Positions 1 through 24,433 of a DNA stretch of 24,433 bases are shown here, piece after piece. Location: the NCBI GenBank assembly GCA_964558635.1, contig CAZLEW010000003.1:1-24433 (forward strand). The letters run 5' to 3'. Under the pieces are notes generated by a model. That model saw only the letters and a list, made by a program, of their open reading frames with translations. It had not been told where the DNA came from and did no database searches. How positions within the stretch are numbered: position 1 is the first letter of the stretch; every line of letters starts with the position of its first letter. The DNA is from an uncultured Candidatus Peribacteria bacterium. GTDB lineage: Bacteria; Patescibacteriota; Gracilibacteria; Peribacterales; Peribacteraceae. A program made the translations under genes and the position numbers.

Positions 1-1
1 T

Positions 2-1462
2 AATCGCTACGTAAATACGAGTGGCGATACGATGACGGGAGCGCTGACGATTCAAAACGGAACGGCTCACTCTGATACTCTAACATCACTCTTTAATGTC
101 CGTGGCACGATGTCGGGGAAATCCCTAGTCATCAATGGTGGTGGATACTTCCAAGGAGGCAACGGCGATGTAAACGGCGATGGCTCGCAAACATCAGCAG
201 ATTTACTCATGCTCGTAAACTACTTCAATGGAGGCGGCACAACGGAACTTCTAACATCCGACCAATACGCACGCGCAGATGTGAACGGCGACAGTCGCGT
301 CGATGGATATGATTACTACATGATCAACAACTATGCACTCATGACCCAATCTGAAAACGCCATCGCAAAGCACCTCTCCAACACGGCTTGGACACTCGAT
401 TTAGACGGTGACTTTGGTATCGGCACGCGCGTTCCCGATGCAAAACTCGATGTCATCGGGTCCATTTCTGGCGCATCACTCGTCATCAACGGTGGCGGCG
501 AATTTAGCGGCAGCGTGGGTGTTGGGCGTCCAGCCAGTACACACTCGACATTCACAGCATCTGGCTCGTTTGCTACGCGTGCACGCGTCATGACCGCGAC
601 AGGTTCGATCAACGGGCACGACAACATTATCTTCGCGTCGGGCTCATCGATGATCACAATCACCCTGCCAACGGCTGTTGGCATCACTGGTCGTCAGTAC
701 ACGATCAAGAAGACGAGCGCGACGACCGATACAAACATGCGCCGTGTGATCGTCGCCACCACATCGAGCCAAACGATTGATCGCGTCGCAAACTGGAAAC
801 TCCTGAATCGCGGCCAGCAAGTTACGGTCGTGAGCGACGGCGCCAACTGGCAAGTTGTCGATGCCTCGAGCTACGGATTGAACGGCGGGTTTATTTCGAT
901 GGGCACAACCATGAACCAGTGGTACGGCGCACCAGCAGACGCGACGGCACTCACGACTGCTGTACTCACCACCACCGCAACCATCCGTGCTCTACCATTT
1001 GTGGCACAGAAGGTGATGACGATCAACGGCATGTCGGTCTCGGTGCAAACAACAGCAGCAAACGCGAGCGTCCGATTGGCACTGTACAACGACTCTGGCC
1101 GCGGATACCCCGACCAATTAGTTGTAGATGCTGGCGCCGTAGCCACCACAGCGACAGGCCAACGCTCGATCTGCCCCAGTGGCTGCACCACCACGGGTAG
1201 CGGTTCACTGCCAGTGACCATTCAACCTGGATTATACTGGATCGCTCTCAATAATAACTCCATCGCGGTGACGCTGCGCGGCTACGCCGTAGCAAACCTT
1301 AACCCTGTCAGCGGCTTTCCCTCGGCGTATACAACACTGCGTAACGTAGGGTGGCAGGTAACGAGCAACCCCATGGGGGCATTCCCCTCGACCTTCCCCA
1401 CGGCGGCGACAGCGACAACGGCAGTGCCCCTTCCTGCGGTGACGATGCGCTTCCAGGAGTGA
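2..1462 (+). CDS. 5'-truncated secreted tail-fibre-like/adhesin protein with an internal type I dockerin domain
   Basis: The frame is open to the window edge: upstream of the ATG at 32 it reads NRYVNTSGDT-MTGALTI, a tail-fibre-type GDTMTG motif, so 32 is probably an internal Met. It contains a duplicated dockerin Ca-loop (GDVNGDGSQTSADLL / ADVNGDSRVDGYDYY), a GIGT..P...LDV.G motif, and an ITLP.A...GRQYTIKK...TID...SDGANW module. Confidence 0.8.
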   Translation, partial: NRYVNTSGDTMTGALTIQNGTAHSDTLTSLFNVRGTMSGKSLVINGGGYFQGGNGDVNGDGSQTSADLLMLVNYFNGGGTTELLTSDQYARADVNGDSRVDGYDYYMINNYALMTQSENAIAKHLSNTAWTLDLDGDFGIGTRVPDAKLDVIGSISGASLVINGGGEFSGSVGVGRPASTHSTFTASGSFATRARVMTATGSINGHDNIIFASGSSMITITLPTAVGITGRQYTIKKTSATTDTNMRRVIVATTSSQTIDRVANWKLLNRGQQVTVVSDGANWQVVDASSYGLNGGFISMGTTMNQWYGAPADATALTTAVLTTTATIRALPFVAQKVMTINGMSVSVQTTAANASVRLALYNDSGRGYPDQLVVDAGAVATTATGQRSICPSGCTTTGSGSLPVTIQPGLYWIALNNNSIAVTLRGYAVANLNPVSGFPSAYTTLRNVGWQVTSNPMGAFPSTFPTAATATTAVPLPAVTMRFQE

Positions 1463-1468
1463 CGAATG

Positions 1469-1477
1469 TGATACGAT
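1469..1477 (+). promoter_or_regulatory. Extended -10 promoter, probably leaderless
   Basis: TG-A-TACGAT at 1469-1477, followed by 6 nt and the ATG at 1484. Confidence 0.55.
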
Positions 1478-1483
1478 GCCGCC

Positions 1484-3211
1484 ATGCAGCGATTGCCTAC
1501 TCGATGGATTCACTCGCGTTGGTTCGCGCTAGCGACGTTCCTAGTTCTTAGTCTGGCACTGTACGGCAACTCGCTGCCAGGAGAATTTGTGTACGATGAT
1601 GCGTTTTTTTACCAGAACGGCGCGTTGCGATCGTGGTCGTACATGATCGATGGATGGCATGAGCCAGTCCTCAAGAGCTTAGGGAACTATTCGCCCTATC
1701 GACCGCTCACGTTCGGCACCTTCGCGTTGAACTTCCTCCTCACTGGAGAATCACCCCTGTGGTTCCACCTCATGAATATTCTCCTGAACGGACTCGCATG
1801 CTGGCTCCTGTTTTACGTAGTCGATCGCTTGTTCGAGAGGCGCATGCTCTCGTGGTCGATTGCGCTGCTCTTCGCGCTGTTCCCAATTCACACCGAGTCC
1901 ATCGCATATATCAAAGCAAGAGATGAGCTGCTCGTAGCGTGCTTCGGGTTCGGCGCATGGATCGCATTCTTGCGCGCGACGGAGCCGATGGAACGCCGCG
2001 TGCCGTGGTCGATCGTCGCGACGATGCTCTCGTTTGGGGCATTTTGCAGTAAGGAAACATCTCTCGTGCTGCCAGGCGTGTTCGGTGGTGCACTCCTCCT
2101 CATGCACGGATGGCGCGCGACGATGCGCGCATGGGTACCTATCGCGTTCCAAGCGGCGGCGATCGGCATCTTCTTCATACTGCGGGCGATCGTACTGAAT
2201 GGCCAAGGATTACCAGATGGAGAAATTCTGTACTTCGGCCAGAACCCTCTGGGGTACATGCACCCCTCCTACGTCCCATGGACGGCGTTCCAACTCTTGT
2301 TCATCGCTGTCGCCATGACATTCGTACCATGGAACCTCTCTGCTACGTACGGCTTTGCCCATATTCCACTCACGAACTCACCGATTGGTACCTGGATGGT
2401 GCCGGCGGGTATCGCAACGCTCATTGGCCTCCTCCTACTTCTCGCGATCCCGCGCACACGACGTTCACCGCTCGGCATCGGCGCACTCACGTTTCTCGTG
2501 CTCTATTTTCCATTCTCGAAGATACCGTTCTATCAATCGATCGACTTCTTCGCCGAGCGCTGGCTCTACGCGCCATCTGCAGGACTCGCGATGATCTGCG
2601 GGTACGCGCTATGGCTTGTCCACATGCGGTGGAAGCAGATTACCCCAGTACTCCTCACGACCGTTGCTGTGGCGTACGCAACTGTCATCTTGCCGCGCAA
2701 TATGGTGTGGTGGAACGAGACAGCCCTCGGGGAGAGCATGGTGAAAGACGCGCCGAACAGCGTGATCTCATATGTGTTCCTCGGTAACAACCGCCTGCAG
2801 TACGGTCGCTTGCAGGAAGCAACGATGCTTGTGACCAAAGGCCTGGCGATCACGCGCGACCACATCCCCATTCATCACGTGGCTGCCGCTACGGCGATGG
2901 GAGCGGGGGAATTGCAGGTTGCCGAACAAGCTGTAGAGGCCGCGGAACAACGAGGTGGCGACGAACTTGCGAATGTGATCCTGCGCTCGACGCTGCTCGC
3001 AAAGCAACATCGCTACCAGGAAAGCGTAGACCACCTACGAACAAGCACGTGGCTTGACGAAACGGAGCATCGCACACGAATGCTCCTCGCCCTAAACTTA
3101 TGGATGCTGGACCAGCACGAAGAAGCGCTGGAGTACTTCGATTGGGACAAGAATTTGCCAGTCATCCGCATGACAAACGAGGAAAAGATTCACATGTTCG
3201 AAACCTATTAA
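1484..3211 (+). CDS. TMTC-like GT-C membrane glycosyltransferase (putative protein O-mannosyltransferase) with C-terminal TPR-like helices
   Basis: About 11 TM segments. Motifs FVYDD, YRPL..F.LN, FHLMN, FPIHTESIAY..ARDELL, SKET, AERWLYAPSAG and RN.VW match the TMTC/DUF1736 pattern; the C-terminus is helical. Confidence 0.8.
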   Translation: MQRLPTRWIHSRWFALATFLVLSLALYGNSLPGEFVYDDAFFYQNGALRSWSYMIDGWHEPVLKSLGNYSPYRPLTFGTFALNFLLTGESPLWFHLMNILLNGLACWLLFYVVDRLFERRMLSWSIALLFALFPIHTESIAYIKARDELLVACFGFGAWIAFLRATEPMERRVPWSIVATMLSFGAFCSKETSLVLPGVFGGALLLMHGWRATMRAWVPIAFQAAAIGIFFILRAIVLNGQGLPDGEILYFGQNPLGYMHPSYVPWTAFQLLFIAVAMTFVPWNLSATYGFAHIPLTNSPIGTWMVPAGIATLIGLLLLLAIPRTRRSPLGIGALTFLVLYFPFSKIPFYQSIDFFAERWLYAPSAGLAMICGYALWLVHMRWKQITPVLLTTVAVAYATVILPRNMVWWNETALGESMVKDAPNSVISYVFLGNNRLQYGRLQEATMLVTKGLAITRDHIPIHHVAAATAMGAGELQVAEQAVEAAEQRGGDELANVILRSTLLAKQHRYQESVDHLRTSTWLDETEHRTRMLLALNLWMLDQHEEALEYFDWDKNLPVIRMTNEEKIHMFETY

Positions 3212-3214
3212 CGC

Positions 3215-3832
3215 ATGCCCCATCACAGCCCCACGCGCGGCTTTGGATTACTCGAAACATGGCTCGCTTCCAAACGGGCCGCTACTGCTGATGCACTCAT
3301 CCCCGATACTCTGCGCTGTGGCACTCTCGTTGATATCGGTTGTGGCGTACCTCCACTCTTTGTAGAACGAACGCAATTCACAAAAAAGATCGGCATCGAC
3401 ATTCGCTGTACTACAACGTTCGATCATGCAACAGGCATCGCGCACATCAAGCACGACGCTACCTCTGCGCCTCTACCACTCCCTGATGCATCGGCGGATG
3501 TCATCACGATGCTCGCGATGAGCGAGCACATCCCCTACGAACACATCCCAATACTCCTGACAGACATCAATCGCATTTTGCGACCAGGAGGACTTCTCAT
3601 CATCACATCGCCGACACCGCTCGCATTCATCCCCCTGTGGATATTCTCGATCATTGGCCTGGTGAGTAAACAAGAAATTGACGACCACAAGCAACTCCTG
3701 CCTCTGTGCACGCTCACGACGATGATTGAATCAACAGGTATGCATGTCTCTACAACTGGCACATTCGAATGGGGGATGAATATGTGGCTCCTAGCGAGCC
3801 ACTCATCTTGCTGCCACCGCGAGCAAGCGTAG
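3215..3832 (+). CDS. Class I SAM-dependent methyltransferase
   Basis: Motif I LVDIGCG, post-II LPLPDASADVIT, EHI, and RILRPGGLLIITSP. Confidence 0.85.
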   Translation: MPHHSPTRGFGLLETWLASKRAATADALIPDTLRCGTLVDIGCGVPPLFVERTQFTKKIGIDIRCTTTFDHATGIAHIKHDATSAPLPLPDASADVITMLAMSEHIPYEHIPILLTDINRILRPGGLLIITSPTPLAFIPLWIFSIIGLVSKQEIDDHKQLLPLCTLTTMIESTGMHVSTTGTFEWGMNMWLLASHSSCCHREQA

Positions 3833-3859
3833 TATGTGAGATAATTTACTTCCCACTGC

Positions 3860-4858
3860 ATGCAATCACGCACGCTTTCATTATCGTTAGTACTCGCGGG
3901 TATCGTCATCGGCGCTCTTGGCGTCGCTACATACTGCTTCTTCACCGAGGACCTCCTCAAGCCACAATCATGCGATGACTTTGAACTCCTCAACCCGTAC
4001 GTGCGATGCGAACCCGACGACAACCTCGCCAAGAAAAAAGAATTCACCGATTTTAAAGCGAGCATCCAAGAAAAAATCTACGCATGGATGGGCCAAGGTC
4101 GCATTCACCACGCATCGGTGTATCTACGTGATCTGCAATTTGGACCATGGATGGGTATCGATGAACAGGAAACATACTCCGCTGCGAGCCTCCTCAAGGT
4201 TGCAGTAATGCTCACGCTCCTGCGCCAAGAAGAGCTTCATCCTGGCATTCTCGAGCAGGAGATTTTCATCACGCCCGATTTCGTCTCAAACTACATGCAA
4301 ACAATTCAACCCACGAAACAGATCGACGTGGGGAAAACGTATACCGTCGACGAGCTCCTGGAATACATGATCGTCCATTCCGATAATAATGCCACGAACG
4401 TGCTCAACTCTTACATCGAGAGCATCAGCCTCGACGGCCCGCTCTTGATACGAACACTGGAAGAACTTGGATTCATTGGCGAGTTCACGACCGACGATTC
4501 ACTTACAGTGAAGCAAACTGCATCCATGTTCCGCTTGCTCTATAACGCTTCATACCTTCACAAGGATTTAAGCCAAAAAGCTCTAGAACTCCTCTCGCGT
4601 ACGACTTTCCTCGATGGCATTCGTTCATCTACACCCGCATCGATGCGCGTTGCTCACAAATTTGGCGAACGCATTCTATCAAACGGCAAACGTCAATTAC
4701 ATGATTGTGGCATCGTCTATCACCCTGGCGGCCAGTATTTGCTCTGCATCATGACGCAAGGCAACGATATAAAGGAACTTGAACGTGTCATTCACGACAT
4801 ATCTGCAATGGTCTACGCCGAAATGGACGAACGACACCGTGTTTCGAGTACACGCTGA
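3860..4858 (+). CDS. Membrane-anchored serine hydrolase, class A beta-lactamase-like/PBP fold
   Basis: N-terminal TM segment; SxxK (ASLLK), SDN and HKFG (KTG-equivalent) motifs. Confidence 0.85.
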   Translation: MQSRTLSLSLVLAGIVIGALGVATYCFFTEDLLKPQSCDDFELLNPYVRCEPDDNLAKKKEFTDFKASIQEKIYAWMGQGRIHHASVYLRDLQFGPWMGIDEQETYSAASLLKVAVMLTLLRQEELHPGILEQEIFITPDFVSNYMQTIQPTKQIDVGKTYTVDELLEYMIVHSDNNATNVLNSYIESISLDGPLLIRTLEELGFIGEFTTDDSLTVKQTASMFRLLYNASYLHKDLSQKALELLSRTTFLDGIRSSTPASMRVAHKFGERILSNGKRQLHDCGIVYHPGGQYLLCIMTQGNDIKELERVIHDISAMVYAEMDERHRVSSTR

Positions 4859-4865
4859 CGCACGA

Positions 4866-4890
4866 AAACGGCCCCCATTGGAGGCCGTTT
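4866..4890. terminator. Hairpin between convergent genes, probable bidirectional terminator
   Basis: AAACGGCC (4866-4873) and GGCCGTTT (4883-4890) form an inverted repeat just after the stop at 4858. Confidence 0.65.
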
Positions 4891-4948
4891 CTATCGTTAT
4901 GCTAGGCCGTCTTCACGGCGTGCCGTCTACTCACGCGAAGCGAGTAGT

Positions 4949-6310
4949 TTACGGCGTGGTCGTCTCGAAGTTGAGGTTAATGAAGCTTGCGGCGGCATTG
5001 GCGCTGGCGGTGCTATCTGCTGCAAGCTTCACGTAGATCGTGGCATATTGCGCTGTGGCATTGGTACTCGCCGTCCATGTACCTGCGGATTCAGGACCCG
5101 TCACGTTCGCCGTTGTCCATGATGTACTCGCGAGCCCGCCGCCGTTTGTCAGCGTTACGCTCGCACCAGCGGTATCTTTCATGCGCACCGTGACGTGGTT
5201 ATTGGCGGCAGATGCGACACCCGTCTTGTAACGGAACTCGATCGGCTTCACAGGATCCCACGAGCTGAAGTTGTTTGGGATACGGAAGCGAACAGAGATC
5301 CAGTAATCCTGGAGTGTGCCGCGTGTCGAGGTCCAGACGTAGCTATTATCAAGCGCAGCCGTACCACCGGAACCGTAGAGCTGACCGATATAGCTCGCAC
5401 CGGAGGAGAAGTACACAGCGCCTGGATACTCTGGCTGCATCGACATGATGAGACCTGAACCGTTGTTAACACTCGTAGCCGTCCATGTGAGGTTACCTGC
5501 GCCATCATTGGTGAGGGAACCGGCACCCTGCGCTGTCGGTGCGTTGTACGTCAATCCGCGGAGTGTGAGTGCACCACCGATATTGAGCGTCGCACCTGAG
5601 ATAGCTCCTTCTGTACGGATCGTGCCGGAAGCGGAAAGGCTTTGGACCTGCGCATTACCGTCGATACGGAGGGTCGAACCCGAGATACCCCCGACGACAC
5701 TCACGTCCTTACTGAACTGGAATCTCTGGCTAGAATGTAAGTACTTCAAGGTTTGGTTAGTCGTTTGGTTTCCGAAGGTAAGAACAGCGTCTGCACCTGT
5801 CGTACGATCATCGTTGATCGTAAAGTCGCCGTCGGCGCGGAAGGCACCCGACGCAGTGAGTTCACCATGCACCGCGGCTGGGCCACTCACGCGGAGTGTG
5901 GAACCCGAGAGGAAGGTCTTCGCGGTGATAGAACCAACGCCAAGGATGGCACCTGTGACAGTCAACGTACCGCCGACGGTCGCATTGCGATCGACGTTCA
6001 ACGACGAACCCGACATCGTGCCGAGGACGCTAATTGAATGTGAGAATTGAAATTTCTGCGTTGCGTAGAGGAACTTCATTGTCTTCGTAGAAGCACCGAA
6101 ACGAAGTTCGATATCCGATGTACCATTCCCTGCATCAATCTCTTGGAATGCTTCTGTATTCACAAGCAGTGTTGGCTTCCACGAGGAGGCGGCAGTCGCA
6201 ATCTGCGGTAACACACTCGACGCAACAAGTGCGAGCGCGGTAGCAGCATGCGTCACCTTGCGTAGTGCAAGGGAAGCGAGCGAGCCAGAAGTGTGTAGGT
6301 ATTTGTTCAT
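4949..6310 (-). CDS. Secreted fibre/beta-helix-like surface protein (453 aa)
   Basis: The likely start is MNKYLHT at 6310 rather than 6430. It has a signal-like segment ending QIATAA, repeated G(T/A)(M/I/L)SG(S/A)(S/T)L motifs, and a C-terminal domain paralogous to that of 6442..8763. Confidence 0.8.
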   Translation of the reverse strand: MNKYLHTSGSLASLALRKVTHAATALALVASSVLPQIATAASSWKPTLLVNTEAFQEIDAGNGTSDIELRFGASTKTMKFLYATQKFQFSHSISVLGTMSGSSLNVDRNATVGGTLTVTGAILGVGSITAKTFLSGSTLRVSGPAAVHGELTASGAFRADGDFTINDDRTTGADAVLTFGNQTTNQTLKYLHSSQRFQFSKDVSVVGGISGSTLRIDGNAQVQSLSASGTIRTEGAISGATLNIGGALTLRGLTYNAPTAQGAGSLTNDGAGNLTWTATSVNNGSGLIMSMQPEYPGAVYFSSGASYIGQLYGSGGTAALDNSYVWTSTRGTLQDYWISVRFRIPNNFSSWDPVKPIEFRYKTGVASAANNHVTVRMKDTAGASVTLTNGGGLASTSWTTANVTGPESAGTWTASTNATAQYATIYVKLAADSTASANAAASFINLNFETTTP

Positions 6311-6334
6311 AAATGTTTGTGGAAGTTTCTGATC

Positions 6335-6363
6335 ATTATAGCGAATAAAAAGTTTTTGCGCAA
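6335..6363 (-). promoter_or_regulatory. Sigma70-type promoter for the 6310 gene
   Basis: On the minus strand: TTGCGC (6363-6358), 17 nt, TATAAT (6340-6335). This supports the internal start at 6310. Confidence 0.7.
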
Positions 6364-6441
6364 GAGTAGATTTATTGGGTGGATGATGATGTTGTAGTGA
6401 TGGTGGTGATGGAGCGTAACGTGCGTACATAAAGGAAGGGG

Positions 6442-8763
6442 TTACGGTGTAAGGCGAACATACTTCAACTTCATACTGCCGATATGCGCCTGGTAGTTAT
6501 CTTTCGCGTAGAGCTTGAATTTGATGAGGAATTCCTGCCCGGCGGTCCATGTCGCACCAGTATCGAACGTGAGGGCAGATGTACCCCACGACGTAGATGC
6601 TAATCCCGTAGCGGATCCACCGAGCGCGACTGGCGTACCGTTCGTATCGAAGAGTGACACATCCACTTTGCTATTGGTCACATCGGCAGATGTTGTGCGG
6701 TACGACACCGAGAGTGGTGCACTGTCCCATCGAGCGAAGTCAGCAGGGAGCGATACACGAACAACAACGTCATAATCCTGCAACGTCGCACGTGTCGAAT
6801 TCCAGAGGTAGAAGTTGCGCTGTGTGATGTTATCGAGTGAGACAGAAAGCTGACCCGTATTCTCCGTCGCATCAGCTTGATAGCTCGCATTCTGGAATTC
6901 AGCATGCAGATTCACTTCGGTTGTTTGTTCGCGATCATCACTCAGAACAACGCGGAAGTCATTGATCTGCGTCACATTCGTTCCATTTGTTATGACTTCT
7001 GCAAGACGGATGAATGATTCATCGGTGGGGAAGCCCGATGTCCGAACAGTGAGACCACCCGACCCAATGAAGACCTGACTCGTCGTATTTGCTGGAACAG
7101 CAACACCCGATGCACCCGCGAAGTCTGTCACATCACCATTGATACGGTACGCGCCACCCGTGATATTCACAGACAGACCCGCGCCGCTGCTTACGCGCAG
7201 CTTTCCTTCGTCCGAGCCTGCAATGCTCGAGATATCAATACCGTTGATGAGACCCGTGACCACGAGGTCACCTTCGATGCGCACGTCTGCACTAAACGTG
7301 AAGCGATCGTTCAGAATGTCGTAGCTCAATGTTTTGGCAAGAGCTTGGCCGAATTGCAACGTAATCAGGCTCGAAGCAGTGTTATTCGCATCGACCACGA
7401 AGGTATCGCGATTGGTACCACCTGGCACAACCGCAACGGGCAAGAGGCCACCACTGCCAAGGAGTGGGATAGAACCACTTCCTGTGCCAATTTCACGCTG
7501 ATCGAGCAAGTCAGCATTCTGCGCAAACGGCACCGAGAGGATCGGCGAGCGATCGATCAGATCATCCGACGGATTCACATCGAGCACTTCGTATGCCGAA
7601 TCGAGGCTGCCCGCGGCTTTTACCTCGACCTGGAGGAAGAGGTTATCGAGATCCGACGTCGCGACCGCAGCAAGGTTTGGAAGTGTGGCACCCGTACCAA
7701 GGATAACCGAGAAGTACCCCTGGCTATCAGGCGTCACAACGTGCACTTCTTGGTATCCAGCGTACATTGCCGCTCCCGTATTAATGATACCAGCGTTGAC
7801 ATCACCCGTGACCAAGTCGCGGCTGTACCATTGACTGAAGCGAATGTAGTGCGGTGTGGTGATCGCCTGACCGGATGCATTCAGGAGATGACCATTATAG
7901 ACAGTGCGCTCGGGCGACGAGACAGCGGCTTCCGCTGCTTGCACCGTGAGGACTGCAGCAATCGAGAGTGCGATGATGAGCAATGCGACGTACCAGAGGG
8001 AACGACTGATGCGTCGGCGATGCAGCGACAGCAGAACGACGAGCAACGTCACAACGCAACCAAGAAGGAAGAACAGGAGCAAGAGCAACCATGTCCATGG
8101 CGATCCTGTGCATGCGGATGCAACAGAACCGAGTGCATCGACAATCACATCGCCAAGTGTTACGCCACGATCAGTCGAACGATCGATTGGTGGAACAGGT
8201 AACAGTTCGATGCGGTGGTAGAACCCTGCAGGGCAAAGGATCGATGCACATGCATTTGTGCTGCTCACGGATGATGTAGACGAAACGGATGCCGCTGGGC
8301 GGAGCGCTTCAGATGAAACTGACACATCCTGCGAACTCGAAGAGACCGACGAAGCTTGAGATGATGAGGAGGAAGAAACTGCGGATGACGATGAAGCGCG
8401 GGATGAACGCACGGGAGGATTCGTCGTGGTCGTGCCTTCGCCACGGTGACCACCATCATCTTCATCAGACGATACCGATGAAGCAGTAGACGATGCACCA
8501 GCGCTACTCGCGGGCACAGGAGGCGCAGTCGTAATCTGGAAATTATTGCTGTGGAGCGGAGCCTCTTGGCGCCACGAGAGATCACCCTGCATGCGGAAGT
8601 TCGTCGAGCCATGCGGCAGACCTGCTGCGTTGCCCGGGCCGACTTCTTGCATTTGGAACGTCGTACTCGCAGCAGCGGACACCGCACCGATGAAGGTGCA
8701 GAATCCCGTCACACCGAGGAGGAGTGAGAGGAGGGTGCCGATGACGGAGCGATTACGCGTCAT
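6442..8763 (-). CDS. Large membrane-anchored surface protein with Ser-rich linker, two internal TM helices and a tail-fibre-type module
   Basis: Signal peptide, poly-Ser linker, then TM-RRRISR-TM. After that comes a VYNGHL.N..G...IRF...G.FSV.LG...LQVEVK...SVPFA..A module seen in fibre-like proteins. The C-terminal domain is shared with 4949..6310. Confidence 0.8.
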   Translation of the reverse strand: MTRNRSVIGTLLSLLLGVTGFCTFIGAVSAAASTTFQMQEVGPGNAAGLPHGSTNFRMQGDLSWRQEAPLHSNNFQITTAPPVPASSAGASSTASSVSSDEDDGGHRGEGTTTTNPPVRSSRASSSSAVSSSSSSQASSVSSSSQDVSVSSEALRPAASVSSTSSVSSTNACASILCPAGFYHRIELLPVPPIDRSTDRGVTLGDVIVDALGSVASACTGSPWTWLLLLLFFLLGCVVTLLVVLLSLHRRRISRSLWYVALLIIALSIAAVLTVQAAEAAVSSPERTVYNGHLLNASGQAITTPHYIRFSQWYSRDLVTGDVNAGIINTGAAMYAGYQEVHVVTPDSQGYFSVILGTGATLPNLAAVATSDLDNLFLQVEVKAAGSLDSAYEVLDVNPSDDLIDRSPILSVPFAQNADLLDQREIGTGSGSIPLLGSGGLLPVAVVPGGTNRDTFVVDANNTASSLITLQFGQALAKTLSYDILNDRFTFSADVRIEGDLVVTGLINGIDISSIAGSDEGKLRVSSGAGLSVNITGGAYRINGDVTDFAGASGVAVPANTTSQVFIGSGGLTVRTSGFPTDESFIRLAEVITNGTNVTQINDFRVVLSDDREQTTEVNLHAEFQNASYQADATENTGQLSVSLDNITQRNFYLWNSTRATLQDYDVVVRVSLPADFARWDSAPLSVSYRTTSADVTNSKVDVSLFDTNGTPVALGGSATGLASTSWGTSALTFDTGATWTAGQEFLIKFKLYAKDNYQAHIGSMKLKYVRLTP

Positions 8764-8766
8764 GGG

Positions 8767-9324
8767 TTAAGAAGCGAGTGGGTCAATCGGATGTAACGGA
8801 GAAAAAGCGGCAGTGCCGGATACTTCCAGATCGGAAGCGGACGGCGCGCCAAAATGATCACGGAGCGGAGCTGACTGACGCTTCTGCTCGTGTGACTTCG
8901 TTGCTGCAAAGAAGAAACCGTACCGTGCAATCGTGCGGCCAACGCTGGATGCAGAAATCGAAACGCCGTACTGCCGCTTGAGTAATTCTGCAATCGCATC
9001 CTTGCCAAGCAGCGGCTGCTCACGGCGGACATCACGAATCAACGTGACGATGTGCTCAGCGATCTCTGGTTCGCGCACACGATGTGGGCGACGCGACTCC
9101 TCCTCGATCGTTCGAATATCACGAACATCAAAACGTTCTGCCCATCGCAAGAACGTCGAACGTGCGATACCAAAATGGCGACACGTAAGACTCACGTTGC
9201 TTTCATGTTCGAGTGCGTATGAAAACCACTTCAAACGTTGCACTGCATCTTCACTCAGCTCCAGCTCTTTCGCCCGCTTGAGCAGGTGACGAACATCCCG
9301 AAGGCGAATGGTCCACGAATGCAT
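8767..9324 (-). CDS. IS481/IS3-type helix-turn-helix DNA-binding protein lacking the DDE/integrase core
   Basis: RLKWFSY....NVSLTCRHFGIARSTFLRWAERFD...EESRRPHR...IRDVRREQPLLGK..I..LL..YGVSISASSVGRTI is a tandem-HTH transposase N-terminus. The ORF ends at 185 aa with no catalytic region. Its stop is 3 nt before the next ATG (TAACCCATG). Confidence 0.75.
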   Translation of the reverse strand: MHSWTIRLRDVRHLLKRAKELELSEDAVQRLKWFSYALEHESNVSLTCRHFGIARSTFLRWAERFDVRDIRTIEEESRRPHRVREPEIAEHIVTLIRDVRREQPLLGKDAIAELLKRQYGVSISASSVGRTIARYGFFFAATKSHEQKRQSAPLRDHFGAPSASDLEVSGTAAFSPLHPIDPLAS

Positions 9325-9375
9325 GAATATTTTTTTGTGTGTTGGGTCCGCGCGCGTACGCGAAAGACTCTCAAT

Positions 9376-9404
9376 ATTGTAGCACCTTTAAATATTTTCG
9401 TCCA
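9376..9404 (-). promoter_or_regulatory. Promoter of the HTH/surface-protein operon
   Basis: On the minus strand: TGGACG (9404-9399), 17 nt, TACAAT (9381-9376), with an extended -10 TG at 9384-9383. Confidence 0.65.
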
Positions 9405-9407
9405 GTA

Positions 9408-10672
9408 CCGTCGAGATGTATCTGACCATAGGCTTGCTCATGCGGCGCTTGATGTGAGAACGAGACGACAAGCAATCGACGCGCATGTATCGGAACATCG
9501 CCCAATGCGATACAAAACCATACGAAGTACATATGACGATTCACGCCCTAACTGACGCGGGGTTGTTAGAACAAAGCTCTAACCATAGCGACAAATCACC
9601 TACTACACGGATAGGAACACAACATGCCTGGATGTATCGGAACCTTACGCAATCAGCTAATGCGGTACAGTGGTATTATCACATCACATAGTTGATTCGG
9701 CGTCCAATGAGCAAATCGCATTGTGTACTAGCCAATAAAAGCATGAAGTACTCTTCATACATGATTCATGTGAAAAGTATAGAAATACATGATGCACATG
9801 CATCGGAACATGCGGCAGTCCTGCGACGTCATTGCACAGTGGATGTGATCAACTTCGCCCGTTCTGTTCTGGGTGTACCCGAACACATAGCACACAGTAA
9901 CAAACACAACGTCAAGCCGGGATATTACACCGATTGTCGCGGATGTATCGTGACACGTGTCCTTGCGCAGACATACAATTTTTTCGCTCTACGAAGCCCT
10001 ACTGTCGTGGACGTATCGGAACATATGTTTATATAAATGACACAATAAAGCATATACTGCAAGACAACGTACTCACGTCGCTGCAGGAAGAGCTATTTCA
10101 CCTGTGAGAAGGGTATCGCAGATGTATCAGAACTTTCCGCAGATATACAGTATACTGCACAAGCAAGCTGCATGGATCACTCCTCCTGCATCTAGTAGAC
10201 AAGATGCATCGCGTACGAACCGAAGAACACGCCGAGGGAGACTCCTCCAATTCCAACGTACAACACGTGTCGCGCATGTATCAGAACATGTCGCACACCT
10301 ACGATGTCATGACACAGCAAATGTACCATACTCAGCATGAGATGTAGCGCTTGTACCTGAACGTATGGCGTAATCTTGAACTCTAGAGCCTCACTTACGT
10401 CTATTCCATTCATTGTCGCGGATGTGTCGTGAACCATGGCCCTAACTTGGGATGCAAGAGTGTCGCTCTCCAAATGTCTGCTGTAGCAGATGTATCTGAA
10501 CAAATCGAAACTCTGTTTTACCGCAATAGAAACGCCGGGTGCATCGTATGTTTCGAAACATGTGTTCGAAGAACGCGCATTCAATTCCACTCAACAATCA
10601 TACAAACATCTTTAGCGCTTCCATCAGGACTAAACGGCATGCACCCCCTCTGTTGCGGATGTATCGGAACAT
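9408..10672 (+). repeat. Non-coding array of ~16 degenerate direct repeats (core ATGTATCGGAACAT, extended TGTCGCRGATGTATCRGAACAT) with ~70-bp period
   Basis: 14-mer starts at 9416, 9485, 9632, 9798, 9873, 9943, 10011, 10122, 10276, 10351, 10422, 10490, 10548 and 10659, with weaker copies near 9561, 9723 and 10204. All are on the same strand; most gaps are 68-76 bp. Confidence 0.85.
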
Positions 10673-10674
10673 AC

Positions 10675-10704
10675 TTGTATCCCTTTGGCGTATTCTGCTA
10701 GTAT
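10675..10704 (+). promoter_or_regulatory. Promoter of the SLH gene
   Basis: TTGTAT (10675-10680), 18 nt, TAGTAT (10699-10704), with an extended TG at 10696-10697. Confidence 0.55.
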
Positions 10705-10726
10705 TAGCACAATTTCCCCCATACTG

Positions 10727-11770
10727 ATGGTGCACCCTTCCCGCATCCTTTCTGCCCTCACGGTCGCCGCGCTCGTCGCTGCACCACTCTCGGCTTTTGC
10801 TCAAACATCGTCGTTTAAAGATGTCCCGACGAGTCATCCAGCATCTGCTGCTATCGAGTACCTCAAAGAAAAGAATATTATCTCAGGGTATCCCGATGGC
10901 ACATTTAAGCCAGAAGCAAAAGTAAACCGCGCAGAAGCACTGAAGATCATCGTGGCACCATACGTTACGCCAGAGATCCTCGCCACAGCCAGTTCAACCG
11001 TGTACGTCGACGTTCCGACTGGTTCATGGTTTCTTCCGTATGTTGAGGCTGCCCGCCAAATACTTGGAATCATCGATGGCCCGCCAAAAGCGACAAACTT
11101 CAACCCCACGCGCAACGTGAATAAAGCAGAGTTCATTAAAATGCTCCTCATCGCCAATAAGGTTGATCCCACGACAACGCTCGGTGAAATCCGCGGAGGA
11201 CTCGCAACCGATGTCACCAATCCCGACGAATGGTTCTACCCGCATATGCGCTTCGCTGTGGCAGCGTCGATGACGATGGTTGGCGAAGATGGCGCGCTCA
11301 ACCCAGGGCAAGAGCTAACACGCGGACAAGTCGCACTATTGCTCTACCGCTTAGAAATGTTCAAGCAGGGTCGCCGTACGCAGGCGTTGCTCACCGAAGC
11401 TGAAACGGAAATTATTAATGTACTCTCACTCTTTGAGAAGAAAGATATTGTGAATGCTGAGTATGCTGCGACGCGCTCAACCGTCGCTGCACGCGGCGCA
11501 CTGATCAGTGCTCCAGACGAGGCAATTGTGAAGGGAGCAGTGAAGATCTCTGAGGGGTTCCAAGCACTCGTACAGTCGTACAAGGCAGGCTTGAGCGGAA
11601 ACCTTGATGGGGCAATCGCACTCTCGGGTACGGCCTGGAACAGCGCCGCCAAAGCCATGGAATTTAGCCCGGGACTCAATGAAGTTGCTTTACAAATGCA
11701 GAAAATTGCAAAGACCATTGCAGACGACGCTCGCGCCCTGAAGGCGAGTGGCGGCGTACCGGCACAGTAA
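10727..11770 (+). CDS. S-layer homology (SLH) domain protein
   Basis: The likely start is MVHPSR at 10727, with a signal peptide ending SAFA. SLH motifs: FKDVP..H.A..AIEYL....IISGYPDGTFKPE..VNRAE, further copies VNKAEF and LTRGQVA. The C-terminus is helical. Confidence 0.9.
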   Translation: MVHPSRILSALTVAALVAAPLSAFAQTSSFKDVPTSHPASAAIEYLKEKNIISGYPDGTFKPEAKVNRAEALKIIVAPYVTPEILATASSTVYVDVPTGSWFLPYVEAARQILGIIDGPPKATNFNPTRNVNKAEFIKMLLIANKVDPTTTLGEIRGGLATDVTNPDEWFYPHMRFAVAASMTMVGEDGALNPGQELTRGQVALLLYRLEMFKQGRRTQALLTEAETEIINVLSLFEKKDIVNAEYAATRSTVAARGALISAPDEAIVKGAVKISEGFQALVQSYKAGLSGNLDGAIALSGTAWNSAAKAMEFSPGLNEVALQMQKIAKTIADDARALKASGGVPAQ

Positions 11771-11822
11771 TGGTTCCCTTCGTCCGCCTCCGGCGGATCA
11801 GGGCAAGCTAGCTCACCATGAC
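11770..11822. repeat. Short nested palindromic (REP-like) element
   Basis: ATGGT...ACCAT encloses CCCT...AGGG, which encloses the TCCGCC-TCC-GGCGGA hairpin. Confidence 0.45.
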
Positions 11823-11841
11823 AACGATTCCATCAACTCAT

Positions 11842-11870
11842 AAAAAACCCGGGACCGTCCCGGGTTTTTT
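11842..11870. terminator. Bidirectional intrinsic terminator
   Basis: AAAAAACCCGGGA-CCG-TCCCGGGTTTTTT is a perfect 13-bp inverted repeat between convergent genes. Confidence 0.85.
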
Positions 11871-11877
11871 ATTGCAA

Positions 11878-12882
11878 CTAAATTAAATTCTGCACGAGCG
11901 CAATCATGCGTTCCTTCTCATTCGCATCACTCTGGGCAATCAGCAACGCGAGCGCCACGAGCGCGCTATCGCCAATGCGTCGCTCGCCCCCACTCCTAAG
12001 CTTCCCGTGCTTACGCAAATACAGAACAAACAAGAGCGACCCGATGCGTTTGTTCCCGTCGACGAACGGATGATCTTTGATGATGAAGTAGAGCAGATGC
12101 GCCGCACGTTCTTCAATGCTCATGTAGAGGGGCTCTGCATCAAACGTTTGATGCAGGTTTCGCAGAATAGACTGCAAGCCTCCAACGGGCCTCTCTTGGC
12201 CAAACAGCTCGCTCGCCGTCCCTTTCTTGCGCAGGTCTTTCGCGAGGAGCGCAATCGCTCGCGCGGCTTCCGCTTCTTCAAAATCACGGAGTTTCTTTGT
12301 TGTCCGAACCCGAAACGGCAGTTCACCATCATCAAACTGATGTAAGGTCGCCCAGCTGCGGGCGTAATCAGTAATGACATGCAACATGCCCTTCGCTTCA
12401 TCCCCCGAGAGCTGCCGCTGATCCGCTGCCGAGCGGATCATCCCGACTGTTTTTTCCAACTCGCTTAAATCCTTAAGGCGCACATCGCGCAAGCGACGTT
12501 GATTGAGCGTATATCCCTTCACCAGATGCCCCGTCAGGACCGATGTCGCCCACTGGCGAAACCGCGTGCCCTCTTTACTATTCACACGGTAGCCGACGGA
12601 GATAATCATATCGAGGTTGTAATATTCAACGCTGAACGTTCGGCCATCCGGAAGATGTGTAGCAAATTTTTTCACAGATTTTTTTGGCTTCAATTCTTCA
12701 CTGTCAAAAATACCCTTCATATGACGAGAGATACCCGATTTATCAACACCGAAAAGTGATACCATTTGGTTCAGACTCAACCATACGGTGTCTCCATCGA
12801 GCTTTACATGCACTGCCTTTGACGCACCGGCCCCTTTGTAGACGACAATATTTCCTGTCGGCGGCAGATTTTCATGTAGCAT
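11878..12882 (-). CDS. RhuM-family protein fused to a Fic/Doc domain
   Basis: N-terminal DTVWLSLNQM..LF...YYNLDMIISVGYRVNS..GTRFRQWAT (RhuM); C-terminal HPFVDGNKRIG (Fic/Doc motif). Confidence 0.9.
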   Translation of the reverse strand: MLHENLPPTGNIVVYKGAGASKAVHVKLDGDTVWLSLNQMVSLFGVDKSGISRHMKGIFDSEELKPKKSVKKFATHLPDGRTFSVEYYNLDMIISVGYRVNSKEGTRFRQWATSVLTGHLVKGYTLNQRRLRDVRLKDLSELEKTVGMIRSAADQRQLSGDEAKGMLHVITDYARSWATLHQFDDGELPFRVRTTKKLRDFEEAEAARAIALLAKDLRKKGTASELFGQERPVGGLQSILRNLHQTFDAEPLYMSIEERAAHLLYFIIKDHPFVDGNKRIGSLLFVLYLRKHGKLRSGGERRIGDSALVALALLIAQSDANEKERMIALVQNLI

Positions 12883-12951
12883 ATTTCAAGTATACCGAAG
12901 CCATTGGTGAATTATCCACTATCAATTGGAAACTTGTTTTTGTTTACCTTT

Positions 12952-13051
12952 AGCCATAATTCAGTTGTTGCATTTTTTGCACTAACTCATTTTTGGCTTC
13001 TATTGAACGAAATAGATCTGTTGCAAAAAACGCAACAGATCTATTATGGCT
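12952..13051. repeat. Pair of related long palindromes in inverted arrangement (topA terminator and/or operator)
   Basis: A perfect 14-bp stem AATAGATCTGTTGC (13011-13024) / GCAACAGATCTATT (13032-13045), and an imperfect related palindrome at 12952-12998. Confidence 0.6.
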
Positions 13052-13104
13052 TATTAGAGCTAAAAAAGAACTCATCGGAATTTCCGAAGAGTTCGATTTT
13101 GGCT

Positions 13105-15468
13105 TCAGCCCTTCTTTTTCCCTCTCCACGCGCGCTTGGGGCTCGTCTTTTTCTTCTCGAGGAGCTCCGTCGCTTCTTCGAGCGTGATGGCCTCGGGTGT
13201 GAAGCGCTTCGGGACCGAGCAATTGGTTTCGCCGTCAGTGACGTACGGGCCGTAGCGGCCAGATTTCACCGTGATATCCTTGCCAGCTGCGCTCTTCCCG
13301 AGTGTCCTGAGTGGCTCTGCTGCGAGTTTCTTGCGCGCTGCTGAATCGGCAACGTGTGCAATCGCTTGCTCGAGGGTGATCGTACCGGGGTCGATCTCGC
13401 CGAGGCTGGCCGTTTTCTCACCCCACTTGATGTACGGCCCAAAACGCCCCAAAAACACCGTCAGCATCTCGCCGTCTTTTGCCCCCAGCACGCGGGGGAA
13501 TGCGAGGAGCGAGAGAGCTTGTTCGAGCGTCGCATCATCGATCAACAGGTGCTTGGGGAGTGATGCCGTCTTGAGGTCGCTCTTCTTCTCTTTCTTTTCG
13601 CCTTTTTTAACTTTCTTCGCCTTCGGTGCGTTTGGATCAAGGCGACCAAGCTGCACGTACGGTCCAAAGCGGCCTGTGCGAACAATCACTTCCAGCTTCG
13701 TCTCAGGATCAATGCCAAGCACGCGCTCTTTCAGCACATCGGACTTCTTAATATCCTTCGTCTTCGTATCAACAAGCTCCTTAAAGGGATCAAAAAATCC
13801 ATGCAAAAATTTCTTCGTCTTGAGTCCGCCCTCGGCTATATCATCAAGCGATTGTTCCATCGTCGCGGTGAACGCTAAGTCGACGATCTGTGGGAAATGC
13901 TCCTTCAGCAGATCCGTCACGGTGAAGGCAATTTCTTCGGGAATCAACTGCTTGGCATCTTTGCGGATGTACCCACGCGCTTGCACGACACTGATCGTCG
14001 GTGCGTAGGTCGACGGTCGGCCAATGCCTTCCTCTTCCAATTTCTTCACGAGTGACGCTTCTGTGTAGCGTGCTGGGGGTTTTGTAAAATGCTGTTCGGG
14101 TATGACCTCATCGAGCGTCAGTGCCTGCCCCTGCGAGAGGGGAGGGAGCAGTTTCTCGCCGTCGTCACCCTCCGGGTGCTCATCACCCTCGTCGCGGTCT
14201 TCGCGATACACACGGAGGAATCCGTCGAAGGTCACCGTTTGGCCTGTGGCGCGGAATGTGTATGCGCCAGCAGAAATATCGGCGGCAATACGCTTGAACT
14301 CTGCTTGGGGCATCTGGGTCGCCATCGTGCGGTTCCATATAAGCGTATAGAGCTTGAGCTGTTGATGATCGAGTACATCTTCAAGGCTCTCCGGCGTCCG
14401 CGCGATCTCCGTTGGGCGGATAGCCTCGTGTGCTTCCTGCGCACCCTTCGATTTATTTTTAAACATCCTCGGCTCTGCGAGGACATACTCACGACCAAAC
14501 TTCTTCTCGATCGTTTCTTTTGCGTCAGCCAACGCCTTGGTGCTCAAATTCACCGAGTCCGTACGCATGTACGTGATGAGACCCACCGGCCCTTCGCCTT
14601 TGCCGAGTGAAATACCTTCGTACAGCTGCTGCGCGACCACCATCGTCTGCTTCACAGAAAACCCAAGCTTGCGAGCGGCTTCCTGCTGAAGGGTCGATGT
14701 TGTAAACGGCGCAGCGGGATTGCGGCTTACGTCCTTCTCTTCCATCTTCGATACGGCGTACGACACTCCTTCAATGTCCTTCAGCACGACGTCCATCTCC
14801 TCTTTCGACGTCGGCACGCATTTCTCACCATTCTTCTGCGAGAGTGCCGCTTTGAATGATTCCTTCTTATCAGTGACGAGCTCCGCTTCGAGCGACCAGT
14901 ACTCCTCGGGATTGAAGGCCCGAATTTCGCGCTCACGATCGACGATGATGCGCACGGCAACCGATTGCACGCGACCCGCAGAGAGCCCGGAGTAGACTTT
15001 CTTCCAGAGGAACGGTGAGAGCGTGTACCCCACGAGACGATCGAGGATACGGCGCGCTTGCTGCGCATCGACAAGGTTCATATCCAACGTGCGCGGCTTC
15101 GAAACGGCTTCCTGAATAGCGCTCTCGGTAATTTCATGGAAGACAATGCGCTTCACATGTGCATAGTCTTTAATCTTCAACGCTTGTGTGAGGTGCCAAC
15201 CGATCGCTTCGCCTTCGCGGTCTTCGTCAGTCGCGATCCACAGCTCATCACACTTCTTTAATTCGGCTTTCAATTTCTTCACCACTGATTCCTTCTCTTT
15301 TGTAACTTCGTACGTCGGTTCAAAATCGCCCGCAACATCCACCCCAAGGCCACTCTCGGGCAGATCACGAATGTGACCCATACTTGCTTCGACAATAAAC
15401 TCCTTCCCGAGGAAGCGCTTGATCGTCTTTGCTTTGGCGGGACTCTCGACGACAACAAGATGTGGCAT
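13105..15468 (-). CDS. topA: DNA topoisomerase I (type IA)
   Basis: TOPRIM LVVVESPAKAKTI and ATDEDREGEAI; SAGRVQS; catalytic ITYMRTDS; AQEAHEAIRPT; GIGRPSTY; C-terminal GRFGPY repeats. Confidence 0.98.
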   Translation of the reverse strand: MPHLVVVESPAKAKTIKRFLGKEFIVEASMGHIRDLPESGLGVDVAGDFEPTYEVTKEKESVVKKLKAELKKCDELWIATDEDREGEAIGWHLTQALKIKDYAHVKRIVFHEITESAIQEAVSKPRTLDMNLVDAQQARRILDRLVGYTLSPFLWKKVYSGLSAGRVQSVAVRIIVDREREIRAFNPEEYWSLEAELVTDKKESFKAALSQKNGEKCVPTSKEEMDVVLKDIEGVSYAVSKMEEKDVSRNPAAPFTTSTLQQEAARKLGFSVKQTMVVAQQLYEGISLGKGEGPVGLITYMRTDSVNLSTKALADAKETIEKKFGREYVLAEPRMFKNKSKGAQEAHEAIRPTEIARTPESLEDVLDHQQLKLYTLIWNRTMATQMPQAEFKRIAADISAGAYTFRATGQTVTFDGFLRVYREDRDEGDEHPEGDDGEKLLPPLSQGQALTLDEVIPEQHFTKPPARYTEASLVKKLEEEGIGRPSTYAPTISVVQARGYIRKDAKQLIPEEIAFTVTDLLKEHFPQIVDLAFTATMEQSLDDIAEGGLKTKKFLHGFFDPFKELVDTKTKDIKKSDVLKERVLGIDPETKLEVIVRTGRFGPYVQLGRLDPNAPKAKKVKKGEKKEKKSDLKTASLPKHLLIDDATLEQALSLLAFPRVLGAKDGEMLTVFLGRFGPYIKWGEKTASLGEIDPGTITLEQAIAHVADSAARKKLAAEPLRTLGKSAAGKDITVKSGRYGPYVTDGETNCSVPKRFTPEAITLEEATELLEKKKTSPKRAWRGKKKG

Positions 15469-15501
15469 AAGGGAAGAAGGGATGAGAGAAACTCCGAGGG
15501 A

Positions 15502-15530
15502 GCGTACGGACGTAGAGGCCGCATTGTCAA
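15502..15530 (-). promoter_or_regulatory. Putative topA promoter
   Basis: On the minus strand: TTGACA, 18 nt, TACGCT, followed by a pyrimidine-rich leader. Boundaries are approximate. Confidence 0.5.
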
Positions 15531-15640
15531 AGAAACGACCACACGATCACGACGTGCAAAAAGGTGAAATTACCTGTGGAATCACTGTTTTCACGACGGA
15601 TTTCTTCGTTTGTTGATCATTGTTTGTACTCAACTTTTTT

Positions 15641-15715
15641 GGCTTACCGTAGCCATGTAACTATTTTTTTGGCTTATGCAAGCCAATCCAGATAGAAAAG
15701 TGGCTTGCGCAAGCC
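15641..15715. promoter_or_regulatory. Three phased 14-bp dyads GGCTT-N4-(A/T)AGCC (putative operator array)
   Basis: GGCTTACCGTAGCC (15641), GGCTTATGCAAGCC (15671) and GGCTTGCGCAAGCC (15702), spaced 30 and 31 bp. The third overlaps the -35-like TTGCGC, which lies 16 nt before TAGACT (15727-15732). Confidence 0.65.
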
Positions 15716-15770
15716 CTTCTTCGCCGTAGACTAGATGGCAGCAATTCTTTACATCCTCCCCCTCCCCCTT

Positions 15771-16046
15771 ATGTCCAAGCAGGATTTGATCGCGCACATC
15801 GCGAACGCTGCAGGCATCACGAAGCGCGCAGCCGCTCTCTCGCTCGAGGCTCTCACGAGCATGATCACGCGCGAGTTGAAGAAAGGAAACTCCGTCACGG
15901 TCACGGGCTTCGGAACATTCCGCGTCAGCAAGCGCGCTGCACGCATGGGTGTGAACCCACGGAACCCAACGCAGAAGATCTCCATCCCTGCGATGAAGGT
16001 CCCATCGTTCAAGGCCGGCAAGACGCTCAAGGACGCTGTTCGCTAA
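15771..16046 (+). CDS. hup: Histone-like DNA-binding protein HU
   Basis: MSKQDLIAHIA...L.KGNSVTVTGFGTF.V..RAAR.G.NPR....I.IPA.KVP.FKAGK.LKDAV; the real start is at 15771. Confidence 0.97.
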   Translation: MSKQDLIAHIANAAGITKRAAALSLEALTSMITRELKKGNSVTVTGFGTFRVSKRAARMGVNPRNPTQKISIPAMKVPSFKAGKTLKDAVR

Positions 16047-16074
16047 TCTTCATCATAGATTCTTCGTTCGAGAG

Positions 16075-16103
16075 AGACCTCCGTAAAAGGAGGTCTTTCT
16101 TTT
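16075..16103 (+). terminator. Intrinsic terminator of hup
   Basis: AGACCTCC-GTAAAA-GGAGGTCT followed by TTCTTTT. Confidence 0.85.
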
Positions 16104-16108
16104 ATGTA

Positions 16109-16190
16109 TCAAGAAGAAAGAATCTGGAATAAAGAATAAAGGTCAAAATCGAATATTTCTTCATAATTCTTAATTCTTACTTCCTGATTC
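16109..16190. repeat. Imperfect inverted repeat built of 7-bp units
   Basis: Left arm TCAAGAA GAAAGAA TCTGGAA TAAAGAA; right arm TTCATAA TTCTTAA TTCTTAC TTCCTGA. Confidence 0.5.
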
Positions 16191-16227
16191 CCGTTCTGGT
16201 AGAGTGCCTCCACTTTCCGACTTGCCT

Positions 16228-16776
16228 ATGGATTCTGTGTTCGTCCAACAGACTGTCACCACCCTCCTCGATCACCTCAAGCTGCCTCATGGCGCCGTGA
16301 GCGTGCGAAACGACGGCAATACGTTGCGCGTTGATATCGATTCGCCCGAGGCGAGCCGCATCATCGGCTGGCATGGCGAAACGCTGAATAGCATCCAACA
16401 CCTCGCAAAATCGATTATTCGCACGAAAGAGAAGCTCGCGACCTCGCCGCTCATTGTCCTCGATGTTGATAAGTACCGCAGCGAACAAGAAGAGAAGGTG
16501 AAGCGCATCGCCGAAGCGAAAGCCGATCTCGTGCGCCGCACAGGGAACCGCATCGCGCTGTCGCCCATGTCGCCGTACTTCCGCCGCGTCGTGCACGTAC
16601 ATATTGCGAACACGCCGTCACTCAGCGACCTCACGACGGAATCGATCGGAGAAGGGGACTACCGCCAGATCGTGCTGAAGCTGAAGAATGAGAAAGAGCG
16701 CGTGTCGCCAGGCGGCGAAGAGCTCACGCCTGTGATCGCCCCAGCGGATGATGGGTTGGAAAACCTCGATATTTAA
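16228..16776 (+). CDS. KH + R3H domain RNA-binding protein (Jag/KhpB-like, lacking the Jag N-domain)
   Basis: KH motif SRIIGWHGETLNSIQ...DVDKYR; R3H motif LSPMSPYFRRVVHVH...SIGEGDYRQIV. Likely start ATG 16228 (ORF track GTG 16204). Confidence 0.85.
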   Translation: MDSVFVQQTVTTLLDHLKLPHGAVSVRNDGNTLRVDIDSPEASRIIGWHGETLNSIQHLAKSIIRTKEKLATSPLIVLDVDKYRSEQEEKVKRIAEAKADLVRRTGNRIALSPMSPYFRRVVHVHIANTPSLSDLTTESIGEGDYRQIVLKLKNEKERVSPGGEELTPVIAPADDGLENLDI

Positions 16777-16836
16777 CCATTGCCATGGTGACCAGCGTCG
16801 AACTAGGAGAATGTGATCTTTGATGAACAAGGAATA

Positions 16837-17691
16837 TTAACGAGTAACAACCTCGCGGTCTCGACGCCATTCCCACCAAGTAAGACATACTTCTGATGAC
16901 CATCGACATACTTCCTGAGCATCTTCTTCATGAAGATTAGGTCTATTCTCAACAATTGCTATCAGACACCTATCAACGACGTTGAAATTCTGAGCACTCC
17001 TGCAAACGCCAATCTGATCTTGAAGTGTCAACCCGTGCGTGAGTGGTACATAACATGAAACCATCTTATCTTCCTCATCTTGAATTGAATCACACCAAGA
17101 GACATCGTTCTCAGCTTGGGCCAATGCAATAGCACATGATCGTCCTGAGCTTTCACCTGCGATATTCGCTAACTGCGTGCAGAGAGAAAATGTCGATTGT
17201 GGATCCTCGTAGTTTCGATCTCGAATCCGAGTAAGAATAGTTAAATACTGATCAACATTCTTCCTTCTGAGATTGGCTTCCTTCTGAGTTTTGTATACAA
17301 GAAACTGCCCACCCAACGCTACGACCGCGATCAATACTATCGCGGCAAATAGAACGCGTTTCTCAGAGTGAACGGATGAGTAAATCACAAGCCCTAACCA
17401 CGCAATATACAACACAAGGAAGAGAATGATGATTTCTAAACCAATCGCTTCGCTACTAAAATCTAGTACCAACCACAAGAGAATACAGAGTGGAACAGCC
17501 GTTCCCAGCAAACTCTTTACAACAAATGTCCCACGAGGGTAGAGAATGACACTCATGAGTAAGGACAAAAATAGGATGATGAAAAAAAATGCTCCAGGAA
17601 ATGGAATATTTAAAAACTGTAATCCTGGATACGTGCACAGAGCGATCAGCGCGAGCGCAAGCCTATGCAGTGATGCAGAAGATACTTTCAT
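16837..17691 (-). CDS. Hypothetical multi-pass membrane protein with a Cys-rich C-terminal domain
   Basis: About 5 hydrophobic helices, then a domain with 8 spaced Cys. The start is uncertain (17691, 17730 or 17805). The gene is AT-richer than its neighbours. Confidence 0.7.
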   Translation of the reverse strand: MKVSSASLHRLALALIALCTYPGLQFLNIPFPGAFFFIILFLSLLMSVILYPRGTFVVKSLLGTAVPLCILLWLVLDFSSEAIGLEIIILFLVLYIAWLGLVIYSSVHSEKRVLFAAIVLIAVVALGGQFLVYKTQKEANLRRKNVDQYLTILTRIRDRNYEDPQSTFSLCTQLANIAGESSGRSCAIALAQAENDVSWCDSIQDEEDKMVSCYVPLTHGLTLQDQIGVCRSAQNFNVVDRCLIAIVENRPNLHEEDAQEVCRWSSEVCLTWWEWRRDREVVTR

Positions 17692-17770
17692 GGTGCAAAT
17701 GAGATACAATGTCAACGATGACACTCTCATTGTAGGGCAAGAATACAAATGAGAAAGAGGCAGCACGACT

Positions 17771-17879
17771 GCGGAACATGCTGGAGAAATCGGTGTGACC
17801 GTCACCCTTAGCGCCGCACCCAGGAACGGGTGCTGCTAAGCATATGCTCCAGAGCAGCCCTTCGAGGCTGCGAAACATG
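17771..17879. other. Structured intergenic element flanked by near-identical 10-bp direct repeats
   Basis: Stem CTGGAG/CTCCAG encloses hairpins GGTG/CACC and CTTAGC-GCACCC/GGGTGC-GCTAAG, followed by a GCAGCC/GGCTGC hairpin. Flanks are GCGGAACATG (17771) and GCGAAACATG (17870). Confidence 0.45.
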
Positions 17880-17882
17880 TAG

Positions 17883-18962
17883 CTACCCCCTCACACCCTT
17901 CCACTCCTCCAAGATCTTCCTCTCGTGCTTACTCAATTTCGTCGGGATCTCGACCTGAATTTCAACGTAGTGGTCACCATGGCGGCTACGGCCGAGTTCA
18001 GGGAGACCCTTCCCCTTGAGTCGCAAGACTTGTCCCGGTTGCGTCCCCGCGGGGAGCGTGACCGTTACTGTACCCTGGATTGTCTCGACTTCGATCTCTG
18101 CCCCGAGCACGGCATCGACCACGGGGACCGCCACAGACGATTTCATATCGGCACCCTCGCGTGTGAAACGCCTATCGGGCCGAACACGCACCGTGACATA
18201 GAGATCACCCGCCTGCTGACCGCGTAATCCTACGTCGCCCTGACCACTGAGCCGCAGCTGCTGACCGTCATCAATACCCGCGGGAATATCAACCGAAATC
18301 GTCTCCGTTTGTTCGGTATGTCCTACCCCCTTGCATGTACTGCAGGGCGTCTCAGGAATCGAACCACTTCCTTGACATGCGCTACACATCGCCCGCTGCT
18401 GTACTTGGCCAAAAATTGACTGTGCGATGCGTGTCACCTGACCGGTGCCGCTGCACGTTTTGCATGAGATGACCTTCGTTCCTTTCGCTGCTCCCGAACC
18501 CGAGCAGATTTCGCATGCGCGAATGCGCGTCAGCCGGAATTGTACAGTCTTTTTTTCAAGGACATCACGCAGATCAACGTCAACGGCGACACTGCGGTCT
18601 TGGCCTTGTGTTCGCCGTCGACCGCCGCCGCGCTGCCCCCCTGAAAAGAAGTTTTCGAACAAATCACCCAGGTCGCCTGCATCGCCGAACCCTCCCTGGA
18701 ACCCAGAAAAATCGAATCCGCCGCCACCTGACTGACCACCAACACCACCCGTTCGGCCAAAGCGATCGAATGATTGCTTCTTCTCTGGATCACTCAACGT
18801 CTCGTACGCTTCATTAATCTCCTTAAATTTCGCTTCGGCATCCTTTTTATTTGCATGCTTATCAGGGTGCCACTCTTTACTCAGGCGACGGTACGCCTTC
18901 TTTATATCGTCCGCGGATGCAGAACGTTCAAGGCCGAGAACGGAGTAGGGATCGTGTGCGAT
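17883..18962 (-). CDS. dnaJ: Molecular chaperone DnaJ, full length, apparent non-canonical start
   Basis: The frame extends upstream of the track's 18797 start without a stop, through a complete J-domain ([10 protein letters not shown]...[13 protein letters not shown]...[16 protein letters not shown]). A G/F region, four CxxCxGxG motifs and the C-terminal domain follow. The Met1 position is ATC at 18962-18960. Confidence 0.93.
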
Positions 18963-19010
18963 ACGGCGCAGTGTACAGCATAAACCGTGCTGGAAACGAC
19001 CCCAAGATTA

Positions 19011-19019
19011 TGGTATACT
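19011..19019 (+). promoter_or_regulatory. Extended -10 promoter, probably leaderless
   Basis: TG-G-TATACT, followed by 6 nt and the ATG at 19026. Confidence 0.6.
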
Positions 19020-19025
19020 GATCAG

Positions 19026-20027
19026 ATGGTTTCGAATGCTCTCCATCGTGCAAAACTCACCCTTCAGGCGATCACCGTCTCCTCGGCGATTGCGCTAACG
19101 GCAGTGCTTATTCCCATGCTCATTCCCTCAAGCGAAACAGCACAAGCATTCCTCGTTCAAAAAAAAGCACCCGTGCGATGGACAGTCATCGAAGAGCAGG
19201 AAGTCATGAGCGGCGCGACTGTCCCACCGAATGTGCATACGGTCTTTCATATTCCATTCTCCGTCAAAAGCATTAACCGCGAAATCCTCCTTGGCCTGAA
19301 GGGAAAAGACGTGCGGTACTGGGGTTACTGCTACCCAGAGAATGACTCGCCAGAAACAGTGGATAAGCGCACAGGATTCAAAGGGTTACTCTTCCTCTCA
19401 GAAAAAGAACGCGACGTCCGCGCAGAGAAAGAACGGACGGCAGCACCCGTCTTCAGCCTCCAGAACATCCCCACAAAAGACGATGTCATCCGTTCAACAT
19501 CCAGAACACCAACGCCTATCCGACATCAAATCGATTTCTTCAAAGGTGGGCAAATGTGTTACCTCATGAGCGAAGCACCGCTCCCAATTAGCCTCGATGA
19601 TGATGGAGATCGCCTGAATAACCGCCTGGAGCGCGATCTAGGAACCGATGAATTGCTCGAGGATACCGATGCTGACGGCATTCTTGATAGTGTTGAATTT
19701 ACGCGTGGGACGAGCCCTACACTTCGCGACTCTGATCTCGATGGCATCATTGATGGTATTGAAGATGCAAACTGGAACGGCCGAATTGAGAGTGGTGAAA
19801 CAGATCCTCGCAAGATAGATACCGATCGCGACGGACTCTGCGACGGACAATGCCGGCAACGCCTTCGAAACGGGCAAGTGCTGTATCTTGGCGAAGATAC
19901 AAACATGAACGGCATTGTTGATACAGGCGAAACAGACCCTCGACTCCCTGATACCGACGGCAACGGCACGCATGACTTCCAGGAATATCTGACATGTCTG
20001 ACAATGGGCAAACGCGGTTGCAAATAA
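19026..20027 (+). CDS. Secreted protein with DxDxDG Ca-binding (thrombospondin type 3-like) repeats
   Basis: N-terminal hydrophobic segment; repeats DDDGDRLNN, DTDADGILD, DSDLDGIIDG, DTDRDGLCDG and DTDGNGTHD. Likely start ATG 19026. Confidence 0.75.
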   Translation: MVSNALHRAKLTLQAITVSSAIALTAVLIPMLIPSSETAQAFLVQKKAPVRWTVIEEQEVMSGATVPPNVHTVFHIPFSVKSINREILLGLKGKDVRYWGYCYPENDSPETVDKRTGFKGLLFLSEKERDVRAEKERTAAPVFSLQNIPTKDDVIRSTSRTPTPIRHQIDFFKGGQMCYLMSEAPLPISLDDDGDRLNNRLERDLGTDELLEDTDADGILDSVEFTRGTSPTLRDSDLDGIIDGIEDANWNGRIESGETDPRKIDTDRDGLCDGQCRQRLRNGQVLYLGEDTNMNGIVDTGETDPRLPDTDGNGTHDFQEYLTCLTMGKRGCK

Positions 20028-20045
20028 TATTCCCTTTCACCTTCT

Positions 20046-20498
20046 ATGCGCATTCTCTTCGCACTCCTTGCACTTGGCACACTTCTTCCGCTTCCTGTGG
20101 CTGCCTATGTCACACCAGAAGAAATGCTTGATAGTGGCGATTTTATACAAGCACCCGATACTGCACCTTCCCGTGAAGTAGACGAAACAGACGTCTCGCC
20201 AATCGTGATCGAAGAACAACACAATGCCGCACCAGACGATGATGCGATCGACTGGGTTCCCGATGGTTCAACACTCACGCCAGAAGAGCGCCGCGATGCA
20301 CGCGTCATTGATCGTGTGAATCGCACACGAATCGAACAACAGGATAATACTACTGAAATCCTTCGAGGAAGTGCACCAGCAGAACCACTGCATGGTGGGG
20401 CGCCGCTCGCACCCACAGGAATGGGAACGATCGTTCTTCTCCTCTCTAGCGCGGCTGCCATTGGCTACACGCTGCGAAAGGCACGGCAGACATCGTAA
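20046..20498 (+). CDS. Small secreted acidic protein with a C-terminal LAPTG-TM-basic tail
   Basis: Signal peptide ending PVAA; C-terminal PLAPTG, a hydrophobic helix, then RKARQ. Confidence 0.75.
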   Translation: MRILFALLALGTLLPLPVAAYVTPEEMLDSGDFIQAPDTAPSREVDETDVSPIVIEEQHNAAPDDDAIDWVPDGSTLTPEERRDARVIDRVNRTRIEQQDNTTEILRGSAPAEPLHGGAPLAPTGMGTIVLLLSSAAAIGYTLRKARQTS

Positions 20499-20551
20499 GA
20501 AAATAACACAACCGTTCCGTAGATCTCTACTCGCCGTGCTACGCTCCATGC

Positions 20552-22174
20552 GTGCAGCACCTCTCGTTCACGGGCAAACGATGGACCGCTCCAGAACATA
20601 CGTTCTCGGGTGATGCTGCTGCTATTGCGTTGTCCTTTGCACAGGCACGGTTCCTTGGCGACGATAGCGTGCGCGCCTGGACCGATTCTTCGACGTATCC
20701 GATGGCGGCAGCGGCAGCAGAGCGCCTGAAAAAAGCAGCATCAACGCACGAAACAGTGGGAATCATCGGCGACTATGATTGTGATGGCGTCACCTCTACC
20801 GCGATCCTGGTACGGCTTCTGCGACGTCTGGGCATTGAACCCATCGTGCGACTGCCACACCGCCTCAAAGAAGGATACGGCGTACAACAGGCGCACATCA
20901 CCGAGATGCATGCACATGGCGTTACACTCCTGATCACAACTGATACGGGTATCACTGCCATCAATCCTCTCGCGCATGCACGCATGCTCGGCATCGATGT
21001 GATCGTCATCGACCACCATGCGTTTGTAGATATGCCGCCAGCGTTCGCCGTGTTACATCCATCGCTCACAACACTGCGATCACCCCCCGCAGCAGCGGGC
21101 GTCGCATTCGCATTCGCACACGCGGTCGAAGGTACACCATGGGCGGATATGGATACCGACGCCGCACTCGCCGCTATTGGCACGGTAGGTGATGTTGTTC
21201 CACTCACACATGAAAACCGCATAATGGTCCAAGAAGGCCTGGCTGCATTAGCGCGACTGGACGCATCAAGCGGCCTTGGGATGCTTCGAAACCGAAGCGG
21301 CATCGGCCCTGTTCCTACGAGTGGTGACATTGCATTTCGCCTCTCGCCACGCCTCAATGCCGCGGGGCGCCTGGACGATGCAACGCTCAGCCTGCAGGCA
21401 CTCCTCGGCGACGCTGCATGTATCGATCAACTCGACGCACTGAATAGTGAACGCCAACGCCTCACACAAGAATGTATGGAAGAAGCGTTCGGCATGCTCG
21501 ATATCCACAATCTCCCCGCGTGTATTTGCATTGCATCGGAACGCTTCCCGAAGGGCATTATCGGGTTGATCGCAGGTAAACTCACAGAGCGATTTGGCCG
21601 ACCATCGGCAGTCATTACCATCAAAGATGGCTACTGCACGGCCTCGCTGCGGGGTATCCCCGGTCACGATATCGCGGGGGCGCTCCGCGCGCATGCACAG
21701 TTGTTCACGACGTTCGGTGGCCATGCGCAGGCGGGTGGTTGCTCGTTTCCACTGACACACATCGATGCAATCCAACGTGCACTGCACGATGATGTTCTTT
21801 CATACATTCGTGAAGATGCTCTGCAGCCAACGATTACCATCGATCTTGCATTACCGATCGAACGCGTCACCATACAACTCGTTGAAGCACTCGCAGAGCT
21901 TGAACCATTCGGCGCGGGCAATCGCGAACCGATCTTCCTTATTCCATCGGTCGCACTCACCACGATCCGCCGTGTCGGAAGCGATCAACAACATCTACAA
22001 GCGCGCGTCGGTGATATGGGTATTATTGGGTTTGGCCTTGGGGAGTATGCCGCTGCACTCACGGGTACAGTCGACCTTGCTTGCCGCATAACAGTCAACG
22101 AATGGAATGGACGACGAAATGTACAACTCTCGGTTGTGGATGTACGAACGACGACGGCGAGGAACGAGGAATAA
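20552..22174 (+). CDS. recJ: ssDNA-specific exonuclease RecJ
   Basis: DHH family motifs GDYDCDG, TTDTG, DHH, GTVGDVVPL, PRLNAAGR, GLIAGKL..RF.RP and GGH.QAGG, plus a C-terminal OB region. GTG start lies 6 nt after TG-C-TACGCT. Confidence 0.96.
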   Translation: MQHLSFTGKRWTAPEHTFSGDAAAIALSFAQARFLGDDSVRAWTDSSTYPMAAAAAERLKKAASTHETVGIIGDYDCDGVTSTAILVRLLRRLGIEPIVRLPHRLKEGYGVQQAHITEMHAHGVTLLITTDTGITAINPLAHARMLGIDVIVIDHHAFVDMPPAFAVLHPSLTTLRSPPAAAGVAFAFAHAVEGTPWADMDTDAALAAIGTVGDVVPLTHENRIMVQEGLAALARLDASSGLGMLRNRSGIGPVPTSGDIAFRLSPRLNAAGRLDDATLSLQALLGDAACIDQLDALNSERQRLTQECMEEAFGMLDIHNLPACICIASERFPKGIIGLIAGKLTERFGRPSAVITIKDGYCTASLRGIPGHDIAGALRAHAQLFTTFGGHAQAGGCSFPLTHIDAIQRALHDDVLSYIREDALQPTITIDLALPIERVTIQLVEALAELEPFGAGNREPIFLIPSVALTTIRRVGSDQQHLQARVGDMGIIGFGLGEYAAALTGTVDLACRITVNEWNGRRNVQLSVVDVRTTTARNEE

Positions 22175-22199
22175 AGAGAGCAGAGAGCAGAGAGCAGAA
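22175..22199. repeat. Heptamer tandem repeat (AGAGAGC)x3 plus a partial copy
   Basis: Seen directly between the convergent recJ and XRE genes. Confidence 0.7.
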
Positions 22200-22209
22200 T
22201 TTCCGTCTA

Positions 22210-22431
22210 TTAAACGGGTGCCAGCTTTCCATCCATCTCGAACACTGCCATCACAGGCACGTTGAGTGCGGATGCGATTTTATACGCAAGGAGAATCGAT
22301 GGGTTGGATTGACCGCGTTCGATCGACATGATTGTCTGACGCGAAACACCCGTTCGCAGCGCTAATTCTTCTTGTGTCATACCGTGCTCGAAGCGCAAAC
22401 GGCGAATGTGATTTTTTAATGTGACAGACAT
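22210..22431 (-). CDS. XRE/Cro-CI family HTH transcriptional regulator
   Basis: LKNHIRRLR...MTQEELA...GVSRQTI.SIERG..NPS..LAYKIA..LNV....VF. Confidence 0.92.
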   Translation of the reverse strand: MSVTLKNHIRRLRFEHGMTQEELALRTGVSRQTIMSIERGQSNPSILLAYKIASALNVPVMAVFEMDGKLAPV

Positions 22432-22493
22432 AGGGGGCCACTATCTTACGGAGTGAGCGATTCCATGCAAGCGTATTTGACCACAGTCGCGAA

Positions 22494-23885
22494 TCATCCG
22501 CGACGTCGCGTACGGAACCACTCGATCAGGGCAATAATTCCGAAGCCACTCAGCGCAAGAGCACCAATCGTCACAACAGCAGAGATGACAAGGCGAAGAT
22601 TTTCTTGCAAGACAAATCCTGCAATCAATGCAGATGAGCCCCAGAGGGATGCTCCAAGGAATGCCGCAGAGAGAAAACGAAGCCTTGGCATACGCAAGAC
22701 CCCCGCAGTAAACGCAATAGTGGGGCGTAGAATCGAAAAGAATTGCCCACCCACAACGGCCCACATGCCTGCGCGCTGAATAAATTTCTCTGCTCGAATC
22801 CGATTTGCACTTGAAAGGCGCAATGCCCGCTCTAATGCTGGCCCTGTAAAATGCCCCGCTGTATACAACACCACGTTCCCCAAAAACGACGCTGACACCG
22901 CTGCAACGATAAAGAACAGGAGCGAAAGAGTATCTGGCGCGAGTGACCCCGCAATGATGAGGGCTGATACGCCCGGTGATACGATGCTAAACGGAGGGAT
23001 CACTTCGACGAACGCAAAGAGAAACACTGCAGCCGCTCCAAAGCCGCGTACTGCCTCACGTGCGTGGGGCTCTGCAAGGAAATGCCGAAGCCCTGAATCT
23101 TCCATCAAGAGCACAAGCGCAAGCGGAATCAGATACCATGCAAACCATGCAAAACTATGCGTTCGCACAAACCGACGCAAAAATAGAATCGCAACGAGGC
23201 TTACAATAAGCGACGCTGTAAACCCTGACACAGCAACAGAAAACGGAGGAAACAGCACCTGACCATCCGATACATCGAGAATCGTTTTTACCACCGCTCC
23301 AGCAATAATCGGCATGGCCATGAGAAATGAAAAATTAAGCGCAGACTCTCGCCCAAGGCCAAGCGCACGCCCCGTCGAGACTGTTAAACCCGAACGTGAT
23401 ACACCAGGGAGAATTGCCGCAGCTTGTGCTAAGCCAATGAGGATCGCCTCAAAGACTGTCGGCGTGCTTTCGCGCAATTTCTGCTTCTTGCCTACCCACT
23501 CGCCAAGGATGAGACACCCCGCCGTGATGAGGAACCCAATGGCTGCTGCCGTCAATGAACGCATCTCTGCAATAACACCCTGGAAGAATAAACCAGCGAA
23601 CACACCTGGCACGGTCGCAATGAAAATAAGCGCGGCCAACCGCCATGAGGCTGCATCCCTGGAACAGAGCCCCCGCACGAGTGATATCCATACATCACGA
23701 AACCCAACAGCAATCGCGAGGAGGCTTCCACAGTGCAATAGAATATCGAACCCAAGGGCATCACGACCAACAACCTCAATACCGAGAAGTCGCTCTACAA
23801 CCACTAAATGTCCGTCACTGGAAATTGGGAGAAACTCCGTGATGCCCTGCGTAATACCAAGGAAAACCGCATGAAGAATATTCAT
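22494..23885 (-). CDS. uppP: Undecaprenyl-diphosphatase UppP/BacA fused to a C-terminal DedA domain
   Basis: N-terminal ~260 aa: GITQGITEFLPISSDGH, LHCGSL, AQAAAILPGVSRSG.T and FSFLMA.P. C-terminal DedA pattern: FAFVE...PG...LIIAG.L, G....Y..G, F..R.G...V..GQF...LR......AG and F......GA.LW. Confidence 0.88.
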   Translation of the reverse strand: MNILHAVFLGITQGITEFLPISSDGHLVVVERLLGIEVVGRDALGFDILLHCGSLLAIAVGFRDVWISLVRGLCSRDAASWRLAALIFIATVPGVFAGLFFQGVIAEMRSLTAAAIGFLITAGCLILGEWVGKKQKLRESTPTVFEAILIGLAQAAAILPGVSRSGLTVSTGRALGLGRESALNFSFLMAMPIIAGAVVKTILDVSDGQVLFPPFSVAVSGFTASLIVSLVAILFLRRFVRTHSFAWFAWYLIPLALVLLMEDSGLRHFLAEPHAREAVRGFGAAAVFLFAFVEVIPPFSIVSPGVSALIIAGSLAPDTLSLLFFIVAAVSASFLGNVVLYTAGHFTGPALERALRLSSANRIRAEKFIQRAGMWAVVGGQFFSILRPTIAFTAGVLRMPRLRFLSAAFLGASLWGSSALIAGFVLQENLRLVISAVVTIGALALSGFGIIALIEWFRTRRRG

Positions 23886-24052
23886 AAACAGAGGGAGAGG
23901 CAGAGGATATACACCTGCGTCATACGACTGAATTGTGATCGAAGTTACGAATGGACGCCACTCATTGCACCCTACTACCTACTAACTACTCCATTTGCGC
24001 CACTCGTCATTTTTGCCGTCTCAAAGCCCCAGGATGTACGATTGAACTAAGA

Positions 24053-24433
24053 ATGTCTTCACAATTTCCCTTCCACGGCATTTTCTCAGGGCTGGGACAA
24101 GACGATGCAGAGCCAGCAAAAACCACGTCTACGAATGGCCCCTCACAGGGCGGAACAGGCCAAGTGGCAGTCGATATCTACGAGCTGGATACCTACTACA
24201 TCATCCGTGCGCCCATCGCAGGCGTAAAGTTGTCGGATCTCGATATCGAAGTTACAGACAACCAACTCACAATCCGCGGAAACCGCCAACAAGGAGAAAC
24301 AATTCCGAATGATCAGTTCTACATCCAAGAATGTTTCTGGGGACCGTTCTCGCGCACGGTCACGCTCCCGTTTGTCATCGATCCAAAAAAAATCCGTGCT
24401 ACGTTCAACCGCGAGTGCATCTTAAAAATCTTG
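24053..24433 (+). CDS. Hsp20/alpha-crystallin small heat-shock protein (3'-truncated by the window edge; absent from the ORF track)
   Basis: Manual translation from ATG 24053: ...VAVDIYELDTYYIIRAPIAGVKLSDLDIEVTDNQLTIRGNR...FYIQECFWGPFSRTVTLP..IDPKKIRATF...ILKI. Confidence 0.92.
   Translation, partial: MSSQFPFHGIFSGLGQDDAEPAKTTSTNGPSQGGTGQVAVDIYELDTYYIIRAPIAGVKLSDLDIEVTDNQLTIRGNRQQGETIPNDQFYIQECFWGPFSRTVTLPFVIDPKKIRATFNRECILKIL

Follow-up and report, generated by a model that had tools for sequence, protein, structure and literature searches.

A transposase-derived helix-turn-helix protein and its neighbouring one-way motif array in an uncultured Peribacteria genome: most likely a membrane-linked gene switch, with DNA binding inferred

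The window analysed here, 24.4 kb long, makes up the entire contig C3 of a genome of 0.96 Mb that is 93% complete, and the sequencing runs that contain the locus are DNA only, all of them from wastewater metagenomes. On its minus strand, at 8767–9324, lies the gene of P0001, a 185-aa transposase-derived bipartite helix-turn-helix (HTH) protein recognised from its open reading frame and its Pfam and NCBIfam matches. It is followed at 6442–8763 (minus strand) by the gene of a 773-aa surface protein, assigned from its translation, its transmembrane (TM) segments, its junction with the HTH gene and conserved synteny, and then at 4949–6430 (minus strand) by the gene of a 493-aa protein that has no family match in Pfam or NCBIfam. 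Several related loci that were checked also have a ~500-aa gene following the surface gene (synteny in L039, L041 and L046), and the 493-aa gene is therefore judged to be a probable third gene of the operon. On the other side of P0001, across a spacer of 1.36 kb, a divergent gene on the plus strand (10727–11770) encodes a secreted 347-aa SLH protein (translation; Pfam SLH, 7e-26). The spacer holds an array of 14 motif copies (9408–10672), all in the plus-strand orientation, which were located by pattern search and a position weight matrix (PWM). The order of surface gene, HTH gene, array or long spacer, and divergent SLH gene was found at 21 of the 21 loci with long flanks, every one of which has an SLH orthologue of 45–81% identity.

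In Pfam, P0001 matched HTH_32, HTH_28, HTH_29 and HTH_33, and nothing else. Against the NCBIfam model of the IS481 transposase (NF033577), it covers positions 1–111 of 284 with an E-value of 1.3e-19, its full-model score being 70.8 bits against a cut-off of 224. The rve/DDE core (PF00665) has no match anywhere in the genome, the window's contig has no second IS481-model match, and no DDE remnant adjoins the HTH gene. There are also no inverted repeats flanking the open reading frame; just two trivial ones occur in 9300–10740. The original prediction, made from the letters of the sequence, had described an HTH-only protein without a DDE core and without evident IS ends, and both points were borne out; a DDE remnant nearby, which would have spoken for a simple IS scar, is absent. 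The genome has a full-length IS481-type gene of its own at the end of contig C121, which shows no significant similarity to P0001 (best BLASTP E-value, 0.28).

The AF2 model of P0001 (pLDDT 81.6) has two helical HTH subdomains, with helices in residues 25–64 and 90–135, a linker of lower pLDDT (65–89) and a disordered tail. Residues ~8–151 are folded and the tail (156–185) is disordered, ending in a conserved P-x-(L/I)-(A/T)-S. The best full-length structural match was the bipartite DNA-binding domain of Tc3 (1u78; Z 6.6, 100 of 103 residues aligned). The only solved structures that cover both subdomains are transposase DNA-binding domains (Tc3, TnsB, SETMAR and IstA), and paired domains were also among the matches. 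All these scores are middling (Z below 8, Foldseek E above 0.3), and a PDB profile search with P0001 returned only Sleeping Beauty (E 0.007) and Pax5 (E 0.95). Within the limits of such scores, the model suggests that P0001 adopts a bipartite Tc3/paired-type fold of two HTHs; DNA binding itself is inferred.

Taking an E-value of 1e-25 or better as presence in a survey of 200 genomes of the order, we found the HTH protein in 83 genomes and in 40 of 84 genera. There are >90 clusters of HTH proteins of ~180–190 aa, and 20 residues are invariant across 49 aligned homologues. Between congeners, the dN/dS of the gene is 0.09–0.35, with synonymous sites near saturation (dS 0.6–2). No multiple or mobile copies of the gene were observed; it occupies one orthologous locus across genera. 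A paralogue group occurs on the genome's own contig C130, where it adjoins dprA, and in the genomes G004 and G015. These comparisons indicate a conserved and vertically inherited host gene under purifying selection. Missing or neutrally decaying orthologues would have refuted the original prediction, but orthologues turned out to be common and showed no neutral decay.

The 773-aa protein consists of a first TM segment (residues 7–25), a Ser-rich external loop, TM2 and TM3 (226–274) and a C-terminal ectodomain of ~500 aa. The ectodomain has no Pfam or NCBIfam match, and its look-alikes in the Atlas fell below useful scores. The stop codon of the HTH gene (TAA) is followed by CCC and then by the ATG of the surface gene in the same frame, which agrees with the 3-nt gap described earlier. 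This in-frame TAA CCC ATG junction is found in the four closest species, and in other genera the two genes are not in frame, being either 2 nt apart or overlapping by 4 nt. Elsewhere the HTH forms the N-terminus of a single open reading frame of 884–1728 aa (in G024, G223, G222, G026, G022, G030, G005 and the own contig C130; this set includes orthologues and paralogues). The 1008-aa fusion of G024 is colinear with the HTH and the 773-aa protein of the window, in the order HTH, TM1, Ser-rich loop, TM2, TM3 and ectodomain, and its ectodomain is 49% identical. From the fused forms and from the in-frame and out-of-frame junctions, it follows that the HTH/surface pair has been fused and split repeatedly. 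In the window itself, the HTH is a separate open reading frame and not one polypeptide with the TM region. By homology, then, the HTH would be the detachable cytoplasmic head of a 3-TM surface protein, fused to it in several genera. A co-opted, stand-alone regulator had been proposed for this gene: the co-option of a transposase head is supported, but the protein is not a stand-alone one only, being fused to the 3-TM protein in several genera.

A promoter scan placed a promoter-like site for the HTH/surface operon, TGGACG-17-TGcTACAAT, at 9376–9404 on the minus strand, in line with the earlier claim that the HTH gene has its own promoter. A promoter of the HTH type is kept ahead of the surface gene of G006, a congener, where positions 9374–9413 of the window align to 4841–4880 of locus L058. 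For the SLH gene, a candidate promoter on the plus strand, TTGTAT-N18-TAGTAT at 10676–10705, was picked by eye and is below the threshold of the scan that gave the HTH promoter. It starts 3 nt past the last motif copy, and three congeners have the same layout with TTGTGA-N18-TAGGCT, TACGCT or TAGTCT. Within the genus, the terminal copies of the array abut both −35 elements, and a gap of 3 nt separates the last copy from the −35-like hexamer of the SLH gene. Outside the genus, this last gap is variable and ranges from 5 to 22 nt or more.

The consensus of the motif is cTGTcGCGgATGTaTCnGAACat in the window's genus (~22 bp) and gCGcATGTgTCTGAACTT family-wide. It is asymmetric, and the central base of TCnGA is unconstrained. 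The earlier suggestion that a TGT-N6-ACA core links the array to the ends of IS481 elements could not be upheld, because ATGTnTCTGAACTT is the core conserved across the family, the outer ACA being conserved at the level of the genus only. An array beside the HTH gene had also been predicted, and here the counts agree: we observed 12 matches to GATGTATCGGAACAT (three mismatches or fewer) in 9415–10672, where 0.7 would be expected across the whole window. Eleven of them are on the plus strand, and the remaining one is the minus-strand reading of a palindromic copy (10547–10562). The PWM brings the count to 14 copies, whose 18-nt windows start on the plus strand at 9412, 9481, 9628, 9794, 9869, 9939 and 10007 (copies 1–7) and at 10118, 10272, 10347, 10418, 10486, 10544 and 10655 (copies 8–14), giving core-to-core spacings of 69, 147, 166, 75, 70, 68, 111, 154, 75, 70, 69, 58 and 111. 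In the 0.96-Mb genome, the exact motif (one mismatch or fewer) occurs only in the array, apart from one match in a coding sequence. Strong PWM matches are likewise confined to the array, the remaining matches being in coding DNA.

Spacing patterns and copy-by-copy similarity point to an internal duplication of ~480 bp, in which the copies at 9794–10135 correspond to those at 10272–10672, the latter (plus strand) being the younger. A congener, G001, has the unduplicated version of the array, with 7 sites. When the window is compared with G001, the offset of six orthologous sites stays constant across 600 bp, apart from a single 1-bp indel. Identity is 77% in the 13-nt core, 50–56% in the spacers of 44–45 nt and 26–29%, which is random, in those of 123–142 nt. 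The alignment thus suggests a constraint on the spacing, which is nearly invariant while the sequence of the long spacers is randomised. Across the HTH loci, the number of copies ranges from 2 to 14. The spacings fall into classes of 60–100 bp (the mode) and then of ~130–150 and ~210–220 bp, rarely below 60 bp, and the two copies nearest the HTH promoter are 67–69 bp apart in many genera. Tandem Repeats Finder reported no tandem repeats, because the array units are too diverged. Two simple accounts of the copies were discarded: they are not tandem promoters, the non-proximal copies having no conserved −10 at any fixed distance, and they do not start small open reading frames from a motif-internal ATG, as the frames are inconsistent between copies.

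Co-occurrence of the HTH gene and the array was assessed with a PWM built from the window and seven related loci and tested on loci outside that set. At 19 other HTH loci, all from other genera, the upstream 1.5 kb had 110 forward versus 9 reverse matches at 8 bits or more, and the downstream controls at the same loci gave 6 forward and 2 reverse matches. At 17 SLH-orthologue loci without an adjacent HTH gene, one forward and one reverse match were seen. More distant homologues (below ~47% identity) had few or no matches with this PWM. Two members of the window's genus, G006 and G007, have neither the HTH open reading frame nor the array, and their surface gene directly adjoins the SLH gene; their SLH protein is 80% identical to that of the window, closer than that of the HTH-bearing G005. 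In G006 the promoter is kept between the deletions, and the open reading frame and the array were therefore lost in two separate events. In G007 a decayed relic of the proximal site remains. The paralogues of C130, G004 and G015 have one forward copy of the motif 178–191 bp upstream of the start. The co-occurrence demanded by the original prediction thus held in the upstream excess, in the joint loss from two congeners and in the copy kept by the paralogues. As the HTH gene and the array are adjacent, much of this co-occurrence would also be expected from linkage and common descent. The GAAC and GATC variants of the motif cluster on the HTH tree, which is weakly resolved; we do not use this pattern as evidence of co-variation between protein and motif, since common descent explains it equally well.

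The HTH gene is conserved and lies beside an array that fronts a cell-wall gene; the pair is therefore most likely a membrane-linked gene switch, its binding step being inferred, and we found no earlier description of this system in the literature searched. In the explanation that we prefer, to which we give somewhat better than an even chance, a transposase-derived paired-type binder, part of a split or fused transmembrane regulator, has as its target an operator array that separates two cell-surface operons; neither the binding nor the direction of regulation has been tested. It is built on observed domain identity, conservation, selection, fusion and fission, co-occurrence, co-loss, motif orientation and spacing constraint. 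P0001 would be the domesticated DNA-binding head of an IS481-type transposase, with two HTH subdomains and a linker as in Tc3, Mos1 and the paired domains. A P0001 monomer would recognise the asymmetric ~22-bp motif cTGTcGCGgATGTaTCnGAACat, with one HTH subdomain predicted to contact TGTcGCG and the other ATGTnTCnGAAC. P0001 would supply a transmembrane surface protein with its cytoplasmic module, the two being fused in some genera and split but translationally coupled in the window. The motif copies, which span the whole spacer from the HTH promoter to the divergent SLH promoter, may when occupied form a spacing-locked nucleoprotein array that sets the transcription of both cell-surface operons. 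The number of sites (2–14) could then be an evolvable gain control, and control might be exerted from the membrane in the fused forms and as a soluble partner in the split ones.

Several points weaken this explanation. There are no binding data, no protein–DNA model and no transcript data, and the structural matches are middling; that P0001 is the binder, and that transcription is the output, are inferences, and whether the effect would be activation or repression is unknown. Only within the genus does the last copy stand at a conserved distance from the −35, and the non-proximal copies lack promoter features, so that a simple activator-at-minus-41 model does not generalise. It is also unexplained why up to 14 sites at spacings of 60–100 bp should be needed. 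A bolder form of the proposal, possible but doubtful to us, is a signalling device found throughout the Peregrinibacteria lineage, in which the IS481 head docks on the array, the SLH locus is assembled at the membrane and it is read out according to what the ectodomain senses. Here the HTH head, fused or coupled to a three-TM protein with a fibre- or lectin-like ectodomain, would dock as monomers on as many as 14 sites of the unidirectional, spacing-locked array, the number of sites being the evolvable gain, and repeated fission and fusion would switch the system between tethered and soluble modes.

A purely structural role could account for the same spacing. The membrane-linked HTH would tether this stretch of the chromosome to the envelope at regular points, with any effect on transcription being secondary; the tether would serve to anchor DNA to the membrane or as a scaffold that positions the surface protein. 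The fused forms do place the HTH on a 3-TM protein, the spacing is conserved to the base pair where the spacer sequence is not, the spacings have their mode at 60–100 bp and seldom drop under 60 bp, as if bulky occupants needed room, and most copies are far from both promoters and lack promoter features. Yet the array always covers exactly the divergent promoter region, and within the genus its terminal copies abut both −35 elements. Moreover, the HTH of the window's genome is a separate soluble protein, two congeners manage without the entire module, and a scaffold of this kind has no precedent. We consider the structural role unlikely.

It is also conceivable, although we rate it as distinctly improbable, that another factor binds the array, or that the array acts as RNA in a long SLH leader, and that the HTH gene merely travels along. 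Every copy is on the sense strand of the SLH gene, and adjacency alone would predict both the co-inheritance and the joint deletion. The gcGGAUGU part of the motif seems to resemble the CsrA SELEX motif; a CsrA sponge was rejected, as the GGA trinucleotides are not conserved. The central base of TCnGA is not conserved either. The copy nearest to the SLH promoter is located upstream of its −35 and would therefore fall outside the SLH transcript. Rfam gave no match at gathering thresholds (one weak match had an E-value < 1), and no tRNA was found. Mere travelling along is further opposed by the presence of the motif upstream of HTH paralogues that have no SLH neighbour, by the loss of the open reading frame and the array of G006 in two deletions around a kept promoter, and by the near absence of the motif from the 17 SLH loci without an HTH gene.

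Direct repeats of ~20 bp with a period of ~70 bp and a variable copy number may recall a replication origin, an iteron or centromere cluster, or a degenerate CRISPR-like array. We regard these as highly improbable and have rejected origin, centromere and CRISPR array alike: the array is dispensable, being missing from G006 and G007; the GC skew is negative across the entire window with no switch at the array; Pfam found no dnaA, Rep, parA or cas domains in the 10 neighbouring open reading frames; and the repeats are about 70–95% alike, not near-identical, with spacers that are positionally orthologous between species. Least credible of all is a functionless, decaying IS481 insertion scar made of a truncated transposase gene and degenerate end repeats, for despite the homology to the N-termini of IS481, IS630 and IS3 transposases, and despite the several same-orientation transposase sites carried by Tn7/Mu-type transposon ends, the data on selection and synteny contradict it: the gene is single-copy at a fixed locus in at least 40 genera, strong purifying selection acts on it and dS is saturated, the spacers are randomised but the motif cores and their spacing are conserved, there is neither a DDE remnant nor an inverted repeat, and several genera have the protein fused to a host membrane protein.

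Returning to the preferred explanation of a split or fused regulator on an operator array, its closest functional relatives are the transmembrane transcription regulators (TTRs) ToxR, TcpP, CadC and others (surveyed in PMC10269533). Like these, the fused orthologues would combine an N-terminal cytoplasmic DNA-binding domain, a TM part and an extracytoplasmic domain in one polypeptide, and the target, which is inferred here, would be an adjacent surface or envelope gene. They differ in the DNA-binding module, which is a bipartite HTH of the transposase type instead of the OmpR-type winged helix, and in having three TM segments and a fibre- or lectin-like ectodomain of 500–1500 aa. In the window, moreover, the HTH is a separate, translationally coupled protein, and the putative operator is a unidirectional array of 2–14 sites over 0.3–1.4 kb at fixed spacing. 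ToxR also acts on direct repeats of varying number. The most economical reading places the HTH/array system functionally among the TTRs, with regulation inferred and the support positional only. To the transmembrane one-component regulators it would add a new DNA-binding module, subject to the inferred binding, and an unusual operator geometry of many widely and precisely spaced one-way sites.

The IS481 N-terminal domain, whose first 111 model positions P0001 matches, and the bipartite transposase domains of Tc3 (1u78), Mos1/SETMAR, TnsB and IstA, which have two 3-helix HTH subdomains and a linker, are the closest known counterparts of the putative binder. The latter bind an asymmetric site of ~20–26 bp as monomers, and the size and asymmetry of the motif would fit this, in the absence of binding data. 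Unlike these transposases, P0001 has no catalytic core, element ends or mobility, and its gene is a vertically inherited, selected host gene attached to a membrane protein. A transposase DNA-binding domain recruited as a sequence-specific binder of the host is also seen in SETMAR, CENP-B, the Pax paired domain and FHY3/FAR1, where the binding sites may derive from element ends. In our case such an origin of the motif in IS ends has not been demonstrated, and a related truncated gene of the IS481 type (L076), taken from another metagenome, lacks inverted ends. The window differs from the eukaryotic examples in being bacterial and in having a dedicated single-locus array instead of dispersed sites. 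To our knowledge, there is ample evidence from eukaryotes for such domestication of transposase DNA-binding domains into host regulators but little from bacteria, and the regulation of surface and attachment proteins in CPR-type bacteria is essentially unknown. The locus offers a clean bacterial case, with the protein and its cis-array both in view and with natural knock-outs in the congeners that lack both. With so short a motif and so small a protein, an in-vitro test of the central claim does not require the organism in culture. Two of the fused HTH paralogues have recognisable domains: one carries a Laminin_G_3 lectin domain and another a Peptidase_G2 domain of the tail-spike type.

At the junction of the gene for P0001, the 185-aa transposase-derived HTH protein, with that for the 773-aa surface protein (8761-8772 of the window), we observed the arrangement TAA CCC ATG, in which the HTH stop codon is in frame with the ATG of the 773-aa gene. 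The same junction was found in the extracted loci L038, L039 and L040, and it is common to four congeners. Read-through of this single stop would restore the fused, membrane-tethered HTH form that is known from other genera. The C-terminus of P0001 (8767-8800) ends in P-x-(L/I)-(A/T)-S, which is conserved across genera, and the tail that precedes it is disordered and variable. This conserved end could be a docking peptide, or it could reflect a constraint imposed by translational coupling.

One motif copy of the array (10544-10562) is perfectly palindromic over 12 bp, TGTTTCGAAACA, and gives a score on either strand; it looks like the half-site pair of parS without the central 4 bp. With 24.7 bits, GCAGATGTGTCTGAACTT is the top match that falls outside the array. 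It is located on the minus strand at position 3274 of contig C58 of the same genome, G000, within a 631-aa ORF; ∼0.07 such matches are expected by chance.

The same genome has an HTH paralogue on contig C130 (locus L009, 835-1899), in which a TM segment and a C-terminal part of fibre-like type are fused to the HTH. The contig breaks off within this gene, and dprA is divergent from it. Upstream of the paralogue, at 604-990, two weak copies of the motif keep the same relative orientation. A nearly full-length IS481-type transposase ORF sits at the end of the 2.3-kb contig C121 (1359-2281); it encodes 307 aa, scores 180.9 bits and covers positions 2-283 of the model. This ORF was missed by the Pfam rve model, and BLASTP revealed no significant similarity between it and P0001 (best E 0.28).

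Beyond the SLH gene, a RhuM/Fic-domain protein gene (11878-12882, minus strand) precedes topA. From the synteny comparison, we observed that in the congener G002 a topA-sized ORF directly follows the SLH gene, and therefore the RhuM/Fic gene looks like an insertion.

An unrelated metagenome contig, L076, carries a truncated IS481-like gene (HTH and partial rve) with a copy of TTGTCTATGTCCA at each flank (2918-2935 and 3818-3835), the two being direct rather than inverted repeats. The gene is preceded by repeats of ∼135 bp period (2147-2465), in which TTCGTCCAC...GTGGACGAA palindromes occur. Fic genes are present on either side.

Follow-up and report, generated by a model that had tools for sequence, protein, structure and literature searches.

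A probable array of insertion sequence-derived sites between two predicted surface-protein promoters in a Candidatus Peribacteria genome

Why would a streamlined CPR genome of ~1 Mb devote 0.8–1.4 kb of non-coding DNA to an array of short sites? The question is raised by a 1.4-kb intergenic gap (9325–10726) in a 24,433-nt stretch of DNA from an uncultured Candidatus Peribacteria bacterium, the whole of which is here called the window. The gap is filled by the array and lies between two divergent transcription units, one headed by a gene for a helix-turn-helix (HTH) protein and the other carrying a gene for an SLH-domain envelope protein. The features of the locus are listed in Table 1. A search of sequencing runs returned four DNA runs, from wastewater or a bioreactor, and none of RNA that could be listed.

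Table 1. Coordinates of the features at the array locus (positions in the window)
Feature	Position	Strand	Basis
Secreted surface protein gene P0002, 493 aa, last gene of the HTH operon	4949..6430	-	Orthologues after the HTH gene in relatives
Membrane/surface protein gene P0001, 773 aa	6442..8763	-	Start 3 nt after the HTH stop codon
HTH protein gene P0003, 185 aa	8767..9324	-	Pfam, NCBIfam, identity to transposases, AF2
Predicted HTH operon promoter	9376..9404	-	-35 TGGACG, 17 nt, extended -10 TGnTACAAT; consensus match
Repeat array, 16 slots	9408..10672	+	28-column PWM, motif family search; putatively IR-derived motif
22-nt site starts, first half	9408, 9477, 9553 (weak), 9624, 9790, 9865, 9935, 10003	+
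22-nt site starts, second half	10114, 10268, 10343, 10414, 10482, 10540, 10611 (weak), 10651	+
Segmental duplication inside the array	9718..10505	+	9718–10026 matches 10206–10505, local alignment
Predicted SLH promoter	10675..10704	+	-35 TTGTAT, 18 nt, -10 TAGTAT after TGC; read from sequence
SLH-domain envelope protein gene, 347 aa, signal peptide	10727..11770	+	Pfam SLH E 7e-26; ATG 10727

The repeat array and its conservation

The original prediction had described about 16 motifs of strict polarity, and every core that it listed was recovered in place. The motif has the consensus TGTCGCGG-ATGTATCGGAAC (~22 nt), and all of its array copies, 14 clear and two degenerate, lie on the + strand. 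The 14 copies scored 15.5–32.6 bits with the PWM (degenerate cores at 9873, 10351, and 10422: 21.9–25.7 bits with all 28 columns), and the two weak ones (PWM starts 9551 and 10609) scored 8.0 and 8.7 bits and occupy expected slots, which brings the total to about 16. When up to three mismatches were allowed, ATGTATCGGAACAT matched 13 times in the window against 1.9 expected, a count reached in 0 of 100 shuffles, and 11 of the 12 distinct sites were located within 9416–10672 on the + strand. The TGTCGC(G/A)G flank noted earlier on the 5' side proved to be a real feature of the repeat (repeat family D4). Pairwise likeness between copies was 68–84%.

Of the ~70-bp spacing proposed earlier, the basic step was retained (68–76 bp) and uniformity was not: the other gaps measured 58, 111, 147–154, and 166 bp, and simple helical phasing was absent from the spacings (58–166 bp). 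Relatives carry an extra copy inside the 147-bp gap (76+70). The duplication inside the array was aligned over 289 columns at 68% identity (score 123 versus 26.8 ± 3.8 in shuffles) and was not present in G001–G003. The duplicated block of ~300 bp is lineage-specific and brought ~5 more slots to an ancestral array of 9–10.

The motif had been read as an ATGT-N6-ACAT dyad bound by a dimeric protein. This dyad was seen in the copies of this genome only: across seven taxa, its last two positions were 32% and 48% conserved, versus 81–96% for ATGT and most of GAAC, and the right arm in the source insertion sequence is ACCT, not ACAT. Relatives do not conserve the right arm, so the motif is not a true dyad, and the dimeric reading was abandoned. 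An asymmetric motif of ~22–24 bp would fit a two-HTH (bipartite) domain bound in a single orientation.

The genome-wide PWM scan suggested in the original prediction returned the array as a single cluster and not as a genome-wide motif. With up to two mismatches, 11 of the 20 distinct sites in the 0.96-Mb genome fell in the array. Array copies scored 15–33 bits, whereas the maximum in the rest of the genome was 17 bits, apart from one match in a coding region; outside the array, 13 PWM matches reached ≥14 bits versus 6 for the reversed PWM used as a control, a difference of only ~2 times. A site on C58 (24.6 bits) sits within a long ORF and was taken as chance. Motif copies are essentially confined to one locus in this genome.

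The array region is non-coding, as had been claimed. Its six ORFs gave no significant Pfam family (best E 0.022, far below the cut-off), and six-frame translation revealed no frame-specific translated conservation between the region and relatives. A coding or pseudogene reading was rejected: translated similarity occurred only at the motifs and, in several frames, at the DNA-conserved first ~120 nt of the gap, which is the HTH promoter region. A remnant of a repeat-protein gene, an outcome that the original prediction had allowed for, was likewise not what the region proved to be. Rfam and tRNA scans of the region gave no match.

When the whole gap was compared with 40 relatives by BLASTN, only 120 nt were matched, in one genome; the gap at first appeared unconserved, and the PWM scan revealed otherwise. 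When slot positions in six other taxa were predicted from the array of the window, a motif scoring ≥10 bits lay no more than 8 bp from the predicted position in 43 of 54 slots; shifted positions gave 0 of 53, and shuffles 0.01. Copy positions were kept to within a few bp across ~800 bp in at least seven related taxa, and the spacing 69-76-71-166 was retained even in other genera. Core columns were 81–96% identical across seven taxa versus 29% for spacers; this profile was anchored on the best PWM matches, which somewhat inflates the motif columns, an effect addressed by the shifted-position control. The taxa with arrays are not near-identical strains (GC 46–63%; HTH identity 61–81% in the genus-level group). 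Because the register is kept across seven taxa while the spacers are saturated, there must be selection on the individual copies and against indels, and every array copy is under purifying selection.

Syntenic arrays beside the HTH gene had been proposed as a check, as had loss of the motif from relatives that keep the flanking genes: the arrays were found with their slots conserved, and the relatives keep the motifs. Sites, in an array or single, were located upstream of the HTH gene in G000–G003, G005, G014–G016, G024, L047–L050, and L052–L053. Site number varies from 9–16 in the larger arrays to 1–3 in some relatives (G016, G024), and paralogous HTH modules have 0–2 sites. In five genomes of the family that have no HTH gene, the SLH orthologues have no sites, and the gaps upstream are mostly short.

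The HTH protein and insertion sequence ends

P0003 matched the Pfam families HTH_28, HTH_32, HTH_29, and HTH_33 and positions 1–111 of 284 of the NCBIfam model transpos_IS481 (E 1.3e-19); the rve/DDE catalytic domain was not found in the Pfam and NCBIfam scans. Its AF2 model has two three-helix bundles (pLDDT 85.8). Foldseek with this model gave no significant match, and the best fold matches, all weak (E > 0.1), were the bipartite transposon-end binders TnsB, Pax, SETMAR, and Mos1; a profile match to the RED subdomain of Sleeping Beauty was also weak (E 0.034). P0003 corresponds to the N-terminal, DNA-binding portion of a transposase of the IS481 type and has no catalytic domain.

The intact elements with the HTH region closest to P0003 are L059 and L110, IS481-type insertion sequences from metagenomes. 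Each encodes a 355-aa HTH_28+HTH_32+rve+rve_3 transposase that covers transpos_IS481 positions 2–284, and P0003 is 46–48% identical to the N-termini of these proteins. Their terminal repeats are 28 bp long, 96% complementary, and TGT-tipped, and the repeat TGTGTAGCGGATGTATCTGRACCTGG scored 25–27 bits with the array PWM, versus 11–17 bits for the repeats of more distant IS clades. A target-site duplication of L059 was looked for and not identified. The array motif points away from the HTH gene, which is the direction of the left-end repeat relative to the transposase gene. The sites beside P0003 are thus homologous to the terminal repeat of a related transposon, in the same orientation.

In a tree, all 26 rve-less proteins grouped on the same side of a well-supported branch (97% SH-aLRT), opposite 69 transposases. 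As the tree is unrooted and was built on 139 columns, derivation of the protein from an insertion sequence rests on the wide spread of intact elements. Orthologues of P0003 are fixed, with identical gene order in several genera, as expected of a domesticated gene. IS481-family terminal repeats are tipped TGT...ACA (PMC10045372), and an intact IS481-family element was rejected for the locus: the catalytic core is missing and there is no TGT...ACA inverted repeat pair around a ~1–1.3-kb element, the intact layout that is seen in L059. The window contains no reverse-strand partner site above chance (best 11.5 bits, in the chance range).

Promoters, flanking genes, and alternative readings

The predicted HTH promoter has 9 of 12 consensus matches together with a TG extension, and G001, G002, G003, G014, and G015 retain its -35, spacing, and -10; array copy 1 begins 4 bp upstream of the -35. 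The predicted SLH promoter scores below the threshold of the sigma-70 scan, which returned 2 sites versus 3.0 expected. The last array copy ends 2 bp ahead of its -35. In six taxa, with the start codon of G003 unsure, the last site is followed by a TTGTGA-type -35 and a TGnTA-type extended -10, with the core 67–70 nt before the start codon. A reading of the copies as tandem promoters or ECF-sigma sites was rejected, as internal copies had no conserved -10 or -35 behind them when inspected by eye; the last copy is the only one with a conserved promoter behind it, 20–25 nt before the start codon.

The SLH gene is divergent from the HTH operon and syntenic in G001–G003, G005, G015, G016, and G024. 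P0001 has no Pfam or NCBIfam family, and its C-terminal region is resembled by that of P0002. In six taxa, a gene for a multi-pass membrane/surface protein starts 2–3 nt from the HTH stop codon, and in G024 the HTH and a P0001-type protein form one 1008-aa ORF (HTH, transmembrane segments, outer domain). In several genera the locus keeps its place beside topA, a synteny that points to vertical inheritance.

An RNA element was considered very unlikely. The array would then be transcribed, as a long SLH leader or a non-coding RNA, and the motif would work in the RNA, as a processing site, a protein-binding hairpin of the CsrB/RsmZ sponge kind, or in ~70-nt small RNA units. All copies have the sense orientation of the SLH gene, a 4-bp stem with a GGA-containing loop can be drawn for the core in this genome, and an RNA scaffold would likewise be compatible with spacers that keep their length but not their sequence. 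However, a conserved promoter follows the last copy alone, which puts the array upstream of the predicted transcript. When 13 units were folded as RNA, z-scores were -1.8 to +1.2 and no shared structure was found; no unit folded better than shuffles, no Rfam family matched the array region, stem positions vary independently with no compensatory pattern, and the 3' half of the stem is unconserved across taxa. The ~70-nt processed RNAs suggested originally are not supported by these results. A CsrB/RsmZ-type sponge was dismissed on the same lack of a fold signal, on the GGA, in place of which most relatives and many of the copies have TGA or AGA, and on CsrA, for which no gene was found in the genome (93% complete) by a search that detected it in control genomes. 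The match to a transposase-bound DNA repeat accounts for the motif without an RNA role.

Transposon-derived sites might instead serve transposon control or mobility, as a decoy array with an HTH-only inhibitor or as the multi-site end of a mobile surface-operon element. Several IS families (IS1 InsA, IS911 OrfA) have transposase derivatives with the HTH part only, which bind the ends of the IS and inhibit its transposition, the ends of Mu and Tn7 have several direct transposase sites, and the right end of L059 already has two tandem repeat copies. Little probability was nevertheless given to this explanation: the synteny beside topA across genera speaks against mobility, the operon is not bounded by an inverted partner site, the cleavage tip of the repeat, CCTGGACA, is lost in the array copies, and no intact rve-bearing copy of the family was found in G000, where the second of two HTH matches is a paralogue from the rve-less clade. 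A REP/RAYT system was rejected, since motif copies are limited to a single locus and the HTH of the protein is of the DDE-transposase kind.

The array might instead organise or tether the chromosome, as a centromere-like site or as a membrane anchor at which the HTH protein, coupled or fused to the membrane protein, holds the locus at the envelope. This reading, which is unlikely, would draw on the short distance between the HTH and membrane protein genes, on the fused ORF of G024, and on a resemblance to sopC and ram-type arrays, which have many sites at fixed distances. Against it, the fused G024 form has ~3 sites while the largest arrays accompany unfused HTH genes, end copies positioned at promoters are not required by a pure tether, and no ParA or ParB was found in a Pfam scan of 10 neighbouring proteins (part of the window), on which a parS/sopC-type array, and with it the centromere option of the original prediction, was also dropped. 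The GC-skew switch is likewise absent at the array, and in G000, G001, and G014 dnaA lies on contigs other than that of the array. Together with a motif unlike TTATCCACA, these two observations led to the rejection of an oriC reading, which had been examined because short repeats are described close to the origin of Ca. Peribacter riflensis (PMC4736985), and disagreed with the proximity to the origin that had been raised for checking by cumulative GC skew. The iteron-like option failed for want of a rep gene among the 10 neighbouring proteins scanned and for a period of ~70 bp rather than ~22 bp.

The least probable reading, and a scarcely credible one, is a decaying, functionless tandem duplication or a decayed CRISPR array. 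Copies are merely 68–84% alike and one 300-bp block was recently duplicated, yet orthologous copies are in register in seven taxa despite saturated spacers. CRISPR is further contradicted by repeats that are not near-identical, by a period of 58–166 bp, by 'spacers' at orthologous positions in different species, and by a scan of the neighbours in which no Cas-like family appeared; CRISPR-Cas is also missing from the Peribacteria of PMC4736985.

The proposed platform and comparison with known systems

The array probably consists of sites that were amplified from a terminal inverted repeat and would be bound by a domesticated transposase DNA-binding protein, with the complex as a platform across the divergent promoters of two surface-protein transcription units. 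Because copies of an IS481 end lie beside the gene for the DNA-binding half of the transposase, a multi-site docking platform is most likely; among the options listed originally, this supports the protein-binding scaffold, or super-operator, that works with the neighbouring HTH gene. The array would be the vertically inherited, amplified descendants of the left-end terminal inverted repeat of an IS481-family element, and the HTH gene the remainder of its transposase, a bipartite DNA-binding domain. One HTH protein would bind each ~22-bp asymmetric site in a fixed orientation, and multimerisation over 9–16 occupied sites at conserved distances may build a large nucleoprotein platform that spans the 0.8–1.4-kb gap. 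The two end copies would place protein just upstream of the divergent -35 boxes, centred near -50. Since they adjoin both -35 boxes, the platform may set expression of the HTH/surface-protein operon and of the SLH gene; the operon would be autoregulated, as by IS-encoded HTH proteins at a left-end promoter, and expression of the SLH envelope-protein gene would be set likewise. A more far-reaching version, a bacterial counterpart of CENP-B and its satellite, is speculative and rather improbable: a fixed chromatin-like structure would link the envelope-protein locus to the membrane as a membrane-tethered transcription hub for S-layer and surface-fibre genes in an ultra-small CPR cell. The link would be made where the HTH is translationally coupled to the multi-pass membrane protein or, as in some relatives, fused to it.

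As site positions are kept while the intervening sequence is randomised, a nucleoprotein structure with a geometry that matters is implied, and it is placed on the main envelope-protein promoters of a lineage that is uncultured and probably host-attached. In eukaryotes, domestication of a transposase DNA-binding domain together with its repeats is a well-documented route to new regulators; to our knowledge, few such cases have been described in bacteria, and no described bacterial equivalent of the present locus was found in the literature that was searched. The locus would be a clean example of an IS end and promoter converted into host regulatory wiring. It offers a testable protein-DNA pair (185-aa protein and 22-bp site) and a natural series of 1, 3, 9, and 16 sites for the effect of site number and spacing on regulation.

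Among the closest known systems are IS1 InsA, IS2 InsA, and IS911 OrfA, which likewise are the N-terminal HTH region of a transposase without the catalytic domain and recognise the terminal repeat; the left-end repeat overlaps or adjoins their own promoter, resulting in autoregulation. They are found inside mobile IS copies with two inverted ends, whereas here the gene is chromosomally fixed, has no inverted partner, and heads a surface-protein operon, and the 9–16 direct sites reach a second, host promoter. Several direct transposase sites at defined spacing are also found in Mu attL/attR, Tn7 ends, and the Sleeping Beauty IR/DR, where 2–4 sites in 50–230 bp are paired with an inverted end for transpososome assembly; the present array has up to 16 sites in a single orientation, no catalytic domain, and a lost cleavage tip. 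CENP-B with the CENP-B box and SETMAR with Hsmar1 likewise combine a domesticated two-HTH transposase domain with a short asymmetric box, which occurs once per tandem-array unit (CENP-B) or in many genomic copies from transposon repeats (SETMAR). Those systems are eukaryotic, derive from another transposase superfamily (CENP-B from pogo), and have megabase arrays (CENP-B) or dispersed sites (SETMAR), in contrast to the one 0.8–1.4-kb array per genome between two promoters here. F-plasmid sopC (12 × 43-bp, SopB-bound) is likewise built of regular units, each with one site for the product of an adjacent HTH gene; here there is no ParA-type ATPase, the units are unconserved outside the site, and the protein is transposase-derived at a chromosomal, promoter-flanked locus. 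REP/REPIN sequences with RAYT (IS200-type) similarly pair a single-copy domesticated bacterial transposase with a multiplied recognition sequence, but RAYT is a catalytic HUH/Y1 enzyme with genome-dispersed REP hairpins, whereas the locus described here pairs a non-catalytic DDE-family HTH domain with a single local array.

The array and its flanking genes

The array lies in a gene-free gap (9325–10726, 46% GC) between divergent genes, and the window is an entire 24.4-kb contig of the G000 genome (0.96 Mb, 93% complete). No tRNA, Rfam family, or TRF-type tandem repeat was found in the gap. A RhuM/Fic-domain gene (11878–12882, − strand) is located between the SLH gene and topA in G000; it looks like a lineage-specific insertion, since the SLH gene directly adjoins topA in four relatives (G001, G002, G005, and G024).

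Genes, gene junction, and terminal motif copies at the array locus
Feature	Window position	Strand	Details
P0001, 773-aa membrane/surface protein gene		−	begins 3 nt past HTH stop codon
P0002, 493-aa secreted protein gene		−	next after P0001
HTH stop / P0001 start junction	8761–8769	−	TAA, CCC, ATG, same frame
P0003, HTH gene, 185 aa	8767–9324	−	heads HTH operon
Array copy 1	9408–9429	+	begins 4 bp upstream of predicted HTH-operon −35
Last array copy	10651–10672	+	ends 2 bp before TTGTAT
SLH-domain envelope protein gene	start 10727	+	

All motif cores named in the original prediction were present in the window. A 14-mer search allowing up to three mismatches gave 13 matches (1.9 expected), a count reached by 0 of 100 shuffles. 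With a 28-column matrix of the motif (PWM), 14 copies were obtained at 15.5–32.6 bits together with two weak ones (8.0 and 8.7 bits), all on the plus strand. The motif was not genome-wide: in the whole G000 genome it was essentially limited to the array locus, and PWM matches elsewhere were only about twice as frequent as those of the reversed-PWM control. Inter-site spacings of 58–166 bp followed no simple helical phasing. The surplus of sites in G000 is due to a segmental duplication (9718–10026 vs 10206–10505, 68% identity; score 123 vs 27 ± 4 in shuffles).

Conservation of motif copies and co-occurrence with the HTH gene

When the gap was compared with 40 relatives by BLASTN, the match comprised the first 120 nt only, in one congener. 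The PWM detected the motif 5′ of the HTH orthologue in many taxa, its relative strand unchanged: G001, G002, G003, and G005 (same genus as G000), G014, G015, G016, and G024 (other genera of the family), and the metagenome contigs L047–L050, L052, and L053. Counted from the HTH start codon, copies were positioned at 82, 151, 227, 298, 464, 539, 609, 677, and 788 in G000 and at 84, 153, 300, 466, 541, 612, 680, and 792 in G001, where the third position is empty. The copies in G002, G003, L048, and L050 were within a few bp of these, as were those in L049 once its start was shifted by 11 nt. The positions were kept despite GC contents of 46–63% among the taxa and unalignable spacers. In six taxa outside the PWM training, 43 of 54 predicted slots held the motif at a threshold of at least 10 bits, compared with 0 of 53 shifted positions and 0.01 in shuffles.

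Identity per column was 81–96% in ATGT, in T, and in most of GAAC (0.71–0.96); it fell to 56–65% at some positions within the TGTCGCG flank and to 29% in spacers. The opening spacing was kept in two other genera (69-75-70-166 in G015; 69-146 in G014, the latter being 76 + 70). Site number and gap length ranged from 1 site in 311 bp (G016), about 3 in 452 bp (G024), and 2–3 in 578 bp (G005) to 8–9 in about 850 bp (G001–G003), 12 in 1547 bp (G015), and 16 in 1402 bp (G000). At the sequence level, the array is shown to be old, with selection on each copy and on the inter-site distances, and indels between sites are strictly excluded.

The block aATGagCaaATCgc (weakly conserved ATGa.C..ATCgC) was observed at 9700–9720, the mid-point of the conserved 166-bp gap. 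It is partly conserved in G000–G002, and its gap is the sole long one common to all taxa; the block might represent a much degenerated site or be recognised by another factor.

Among the taxa examined, arrays occurred only beside the HTH gene. No HTH match was obtained in five family genomes (G008, G010, G011, G013, and G017; 95–100% complete). All five have SLH orthologues (31–49% identical) with mostly short upstream gaps (60–260 bp), and sites of at least 10 bits were found upstream of these orthologues in 0 of the 5 genomes. The genome comparison shows that the array and the HTH gene co-occur.

Paralogous HTH modules carried 0–2 sites each. Contig C130 of G000 (789–940 and 1021–1900) contains a second, paralogous rve-less HTH gene, whose open frame leaves the contig end. 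Upstream of the HTH match, at distances of 108 and 232 nt, are two sites resembling the motif (16.0 and 14.8 bits), both in the same relative orientation; a −35-like box, TTGTAA, directly adjoins the nearer site. P0001 and P0002 (4949–8763, − strand) have a common C-terminal region, ...YVWTSTR(A/G)TLQDY..., and matched no Pfam or NCBIfam family. HTH paralogues at other loci of the family are likewise followed by such pairs, so "HTH plus surface-fibre proteins" is a repeated Peribacteria module.

P0003 and the IS481-type terminal repeat

P0003 matched the Pfam families HTH_28, HTH_32, HTH_29, and HTH_33, as well as the first 111 of the 284 positions of NCBIfam transpos_IS481 (E 1.3e-19). Metagenomes were scanned with an alignment of nine HTH orthologues, and 80 loci were returned. 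Ten of them had no rve after the HTH region (L047–L056, 48–81% identical to P0003); rve continued the HTH in 69 of the other 70, and L095 showed none. The rve-bearing loci closest to P0003 among the 80 were L059 and L110 (46–48% identity).

L059 (1030–2222) and L110 contain an intact metagenomic IS481-type element of about 1.19 kb, for which no target-site duplication was recognisable. The transposase (355 aa) has HTH_28, HTH_32, rve, and rve_3, and the terminal inverted repeats are 28 bp long and 96% complementary. The left tip begins with TGT, in agreement with the published description of IS481-type elements (PMC10045372).

From its inner end to the tip, the L059/L110 repeat reads TGTGTAGCGGATGTATCTGRACCTGG; its score with the array PWM was 25–27 bits, which falls among the scores of the array copies themselves. 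The array motif is the inner part of this repeat, and the cleavage tip CCTGGACA is lost from the array copies. Sequence analysis shows that the array motif and an IS481-type terminal repeat are one and the same sequence, and that P0003 is the matching DNA-binding domain. Other observations also agree with a common origin. The inner repeat part matched by the motif is the transposase-binding part. The motif is directed away from the HTH gene, like the left-end repeat relative to the transposase gene, and array copy 1 aligns with the IS left end. Repeats of more distant IS clades share the ATGTATC core and score lower (11–17 bits). In the HTH-region tree (unrooted, 139 columns), a branch supported at 97% by SH-aLRT has each of the 26 proteins without rve on the same side, those of the paralogous "HTH plus surface protein" modules in the same genomes among them. 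The right end of the L059/L110 element has the repeat twice in tandem, at a distance of 27 bp; the inner copy is perfect and the outer one degenerate, ending ...CCAGCACA. In the simplest history, the catalytic half would have been lost from an IS481-type element, the left-end repeat and promoter would have become an operator-promoter unit, and the operator would have multiplied in the SLH-linked module.

The AF2 model of P0003 (26-sequence alignment, mean pLDDT 85.8) has two three-helix bundles (residues about 25–64 and 90–135) with a conserved linker, SRRPxxxR, between them; a disordered tail comes after the bundles and ends in the conserved motif LLPxxP(I/L)(A/T)S. The best Foldseek matches were TnsB of ShCAST, Pax5/6, SETMAR, Mos1, and CENP-B, bipartite proteins that bind transposon ends or paired-box sites; all matches were non-significant (E > 0.1, TM 0.2–0.35), and such weak scores are expected of two flexibly linked modules. 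The profile search of solved structures returned only the Sleeping Beauty RED subdomain (E 0.034). The modelled two-module domain fits an asymmetric 22–24-bp site with the blocks TGTCGCG and ATGTATC-GAAC. The ATGT-N6-ACAT dyad, originally proposed to be bound by a dimeric protein, was not conserved across taxa and is not required by such a domain.

Predicted promoters, possible function, and known systems

The predicted HTH-operon promoter consists of −35 TGGACG, 17 nt, and the extended −10 TGnTACAAT (consensus match), and its −35, spacing, and −10 are kept in five other taxa. The predicted SLH promoter is TTGTAT, 18 nt, and TAGTAT (consensus match). In six taxa, the last site is followed by a TTGTGA-like −35 and a TGnTA-type extended −10, and its core begins 67–70 nt ahead of the SLH start codon. 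The end sites are shown to sit on conserved promoter-like elements, and both would be centred near −50. No promoter elements were found after internal copies. A sigma-70-type near-consensus match (GTGACA, 18 nt, TACAAT; 10/12) at 9950–9979 (+ strand) overlaps copy 7 and faces the SLH gene; such matches were no commoner here than in shuffles, and this one was not conserved in relatives.

P0003 may bind each array site, and the bound array would form a defined higher-order complex controlling both divergent promoters. Autorepression at the HTH promoter would match the precedent of IS-encoded HTH proteins. The alternatives considered were a function at the RNA level, control or mobility of a transposon, a role as tether or centromere, and neutral decay or CRISPR. 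The array locus is not an insertion sequence, as it has no catalytic domain, inverted partner, or tip. The tether idea retains some weight because in six taxa 2–3 nt separate the HTH stop from the beginning of a multi-pass membrane protein gene (3 nt in four genus-level taxa, 2 nt in G014 and G015), and in G024 there is no stop, the two forming a single 1008-aa ORF (L044 2285–5311, − strand). The same junctions and fusion suggest tight translational coupling or a split/fused ToxR-like membrane-tethered regulator.

CRISPR, iterons/oriC, parS arrays, CsrB-type RNAs, and REP/RAYT were rejected, as the locus lacks the defining features of each; ParA/ParB, Cas, and Rep proteins were looked for among 10 neighbouring proteins. 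The Peribacteria genome paper (PMC4736985) goes no further than naming S-layer genes and short repeats close to the origin, which it leaves unspecified, and no description of a bacterial equivalent of a transposase-derived HTH with a site array was found in a full-text literature search. In working principle, the proposed control by P0003 most resembles that of the HTH-only regulators which insertion sequences encode and which act on the terminal repeats of their own element; the architecture of the locus comes nearest to that of CENP-B and its satellite-array box, and to that of multi-site transposon ends.

Follow-up and report, generated by a model that had tools for sequence, protein, structure and literature searches.

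A block of six motif units has been duplicated within a non-coding array in Candidatus Peribacteria, and of this duplication, taken by itself, we are highly confident. The array lies in the 24,433-nucleotide stretch of DNA analyzed here (hereafter, the window), a contig that belongs to the MAG of a Candidatus Peribacteria (CPR) bacterium. Our preferred reading, to which we assign a probability of about 0.55 for the whole chain, including the crossover that would have enlarged the array and its regulatory role, is that of an operator/docking array bound by the adjacent transposase-derived HTH protein.

A motif array occupies the gap between two divergent genes

The HTH gene and the SLH gene are separated by a non-coding gap of 1360 bp, inside which the array spans ~1.3 kb (9408..10677, + strand) and comprises 16-17 same-strand copies of a ~27-nt motif. 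The motif, TGTnnCGgATGTaTCTGAACtTTnnnC, is asymmetric and is composed of two 8-nt direct half-repeats, TGTnnCGg and TGTaTCTG, placed nine bases apart and followed by AAC-TTT. All sites share one orientation and occupy fixed slots ~70 bp apart, with cores at 9416, 9485, ~9561 (degenerate), 9632, 9723, 9798, 9873, 9943, 10011, 10122, 10204, 10276, 10351, 10422, 10490, 10548 and 10659. Eight of the 12 matches with at most one mismatch in this genome fall in the array, which is its sole motif cluster in a genome-wide motif scan. The units are too diverged for Tandem Repeats Finder, which reported no repeat in the array, and searches against known RNA families (Rfam) and for tRNAs gave no match. 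The runs containing the locus were all DNA, with a depth of 2-7, and the populations carrying it come from wastewater.

Both ends of the gap carry putative promoters. On the left, the HTH-gene promoter and 5' region (9325..9407, - strand; -10/-35 assigned by eye) is conserved and stops at the start of the first array unit. It is ~98% identical between the relatives G001 and L125, for which the array interior is 73-78% identical, and it is the only portion of the gap that BLAST matched in G001. On the right, the putative SLH-gene promoter and leader (10672..10725, + strand) reads TTGTAT-N18-TAGTAT, as called by eye, and a TTGTGA-N18-TAnnnT layout is kept in G001, G002 and G003. The last unit, U9 (core 10659; 10651..10677, + strand), adjoins this putative promoter and is orthologous to the last unit of the relatives. 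Its core is identical to that of L123 at 19/22 positions and the next 44 nt at 43/44, and it has GGAACAT-CTTGT ... CTGCTAG ... TTCCCC in common with G001-G003.

A six-unit block of the array is duplicated

Block A, consisting of units U3-U8 and their spacers (9624..10113, + strand), carries the ancestral slot spacings of 166, 145, 68 and 111 bp and aligns to block B, its duplicated copy U3'-U8' (10114..10600, right end approximate, + strand). A reading made from the sequence only had paired cores 9632/9723/9798/9873/9943/10011 with 10122/10204/10276/10351/10422/10490, and all six pairings hold. The offsets from A to B are 490, 481, 478, 478, 479 and 479, the last four as that reading had given them; the internal gaps agree (75, 75, 70, 68 versus 72, 75, 71, 68), and the fourth unit of both blocks has the TGTACC variant. 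Two reported local matches were also reproduced, namely 20/21 for 9933-9953 versus 10412-10432 and 32/42 for 9798-9839 versus 10276-10317, the latter against a best 42-nt window of 26 in 200 shuffles.

The duplication itself was upheld by wider controls. The unit-by-unit local-alignment sum for the proposed mapping reached 150, a value that none of the 720 permutations exceeded (mean 106, sd 11.6), and the gapped block alignment scored 82, compared with 7.8 ± 3.8 (maximum 27) when the spacers of block B alone were shuffled and its cores kept. Across the whole gap, the top 60-nt self-diagonal lies at offset 478, with 43/60 identities against a shuffle maximum of 33. Whole-gap diagonal identity did not single out 478/479; this signal is visible only when the test is limited to the blocks or to 60-nt windows. 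Most of it is supplied by the pairs 9798/10276 and 9943/10422, and the pairs 9723/10204 and 9873/10351 are weak taken singly. As in a higher-order repeat, unit i of one block best resembles unit i of the other, with variants and offsets in common. Since single-run contigs span the junction between the blocks (9970-10284 and 10058-10208) with zero differences, the junction is not an artefact of MAG assembly. Other long arrays (G015, G105, G062 and others) revealed no block duplication of like clarity.

Identity is not uniform over cores and spacers of the two blocks, being 65% in cores (interval -8..+13) versus 38-43% in spacers when counted ungapped. The sequence-only reading had described the spacers as much more diverged; the direction of this contrast stands, but its size in the window is modest (65-75% versus 40-52%; Fisher p = 0.02 to 0.0004, varying with gap counting). 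Partner copies (cores 65-75%, spacers 40-44% identical) are less diverged than the alleles of relatives. Because the cores of non-partner units are already 58% identical (spacers 26%), part of the core identity between A and B is convergence on the consensus.

The junction unit (core 10122; 10114..10140, + strand) resembles the U9 slot on its upstream side, and its downstream side runs on as U3'. It sits 111 bp past U8, matching the 110-112 bp that separate U8 and U9 in every relative, and CGCT-N6-AGRGCT occurs 45 bp upstream of 10122, of 10659 and of the relatives' U9. The U3-U9 distance in relatives is 489-492 bp, and 9632 to 10122 is 490 bp. This junction is consistent with an unequal crossover between U3 and U9 (490 bp). 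Our model suggests that unequal homologous recombination between these two cores generated the tandem six-unit duplication in the window's own lineage, which would have enlarged the array from ~11 to ~17 slots. The spacers of both copies would then have drifted with the cores held near consensus, and copy B would have acquired small indels and one extra site. The extra site (core 10548; 10540..10566, + strand) contains the perfect 14-bp palindrome ATGTTTCGAAACAT, lies 58 bp past U8' and exactly 111 bp ahead of the last unit, and has no matching slot in block A or in relatives. A single crossover leaves the extra 58 bp with this palindromic site unexplained.

Slots and cores persist among relatives

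The array recurs in seven related alleles, where it is flanked, as in the window, by an IS481-like HTH gene on one side and an SLH surface-protein gene on the other. The gap measures 801, 847, 825 and 578 bp in four congeners (G001, G002, G003 and G005) and 857, 864 and 869 bp in three metagenome alleles (L123, L124 and L125). Comparison of unit number, which the sequence-only reading had proposed, revealed that block B is absent in 7/7, and because these gaps are shorter than the 1360 bp of the window, the extra ~540 bp is lineage-specific.

The slots of these alleles are steadily spaced: U2-U3 146-149, U3-U5 164-166, U5-U7 145-147, U7-U8 68-70 and U8-U9 110-112 bp. Spacing is thus steady to ±1-2 bp, with spacers 27-31% identical, which is background, and cores 59-67%. 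Between G001 and L125, the spacers contain 43 gap columns for a net slot shift of at most 1 bp. In this same pair the cores are barely above the spacers (78.5% versus 73.5%; p about 0.2 by our own estimate), which indicates that per-site constraint is weak. The proposal that selection preserves the motif and its spacing is therefore supported, and its decisive basis is the other genomes, not the comparison of A with B: motifs and exact spacing appear to be kept by selection, and the DNA between motifs appears free to change.

These comparisons also bear on whether the locus could be what decay has left of a CRISPR-like or small-RNA array (repeat ~27 nt, spacers ~43 nt), which we regard as extremely improbable. 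The 68-75 bp period and the repeat length lie inside CRISPR ranges, all units have one orientation, and the spacers are unrelated between relatives. However, the cores are only ~58% alike, no two 22-nt cores are identical, and neutral decay would erase repeats and spacers equally. In addition, the number of slots and their irregular spacings (69, 147, 166, 145, 68, 111) are equal in all relatives, which spacer acquisition would not preserve. Cas1 (PF01867) was not found in the 92.8%-complete genome G000, and no cas genes were present among the window ORFs scanned. A CRISPR array proper was rejected on the degenerate repeats, the positionally fixed slots, the lack of polar, leader-end turnover and of cas genes, and the lack of an Rfam match.

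Relative to its nearest relative, L123, the window contains an island of divergence (9015..10650) that spans the DNA-binding half of the HTH gene and the array and ends at the last array unit. Its flanks are 95-100% identical to L123; identity is 65-81% over 9015-9343, BLASTN found no match over 9344-10606, and identity returns to 98-99% from 10707. We count this span as co-inheritance of the HTH DNA-binding half and the array. The motif consensus is equal in the window and in L123 despite the diverged N-terminal half of the HTH protein, and no covariation of HTH specificity with the motif was seen between the two. An ancient date for the duplication can be retained in part: the copies of the block are far more diverged than the island flanks, but every two array alleles sampled differ from each other more than these copies do.

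Motif clusters accompany HTH-family genes

Across the family, motif clusters are linked with HTH-family genes. We scanned 121 family genomes with a sequence model, reading the match table by eye, and clusters occurred upstream of HTH-family genes only, in a single orientation; among the contigs inspected, those with at least two matches inside ~1.5 kb were all HTH loci. Genomes without an HTH homologue had scattered single matches only. A homologue search yielded some 90 HTH homologues. At 28 orthologous loci, 72 matches have one relative strand in common, and 3 have the opposite strand. Array size ranges from 2 to 17 sites among genera, and slots and cores persist over at least 25 genera. In a 1.39-Mb contig, the only cluster consists of seven sites upstream of the HTH orthologue, and each of the two HTH paralogues there is preceded, at 250-300 bp, by a single site with the same relative orientation. 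The HTH paralogue in the window's own genome (C130) has two.

A replication origin or terminus was considered and set aside. The distance to dnaA, 770 kb in G059 (genome size 1.7 Mb) and 614 kb in G140 (1.4 Mb), had suggested a terminus position. The cumulative GC skew of the whole 1.39-Mb contig of G059 is a monotonic rise with no turning point. A Peribacteria genome paper describes short repeats at the origin and contains nothing tying them to the array motif (PMC4736985).

This distribution must be weighed against a different binder (a nucleoid protein, a distant regulator, or RNA polymerase with an ECF sigma factor), with the HTH gene a mere conserved neighbor. We consider this rather unlikely. 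The motif contains GAACTTT (family consensus TCTGAAC-TTT), which resembles the -35 elements of ECF promoters such as those of sigma-E, sigma-W and sigma-X. The genome also has four short sigma-70-family ORFs of ECF size, and CGT is mildly enriched 29-32 nt past the core start (16/115 sites). Against this, motif copies accompany HTH paralogues at unlinked loci, as expected of the paralogues' own operator and not of a general factor. An array of ECF promoters as such was rejected: there is no -10-like conservation, with at most 0.31 bits beyond +18, and CGT is properly spaced in 14% of sites (16/115).

The neighboring gene encodes a transposase-type DNA-binding protein

The HTH gene (8767..9324, - strand) encodes a 185-aa protein corresponding to the N-terminal DNA-binding part of an IS481-type transposase, and is our candidate for the array binder. 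It matches Pfam HTH_32/HTH_28/HTH_29/HTH_33 and positions 1-111 of 284 of the NCBIfam IS481 transposase model NF033577 (E 1.3e-19; 70.8 bits against a cut-off of 224), with no match to the DDE (rve) catalytic domain. Its AlphaFold model has pLDDT >90 at residues 10-150 and a disordered tail. The top fold matches, which are weak (E >0.1), are bipartite HTH domains (Pax paired, TnsB, SETMAR and MuA), and we note that such a fold would fit a bipartite 27-nt site. An exact-protein look-up returned no record, and a sequence search of solved structures gave nothing useful.

Directly after the HTH gene lies the gene for a 773-aa protein (6442..8763, - strand) with a signal peptide, a Ser-rich stretch and transmembrane segments, and no match in Pfam or NCBIfam. 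On the other side of the array, the divergent gene (10726..11770, + strand; likely start ATG 10726, followed by a signal peptide) encodes a secreted SLH-domain protein (Pfam SLH, E 7e-26), and it is the divergent neighbor in congeners and in several other genera as well. In other genera, the HTH domain and a surface protein of the 773-aa type share one reading frame. This fusion was verified in G064, where inspection of the topology gave the order HTH, hydrophobic segment, Ser/Thr-rich stretch and surface domains, and open frames of 896-1045 aa contain the HTH match in at least 8 genera. By inspection, the HTH domain there would form the cytoplasmic N-terminus of a ~1000-aa membrane/surface protein. 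In the window's genus, the HTH protein is separate and soluble.

The transposase ancestry raises the idea that a mobile element left the array behind as a neutral remnant, with multiple transposase-binding sites like those at the ends of Tn7, Mu or Tn402, or that it is a satellite which spread through slippage; in either case it would serve no function today. The top fold matches include TnsB and MuA, both of which bind several sites of one orientation at each element end, and unit number appears to change through unequal crossover. We nonetheless find this very improbable, since slots and cores persist in alleles with saturated spacers and over many genera, and the locus lacks a catalytic domain, a target duplication and terminal inverted repeats; every motif copy is a direct one. 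An origin of the motif from IS inverted repeats was also rejected, as the one full-length IS481-like element of the genome (C121) terminates in AGGGTWACAC, a sequence that bears no relation to the motif.

A model for the array

We propose that the 1.36-kb gap is an array of predicted protein-binding sites that probably serves as a docking platform for the neighboring DNA-binding protein. The binder would most likely be the adjacent 185-aa bipartite HTH protein without a catalytic part, whose binding to the motif is suggested by the family-wide link described above. The array stretches from the -35 element of one divergent putative promoter to that of the other, and the bound complex probably sets the expression of both the HTH/surface-protein operon and the SLH gene. 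Speaking against this reading, 10-17 sites at ~70-bp spacing far exceed the need of an ordinary operator. The helical phase of the spacings discussed below, the weak per-site constraint, the lack of covariation between HTH protein and motif, the weak fold matches and the unexplained palindromic site likewise count against it.

An alternative that we hold to be unlikely gives the array a structural role, docking or tethering, in place of that of a transcriptional operator, with a membrane-anchored HTH pinning the chromosome to the envelope, comparable to RacA-ram or a plasmid centromere. In another form, a solenoid-like complex would use the fixed ~70-bp (~24 nm) spacing as a distance ruler. 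Geometry agrees with tethering, as spacing is held to ±1-2 bp whatever the helical phase. The spacings do not amount to a whole number of helical turns (~6.5 turns for 68-69 bp), and a Rayleigh test over 78 spacings gave a best p of ~0.015 at 10.7 bp, uncorrected; simple same-face cooperativity thus fails to explain the geometry. Further points in its favor are sites that are many, redundant and weakly constrained, the fusion of HTH to transmembrane/surface proteins, and an array size that differs between genera. In contrast, the paralogues have just one or two sites, as an autoregulated gene would, the HTH protein is soluble in the window's genus, and the terminal units adjoin putative -35 elements. 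Moreover, a Pfam scan of 19 window ORFs found no partition ATPase (ParA-type), segregation gene or replication initiator.

A broader and quite improbable possibility is an undescribed Peribacteria system, in which a domesticated transposase HTH, serving as the head of a giant envelope protein, would sit on a ruler-like ~70-bp (~24 nm) array and either physically couple the locus to the envelope or assemble a large nucleoprotein scaffold. With equally low probability, its array would grow by higher-order duplication and the HTH half and array would pass between strains as one cassette. The state of the HTH as the cytoplasmic head of an envelope protein would be ancestral or recurrent, a proposal that we hold just as doubtful.

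Significance and comparison with known systems

Our literature searches turned up no account of arrays of this kind. The genomes of CPR bacteria are tiny and contain very little non-coding DNA. This family retains 0.5-1.4 kb of intergenic non-coding DNA at the locus, the sole conserved features of which are the 27-nt motif and the exact distances between copies; together, these form an unusually clean signature of a DNA-level machine. Its presumed reader is a transposase DNA-binding domain recruited for the host, and to our knowledge few bacterial cases of such recruitment have been documented. CPR organisms live attached to host cells, and a domain of this type fused to a large surface protein hints that their envelope and chromosome may be directly connected. 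The six-unit duplication, moreover, offers a natural experiment on array growth, in which new units stay near the consensus and on the spacing grid.

The array is like a CRISPR array in its ~70-bp period, single orientation and unrelated spacers, and differs from one in the repeat, slot and turnover properties given above. Like the centromere and iteron arrays of plasmids (F sopC/SopB, R1 parC/ParR, Rep-iteron), it has tandem same-orientation short sites beside the gene of the presumed binder, copy number that shifts by unequal recombination, and co-inheritance of protein and sites. Those arrays have contiguous units of 11-43 bp, whereas the Peribacteria array has a ~70-bp spacing with unrelated spacers, is chromosomal and family-wide, and lies between two surface-protein promoters with no partition ATPase or replication gene seen nearby.

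The ends of Tn7/CAST (TnsB) and Mu (MuA) similarly have ~20-27 bp sites in one orientation, recognized by the bipartite N-terminal HTH of a DDE transposase, and TnsB was a fold match with probability 0.87-0.91 (E 0.4). Such ends hold three or four sites in 90-150 bp, near the cleavage site and with a catalytic protein, whereas the Peribacteria locus has 11-17 sites spread over 0.8-1.3 kb and lacks both a DDE domain and element ends. ToxR/CadC regulators are like the fused orthologues in topology, in that a cytoplasmic DNA-binding domain at the N-terminus is followed by a transmembrane segment and a large external domain, and in having direct-repeat sites beside promoters. However, they use an OmpR-type winged helix rather than a transposase-type paired HTH, and the Peribacteria protein has an external part that is a surface protein of ~800 aa, is split in two in the window's genus, and is associated with far more sites.

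Finally, alpha-satellite higher-order repeats and CENP-B, a domesticated pogo transposase, likewise combine a transposase-derived bipartite HTH with a regularly spaced short box, and a multi-unit block duplicated as a higher-order repeat amid diverging units. The parallel is no more than an analogy: alpha-satellites cover megabases versus 1.3 kb here, homologous monomers do not make up the spacers here, CENP-B ranks only 25th among the fold matches, a negligible one, and nothing at this locus points to a segregation role. If the undescribed-system reading were true, the Peribacteria locus would be the equivalent, among bacteria, of CENP-B and satellite higher-order repeats.

Layout of the locus and its motif array

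The window makes up the whole of contig C3 (24.4 kb) of a metagenome-assembled genome (0.96 Mb, 138 contigs, 52.6% G+C) from Candidatus Peribacteria, a member of the CPR. Here, a gene for a 185-aa HTH protein (8767-9324, minus strand) diverges from a gene for a secreted SLH-domain protein (plus strand, likely start ATG at 10726), and no credible gene was found in 9325-10684. The gap between them holds 16-17 motif copies, every one on the plus strand. Their cores lie at 9416, 9485, ~9561 (degenerate), 9632, 9723, 9798, 9873, 9943 and 10011 in the left half, and at 10122, 10204, 10276, 10351, 10422, 10490, 10548 and 10659 in the right half. The information content of the motif is limited to about -8 to +14 around the core start, with none in the spacers. 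Eight of the 12 genomic matches with at most one mismatch fall in the array, and a weight-matrix scan of this genome revealed no other cluster.

The SLH gene is followed immediately by a gene for a RhuM/Fic-domain protein (11878-12882), which is encoded on the other strand. On the minus strand after the HTH gene, 4949-6430 and 6442-8763 encode two large secreted proteins that have a C-terminal module in common (…W-S-TR-TLQDY…) and no match in Pfam or NCBIfam.

A six-unit block is duplicated within the array

The sequence-only reading had proposed that six units, here block A (U3-U8, 9624-10113), recur as block B (U3'-U8', 10114-10600). Its measurements were reproduced: the A-to-B core offsets are 490, 481, 478, 478, 479 and 479, and the internal gaps are 75, 75, 70 and 68 in block A versus 72, 75, 71 and 68 in block B. 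The fourth unit of both blocks carries the TGTACC variant, 9933-9953 matches 10412-10432 at 20/21 positions, and 9798-9839 matches 10276-10317 at 32/42.

The likeness of the two blocks goes beyond the shared motif, as three controls agree. When whole-unit local-alignment scores were summed for each of the 720 orders in which the units of block B can be placed (mean 106, sd 11.6), the proposed mapping, at 150, was the single best. Across the whole gap, the strongest 60-nt self-diagonal lay at offset 478, with 43/60 matches versus a shuffle maximum of 33. Finally, gapped alignment of 9612-10111 with 10102-10600 scored 82 versus 7.8 ± 3.8 (maximum 27) when the block B spacers were shuffled and its cores left in place, which puts the block similarity above shuffled controls. 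Together, the mapping, the self-diagonal and the gapped alignment bear out the duplication.

Identity is not uniform along the blocks, as had been anticipated. Partner cores are 65-75% identical versus 58% for non-partners, while the spacers, in ungapped register, reach 41-44% in partner units versus 26% in non-partner units. The signal is also uneven among units, with the pairs 9798/10276 and 9943/10422 dominating and two degenerate slots contributing little. The structure is not a product of assembly, because contigs assembled from single runs (9970-10284 and 10058-10208) span the A/B junction without difference and a 98.5%-identical strain is present in a second study. We consider the block duplication real, and its earlier interpretation largely right.

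Relatives carry a shorter array on the same grid

The gene pair with the array between is kept in four congeners (G001, G002, G003 and G005) and in three metagenome contigs (L123, L124 and L125), whose HTH proteins are 56-87% identical to that of the window. In these seven relatives the gap measures 578-869 bp, versus 1360 bp in the window. Counted from the HTH start codon, the slots lie at 92, 161, 237, 308, 474, 619, 687 and 798 in the window; at 94, 163, 310, 476, 622, 690 and 802 in G001 (third slot empty); at 92, 161, 237, 307, 471, 617, 687 and 798 in G003; and at 161, 239, 310, 476, 622, 690 and 802 in G002 (first slot empty). L123 has intervals equal to those of the other alleles, shifted by 8.

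In all relatives the final unit sits at about 790-803, right before a conserved promoter-like stretch (TTGTGA-N18-TAnnnT). The counterpart of this unit and its downstream sequence in the window is 10659, not 10122: compared with L123, the 10659 core is 19/22 identical and the following 44 nt are 43/44 identical. Therefore, about 537 bp, or six or seven slots, are extra in the window. The comparison of unit number that had been called for thus finds this extra stretch absent from 7/7 relatives.

Unequal exchange may explain the duplication

U8 is followed at 111 bp by core 10122, and in every relative at 110-112 bp by the last unit, U9. A CGCT-N6-AGRGCT element occurs at 10077-10093 and 10613-10629, in each case 45 bp ahead of a core (10122 and 10659, respectively), and G001, G002, G003 and L125 also keep it ahead of their last unit; this element may be a second protein-binding site. 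Past core 10122, the sequence runs on as a copy of the stretch after 9632. From U3 to U9 the relatives measure 489-492 bp, compared with 490 bp from 9632 to 10122 in the window. We infer that this is the junction layout expected from unequal homologous exchange, in which the U9 core of one chromatid would have recombined with the U3 core of the other to give a tandem block.

Block A retains the ancestral spacings (166, 145, 68 and 111), and those of block B have altered since the duplication by -9, -3 and +1 bp. Block B has also gained 58 bp with a perfect 14-bp palindrome, ATGTTTCGAAACAT (10548-10561). From this palindromic site to the last unit is exactly 111 bp, the canonical U8-U9 distance. 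We could not account for this gain by a single event.

Cores are held near consensus on a conserved grid

At species-level divergence, where flanking genes are 71-77% identical, spacers fall to 27-31%, which is background, and cores stand at 59-67%. Orthologous cores are hardly more alike than non-orthologous ones; cores are held near a consensus and not frozen. Despite rewritten spacers, slot spacings vary by just 1-2 bp across seven alleles. In the sole allele pair alignable end to end, G001 and L125, identity is 91.9% in the flanking genes, 78.5% (124/158) in cores and 73.5% (456/620) in spacers; the spacers contain 43 gap columns, but net slot shifts are ≤1 bp. Thus, constraint is weak on each site and strong on the grid. 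The selection on motif and spacing proposed from the duplication holds, mainly from this cross-genome comparison.

Age of the duplication and a divergent island

Over 7415-9014 and 10707-11554, the window shares 95-100% identity with L123, its nearest relative. Over HTH codons 1 to about 103 identity drops to 65-81%, and over 9344-10606 it is at background, with no BLASTN match, recovering at the last unit. Within this island (9015-10650), which covers the DNA-binding half of the HTH gene and the array, divergence is at between-species level. The simplest reading suggests that both were exchanged as a cassette by recombination, with the caveat that the L123 contig could be chimeric. The A/B copies, with spacers about 40-50% identical, are younger than the split of any two sampled array alleles and far older than the divergence of the flanks from L123, so that the dating of the duplication to "long ago" calls for qualification.

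HTH genes and the motif are associated across the family

The HTH protein matches the IS481 transposase model at its first 111 positions only, and no catalytic domain was found in it. Its structure model is confident over residues 10-150, and the top fold matches, weak but coherent, are bipartite HTH domains (Pax paired, TnsB, SETMAR and MuA). Homologues occur in 67/121 genomes of the family. In at least eight genera the HTH domain forms the N-terminus of a frame of ~1000 aa running into an orthologue of the window's 773-aa membrane/surface protein (6442-8763) (G064, locus L024, 1-1962; also G024, G121, G077, G042, G113, G063 and G092). The fusion was verified in G064; there, too, an SLH gene is the divergent neighbour. 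In the window's genus the two are separate genes, the downstream one starting just past the HTH stop. A paralogous HTH on another contig of the window's genome (C130, L011, 795-1900) occurs as a fusion with a transmembrane segment and a surface domain resembling that of the window's 493-aa protein.

Across 28 orthologous loci, the window's weight matrix gave 72 upstream matches that agree in relative strand and 3 with the opposite one. In the family consensus, TGTnnCGgATGTaTCTGAACtTTnnnC, two direct half-repeats precede AAC-TTT, and the quasi-palindrome of the window's motif is genus-specific. Adjacent spacings across the family group at 61-81 bp and rough multiples of 70 bp. On a 1.39-Mb contig from another genus, the sole cluster is seven sites before the HTH orthologue, and two HTH paralogues are each preceded, at 250-300 bp, by one site of the same orientation. 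The C130 paralogue likewise has two upstream matches (806 and 930) in the same relative orientation. With a sequence model run over 121 genomes, the match table being judged by eye, two or more matches within ~1.5 kb marked an HTH locus in every contig seen, including loci outside the model-building set; genomes without the HTH had scattered single matches only. Given this family-wide clustering at HTH loci, we take the array to be a probable binding platform of this HTH family, whose proteins would contact it directly. The array occupies the stretch between two putative divergent promoters, where HTH binding may have a regulatory outcome.

With a possible origin or terminus role of the array in mind, cumulative GC skew was followed along contig C1 (1,385,808 bp) of a near-complete relative, G059. 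It climbs monotonically from end to end, lacks a V shape and shows nothing particular at dnaA (1,225,088); bacterial chromosomes rarely look like this, and the assembly may be at fault.

Comparison with known repeat systems

A CRISPR array was rejected on the degenerate repeats and conserved slots, with Cas1 not found and no Rfam match, and an ECF promoter array was rejected as the units are without a -10 element. The end of a mobile element was rejected because the locus lacks both inverted repeats and a catalytic gene, and because the genome's real IS481-like element has unrelated ends: its full-length transposase (304+ aa; contig C121, L046, 1291-2281) is bounded by AGGGTWACAC, on a contig that stops at the element's right end. 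Our literature search found no description of such a site array. Unequal recombination between repeats ordinarily yields duplications like this one; what makes it of interest is its setting, an array of sites that recurs across the family, is constrained in spacing and is linked to a transposase-derived HTH with frequent fusion to an envelope protein.
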